This document shows positions 1-13,235 of a stretch of DNA of 13,235 nt, piece after piece. The notes beneath the pieces are model-generated. The model did no database searches. It had not been told where the DNA came from and saw only the letters and a program-made list of their open reading frames with translations. A program made the position numbers and the translations under genes. Position 1 is the first letter of the stretch; each line of letters begins with the position of its first letter. The DNA is from an uncultured archaeon (GTDB lineage: Archaea > Asgardarchaeota > Heimdallarchaeia > Heimdallarchaeales > Kariarchaeaceae): positions 1-13,235 of the forward strand of contig CAZYCQ010000075.1 of NCBI GenBank assembly GCA_964645535.1. The letters run 5' to 3'.

Positions 1-28
1 GTTTAATTGGCTGTCATTGATAAAATCC

Positions 29-1042
29 CTATGAACCTCTCTTGAAAAATTCAAGCTTTTCCTCAATCTCTTTCTCAATCGTTCCATCCCAAACCTCCAT
101 TTGTTCTAATTCCTGTAGGATCTCCCTTAATTTCCGTTCAACTGAGAAATTTGAATAGTTGCTGAAAAGATAACACAGATAATTTTCTGATTCTGCATTG
201 GTCACAACCTTTCCCAAAAACTTCACTCTGTTGGGAAGTTTTTCTGAACCGGCGGTTTCTGCAAGAATCTCCATTGAAGCCTCGATTGCACTTGGAAGAA
301 GATTGGGCAATCTCTCTCCGAAATAATGCTCAAAGACAACTGTGCCTTGAGTTTTATTGATGATGAGGAGATATTGCGGCTTCAAATCTCTCAAGAAAAA
401 GACAAGTGGATTTCTGAAAATGGATATGGATAGCAGAAAAATACCTGCTGGATACAATATTCCGAAAACAATCGTATTTATTTCAAACAAACGTTCCAGA
501 ATAAGCAAAAGTATAGTCAACCCCATGATCGTCCAGCCAAAGACAAAGGTTCTCTCCCTGTTCATTGCAGGAATAGTCATCCAAATTATTCTGACAATTG
601 TCACAATTATTGGTAAACCTATGACCAATGAATGTATCGGATCCTTCAGTGATGTTCTCCATCCTCCATCAACTGCATTGACTCTTATGGAAAAGAAAGC
701 TGTTGTTGCTCCAATTCCTATTGACATGGCCAAGAACAAATCCGCTAATCTCCATTCCTTCCCTAGGATCTGGGATATTGTTACGAACGTTCCCCATATC
801 CCGAAAATGAGGGCTGGAATACTGGCGGACAACAGTCGCTGAACAATTATCTCGTATTTCTGATCCACTGGGATCAGAATGAAAATCCAAACCTCAACAA
901 CACTGTGAAAGGTGAGGAACAAGAACGAAATGAAAAGTCCCCAAAATTCAATCACCTGCTCTCTTCTTTCAGTAATCAGAATCAGGATTGAGGATGTCAA
1001 CATTAGGAATGATCCACTGATCAAAAGAATTTCTTCGACCAA
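29..1042 (-). CDS. 7-TM membrane protein with C-terminal longin-like domain (putative receptor)
   Basis: 337 aa. Seven hydrophobic segments lie in residues ~5-210, with a short polar hairpin-like loop (RVNAVDGGWRTSLKDP) between TM4 and TM5. A ~115-aa soluble tail follows, starting YLLIINKTQGTVVFEHYF, with a beta-beta-alpha-beta-beta-beta-alpha pattern like longin domains. The TTG start is supported by a promoter-like AAGGTTTATT beginning 34 nt upstream. Confidence 0.7.
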   Translation of the reverse strand: MVEEILLISGSFLMLTSSILILITERREQVIEFWGLFISFLFLTFHSVVEVWIFILIPVDQKYEIIVQRLLSASIPALIFGIWGTFVTISQILGKEWRLADLFLAMSIGIGATTAFFSIRVNAVDGGWRTSLKDPIHSLVIGLPIIVTIVRIIWMTIPAMNRERTFVFGWTIMGLTILLLILERLFEINTIVFGILYPAGIFLLSISIFRNPLVFFLRDLKPQYLLIINKTQGTVVFEHYFGERLPNLLPSAIEASMEILAETAGSEKLPNRVKFLGKVVTNAESENYLCYLFSNYSNFSVERKLREILQELEQMEVWDGTIEKEIEEKLEFFKRGS

Positions 1043-1066
1043 CAGATATTGAATGTAATCAAAAAT

Positions 1067-1076
1067 AATAAACCTT
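1067..1076 (-). promoter_or_regulatory. BRE/TATA-like promoter of the 7TM-longin gene
   Basis: AAGGTTTATT on the - strand, beginning 34 nt before the TTG at 1042. The offset matches other promoters in the window. Confidence 0.55.
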
Positions 1077-1081
1077 GAGAA

Positions 1082-2062
1082 TCAAAATACCCGATCGTTT
1101 ACATCCAATTCGAAAACGTCTCTTTTTCCATTCGATTTTTTGAAATACAGGTTGGCTCCTTTTCCATTTGAGTATTTCGTCATACAATACTTCTCACCAT
1201 TGACAGAAATGTAATCATGTGTCCAGAGAAGATGTATCAATATCCAAACCATCTCACGGCTCCTCAATCCTTCTTTTCTATTGATCGGCTCACCATGCGA
1301 CAGATATGCGGCTTTCAAGCCAGATTGAGCTGCAACCTTGCTTAAATTCGAATCCGTTGTCAAAAATAGTATTTCCATATTGGTCACCTTGGATAGTTGG
1401 GTGAATTGCTCAACAATAAGAAAATCAAAAACCGGACTGGTGGGACTGATATTTGCATATTGTGCCGCAACCTCTCCTTCCGGTTTCAACATGAGCATGG
1501 GAAATCCCGGTTTTGCAATAATCAATGGATAACGATCCATCAGTGTCTGCAACATGAATGCTCCGAATTTCCCTCGGCGCCCTCGCGAATTGTATATTTT
1601 GACAGGAAGTATGAAGTCTTTCGGATACCCTCCTGATTTTCTCTCGGACGATGCCATATGATGGAGTTCATACTGTGTTGCTTGGGCGACCAACAATATG
1701 GGAAGTCTCGTAATCGTGAACTGCCGTTGATATTCCTTCTGAACCTGTTTCACAAATCGGTTCACATGATTCTGCAAAAGGAGGGACGTATCCAATGCCA
1801 AGGCAAGTTGACGGTTATCGTTGAAGGAATGGGCAACTGTTTCGGCAATGCTCTTTTGGATGTCGCCTTCATTATCCGGAAAGATGATGCCGGCTCTCCA
1901 AAGCAAATCCCTGAACCTATACTGCTCACTTCCCTGTATGGTAAATGACCCCTCCCCTTCCCCATCAATCACCAGATCAATTTTTTCATCACGGAATGCC
2001 TCGATGTTGAAAGTGTTTTCCTGTTCAAGTAAATTTTTGAATTCCGAAAAAAGTGACTTCAC
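1082..2062 (-). CDS. PIN-domain ribonuclease with N- and C-terminal extensions
   Basis: 326 aa. The PIN acidic tetrad appears in the expected contexts: LALD91TS, ATQYE132L, VFD213FLI and FLTTD237SNLSKVAAQSGL. The GTG start is preceded by AGGAGAGG and by AACTTTTTAAAA beginning 33 nt upstream. Confidence 0.8.
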   Translation of the reverse strand: MKSLFSEFKNLLEQENTFNIEAFRDEKIDLVIDGEGEGSFTIQGSEQYRFRDLLWRAGIIFPDNEGDIQKSIAETVAHSFNDNRQLALALDTSLLLQNHVNRFVKQVQKEYQRQFTITRLPILLVAQATQYELHHMASSERKSGGYPKDFILPVKIYNSRGRRGKFGAFMLQTLMDRYPLIIAKPGFPMLMLKPEGEVAAQYANISPTSPVFDFLIVEQFTQLSKVTNMEILFLTTDSNLSKVAAQSGLKAAYLSHGEPINRKEGLRSREMVWILIHLLWTHDYISVNGEKYCMTKYSNGKGANLYFKKSNGKRDVFELDVNDRVF

Positions 2063-2083
2063 TGCATTTCCTCTCCTTTCTGA

Positions 2084-2095
2084 TTTTAAAAAGTT
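2084..2095 (-). promoter_or_regulatory. TATA-like promoter of the PIN gene
   Basis: AACTTTTTAAAA on the - strand, beginning 33 nt before the GTG at 2062. Confidence 0.5.
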
Positions 2096-2131
2096 GATGC
2101 GTACTTCCGATCCCCTGCCCTTGGAACTGAA

Positions 2132-3421
2132 TCATTGATTTTCTATCTCATTGATTGTTTGATCCAAGTAAATCCTGATTTTCGCCAACAATTCCAAACC
2201 TTTGGGAGTTAACGCCACCTGCTTTTTATTCATTCTCTCCAAATCAGGAAGTTTCTCCACCCAGCCTTTGTTGATAAGGAATTCAATAGCGGATCTGAGG
2301 TTTCTCTTGGGATTAGGAAAGCTCTTTCCGATAGTTTTCAGGTCGGTTGGAGAATTCTTCTCCAAAAAGGAAAGAATATAGTAATGGGAAAACTTGAGGA
2401 CAAGAATCTTGTCCAAATCCTTCTGTTCAATTCCCTCTTCCTTCTGCTTCACCGGCAAGTCTTCGACAAGACTGCTTTCTGCAATCTGAACTGTCCTGTA
2501 CTCAAAGATTGTCCGTCCAACGATGAGAACCGTCACCACGATAAAAAATATCGAGTTGTCAAGAAAGTGCTTTGAAGTGATGAAATACTTGAAGACCAGA
2601 AGAATGAAGGTTAACCATCCTCCGATTATTCCCAGATTCTTGTAGAGACTTACCTTCCTCATGGTTTCAAACTGCAGCACCTTGTTCTGTTCCAACTCTT
2701 TCAGTCCTTCCAAAGATTTCACTCTCAGCCGTCCATACATGAAACGGAAAATTGAGTAGGCAATTGCAGTCCCAACAAGTATGATTGCCACAAGCACCAT
2801 GGCAAATGAATTCTGTGAGTAGGGATATGGGAGGGCAAATACCAATACCCATGTGAAATTGACCATGAATGGATCCATCCACTCCCTCCATAGCTCAAGA
2901 GGGGCTGTTGTCTCTACAATTCCATATTTCATCATCCCTATCAGAAGCAAAATTACAATATGGACTGCATTGGTCAGAATGGTACTCATTATCACAAAAA
3001 TCCAAAAGATCCATGGACCTAGGAATCTTTCGGAAAATATCCGTCCATAAATCGGATAATTCAATGCCTCTCCTGTCCCCGCCTGTTGTTGCCAACTCAA
3101 AACAAGAACCGAAAAAAAACCCAAGTAGAATATGAATGTCCCCCCCATCAATATGTTCCAAATTCTCCTCAATGAATACCCCTTCATTTCATCAAGTAAT
3201 GAAAAGTAATGCTCAAATGCAAAGCCGAAAAAGGAAGTCACATAGAAATATGCCAAAATGAAAAATCCTGCATGTGCACAAAGAAAAAGATAGGTGAACC
3301 AATCAATATCCGTAAAACCAAGATGATTTGTGATCGGTATTCCAAAGGGTATGACCAGCAAGATCACCGAACAAACAACTATCATGACCTTCCTGCTGCT
3401 CCCCACCTGCACAAGGAACAT
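2132..3421 (-). CDS. Polytopic membrane protein (~8 TM) with C-terminal MarR-like winged-helix domain, paralog A
   Basis: About 8 hydrophobic segments, then a wHTH pattern (ILSFLEKNSPTDLKTIGKSF...NLRSAIEFLINKGWVEK...VALTPKG). I moved the start from 3430 to Met4 at 3421 (429 aa) because it then begins MFL like paralog B and lies 35 nt from AAGATTTATC. Confidence 0.8.
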   Translation of the reverse strand: MFLVQVGSSRKVMIVVCSVILLVIPFGIPITNHLGFTDIDWFTYLFLCAHAGFFILAYFYVTSFFGFAFEHYFSLLDEMKGYSLRRIWNILMGGTFIFYLGFFSVLVLSWQQQAGTGEALNYPIYGRIFSERFLGPWIFWIFVIMSTILTNAVHIVILLLIGMMKYGIVETTAPLELWREWMDPFMVNFTWVLVFALPYPYSQNSFAMVLVAIILVGTAIAYSIFRFMYGRLRVKSLEGLKELEQNKVLQFETMRKVSLYKNLGIIGGWLTFILLVFKYFITSKHFLDNSIFFIVVTVLIVGRTIFEYRTVQIAESSLVEDLPVKQKEEGIEQKDLDKILVLKFSHYYILSFLEKNSPTDLKTIGKSFPNPKRNLRSAIEFLINKGWVEKLPDLERMNKKQVALTPKGLELLAKIRIYLDQTINEIENQ

Positions 3422-3446
3422 CGTATCCATTTCACAAAAAAAGAAT

Positions 3447-3456
3447 GATAAATCTT
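3447..3456 (-). promoter_or_regulatory. BRE/TATA-like promoter of paralog A
   Basis: AAGATTTATC on the - strand, beginning 35 nt before the ATG at 3421. It is embedded in the imperfect inverted repeat ATGATAA-N6-TTGTCAT (3445-3464). Confidence 0.55.
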
Positions 3457-3518
3457 ATTGTCATACTTCTCAAACAATTCCCTCAGTTCATCTTTCAAAC
3501 TTACTCTCTTGAATACGC

Positions 3519-3528
3519 AAAGGTTAAG
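3519..3528 (+). promoter_or_regulatory. BRE/TATA-like promoter of the CARF gene
   Basis: AAAGGTTAAG begins 33 nt before the ATG at 3552, which favours that start over the GTG at 3531. Confidence 0.6.
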
Positions 3529-3551
3529 ATGTGCCTACAGAAACCTGTCCT

Positions 3552-4025
3552 ATGCCCAACACATTGATTGCCACCTGCGGCGCAAGCCTGAATGGTATCC
3601 ACAATGTCCTTTTTGCCCATTATACCAAAGGAGAACATGCCATCAAACGTGTTGTTCTCCTTCTCACAAAGCAACTTCTCAATAGTTTTTTCAATGACCT
3701 TGTCTCCTTGATCCAGAAAACCAACGACCAAATGGGATGGAAACTTCCTCTGCCAGAAAAACAGGTCATCCCCGGTGAAAACCTTATTGAGATCAGAACC
3801 GCAATCGGCAAAATCCTTGACAAATATGACGAATTCATTCTTGACATTACCGCTGGAAGAAAGGTCATGGCTGTTGGTGCTGCCATGGCATTCGATCGAG
3901 CCCAAGTCAAGAACAAGGTGATCTCGTACTATCTTCTGAAAGGCGATGTCGTGGCTCCTGCCACTGACCGACTATTGCAGCACCTGATGGCTGACGAATG
4001 GGAATTGCAGTATTACCGTCCATGA
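3552..4025 (+). CDS. Stand-alone CARF-domain protein (cyclic oligoadenylate sensor or ring-nuclease-like)
   Basis: 157 aa with a Rossmann-like alpha/beta pattern. CARF motif I is LIATCGAS12 at the first strand, and motif II is FILD98ITAGR103K104VMA (D-x-T-x-G-x-K). There is no fused HTH or nuclease domain. Confidence 0.85.
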   Translation: MPNTLIATCGASLNGIHNVLFAHYTKGEHAIKRVVLLLTKQLLNSFFNDLVSLIQKTNDQMGWKLPLPEKQVIPGENLIEIRTAIGKILDKYDEFILDITAGRKVMAVGAAMAFDRAQVKNKVISYYLLKGDVVAPATDRLLQHLMADEWELQYYRP

Positions 4026-4086
4026 CCTCTGCCCTTCCATTGATTGATTCTGGTCGGCATCTCGCCCATAAAACGCAGTGTAAGAA

Positions 4087-4096
4087 AAAGACTTTT
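4087..4096 (+). promoter_or_regulatory. BRE/TATA-like promoter
   Basis: AAAGACTTTT begins 34 nt before the ATG at 4121. The identical 10-mer recurs at 4644. Confidence 0.55.
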
Positions 4097-4120
4097 CTAT
4101 ACTTAGGTTATCTCTTTCCC

Positions 4121-4600
4121 ATGGAAAAACAAGATCGTCCCCTTTCCTCACGAAACATCCGGATAATTTTCCTCATCCTCACCTTCTTCCCCGTCATATA
4201 CCTAATCCTGCTTTTTGTGTTCTCGTCCACTGAGACAGAAACTTCGCCAGATCCCACATTCGATACAATTCTTCCTATCGGTTGGGCAATTATTTCTGTA
4301 GTTGACATCCTTCTCGCATTTTTCATATTCCTACCAAAATTCAATGCACTCATGCAAAAAGATGCTACCATGAGAAATGCAAGAGAGGCTTTTTCCCATC
4401 TGATGATTGTAAGCACTTTGCTGGAAGCCATTGGCGTTTTCGGACTTATAATCGGAATCATGCAGATTTTCGTCACTGGAACCTTTGCCTTTCCTATCCC
4501 CTCTCTCTTTATCGTAATCTCCTTCCTTTTCTGTCTCTATATTTATATGACCTATGTCCCCCGTCTCACCTCCATGATCGATCAGGCCATGGGGATGTAA
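4121..4600 (+). CDS. Hypothetical 4-TM membrane protein
   Basis: 159 aa from ATG 4121 (MEKQDRPLSS...). The ORF-track start at 3998 overlaps the CARF gene and spans the promoter. There are four hydrophobic helices, and TM3 contains LLEAIGVFGL. Confidence 0.75.
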   Translation: MEKQDRPLSSRNIRIIFLILTFFPVIYLILLFVFSSTETETSPDPTFDTILPIGWAIISVVDILLAFFIFLPKFNALMQKDATMRNAREAFSHLMIVSTLLEAIGVFGLIIGIMQIFVTGTFAFPIPSLFIVISFLFCLYIYMTYVPRLTSMIDQAMGM

Positions 4601-4643
4601 TTCCTTACCTCCTCTGTTTCTCAAACCAAGCTCTCAAAGATAC

Positions 4644-4654
4644 AAAGACTTTTA
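4644..4654 (+). promoter_or_regulatory. BRE/TATA-like promoter
   Basis: AAAGACTTTTA begins 35 nt before the ATG at 4679. Confidence 0.6.
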
Positions 4655-4678
4655 TCATCTCCACCAAATGCATCCCCT

Positions 4679-5053
4679 ATGGGGCTTTCAACAAAAGATT
4701 ACATAGCCATCGCCTTAACGGCATTGACAGGTATCATCCACCTTTTTATCGGTCTTGTAACCACCATTTCAGAATTCAATGTTCTCAACCTTCTCCTCCT
4801 GCTGAACGGAATCGGATATCTCTCACTTCTCACGGGAATCTACTTCCCGAACCTGACCGGAGGCTTGACTGAAGGAAAAGACGTACTTTTGAAAGAAACA
4901 CTCATCGGTTTCACCATCATCACCATTATCGCCTACTTCATCACTTGGGGAACGGAAGGCCTTCAAAACATCGTCGGAATGGCAACCAAAATCATCGAAC
5001 TTGCCTTGGTGCTCGTTCTGCTGACCAGCCTCGGTTCATCTCCATCTGAATGA
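4679..5053 (+). CDS. Small 4-TM membrane protein of unknown function (possibly DUF7475-like)
   Basis: 124 aa with four TM helices carrying intramembrane polar residues: TGIIHL, LNGIGY, GFTIITI and TKIIE. The family label is from memory and is unverified. Confidence 0.75.
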   Translation: MGLSTKDYIAIALTALTGIIHLFIGLVTTISEFNVLNLLLLLNGIGYLSLLTGIYFPNLTGGLTEGKDVLLKETLIGFTIITIIAYFITWGTEGLQNIVGMATKIIELALVLVLLTSLGSSPSE

Positions 5054-5103
5054 AACAATTGGCAAGATTCTGTAGACAAAATTCAACTTTTCCTCGTACA
5101 CAT

Positions 5104-5113
5104 AAAACTTATC
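5104..5113 (+). promoter_or_regulatory. BRE/TATA-like promoter of paralog B
   Basis: AAAACTTATC begins 35 nt before the ATG at 5139. Confidence 0.5.
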
Positions 5114-5138
5114 AACCTATCCATTCCCTTGATTTTGG

Positions 5139-6425
5139 ATGTTCCTCCTCGAAACCCAACGAAGAAAGCAAATCCAATGGTTCACCCTTGCCTTCATCAT
5201 CGTGGGAATCCCTGTCGGAATACCCATGGTCATGCTCTATCGCCCACACTTTGTATTCGACTGGTTCAGCTACATCTTCCTCGTCTTCCATGCAATATAT
5301 TTCATCAGCGCATACTTTCTTGTAACCTTCTTCTTTGATTTCGCAAATATCCACTTTTTCTCCCTCTTGCACAAAGAACAGTATCAATCCATCCGAAAAA
5401 TATGGAACCATTTCCAAATCGGTGCCATTGTCTTTTTCACTGCACTTTTCGGCATGGTCGCACAACATGACTGGAAAAGATATCTCACAGACCCGGCAAT
5501 GCATGAGGCAACGCCAACCGACAACACCAATTACGGATCTCTCTTTACCTTCGGCCCATGGGGATGGGTACTCTTCGCCCTTTTCATCTATATGGCCGCA
5601 CTACTCATCAATGCAGTGTTCACCGTACTCTTCACCCTCCTCTGCACCAAAAAATGTGAACAAACAACCACCACCATCCCAATCGAAAGATGGAGAGATT
5701 GGTCCAAGAACTTCCTCATCTATCTTGTCTGGCTCATCCTGTTTACCCTCCCATTCTCCCTCTCCAGTGGCGAACTCCTCACAATTTTCTACATCCTATT
5801 CCTCTCCGGTCCAACCATCGGATACCTCATCTTCCTCTACACAACCACACTCCTGAACTACAAAAAACCAGAAACCATTGAACAGTTCATCGAAGCCAGA
5901 AAATTGGAATTCCAGACCATGAAAAAAATAAACCTCTCCAAAAATGTCGGAATCATATTCGCATCACTTACATTCATCCTCATGGTCAACCGATACCTCT
6001 CCACACCACAACGATTCTTCAACAACCCAATACTCCTTGCAATTGCAACCATCATCATCATCGGAGGAACCGCTTTCGACTATTGGTCCGCTCAGATTGA
6101 AGAAAAAAGCCTCACTGAACTCGAACCAAAAAAATCAACAAATATAGACCCAAAACAGATCCACTCAATCCTCTCCTTCAGATTTGCACACTTCTACATC
6201 CTATCCCACCTCGAAAAAAATTCCCCAACTGACCTCAAATCACTCAGAAAAACTTATCCAAACAGCCCAACCAACCTCAGATCATCTCTCGACTTCCTTG
6301 TCCAAAACAAATACATCGAAAAAAAACCAAAACTCCAAAACATGAACAGAAAAACTATCGAAATCACCCCTCAAGGATTAAAAATCCTCAACCAAATCAA
6401 AACATACCTCAGCTCCGAAGAGTAA
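5139..6425 (+). CDS. Polytopic membrane protein (~8 TM) with C-terminal MarR-like winged-helix domain, paralog B
   Basis: 428 aa, colinear with 2132-3421 (DWFSYIFL/DWFTYLFL, SIRKIWN/SLRRIWN, GPW, LEKNSPTDLK). My hand count gives 40/77 identities across the wHTH region. Confidence 0.85.
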   Translation: MFLLETQRRKQIQWFTLAFIIVGIPVGIPMVMLYRPHFVFDWFSYIFLVFHAIYFISAYFLVTFFFDFANIHFFSLLHKEQYQSIRKIWNHFQIGAIVFFTALFGMVAQHDWKRYLTDPAMHEATPTDNTNYGSLFTFGPWGWVLFALFIYMAALLINAVFTVLFTLLCTKKCEQTTTTIPIERWRDWSKNFLIYLVWLILFTLPFSLSSGELLTIFYILFLSGPTIGYLIFLYTTTLLNYKKPETIEQFIEARKLEFQTMKKINLSKNVGIIFASLTFILMVNRYLSTPQRFFNNPILLAIATIIIIGGTAFDYWSAQIEEKSLTELEPKKSTNIDPKQIHSILSFRFAHFYILSHLEKNSPTDLKSLRKTYPNSPTNLRSSLDFLVQNKYIEKKPKLQNMNRKTIEITPQGLKILNQIKTYLSSEE

Positions 6426-6624
6426 AATCCCAGATTCTTCCCAGAAGCTGATTCCTAAATGGATTAAAAAAAAAAAACATTCCAAACTCAATGAGGCTAT
6501 CCATGATATTACCCCAATATTGCCAATAGCTACCATCGCACTCATCTTCCTGACCGTTAATAATAACCAAGAACCAAGACATGAACCAGACGTGTTCGGA
6601 GTAGATCCAAAATAACCCAAATAA

Positions 6625-6946
6625 ATGATAATCCCAACAAAAAATTTTGCCCAGGAAACAGATAATTTCACTGGATGAATGTAGATCAACTATGTTTGGA
6701 AAGCATCGAAATATTGCTCTTCTCCATAGAACAATTGTCAACAATGCTAACCATTTCGTAAATGAGATTGAAATCTTTGTCAATGAGGTTATGTAGGCAC
6801 TCGATCAGAAAAATCTTGAAATTTTTGCTCAATTTTAAAATGAAATACTGAATGAATTCTATAACATAAGGAAATCTACTCATATCATATTGCAGCAAAT
6901 TGACAGAATAAACAAAATGTTACTAAGACTTCTCAAGTTAATTTAA
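6625..6946 (+). pseudogene. Possible degraded gene remnant next to the tRNA 3' end
   Basis: One + frame (6632-6946) reads ...KQIISLDECRSTMFGKHRNIALLHRTIVNNANHFVNEIEIFVNEVM*ALDQKNLEIFAQF*NEILNEFYNIRKSTHIILQQIDRINKMLLRLLKLI*. It has only two internal stops (TAG 6794, TAA 6836) in about 105 AT-rich codons. An out-of-frame ATG lies at 6625. Confidence 0.25.
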
Positions 6947-6952
6947 AAAAAA
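6945..6952 (-). terminator. Oligo-T terminator after tRNA-Gly
   Basis: A T8 run on the - strand begins 3 nt after the tRNA discriminator, typical of archaeal intrinsic terminators. Confidence 0.6.
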
Positions 6953-6954
6953 GA

Positions 6955-7026
6955 TGCACGAGCCGGGAATTGAACCCGGGACAAGAGCTTGGAAGGCTCC
7001 TATGATAGCCACTTCACCACTCGTGC
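6955..7026 (-). tRNA. tRNA-Gly (anticodon TCC), intronless, CCA not encoded
   Basis: The reverse complement folds as a cloverleaf: acceptor stem GCACGAG/CTCGTGC plus A73, anticodon stem GGAGC/GCTCT with loop CTTCCAA, and T arm CCGGG-TTCAATT-CCCGG. Confidence 0.97.
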
Positions 7027-7053
7027 TTTTCTGATTGAATTAGATATTGGAAG

Positions 7054-7062
7054 TTTATAAAA
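7054..7062 (-). promoter_or_regulatory. TATA box of tRNA-Gly
   Basis: TTTTATAAA on the - strand, ending 28 nt upstream of the mature tRNA 5' end. Confidence 0.65.
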
Positions 7063-7355
7063 TTTGGGACTTGATTCATTTTTTTGGATTTTGACTTTTC
7101 CGTAATTTTTCCATTTGCAATTTTTTGGCAATTTTAATAATTTCTTTTTTTTCAATTTAGTGTATGATGGTTCTTGTTCTTGATTTTGCCATTTCCTTTT
7201 CAGTGATTTTATTTGGTTTGACAGTTGTGCTTCCTGCTGGTTCGCAGCGTGTTTCTCCGGAGCGTAAGGATTCTGATTGATGGTTTTTGTTTTGTTGTTT
7301 GATCATGTTTGTGATGTTTGCTTTTGAGTGATATTGTGAAGGTTCTCCGGAGTAC

Positions 7356-7365
7356 AAGTTTAAAT
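7356..7365 (+). promoter_or_regulatory. BRE/TATA-like promoter of the radical SAM-HAD operon
   Basis: AAGTTTAAAT begins 34 nt before the ATG at 7390. Confidence 0.6.
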
Positions 7366-7389
7366 TGTTCCTGTTGTAAGTTATTCAGG

Positions 7390-8808
7390 ATGCATATCCT
7401 GATGGCTCAATGTTATTTTCGTGTGCTTGATCCTAAGGAGTATTCTCGTCAGATGCCTTATCCTCCATTGGGTTCATTGATCTGTGCGGAGCTGTTGCGG
7501 CGGGAGGGTCATGAGGTAACGTTTTTTGATGCGATGCTTGGGACACCTGCTGAATTGATGGAGGTGTATTGTTCGGATGATTTTGATTTGGTTGTATTTT
7601 ATGATGATGAGTTCAATTATTTGACGAAGATGAGTCTTTCACGGATGCGTGAGACTGTTCTAGATCTTGCCGGTTCGATAGTTGAGCCTGTGGTTGTGTA
7701 TTCAAGTGATGCGATGTATGTTCCTGAGTTGTATCTTAGATCTGGTGTTGATTATGTTCTTTGTGGTGAGGGAGAGTTTGCTCTTTTGGAGTTGTTGGGC
7801 GCATTGGCAGGTGGTTATTCTCCTGATGGCATTGAGGGTTTGCATTATCTGAAGGACGGTCGTTTGGTTGACGGTGGTCGTCGTGGTTTGCATGGTTGTT
7901 TGGATGATTTTCCGGATCCTGCATTTGATTTGGTTGATTTGTCTCGGTATCGGTCGATTTGGCGTCGTCACCATGGGTATTTTTCGTTGAACCTGAGTAC
8001 CAGTCGTGGTTGTACCTATGGTTGCAATTGGTGTTCCAAGCCACTTTGGGGTCGTACGTATCATGCTCATTCTCCGGGGCGTGTGGCTTCGTTGATGCAT
8101 CGTTTGGTTTCTTCGTACGGTGTTGACCATTTCTGGATTACGGACGACATTTTTGGGTTGAAGAAGGGTTGGTTGTCCGATTTTCGTCGTGTTCTTAGGG
8201 AGATGGATTTCCGTCCCCGGTACAAATGTCTTTCACGTGCGGATTTGCTGGTGCGTGGTGATACGGTTGAATTGTTGAAGGCTACGGGTTGCCAGACGGT
8301 TTGGATCGGAGCGGAATCTGGGAGTCAGCGAGTGTTGGATGCCATGGAGAAGGGTATCCGTGTGGAGCAGATTCGTGAGGCGGTTAGGCTCTGCAAGGCG
8401 GCTGGGCTTGAGATCTGTTTTTTCATTCAGTTTGGTTATTTGGGTGAGGATTGGAACGACATTTTGAAGACTCGGCAGTTGATACTTGACACACTTCCCG
8501 ACGACATTGGCATATCGGTTTCGTATCCTCTTCCTGGTACACGGTTCTATGACATTGTGAAGGATCGTCTGGGCGTGAAGCGTAATTGGGAGGATTCTGA
8601 CGATCTGGATCCGTTGTTTCCCGGCACCTTTCCTCGTGAGTTCTACCGATACCTTCATCGTTTGGTTCACAACGAGTATCGGCTCGCCTTGGTTCGGGAT
8701 TCATGGGCACCCCGGTCGATTGCAAAGCGTATATATCATTGGTTGGGGAAGAAACATTTTGAACGGAAGGTAAAGCCATATATTTCGTCAAGGATTTCTT
8801 TGACATAG
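7390..8808 (+). CDS. Cobalamin (B12)-binding radical SAM enzyme
   Basis: 472 aa from ATG 7390 (MHILMAQCYF...). The N-terminal B12-binding region has PYPPLG and VDYVLCGEGE. It carries the CxxxCxxC motif SRGCTYGCNWC, plus ITDDIF, IGAESGSQRVLDAMEKG and YPLPGT. Confidence 0.93.
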   Translation: MHILMAQCYFRVLDPKEYSRQMPYPPLGSLICAELLRREGHEVTFFDAMLGTPAELMEVYCSDDFDLVVFYDDEFNYLTKMSLSRMRETVLDLAGSIVEPVVVYSSDAMYVPELYLRSGVDYVLCGEGEFALLELLGALAGGYSPDGIEGLHYLKDGRLVDGGRRGLHGCLDDFPDPAFDLVDLSRYRSIWRRHHGYFSLNLSTSRGCTYGCNWCSKPLWGRTYHAHSPGRVASLMHRLVSSYGVDHFWITDDIFGLKKGWLSDFRRVLREMDFRPRYKCLSRADLLVRGDTVELLKATGCQTVWIGAESGSQRVLDAMEKGIRVEQIREAVRLCKAAGLEICFFIQFGYLGEDWNDILKTRQLILDTLPDDIGISVSYPLPGTRFYDIVKDRLGVKRNWEDSDDLDPLFPGTFPREFYRYLHRLVHNEYRLALVRDSWAPRSIAKRIYHWLGKKHFERKVKPYISSRISLT

Positions 8809-9509
8809 TGAACAGGGACGGCATTCGCGTGCTGCTTCTTGATTTCGACGGCACGCTTATTGACTATCGTGTGGCAGAATACCATGCGATACGGGATGTC
8901 TTGGTCAATTGGGGTGTTCGAGACATAGAAGCTGCCGCACGAAGGTACAATATTATCAATGAAGGTCTGTGGGCAAGGTTTCGGAAGGGTGAGCTTGATG
9001 CGGCAAGCATTCGTTCCTTGCGTTTCAAGATGCTTTTTGATGAGCTGGAGATTGACCGCGATCCTCTGCGATCCAATTCCGAATACCTTGAATCCTTCAT
9101 TTTTCATTCAAAGGTGGAGCCAGATGTTTTGGAAGGCATTCAAAGGCTGAAGGAATCTGGTTACTCCCTGATGGTTCTCACCAATGGGTTTCATGACACG
9201 CAAAGGCGGCGATTGGAGCAGTCCGGTCTGCTTCGGTATCTTGACGGGTATTTGACAAGCGAGCAGGTTTCCAGTCCCAAGCCTGCTCCTGCAATGTTTG
9301 AGCGAGCCTTGAAGAAGTTTTCGGCCTTTCCGCATGAGGCATTGATGGTGGGCGATTCACTTGAGGCGGACATCGGCGGTGCTTCGGCTCTGGGTATCCC
9401 ATCGATTCTGATTGGGGATGGGATGCCCGATGTGCCGCCTCTTCCTCATGCTGTCTTTCCTGATTTTCCGGGTTTTGTATCCTTCTGGTTGGGTGATGAC
9501 TTCTCTTGA
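8808..9509 (+). CDS. HAD-superfamily phosphatase, YjjG/YfnB-like (pyrimidine nucleotidase-like)
   Basis: 233 aa with motif I DFDGTL, motif II LTNG, motif III PKP and motif IV GDSLEADIGGA. The GTG start overlaps the radical SAM stop (TAGTG). Confidence 0.9.
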   Translation: MNRDGIRVLLLDFDGTLIDYRVAEYHAIRDVLVNWGVRDIEAAARRYNIINEGLWARFRKGELDAASIRSLRFKMLFDELEIDRDPLRSNSEYLESFIFHSKVEPDVLEGIQRLKESGYSLMVLTNGFHDTQRRRLEQSGLLRYLDGYLTSEQVSSPKPAPAMFERALKKFSAFPHEALMVGDSLEADIGGASALGIPSILIGDGMPDVPPLPHAVFPDFPGFVSFWLGDDFS

Positions 9510-9534
9510 TGGCTTTGCGGTATGTCCTTTCGGA

Positions 9535-11160
9535 TTATGCGATGACTTCTCCAGATAGTCTTTCCGCTGCTTTTCTGAAGTCCTTCTCTGCCATGTGGAG
9601 GGTGTTGACCAAGAGTGGTTTGGCTTGATAGAAGGCATCCCTCATTTCCTGTGTCTTGGAGACAAGGTTTGGGAGTGCATCGACAGCGTTTCTGAAGACG
9701 AGGTTGGATTCGATCGTCTTTGGTATCCAGTCTACGAACTCTGTAAGCCTTGGATGGATGGGATAATAGAATATTGCCTTATGCTTGCCGAATAGCGAGT
9801 TCTTGTCAAACTTCTTCAGTGTGTCCGGTACCTTGACGGGTGGGATTGCGATTGTAAAGATGTCATTCTTGTTTTTCTTGCCGTATTGGAAGATATAGAT
9901 GGGTAGGAGCATTTTGATGGTCTGCCCCGGATTGTCCAGCTTGAATCGTTCGGGTTCGATCATGGGTGCCCCTTCGGTCTGTACCTGTTTTTCAATTTCG
10001 CGAGCCAATTGGTCCTTGCGTTGCAGGAACTGTTCATACTTGCTTTGTGCTTCCTCAAGCTGAAGCTTGATTTCTGCAAGTTCAGCATCCCTTTCCGCCT
10101 TGGCATCGATCAGCGTTCTTCGAATGGCTTCTTTGTCAAGTTCAGCCTTCCTTTCAAGATCTTCGACATCGAGTTTTAGATCGGCATCGATGTCTGCTTC
10201 TCTGTTTCTGGTTCGGTTCACCTGATCCTTTGCGAAGCTGATGGCAGCCTTGAATGTGTCTGTGGCATCATCAAGCGCTGCAAGGGTTTCGTCGATGGCG
10301 GTGATGGGATCGTCTCCGGGAGTTGCGGTAAGTTTTTCCAATTCCTGCACCAGCTTTTCGATCTCTTTCTCGTCCTTGCGGATATTCTTTGCCACTCCCT
10401 TTACGAAGGTTTTGATGTTCTCCTTTTTGGCCTTTTCAGCTTCCTTTTTCAAATTTGCAAGATCCGCCTGCAATTTCTTTTCTCTTTCCTTCAGTTTGGT
10501 CTTTTCTTCTGTTTCCAGTTCCTTTATCAGTGTTTTCCAATAGGTGGTGCGTTCCTCAAGCAATGTTTTCTGGTCGTCTACCTCTTCTTTGAAAGCGGCT
10601 TCTGCCATCTCGATGCGTTTCTTGATTTCATCATTCAAGCGTTTCTTGTCATAGATTGCACTGTTGACGGATGCAATGTCGGCCTTCAGATCTGCCTGTT
10701 CCCGCGTGGCTGGCAGTTCCTTGAAATCCCAGTTTCCGTCCACCCGTTGTGCATCAAGAAGTGCATAAATGATTTCAAGGTCTTTCTTGCCGATTCCTCC
10801 CTTGAGGATGGTGTCGGTGACCTTGAGCTGCAGGAGTTTCTTGTAGACCCTATCGACCGTGAGGTTGGCACGGTTGTCAAGAAATGCCTTGAGTTCCTGT
10901 ATGTCGATGAGGTTGGTGATGGGTACGCGGATTTCCTTTCCGCTTGAGGGATTCAATGCAAGATAGCCTCCGGTCTTGGTCTTGACAAATAGCAATGGGA
11001 TGGATGCCTTTGAGATGCGCTTGATCTGGTCTGCCTTTCCTACTGCCTTGTCCCCTAGAAAATCCGAAGCAAGAATCAACATCCCTGCTGTTTCCGCAAG
11101 CTTGTCCTCTTCAGCTGAAAGTGAGCTTGTCTGAAACTTGACTTTGATGTTCGATGCCAT
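9535..11160 (-). CDS. Hypothetical coiled-coil protein with globular N- and C-terminal domains
   Basis: 541 aa. Two proline-free, E/K/A/L-rich helical runs (residues ~151-280 and ~286-397) are separated by PGDDP. There is no TM segment and no recognisable ATPase motif. A TATA-like AACTTTAAGT lies upstream (11200-11191). Confidence 0.8.
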   Translation of the reverse strand: MASNIKVKFQTSSLSAEEDKLAETAGMLILASDFLGDKAVGKADQIKRISKASIPLLFVKTKTGGYLALNPSSGKEIRVPITNLIDIQELKAFLDNRANLTVDRVYKKLLQLKVTDTILKGGIGKKDLEIIYALLDAQRVDGNWDFKELPATREQADLKADIASVNSAIYDKKRLNDEIKKRIEMAEAAFKEEVDDQKTLLEERTTYWKTLIKELETEEKTKLKEREKKLQADLANLKKEAEKAKKENIKTFVKGVAKNIRKDEKEIEKLVQELEKLTATPGDDPITAIDETLAALDDATDTFKAAISFAKDQVNRTRNREADIDADLKLDVEDLERKAELDKEAIRRTLIDAKAERDAELAEIKLQLEEAQSKYEQFLQRKDQLAREIEKQVQTEGAPMIEPERFKLDNPGQTIKMLLPIYIFQYGKKNKNDIFTIAIPPVKVPDTLKKFDKNSLFGKHKAIFYYPIHPRLTEFVDWIPKTIESNLVFRNAVDALPNLVSKTQEMRDAFYQAKPLLVNTLHMAEKDFRKAAERLSGEVIA

Positions 11161-11297
11161 TTTTTCCCTATTACCCCTGAAATCGGTCTTACTTAAAGTT
11201 AGCAGTTCTTTTGAAGAGTTTTGAACAGCCGGCTTACCTAAATGCTGACCTGCTTGGAAAGTTTTTATTTACATGGTTTCCTACGTCCATTCTGAAT

Positions 11298-12536
11298 ATG
11301 GGTAATCTCAGAGTCTTCTTCAGATCGGTTCGTTTCACCACCCGGACTAAACGCAGGTTTCTTGTCTTTGTGACCATCTTCGCCCTGACAGCTGCATTTA
11401 TCGCATTTTTCGTGAACACTCTTGATGGCTACTACACCTCTGACTATCTTGACCAGAGAGGTGTTTTTCTTCAGCAGTTTGACGATCACAATGTGACTGC
11501 AGGTCAGGGAGAAGCCACTCTCCAAAGGATACGTCAGGTTTCCTCGGTTGAATTGGATGAATTGCAGCTCTACCGCTACATTGACGTGGATGCGTCGTTG
11601 CGTATCTTCAGCATCAATATTTCTCGACCGTGGATGCACCCTTGGGTCAATCCTGAAGTGGTTCTCACGGGTCATTTCCCATCGGGCACGAATCAGGTTC
11701 TGATCCCGAACGGTGACTTGCAGATCCGAAAAACAGTTTCGAACATTTACATGTCAAGCACTGTCGCAGTAGGTAGCAAGTTCTTCTTCTCAAACGGAAC
11801 CCTGAGCAGTGCCAATGCCACTGCCCTTGAATTTGTGGTCTCGGGAACTTTTGATGGATCGAATTTCGGCAATACGCAACGTGACACCCTCTGGATTTTC
11901 ATGGATGATTCCATGTTTGACAGGGTCGTCCAACTCTATGGTTTCAATGCCAGTTCTGAAGTCTATACCCATTCCGCAAGCATTACTGTCAAGACACAGG
12001 GTTTCTTCCCTACAGGCGTTGATTACGACAATGTTGCAACATTGAAGGATGAAATCGAGACTCAGGTGCTTCCGGATACCACATTGGGAAGATGGGAGCA
12101 GACGGCCCAAACCTCTTCTGCCACCGTCAAAAAGGAAGCCCGTAATCGGGACATCACTTCTTTTGGTTTTGCCATTCTTGGCGGAATTGTTCTCACCTTC
12201 ATGTTCTCATACTTGCTTTCCCGATTCAGGAAACGGGAAGTTGCAATCCTCAAGGCTATGGGATGGGGCAAAAGCTCAATTCGGCTTACCCTCATTGCAG
12301 AAATCCTGACCACTGCCATGACCGGCTTTGTCCTTGGAATGGTGGGTGCAAACGGTACCTTGCTGTATCTGAGCCTACGTGATCTCAATACGCTGCGTCG
12401 ATCCGCATTTCTTCGACCGGAAGCAATCCTTGCCTCCTTCATCATCATTGTGGTGGTGACCTTGCCGGGCATGATGTTTGCAACTTTCAGAGCATTGAGA
12501 GTCAGTCCAATGGAGGCTTTTAGAGACAGGACGTGA
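11298..12536 (+). CDS. ABC transporter permease, FtsX/MacB family
   Basis: 412 aa from ATG 11298. It has an N-terminal TM, a large extracytoplasmic domain with N-x-S/T sequons (NVT, NIS, NGT, NAT, NAS), then three TMs with the FtsX-type motifs RKREVAILKAMGW and SPMEAFR. TATA-like AAAGTTTTTATTTA at 11258-11271 argues against the TTG start at 11211. Confidence 0.9.
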   Translation: MGNLRVFFRSVRFTTRTKRRFLVFVTIFALTAAFIAFFVNTLDGYYTSDYLDQRGVFLQQFDDHNVTAGQGEATLQRIRQVSSVELDELQLYRYIDVDASLRIFSINISRPWMHPWVNPEVVLTGHFPSGTNQVLIPNGDLQIRKTVSNIYMSSTVAVGSKFFFSNGTLSSANATALEFVVSGTFDGSNFGNTQRDTLWIFMDDSMFDRVVQLYGFNASSEVYTHSASITVKTQGFFPTGVDYDNVATLKDEIETQVLPDTTLGRWEQTAQTSSATVKKEARNRDITSFGFAILGGIVLTFMFSYLLSRFRKREVAILKAMGWGKSSIRLTLIAEILTTAMTGFVLGMVGANGTLLYLSLRDLNTLRRSAFLRPEAILASFIIIVVVTLPGMMFATFRALRVSPMEAFRDRT

Positions 12537-13219
12537 TCATCATGAGTGTAGAAGTATTGCTTGAAGCCAAAAATCTTGTCAAGACCTATCGTAGAGGTAG
12601 AAATGAAGTGGTTCATGCCCTTCAGAATGTCTCCCTCAAGGTCTACCCTGCGGAAATGATCCTGCTTTTCGGACCCTCTGGATCTGGAAAATCCACCCTA
12701 CTCAATCTTCTTTCGGGTTTGGACAAACCCACCTCCGGAGAGATTTTCTTCATGGGCAAGGACATTACGAAGATGGATGAAAATGAATTGACTGTTTTCA
12801 GGCGCAATGAAGTGGGATTTGTCTTTCAGTCATGGGAACTGATCGACCACCTGAATGCGGTGGAAAATGTTGAAAGTCCCCTCTACCCTTCGAAAATTGA
12901 TGGGGGTGAACTCAGAACACAGGCCATCCAGTTGCTTAGAAGACTTGAGCTCATGGATCGAGAATTCCATTTTCCAAAGGAACTGTCTGGTGGTGAGCAA
13001 CAGAGGGTGGCCATCGCTCGCGCTCTCATCAAGAAACCGAAGATCGTATTTGCTGATGAACCCACAGGCAATCTTGACCAAGCAACGGGTGAATTGATCA
13101 TGAGGCAGATGAAAACCATCTGTAGGGCAGGAACCACCATGATCATTGCCACCCACAACGAAGAACTGAGGAGATATGCCGACCGTGTCATTCGACTGAC
13201 TGATGGAAGAATTATGTAA
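12533..13219 (+). CDS. ABC transporter ATP-binding protein, LolD/MacB family
   Basis: Walker A GPSGSGKS, Q-loop GFVFQ, signature LSGGEQQRV, Walker B/D-loop VFADEPTGNLD and H-loop ATHN. The start is either GTG 12533 (GTGA overlap with the permease stop) or ATG 12542. Confidence 0.96.
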   Translation: MIIMSVEVLLEAKNLVKTYRRGRNEVVHALQNVSLKVYPAEMILLFGPSGSGKSTLLNLLSGLDKPTSGEIFFMGKDITKMDENELTVFRRNEVGFVFQSWELIDHLNAVENVESPLYPSKIDGGELRTQAIQLLRRLELMDREFHFPKELSGGEQQRVAIARALIKKPKIVFADEPTGNLDQATGELIMRQMKTICRAGTTMIIATHNEELRRYADRVIRLTDGRIM

Positions 13220-13235
13220 AAAAGCTACTTTGCGG

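Follow-up and report, generated by a model that had tools for sequence, protein, structure and literature searches.

To our knowledge, sensor and effector are joined in a single chain in every CARF effector that has been characterised experimentally, and the HEPN and PD-(D/E)xK effector domains of Csm6/Csx1 (CARF-HEPN) and Can1/Can2/Card1 (CARF-nuclease) are, as far as we know, always fused to their CARF domain. The combination of CARF with PIN is catalogued as well. Within the CARF superfamily, Crf6 (legacy name CARF_m1) is listed as a 'CARF+PIN' family (PMC12669027, Supplementary Table 2), and Crf10 and Crf11 (legacy CARF_m3) are archaea-specific 'CARF+PIN' families (PMC12669027). The function of these three families is essentially predicted, and their ligand is uncertain because many members are located away from CRISPR loci; for Crf6 a published functional test was not found in the literature. 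Among fused CARF-PIN proteins a single published test exists, on ST0035 from Sulfolobus tokodaii, for which only weak cross-linking of cA4 and no induced RNase were reported (PMC6546367). SiRe_0806 from Sulfolobus islandicus has been solved in the apo form (PDB 9jxw) and with cA4 (9jxx) and is deposited as 'PIN domain-containing protein' (PDB titles); our literature search found no publication on it.

Here we describe an archaeal locus in which CARF and PIN are encoded separately. The window, by which we mean the whole analysed stretch of 13,235 nucleotides from an uncultured archaeon of the Kariarchaeaceae (Asgardarchaeota, Heimdallarchaeia), holds a CARF-only gene on the forward strand and a PIN-like gene on the reverse strand, which are divergent and 1.49 kb apart. 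A membrane-wHTH gene lies between them, as the initial annotation had already described. The features are as follows:

1082..2062, minus strand: PIN-like protein P0001, 326 aa, the putative effector and non-CARF part of a CARF-PIN effector
1085..1276, minus strand: C-terminal domain of P0001 (aa 263–326), one helix and beta-strands, NLYFKK motif
1277..1810, minus strand: predicted PIN catalytic core of P0001 (aa 85–262) with D91, E132, D213 and D237
1811..2062, minus strand: N-terminal domain of P0001 (aa 1–84), three strands and two helices
2132..3430, minus strand: multi-pass membrane protein P0002, 432 aa, with a C-terminal wHTH
3431..3551, no strand: A+T-rich intergenic region, sequence read directly
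3552..4025, plus strand: CARF-only protein P0010, 157 aa, the putative sensor

The CARF gene and the oppositely transcribed wHTH/PIN string share the region 3431..3551, which is presumed to be a promoter region. CARF and PIN need not be co-expressed, since 1.5 kb lies between their divergent genes. Pfam and PADLOC gave no cas, nucleotidyltransferase or defence family for the remaining ORFs of the 13 kb, and no CRISPR-like repeat array was found across the window.

The CARF protein is read from the ATG at 3552 within an ORF spanning 3531–4025 (plus strand). It starts with MPNTLIATCGAS, includes LDITAGRK, and a database protein of exactly 157 aa matches this reading. Motif I is CGAS (G10, S12), motif II is DITAGRK (D98, T100, G102, R103, K104); in CARF domains these motifs follow strands 1 and 4 and line the ligand site. 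With the AlphaFold model (pLDDT 85) Foldseek gave 64 matches at E ≤ 1e-3, and every match listed is a CARF protein; VIA comparison with CARF structures yielded Z 11–14.2 across 120–147 residues. The best matches were Csm6, Crn1 (Sso2081/Sis0455), Card1, Can2 and residues 1–136 of SiRe_0806 (Z 13–14). Among 30 CARF partner proteins of the PIN family G10, N18, T100, K104 and Y127 are invariant, D98, G102 and R103 are at least 90% conserved, and both the G-x-S/T and the D-x-T-x-G-R-K motif are kept. By its Rossmann-like fold and motifs I and II, P0010 is a member of the CARF domain superfamily, in agreement with the initial annotation, which had recognised a CARF-only protein from TCGAS and DITAGRK.

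The PIN-like protein begins at a GTG (ORF 1082–2062, minus strand, 326 aa), and its homologs start MKSLF or MRSLF at the same place. The four acidic residues that had suggested a PIN nuclease at the outset, D91 (LDTS), E132 (QYELHH), D213 (VFDFLI) and D237 (TTD), proved invariant in 25 family representatives (17–69% identical to P0001, mean column identity 26%) and constitute the predicted metal site. In Pfam, NCBIfam and PADLOC, P0001 itself had no match to a PIN or CARF_PIN model; its assignment to PIN is based on the profile of its family, the fold and the invariant tetrad. Pfam PF13638 PIN_4 is matched by 5 of the 25 members (best 6e-8) and PIN_8 by one; the family profile finds the MJ1533 PIN domain (3i8o) at E 1e-3, with the DTN...E and T.D...G motifs aligned, and SiRe_0806 at E 0.07, on the T.D motif. 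SiRe_0806 is also the best structural match of the P0001 model (Foldseek E 5e-5). In VIA, residues 1–314 align with residues 155–400 of this chain (Z 9.6, rmsd 4.9, 220 residues aligned, 17% identity), and the next-best rows are at Z 6.5; against PIN structures the values were 6.5 (3i8o), 5.4 (1o4w) and 5.4–5.8 (SMG6), where a Z below 8 is not decisive taken alone. According to its model P0001 has the PIN alpha/beta/alpha fold. The core carries an insertion of about 80 aa with an RGxRGxxG motif (G164, G167), and the catalytic region is the worst-modelled part of the protein (pLDDT 34–55 for residues 125–209, including the insertion). The N-terminal domain is modelled at pLDDT 74–86, with G58 nearly invariant in the family, and aligns with the segment directly after CARF in SiRe_0806, which makes it a candidate docking surface for CARF. 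The C-terminal domain (pLDDT 71–84) lies inside the span aligned to SiRe_0806; its weak profile match to the MCM6 C-terminal winged-helix domain (E 0.1) is not significant. The family is rare, with 25 representatives among 1.84 billion proteins, and all 24 credible matches in these 1.84 billion representatives are 157–389 aa long, i.e. unfused.

Since the window CARF aligns to residues 1–136 of SiRe_0806 (Z 13.4, rmsd 2.5–2.9, 19–20% identity) and the PIN protein to residues 155–400, the two genes jointly cover the solved chain with the domain order kept. SiRe_0806 differs in being one polypeptide, and its sequence similarity to the window proteins is not significant (E 0.07–0.48). With regard to Crf6, the CARF protein matches the PADLOC models CARF_m1--CARF (E 1.7e-6) and, with its A1 profile, the CARF part of CARF_m1--CARF_PIN (E 1.3e-8, positions 5–125 of 465), and the locus, like Crf6, is away from cas genes. 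However, the PIN half reaches no PADLOC model, the A1 profile scores slightly higher on CARF_m13--CARF (4e-9), and Crf6 has both domains in one polypeptide, whereas the window pair is split and, in its clade, divergent. Crf10 and Crf11 likewise combine an archaeal CARF with a predicted PIN RNase, and the relative P0015 weakly matches CARF_m3--CARF_PIN (1.6e-5); yet these families are fused, and the window proteins themselves have no match to the m3 model. The CARF folds of Csm6/Csx1 and Can1/Can2/Card1 match at Z 12–14, and the same logic may apply, in which a CARF dimer senses cyclic oligoadenylate (cOA) from Cas10 and switches a nuclease on, but the effector domains there are unrelated to PIN.

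From the initial annotation came the idea that sensor and effector are split here, the mention of similar small-CARF/long-PIN neighbours in other archaea and the suggestion to look for co-location among homologs. Such neighbours were indeed found. Our survey comprised 46 distinct loci, of which 3 are truncated at a contig end, 2 lack CARF, 1 is ambiguous and 40 are paired or fused, so that the PIN-family gene adjoins or is fused to a CARF gene in 40 of 43 informative loci. In 31 the two genes are co-directional with CARF directly upstream, often overlapping; the 6 divergent loci make up the window's clade, and the other 3 carry fusions. These fusions (L074, L080 and L088) are single ORFs of 534–548 aa that belong to the same HMM-defined PIN family, and fused Asgard members match CARF_m1--CARF_PIN over its full length (E 1e-41 and 1e-36). 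Together with the cover of SiRe_0806 this supports the split. The CARF/PIN pair is real and probably working, and it represents, in two pieces, a CRISPR helper protein catalogued as a single piece. We consider it probable, at roughly 60%, that the window proteins make up a CARF-PIN effector of Crf6/CARF_m1-like lineage, with sensor half and nuclease half as separate polypeptides.

Complex prediction for CARF and PIN with their own alignments gave a score of 0.42 (best control 0.00), with at least 86% of contacts in agreement between runs and a partner pLDDT of at least 84. Of 80 solved complexes 58 reach the mark applied, as do 2 of 110 mismatched pairs; passes at 0.60 or under comprise 7 of the 80 solved complexes plus both passing mismatches. 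Since a like complex, the fused SiRe_0806, is already solved, the pass may reflect likeness only. The earlier suggestion that the N-terminal extension docks the CARF fits the correspondence of aa 1–84 to the post-CARF segment, and the prediction lends docking itself weak support.

The earlier statement that CRISPR, Cas10 and cyclase are missing holds for the window, but not for the genome. On another contig (C82) there is a complete type III-B module of Cmr1, Cmr6, Cmr5, Cmr4, Cmr3 and Cas10/Cmr2, the latter (TIGR02577, E 2.5e-48) with an intact GGDD cyclase motif ('...IYAGGDDVLAI...'). This Cmr locus also carries a Csx1-like CARF protein and Csx15, and a lone SMODS nucleotidyltransferase is encoded in the same genome outside any defence context. 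Most likely the window pair is a trans-assembled, cOA-gated RNase. A CARF homodimer would bind a cyclic oligoadenylate, most likely cA4, for which the genome's own Cmr complex would be the likely source, and would dock on the N-terminal domain of the PIN protein. Ligand binding would switch on the PIN RNase at the D91/E132/D213/D237 metal site, and non-specific RNA cleavage would then lead to growth arrest of the infected cell. Of this scheme we infer physical binding, the identity of the ligand, RNA as substrate and the regulatory direction. The ancestral operon of the window's clade, with CARF ahead of PIN, has probably been reorganised into a divergent arrangement, and the membrane-wHTH gene of this genome was inserted between the two.

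That CARF and PIN are unrelated neighbours whose resemblance is coincidental, with the PIN-like protein a housekeeping RNA-processing enzyme, could be suspected because they lie on opposite strands, separated by 1.5 kb and an intervening gene, and because P0001 matches no curated family. It is contradicted by the neighbourhood survey, since the pairing is kept in wholly different genomic contexts (L004, L018, L020, L022, L023) at 17–30% protein identity; moreover, fused forms exist, both halves map to a single solved chain, and the patchy distribution of the PIN family (38 of 400 genomes, 28 of 85 genera) is not housekeeping-like. We regard this explanation as highly improbable. Another view is that the CARF is chiefly a ring nuclease of the Crn1 type (Sso2081, Sis0455; Crf7), an off-switch that degrades Cmr-made cA4, with a PIN that is constitutively regulated or loosely coupled. 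Crn1 is the best sequence-level match of the window CARF: Sso2081/Sis0455 are found by the A1 profile at E 3e-5 with both CARF motifs aligned (GTS, DITGGRK), NCBIfam cas_Crn1 (NF040581) is matched at E 3.7e-6, both proteins are CARF-only and similar in size, Ser12 and Arg103-Lys104 are conserved, and Crf6, itself CARF+PIN, is marked 's,e,r', i.e. also as ring nuclease (PMC12669027). Crn1 enzymes cut cA4 independently of metal by means of the motif-I Ser and a Lys, and P0010 has Ser12 and Lys104. The cas_Crn1 match of 26.8 bits, however, is far under the equivalog cut-off of 125 bits, and by fold Crn1 is level with Csm6, Card1, Can2 and SiRe_0806 (Z 12.9–14.2). The window CARF is obligately paired with a PIN gene and Crn1 is not; a plain ring nuclease has no need to adjoin, overlap or fuse with one PIN family in 40 of 43 loci, and the genome's Cmr locus already has Csx15. 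We consider a chiefly ring-nucleolytic role quite unlikely, and a mixed form, in which a self-limiting CARF sensor gates the PIN and also cleaves its own ligand, is possible.

The link to CRISPR can be questioned, too. The pair might be a CRISPR-independent ligand-gated RNase or toxin-antitoxin-like module, whose CARF senses a signal not made by Cas10 (for example a host nucleotide, an RNA end or whatever the lone SMODS nucleotidyltransferase makes) or just holds the PIN inactive until release. The window pair is not in or beside a type III cas locus, in its clade the surroundings are housekeeping genes with cas genes far away, and Crf6 is described as typically not CRISPR-associated (PMC12669027). 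No Cas10 match was obtained in 15 of the 38 family-bearing genomes, including three that are 94–99% complete (G074, G386, G388). ST0035 was not activated by cA4 (PMC6546367), the SMODS gene has no defence context, and divergent transcription permits different expression ratios of the two halves. Against this, Cas10 is enriched: by our own count, in which related genomes are not independent, it is present in 23 of 38 Asgard genomes with the PIN family versus 46 of 362 without, and in all four surveyed genomes of the divergent clade. The search for linkage to cyclases, proposed at the start, was negative at the window but showed seven distant family members 2–9 kb from cas10, within type III loci; a cognate cyclase linked to the pair was found in none of the loci examined, and the nearest solved relative, SiRe_0806, binds cA4. 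We hold CRISPR independence to be unlikely. A bolder variant, which we rate as rather doubtful, would see in the clade's split more than gene fission: a CRISPR-independent, antitoxin-like switch, in which free CARF keeps the PIN off until a nucleotide signal, not necessarily that of Cas10, releases it. The CARF:PIN ratio could be set independently because of divergent transcription and the separating membrane-tethered wHTH gene. If true, Asgard archaea would have a stress or abortive-infection circuit embedded among housekeeping genes.

If the preferred reading of a naturally split, trans-assembling CARF and nuclease pair is correct, it would show that cOA sensing can be handed from one protein to another. 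With halves that can be mixed, titrated and swapped, the pair would allow a clean study of how ligand binding by a CARF dimer is relayed to a nuclease. A single type III-B system, a single pair and a single orphan SMODS gene make this genome a defined test case. The split architecture itself is widespread among Asgard and other archaea, so the finding is not unique to this window.

The membrane-wHTH gene had been noted as lying between sensor and effector, but as a part of the conserved unit it has to be dismissed. Besides the window, only the closest relative (L001) has it in this position. In L006–L008, L004 and L018/L019 it is absent and the gap between CARF and PIN is 77–97 bp, and it is also absent from all co-directional CARF/PIN loci surveyed. 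It is a lineage-specific insertion outside the conserved CARF-PIN unit. The wHTH signal of P0002 itself is weak and C-terminal (HTH_45, E 0.09), and a paralog located at 5139–6425, 38% identical, matches HTH_34 at E 1e-4.

ORF listing and translation confirmed three genes of the window:

1082–2062, minus strand: PIN-like gene P0001, 326 aa
2132–3430, minus strand: multi-pass membrane protein of 432 aa with a C-terminal winged-helix (wHTH) signal
3531/3552–4025, plus strand: CARF-like gene; from the ATG at 3552 it gives the 157-aa database protein P0010

Both the CGAS and the DITAGRK motif lie within the 157-aa P0010. ORFs, translation and motifs thus bear out the gene arrangement described in the initial annotation, a 157-aa CARF and a 326-aa PIN-like protein with a membrane-wHTH gene between them. 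The remaining genes of the window code for membrane proteins, a 428-aa membrane-wHTH paralog, tRNA-Gly, a B12/radical-SAM enzyme, a HAD hydrolase and an FtsX/ABC pair. Searches with Pfam and PADLOC gave no cas gene, nucleotidyltransferase or defence-family match in the window and a repeat search gave no CRISPR-like array there, so that a hidden array or cas gene was rejected. Across the tRNA-Gly gene (6955–7026, minus strand; window about 6000–7500) both skews change sign abruptly, GC skew going from about -0.46 to +0.35 and AT skew from +0.26 to -0.41.

By sequence, P0010 matches CARF_Card1 of Pfam weakly (E 5e-4), as it does Crn1 of NCBIfam (E 4e-6, far under the cut-off). With six homologs as its basis, the model reached a confident pLDDT of 85, and the structural matches listed for it are all CARF domains; Foldseek gave 64 matches at E<=1e-3. 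VIA-align gave Z scores of 11–14 against Csm6, Crn1 (Sis0455, Sso2081), Card1, Can2, Csa3, Cad1 and the CARF domain of SiRe_0806, a tie from which the fold alone does not pick the CARF subfamily. Residues 1–136 of SiRe_0806 superimpose with Z 13.4 and an rmsd of 2.5–2.9. A CARF family profile matched Sso2081 with E 3e-5, the GTS and DITGGRK motifs being in register. The 30 partner CARF proteins from other loci all share G10, N18, T100, K104 and Y127, and conservation is 90% or more at D98, G102, R103 and M106.

P0001 matches no curated family: Pfam, NCBIfam and PADLOC gave neither a PIN nor a CARF_PIN match, and an MCM6 match among PDB sequences, obtained with A2, a profile built from five close homologs, was at chance level. 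The family is rare: a profile retrieved 25 proteins from among 1.84 billion representatives, and since all credible matches were 157–389 aa long, no fused member is among these representatives. Exactly five columns are invariant in the alignment of the 25 (17–69% identical to P0001), and four of these are acidic: D91 (LDTS), E132, D213 and D237 (T-T-D). Judged from the alignment, their order and context are as in the active sites of PIN domains. PIN_4 of Pfam matched five of the 25 members (best 6e-8), and the family profile matched the PIN domain of MJ1533 (3i8o) with E 1e-3, both DTN...E and T.D...G being aligned, and SiRe_0806 with E 0.07. The P0001 model reached a pLDDT of 67, residues 125–209 being poorly modelled. 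Its sole clear structural match is SiRe_0806 (Foldseek E 5e-5); in VIA, model residues 1–314 fall onto residues 155–400 of that chain with Z 9.6, compared to Z 5.4–6.5 for ordinary PINs. The PIN core (window 1277–1810) carries an insertion of about 80 aa between the second and third acidic residues (aa about 133–212), which includes a near-invariant R-G-x-R-G-x-x-G (G164, G167) and is itself poorly modelled.

SiRe_0806 (PDB 9jxw, 9jxx) is a single-chain protein of Sulfolobus islandicus, titled "PIN domain-containing protein" in the PDB and solved with cA4. As P0010 maps onto residues 1–136 and P0001 onto residues 155–400, the two window proteins correspond to consecutive parts of one solved CARF-PIN chain, which in the window is divided over two genes. 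Literature searches found no paper on SiRe_0806.

Close homologs of the two genes occurred together in every case examined. L001 is syntenic with the window, including the intervening wHTH gene; at L006–L008, L004 and L018/L019 the pair is adjacent and divergent, 77–97 bp apart, and the neighbourhood of L004 is wholly different from that of the window. At L017 a DinB gene lies between the divergent genes. In more distant loci (L020/L021, L022, L023) the CARF gene is located immediately upstream, co-directional and often overlapping. The neighbourhood survey that the initial annotation had proposed was carried out with the PIN-family profile on 400 genomes of the phylum; surroundings were fetched and all ORFs scanned with our own CARF and PIN HMMs. 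The family was found in 38 of the 400 genomes and in 28 of 85 genera.

Arrangement of CARF and PIN genes at the 46 distinct loci
CARF directly upstream, co-directional: 31 of 46
CARF and PIN divergent: 6 of 46
Single fused ORF, 534–548 aa (L074, L080, L088): 3 of 46
Locus cut by contig end: 3 of 46
No detectable CARF although upstream DNA is present (L059, L073): 2 of 46
Ambiguous (L090): 1 of 46

In a maximum likelihood tree of the PIN halves the six divergent loci and the co-directional L020 form one clade (100/100), from which it follows that the divergent layout is a derived state of one lineage. The fused forms appear in a separate clade. Since both proteins map onto the SiRe_0806 chain, the pairing is kept and fusions exist, the idea of a split sensor and effector gains support; the feature in the window is real.

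The membrane-wHTH gene was considered as a third component, a reading that was rejected: only the window and L001 have it between the two genes, and the remaining four divergent loci lack it, as does every co-directional or fused locus. The gene is an insertion later than the divergent layout. The two paralogs of about 430 aa (2132–3430, minus strand; 5139–6425, plus strand; multi-pass, 38% identical) lie on either side of the CARF gene, one on each strand. L001 has both of them, and L006, the next relative, has neither. PADLOC "CARF3--CARF_TM" matched both weakly (E 6e-4 and 2e-3), the matches being confined to the C-terminal parts; for the product of 2132–3430 this is no evidence of a CARF domain.

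Modelling of the CARF and PIN proteins as a complex lends weak support to binding: with their own alignments and in one set of runs, the pair scored 0.42 and the best control 0.00. The runs agreed in at least 86% of contacts, with partner pLDDT of at least 84. Of 80 solved complexes 58 came up to the mark applied, as did 2 of 110 mismatched pairs; with scores up to 0.60, only 7 of the 80 did so, along with both passing mismatches. As a fused relative has already been solved, the pass may reflect likeness and not binding. We infer binding of the two halves chiefly from fusions and adjacency. The reading to which we assign a probability of roughly 0.6 is a cOA-gated RNase assembled in trans: cOA, probably cA4, would bind to the CARF protein, and the PIN RNase would be gated within the complex. 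The CARF protein may in addition be a ring nuclease. A classic toxin-antitoxin operon is not favoured, since the two genes of the window run divergently and without overlap; the idea stays only within a rival reading.

The statement that there is no CRISPR, Cas10 or cyclase holds for the 13-kb window, but not for the genome (3.6 Mb, 176 contigs, 89% complete), where the proposed search for cyclases found a Cas10/Cmr2 and one orphan SMODS protein. Contig C82 (L024, 1–10255) carries a complete type III-B module with Cmr1, Cmr6, Cmr5, Cmr4, Cmr3 and a Cas10/Cmr2 of 615 aa whose "...AGGDD..." motif is intact. Next to the Cmr genes are a 562-aa Csx1-like CARF protein (TIGR02221/DxTHG) and Csx15. 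No CRISPR array was found on this 10-kb contig; three cas1 genes are present in the genome. The Cas10 has no obvious HD region at its start, and C82 also codes for an AAA ATPase similar to MADS3 and to the effector of retron Eco8. The 266-aa SMODS/NTP_transf_2 nucleotidyltransferase is on contig C54 (L025:7792–8592, minus strand) between genes for a peptidase M48 and a solute-binding protein, a non-defence context with no effector gene in view. On another contig and without linkage to the pair, it was rejected as the cognate cyclase.

Over the survey a Cas10 palm2 was detected in 69 of 400 genomes, by our count in 23 of 38 with the PIN family and 46 of 362 others, a co-occurrence that is descriptive only, as related genomes do not count as independent cases. 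In the window's clade each of the four genomes surveyed possesses Cas10, and seven distant members lie 2–9 kb from cas10 (G384:C4, G015:C1, G241:C83, G241:C29, G195:C118, G116:C1, L023). Fifteen PIN-family genomes gave no Cas10 match, three of them being 94–99% complete.

Three CARF+PIN families are distinguished in the 2025 classification of CRISPR-Cas systems (PMC12669027 Supplementary Table 2). Two of them, Crf10 and Crf11 (CARF_m3), are confined to archaea and have a predicted RNase; Crf6 is described there as usually found apart from CRISPR and is marked as ring nuclease as well. Along their full length our fused ORFs agree with the PADLOC model CARF_m1--CARF_PIN (E 1e-41 and 1e-36). The window pair is a variant of this catalogued CARF+PIN kind and is most aptly seen as an offshoot of the Crf6-like lineage (Crf6 being the former CARF_m1) that is split and has a divergent arrangement; it falls outside strict Crf6 membership, as it consists of two chains and the PIN half scores below the family profile. 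A phmmer search of the PDB with the fused Asgard protein of L074 gave no link to SiRe_0806 and so did not place it in either CARF_m1 or CARF_m3. For the S. tokodaii CARF-PIN ST0035, weak cross-linking to cA4 was described and RNase activity was not induced (PMC6546367); we found no functional literature on CARF-PIN beyond this remark.

Several loci deviate from the simple pair. L059 (G388:C61) and L063 (G387:C81) represent a small clade in which the PIN-family genes are full-length (E 1e-108) and have no detectable CARF neighbour; in L059 the upstream ORFs (200 and 130 aa) gave no CARF HMM match, and G387 has a second PIN-family copy with CARF (L060). These genes are possibly orphan paralogs that borrow a CARF protein in trans. 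At L081:2646–4170, L093:3099–4352 and L094:3068–3907 the PIN gene has upstream of it either a pair of successive CARF-like ORFs or a CARF partner of 280 aa that carries an additional domain. At L022 the pair follows MJ1673-/MJ1674-like genes (L022:1178–2545 and L022:770–1153), and the 455-aa MJ1674-like protein has a CARF-HMM match of its own (E 7e-7). In two metagenomic loci, L020:1–7116 and that of P0029, the pair ends a string of genes for an SF1 helicase (AAA_11/AAA_12), a protein of about 350–380 aa without assignment and a PLD nuclease. At L004, the most distant divergent locus, an OLD-family nuclease gene (AAA_15 and TOPRIM; L004:6903–8708) lies 0.7 kb from the pair, hinting at a defence-island setting there.

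Follow-up and report, generated by a model that had tools for sequence, protein, structure and literature searches.

A strand-composition flip at tRNA-Gly(TCC) as one case of a mutational field centred on tRNA genes in a Heimdall-group Asgard archaeon

Strand-composition skews are a standard means of inferring how a chromosome is copied, and at human N-domain origins such skews jump upward only. Untranslated RNA genes, for their part, are prone to R-loops. Complete Heimdall, Loki and Odin genomes have been reported without a single V-shaped cumulative GC skew (PMC11291895). For tRNA genes, mutagenesis associated with transcription has been described (Thornlow et al. 2018, PMC6130373); human CpG-island promoters have strand asymmetries that are bidirectional (PMC2817419), and vertebrate mitochondrial DNA has deamination gradients (PMC3269015, PMC8565317). 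In bacteria, GRINS, which are defined as duplicates of more than 500 bp at more than 80% identity, show GC and TA skews that are intense, correlated and coupled to gene conversion (2021, PMC8256042). A literature search found no description of a tRNA-centred skew in archaea.

The window analysed here is a stretch of 13,235 nucleotides from the genome of an uncultured archaeon. A sequence-only reading of this window had noticed a sharp inversion of GC and AT skew at tRNA-Gly(TCC) and had proposed a bidirectional chromosomal origin near 6900-7160, with a junction of foreign DNA or an assembly join as alternatives. The flip itself is real, and the locus is almost certainly one case of a mutational field that recurs across the genome around tRNA genes. 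At nearly every tRNA, and on both sides of it, the strand that runs outward in the 5' to 3' direction has gained T from C and G from A; the field is strongest at silent sites, fades over 2-4 kb, and is blind to the direction of the flanking genes. Such a footprint in a Heimdall-group Asgard archaeon suggests that tRNA genes are where a DNA process not yet described begins.

The skew flip at tRNA-Gly(TCC)

The hand counts in six 60-nt lines from which the flip was first noticed were all exact on recount, and sliding windows agree with them: GC skew passes from -0.60 (6151-6450) to +0.47 (7501-7800) and AT skew from +0.38 (6301-6600) to -0.50 (7051-7350), with the minimum of the cumulative GC skew in 6601-6900. 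When the flip is measured by subtracting the keto skew of the left 1.5 kb from that of the right 1.5 kb, it amounts to 0.612 at tRNA-Gly(TCC), which is the top value among 61,170 genome positions scanned (sd 0.072) and the strongest keto-skew flip of the 3.6-Mb genome; 5000 randomly placed non-tRNA sites reach 0.236 at most. By the same 1.5-kb measure the right arm is the more skewed (+0.35 vs -0.26). Third-position keto skew is -0.57 in the left gene and +0.61/+0.62 on the right, and 4-fold-site keto skew is -0.70 and +0.57/+0.59, respectively; the mean over 2882 ORFs of the genome is 0.02 (sd 0.12). The left value reflects 4-fold sites in paralogue B (Table 1) that are C.50, A.35, T.12 and G.03, and the right value of +0.59 those of the radical SAM gene, at T.50, G.29, A.12 and C.09. 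The intense GC and TA skews at the locus are correlated, and GC content around the flip is ordinary.

Selection on amino acids was considered as a cause of the skew and is ruled out, since the skew is greatest at 4-fold sites. Both transitions shift whatever the bases next to the depleted ones, and no deaminase-type motif was found among these contexts. The skew recodes neighbouring proteins, in that GNN-encoded residues fall from 31% genome-wide to 18% in paralogue B (26% in paralogue A, to which the B protein is 38% identical). The arms die away over ~2-4 kb on each side, and the first reading was right that the footprint is mutational. The right arm ignores gene direction, because the minus-strand 541-aa gene in its tail keeps a plus-strand third-position skew of +0.21. 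(The radical SAM ORF opens at 7318, and homology begins at the Met at 7390.) In the region downstream of tRNA-Gly, a T-run terminator adjoins the 3' end of the tRNA and an A12 run lies at 6463-6477.

Table 1. Features of the window around the flip, with the evidence or skew measured for each
Feature	Position	Strand or placement	Evidence or measure
Paralogue A of the left-arm gene, internal comparison	2132..3430	-	beyond the field's steep portion; 4-fold keto skew +0.03
DUF7475-like small membrane ORF, left arm fading	4679..5053	+	third-position keto skew -0.33; Pfam match below cut-off
Membrane protein with C-terminal winged helix (paralogue B), left-arm core	5139..6425	+	Pfam HTH_34, weak match
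Region downstream of tRNA-Gly, no convincing gene	6426..6954		keto skew -0.12 to -0.28
tRNA-Gly(TCC), flip pivot	6955..7026	-	ARAGORN; Rfam RF00005, 63.6 bits
G/T-rich intergenic region upstream of tRNA-Gly	7027..7389		keto skew +0.31 to +0.40
Palindromic TATA-like box TTTATAAA	7054-7061	28-35 nt from tRNA-Gly 5' end	sequence, palindrome search
B12-binding radical SAM gene, right-arm core	7390..8808	+	Pfam PF04055, PF02310
HAD hydrolase gene, right arm fading	8808..9509	+	Pfam PF00702; third-position keto skew +0.33
541-aa gene, right-arm tail	9535..11160	-	coding-strand third-position skew -0.21

A flip of this kind could be produced where DNA of different provenance meets at a tRNA integration site, or where an assembly has been wrongly joined. 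This genome does have ~2.3 kb (4650-6950) beside the tRNA-Gly 3' end that is missing in the congener G002, relative to which the locus is rearranged and tRNA-Gly inverted; in addition, two other assemblies end at 6428-6504, at the A12 run. However, public assembly 1 reproduces 6428-13235 at 99.88%, with tRNA-Gly in the same orientation, and public assembly 2 reproduces 3771-6504 at 99.96% (at least 99.9% as rounded in both cases). The two overlap by 77 identical nt (6428-6504), an interval that none of the independent assemblies spans in a single contig, and near-identical assemblies show 1-3 base differences. An assembly join is unlikely because these independent assemblies agree with the sequence. 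A foreign junction is likewise unlikely, because the right arm, which shares synteny with G002, is still the more skewed of the two, and because at other tRNAs one long gene can contain a comparable gradient (e.g. contig C2 83551-86880). The ordinary GC content and the repetition of the two-armed pattern at ~40 tRNAs also argue against both. As for an integrated element, the 3' part of tRNA-Gly occurs only once in the window, and no integrase domain was found by Pfam in the 10 of its 12 main ORFs that were scanned. Taken together, these data make a junction or join extremely unlikely.

tRNA genes as pivots across the genome

The proposal of a chromosomal origin near 6900-7160 fails by a measure that its own authorship had set, namely whether similar flips occur at most tRNAs: they are seen at ~37 of 41, and the tRNA-Gly site is therefore not the origin. 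A genome-wide count gives the same answer, since each of the 14 strongest flips has a tRNA gene no more than 350 bp away. The expected polarity is present in 37/41 upstream and 35/40 downstream flanks regardless of the direction of the flanking genes, and the flip amplitude at tRNA sites averages 0.278, compared with -0.005 (sd 0.058) at 5000 random sites. Flips have the C/A to G/T polarity only (genome maximum +0.61, most negative -0.29), and the upstream arm exceeds the downstream arm (Wilcoxon p 0.003). Seven flips at first lay where no tRNA was known, and intron-containing tRNAs were found there; the flip thus reveals such genes when they are missed by the ARAGORN default run. (Within tRNA introns, which were tried as a neutral probe of the switch position, keto skew is ~0.)

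It had been argued that gene orientation does not account for the flip, both flanking genes being on the plus strand, and the genome as a whole agrees. Among genes less than 750 bp from a tRNA, those facing inward and outward are equally skewed (0.18 in each case), which rules out gene orientation as the cause. At 750-3500 bp outward genes exceed inward ones (0.28 vs 0.13, 0.19 vs 0.11, 0.16 vs 0.06). Inserted DNA acquires the field as well: on contig C24, tRNA-Ile and a 50-nt copy of its 3' end bracket a 2.6-kb islet whose skew is +0.37 beside the tRNA and declines to +0.05, and the promoterless 50-nt repeat is without a flip.

Neither high transcription in general nor a canonical origin accounts for the field, because the loci at which either would be expected to act are flat. 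The 5' flank of the 23S rRNA gene has neither a flip nor an upstream arm, the SRP RNA and RNase P RNA loci and the ribosomal-protein cluster have no flip, and the three orc1/cdc6 loci (all Cdc6_C matches in the genome; contigs C50 and C12) have no skew. The EF-1alpha locus has a weak, diffuse flip only. Searches of this genome for SSU rRNA, 5S rRNA and histone genes found none. Inteins were considered as alternative pivots; three of the four in the genome show nothing, and one (contig C11) has a one-armed, ambiguous skew.

That the tRNA-Gly site is nonetheless an origin, or that tRNA genes serve as dispersed, regular replication start sites, would fit the G/T leading-strand polarity that is found on both sides. 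In line with the sequence-only reading, DNA synthesis that proceeds from the pivot to either side would be expected to leave this polarity. The restriction to upward jumps would fit as well, and the missing V-shaped skew in related genomes (PMC11291895) leaves room for many start sites. However, rather than one or a few sites with replichore-long skew there are ~40 equivalent ones, among which tRNA-Gly is not special, and the arms fade within 2-4 kb, short of the midpoints between sites. A generic repeat search of 6380-7420 gave only A/T runs and composition-driven pseudo-repeats, with no inverted repeats of ORB or mini-ORB type on either side of an AT-rich element, and no orc1/cdc6 was found among the 10 of 12 main window ORFs scanned against Pfam, nor any Cdc6_C match on the contig; on both counts the first reading was right. 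With the orc1/cdc6 loci elsewhere unskewed and the pattern missing from close relatives, regular origins at these sites are very unlikely. The tRNA-Gly locus is not an ORC-dependent chromosomal origin, a foreign junction or an assembly artefact.

Lineage dependence and possible causes

Among the relatives sampled, the pattern is present in three and absent in at least four, so the strength of the process differs between related lineages. G003, which is labelled as the same genus (20 tRNAs), shows nothing, and a lineage-specific factor is therefore required. The radical SAM orthologues of two congeners have 4-fold keto skews of -0.10 and +0.07, and bacterial homologues are at ~0. Because these orthologues are unskewed, the skew is not inherent to the flanking genes. 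Amplitude by isoacceptor is partly concordant with one congener (rho 0.64, n=10). Gene adjacencies are kept between G002 and this genome in 3/6 cases spanning tRNAs, compared with 41/61 elsewhere, a comparison of low power, and the amino-acid identity of congeners (38-77%) makes them too diverged for polarising substitutions.

Several candidate drivers were rejected. NucS was not found in this genome (89% complete) and is present in G012, MutS is in all genomes compared, with or without the trait, and UDG is in every genome with the trait but also in three without it; none of these tracks with the trait. Growth temperature was likewise set aside, because IVYWREL estimates, which are crude and from small samples, fail to tell the two groups apart (54, 54 and 63 C with the trait, 47, 56 and 72 C without it).

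The reading that we tentatively prefer, judged from composition, is that tRNA genes may repeatedly set off DNA synthesis in short, strand-asymmetric tracts or the exposure of single strands. A break or R-loop at the untranslated, heavily transcribed tDNA would prime repair or restart synthesis, which would extend a few kb away from the gene to either side. The outward strand would then be exposed as single-stranded DNA, in which C could deaminate to U and A to hypoxanthine; alternatively, this strand could be made by error-prone synthesis that favours G.T mispairs. Over evolutionary time many such rounds would push the silent sites of the outward strand towards G+T, with a mutational drive strong enough to alter amino-acid composition. 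Simple 5' to 3' resection followed by deamination of the 3' overhang would predict the opposite polarity, and the damage or errors would therefore have to fall on a newly made or displaced outward strand. The stronger upstream arm is not predicted by short-tract synthesis alone. We counted the 2.3-kb indel and the inverted tRNA relative to the congener for this model, and the three flat inteins and tRNA-spanning adjacencies that are not clearly less conserved against it.

A transcriptional footprint is a somewhat unlikely alternative. In this case tRNA promoters would be bidirectional, and read-through together with upstream-antisense transcription would leave the outward non-template strand single-stranded for kilobases, where it would deaminate (C to T, A to G) or escape transcription-coupled repair. 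The flip does lie exactly on a transcription unit, the TATA-like box upstream of tRNA-Gly is a perfect palindrome, and the non-template strand downstream of the start carries a G+T excess at 35/40 tRNAs. The greater skew of outward-facing genes at 750-3500 bp, the R-loop proneness of untranslated RNA genes and the partial isoacceptor concordance with the congener point in the same direction, as does the fall of amplitude as anticodon positions 35-36 become richer in GC, a weak link (rho -0.43, p 0.01). The asymmetries of human CpG-island promoters (PMC2817419) offer a parallel. On the other hand, neither scaling with expression nor presence at other highly transcribed genes was found: amplitude is uncorrelated with codon demand, taken as an expression proxy (rho 0.15, p 0.37), and the 23S 5' flank, ribosomal-protein, SRP RNA, RNase P RNA and EF-1alpha loci behave as described above. 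Moreover, the arms extend across convergent genes over 2-4 kb and are stronger upstream than on the transcribed downstream side, and relatives that are also bound to transcribe their tRNAs heavily are without the pattern.

It is also conceivable, but unlikely, that tRNA genes, being conserved islands and hot spots of integration, anchor homologous exchange in a gene-conversion or GRINS-type process, with heteroduplex of opposite polarity on each side and base-biased mismatch correction yielding a mirror skew. The indel and the inversion at tRNA-Gly relative to the congener, and the att-flanked islet at tRNA-Ile, would suit such a process, and GRINS share the amino-acid shifts, Gly/Val/Cys/Trp vs Pro/Thr/His/Gln (PMC8256042). 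Nevertheless, no long DNA repeats were found in 6380-7420, the paralogues are far from GRINS-type duplicates in their identity, and the inteins are mostly unskewed. A search of this genome, which is 89% complete, gave no NucS/EndoMS, the distribution of MutS is indifferent to the trait, and the 23S gene, a still larger conserved island, is without an upstream arm.

Meaning and comparison with described systems

In this genome the canonical initiator genes give no signal, yet nearly every tRNA gene carries a very strong, two-armed local signal. If the footprint marks breaks, R-loops or initiation, it would allow a DNA transaction of uncultured Asgard archaea to be mapped from their sequence, and the related genomes with and without the trait form a natural comparison set for finding the responsible factor. 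In such genomes, origin prediction from skew is expected to give false positives, and genes beside tRNAs are expected to be mis-flagged by codon-usage and horizontal-transfer detectors. A bolder and distinctly improbable version of tRNA-linked synthesis is that, in some Heimdallarchaeia, DNA synthesis would habitually begin at tRNA genes, independently of ORC and with R-loops or recombination as its primer, and the chromosome would be copied or restarted from dozens of such dispersed sites. Were this true, silent-site skew would be a map of start sites that is legible from sequence, and the closest archaeal relatives of eukaryotes would have a multi-site organisation reminiscent of theirs.

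Compared with known systems, the field resembles the skew switches of replication origins (bacterial and archaeal oriC, human N-domains) in its C/A to G/T polarity, coupled GC and TA skews, and upward jumps only. Unlike those, it has a tRNA gene at every pivot, of which there are ~40 in 3.6 Mb, and arms that fade in 2-4 kb with a 4-fold amplitude of up to 0.6-0.7; neither ORB boxes nor orc1/cdc6 genes adjoin it, and the latter have no skew at their own loci. With mutagenesis at tRNA genes (PMC6130373) and CpG-island asymmetry (PMC2817419) it shares the anchoring at a tRNA or promoter and the G+T excess, on both sides, of the strand leading away from the start. It differs in extending for kilobases rather than the tens of bases usual for tRNA flanks, in arms that cross convergent genes, and in the flatness of highly expressed loci and close relatives. 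Vertebrate mitochondrial DNA (PMC3269015, PMC8565317) is similar in its one-strand C to T and A to G changes, which are graded with distance and bring silent sites near saturation, but it is one strand-displacement replicon, whereas here many short two-armed foci lie on a cellular chromosome. Finally, GRINS (PMC8256042) are alike in their intense correlated GC and TA skews, third-position peak and amino-acid shifts; they are built on duplicates, of which neither the paralogue pair nor 6380-7420 gave an example, and the anchor here is instead the tRNA gene.

The skew inversion at tRNA-Gly

The GC and AT skew inversion that led the sequence-only reading to a candidate replication origin lacking an adjacent orc1/cdc6 gene is present as described. 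Its six hand base counts are reproduced exactly on recounting; across tRNA-Gly(TCC), GC skew passes from -0.60 (6151-6450) to +0.47 (7501-7800) and AT skew from +0.38 to -0.50, with the cumulative GC skew minimum of the window at 6601-6900. The tRNA gene at the pivot is preceded, at 28-35 nt, by a TATA-like palindrome and followed by a T-run past its 3' end, and the two genes that flank it do lie on the same strand (see table). The window takes up all of contig C75 (13.2 kb). Its source genome comprises 3.6 Mb in 176 contigs (41% GC, 89% complete) and, among public relatives, is nearest to Candidatus Heimdallarchaeota MAGs. (The ends of two other public assemblies of the population fall inside a 77-nt stretch with an A12 run, 6428-6504, which is spanned in one contig solely by the window's own.)

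The skew around tRNA-Gly is mutational and positional. Most of it is borne by silent sites: the composition at 4-fold sites is C.50, A.35, T.12 and G.03 for the left flanking gene, against T.50, G.29, A.12 and C.09 for the right one, and third-position keto skew (G+T versus A+C) is -0.57 and +0.61, respectively, against a genome mean of 0.02 (sd 0.12). Third-position skew then declines outward, to -0.33 and -0.06 on the left and to +0.33, +0.21 and +0.06 on the right, where it continues across a gene on the - strand. The 4-fold-site keto skew of radical SAM orthologues in two congeners is -0.10 and +0.07, and that of bacterial homologues is about 0; thus, the skew is not intrinsic to the genes. 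It changes the encoded proteins: the share of GNN-encoded residues is 18% in the left gene, 26% in its paralogue 2 kb off and 31% genome-wide.

Coordinates of the pivot, its neighbours and other loci of the analysis
Feature	Location	Strand
tRNA-Gly(TCC), skew pivot	window 6955-7026	-
Left flanking gene, membrane protein with winged-helix domain (paralogue B)	window 5139-6425	+
Right flanking gene, B12-binding radical SAM enzyme	window 7390-8808	+
Membrane/winged-helix family, paralogue A	window 2132-3430	-
Membrane/winged-helix family, further copy	C8:35959-37146	
164-aa ORF	window 3531-4025	+
Intron-containing tRNA gene	C29:3019-3131	
Intron-containing tRNA gene	C21:1971-2106	
Intron-containing tRNA gene (probably tRNA-Lys(UUU))	C6:48194-48283	
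Intron-containing tRNA gene	C11:7714-7823	
Intron-containing tRNA gene	C107:2201-2291	
Intron-containing tRNA gene	C42:27686-27796	
Intron-containing tRNA gene	C59:4154-4268	
Intein-containing gene, 1673 aa	C11:63405-68426	
tRNA-Ile(GAT) and islet, contig C24	L106 3388-6130	
23S rRNA gene locus, relative G012	L102 5751-11000	

Flips at tRNA genes across the genome

The genome was scanned for flips, each scored by subtracting the keto skew of the left 1.5 kb from that of the right 1.5 kb. The flip at tRNA-Gly(TCC), 0.612, is the genome maximum (sd 0.072), but the site is not alone in having one: the same kind of flip recurs at most tRNA genes. In particular, a tRNA gene lies within 350 bp of each of the 14 largest flips, and the scan returned no flip of opposite polarity past -0.29. 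When the 43 tRNA calls were scored on the tRNA-sense strand over 1.5 kb per side, this strand was C/A-rich upstream in 37 of 41 (mean -0.17) and G/T-rich downstream in 35 of 40 (mean +0.11); 24 of the 38 tRNAs measured on both arms lie above the 99.9th percentile for 5000 random sites, and the upstream arm is the stronger (p 0.003). A junction with foreign DNA, or one made in assembly, is a most improbable source of the skew.

Within 750 bp of a tRNA, third-position skew is 0.18 in inward genes and 0.18 in outward genes, and so it tracks position rather than gene direction. The composition switches across the tRNA itself: G drops and A increases on the upstream side, C drops and T increases on the downstream side, and the complementary A->G shift is the smaller one. 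Every neighbouring-base context is shifted in the skewed DNA, which gives no pointer to a motif-specific deaminase.

Seven flips had no tRNA in the default ARAGORN run; each contains an intron-containing tRNA gene by Rfam, its spot marked by the flip, so that in this genome the flip serves as a tRNA-gene detector. (The gene on C6 is called 'tRNA-Stop(tta)' with an intron by ARAGORN; its acceptor ends and upstream motif are common to tRNA-Lys(CTT) on contig C101, and rather than a suppressor it is probably a tRNA-Lys(UUU) whose intron was called in the wrong place.) Flips of like polarity but lower amplitude (0.2-0.3) occur at C7:66350, C84:6350, C97:2500, C79:7750, C14:14350, C64:15050 and C36:18150, with no tRNA or Rfam match at their pivots; divergent genes border several of them, and EF-1alpha is close to one.

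No flip is found at the three orc1/cdc6 loci, at the SRP RNA, RNase P RNA or 23S gene 5' flank, at the cluster with ribosomal protein L2, or at three of four inteins, and EF-1alpha has just a weak, diffuse flip. On these grounds the pattern is neither a canonical origin signal nor a general outcome of high expression. Among the loci tested, the pattern is specific to tRNA genes. (The intein-containing gene on C11 is C/A-rich on the + strand throughout, with keto skew down to -0.32; the contig ends without a matching positive arm.)

Relatives, rearrangement and an islet

Left and right skews are about -0.12 and +0.13 at 11 tRNAs of G002 (same genus) and about -0.13 and +0.07 at 13 tRNAs of G012 (same order, closed genome), and two loci of G007 (same family) are strong. 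Nothing is seen at 20 tRNAs of G003 (labelled same genus, 35% GC), and little or nothing at 4-10 tRNAs each of G004, G006, G009 and G011 (same family or order); G008, with right-arm skew alone at two sampled loci, was left out of the with/without classing. At the 23S rRNA gene of G012, where ARAGORN finds no tRNA, two weak arms with the same polarity are present (-0.24 over the 250 nt just upstream, +0.15 to +0.24 over about 2 kb downstream).

At the orthologous locus of G002, tRNA-Gly adjoins the radical SAM gene in the orientation opposite to that of the window; the window's orientation is matched by an independent assembly. On the tRNA-Gly 3' side, the window is longer by about 2.3 kb (4650-7030 versus 9100-9830 of the G002 stretch L005), which hold a DUF7475-like ORF and paralogue B. 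The latter belongs to a lineage-specific family of multi-pass membrane proteins of about 430 aa with a C-terminal winged-helix domain; its two window copies are inverted, 38% identical and 1.7 kb apart, and neither is present at the G002 syntenic locus. (The 164-aa ORF has a weak, below-cut-off match to a Card1-type CARF domain, E 5e-4.)

On contig C24, a 2.6-kb islet comes after tRNA-Ile(GAT). It encodes an AAA_21/AAA_15 ATPase and a DUF4276 protein, has no integrase, and its far end is a direct repeat, perfect over 50 nt, of the tRNA-Ile 3' part; it looks like defence-type cargo left behind at an att site. Its keto skew falls from +0.37 beside tRNA-Ile to +0.05 at the far end, and the promoterless repeat has no flip. 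In this single case, consequently, the field goes with the intact tRNA gene, and inserted DNA appears to have taken it on.

Candidate mechanisms

T and G are gained by whichever strand points 5'->3' outward from the tRNA, a polarity that narrows the permissible mechanisms. Fork arrest or termination at tRNAs would not match it, nor would 3'-overhang deamination following simple 5'->3' resection. Outward DNA synthesis fits, whether origin-like, restart or repair fill-in; true origins dispersed at tRNA genes are improbable. The explanation tentatively favoured is that breaks or R-loops at tRNA genes repeatedly set off DNA synthesis over short tracts, or the exposure of single strands. This would cover why the pattern is specific to tRNA genes, two-armed and kilobases in scale, why orc1 loci and highly expressed translated genes are silent, and why there are local rearrangements; it leaves the stronger upstream arm and the unskewed inteins unaccounted for.

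Exposure of the non-template strand through divergent transcription also fits the polarity. It has some support from the palindromic TATA-like box at tRNA-Gly, from the greater skew that genes facing outward have at 750-3500 bp, and from a link with anticodon GC content, but the highly expressed loci are negative, and it is the less likely cause.

Literature searches brought up no account of skew centred on tRNA genes in archaea. Complete Heimdall, Loki and Odin genomes are reported to be without bidirectional cumulative GC skew (PMC11291895). Heteroduplex repair with a suitable bias fits the polarity as well, and a GRINS-type process of biased repair in recombination (PMC8256042) is a rather unlikely cause of the skew.
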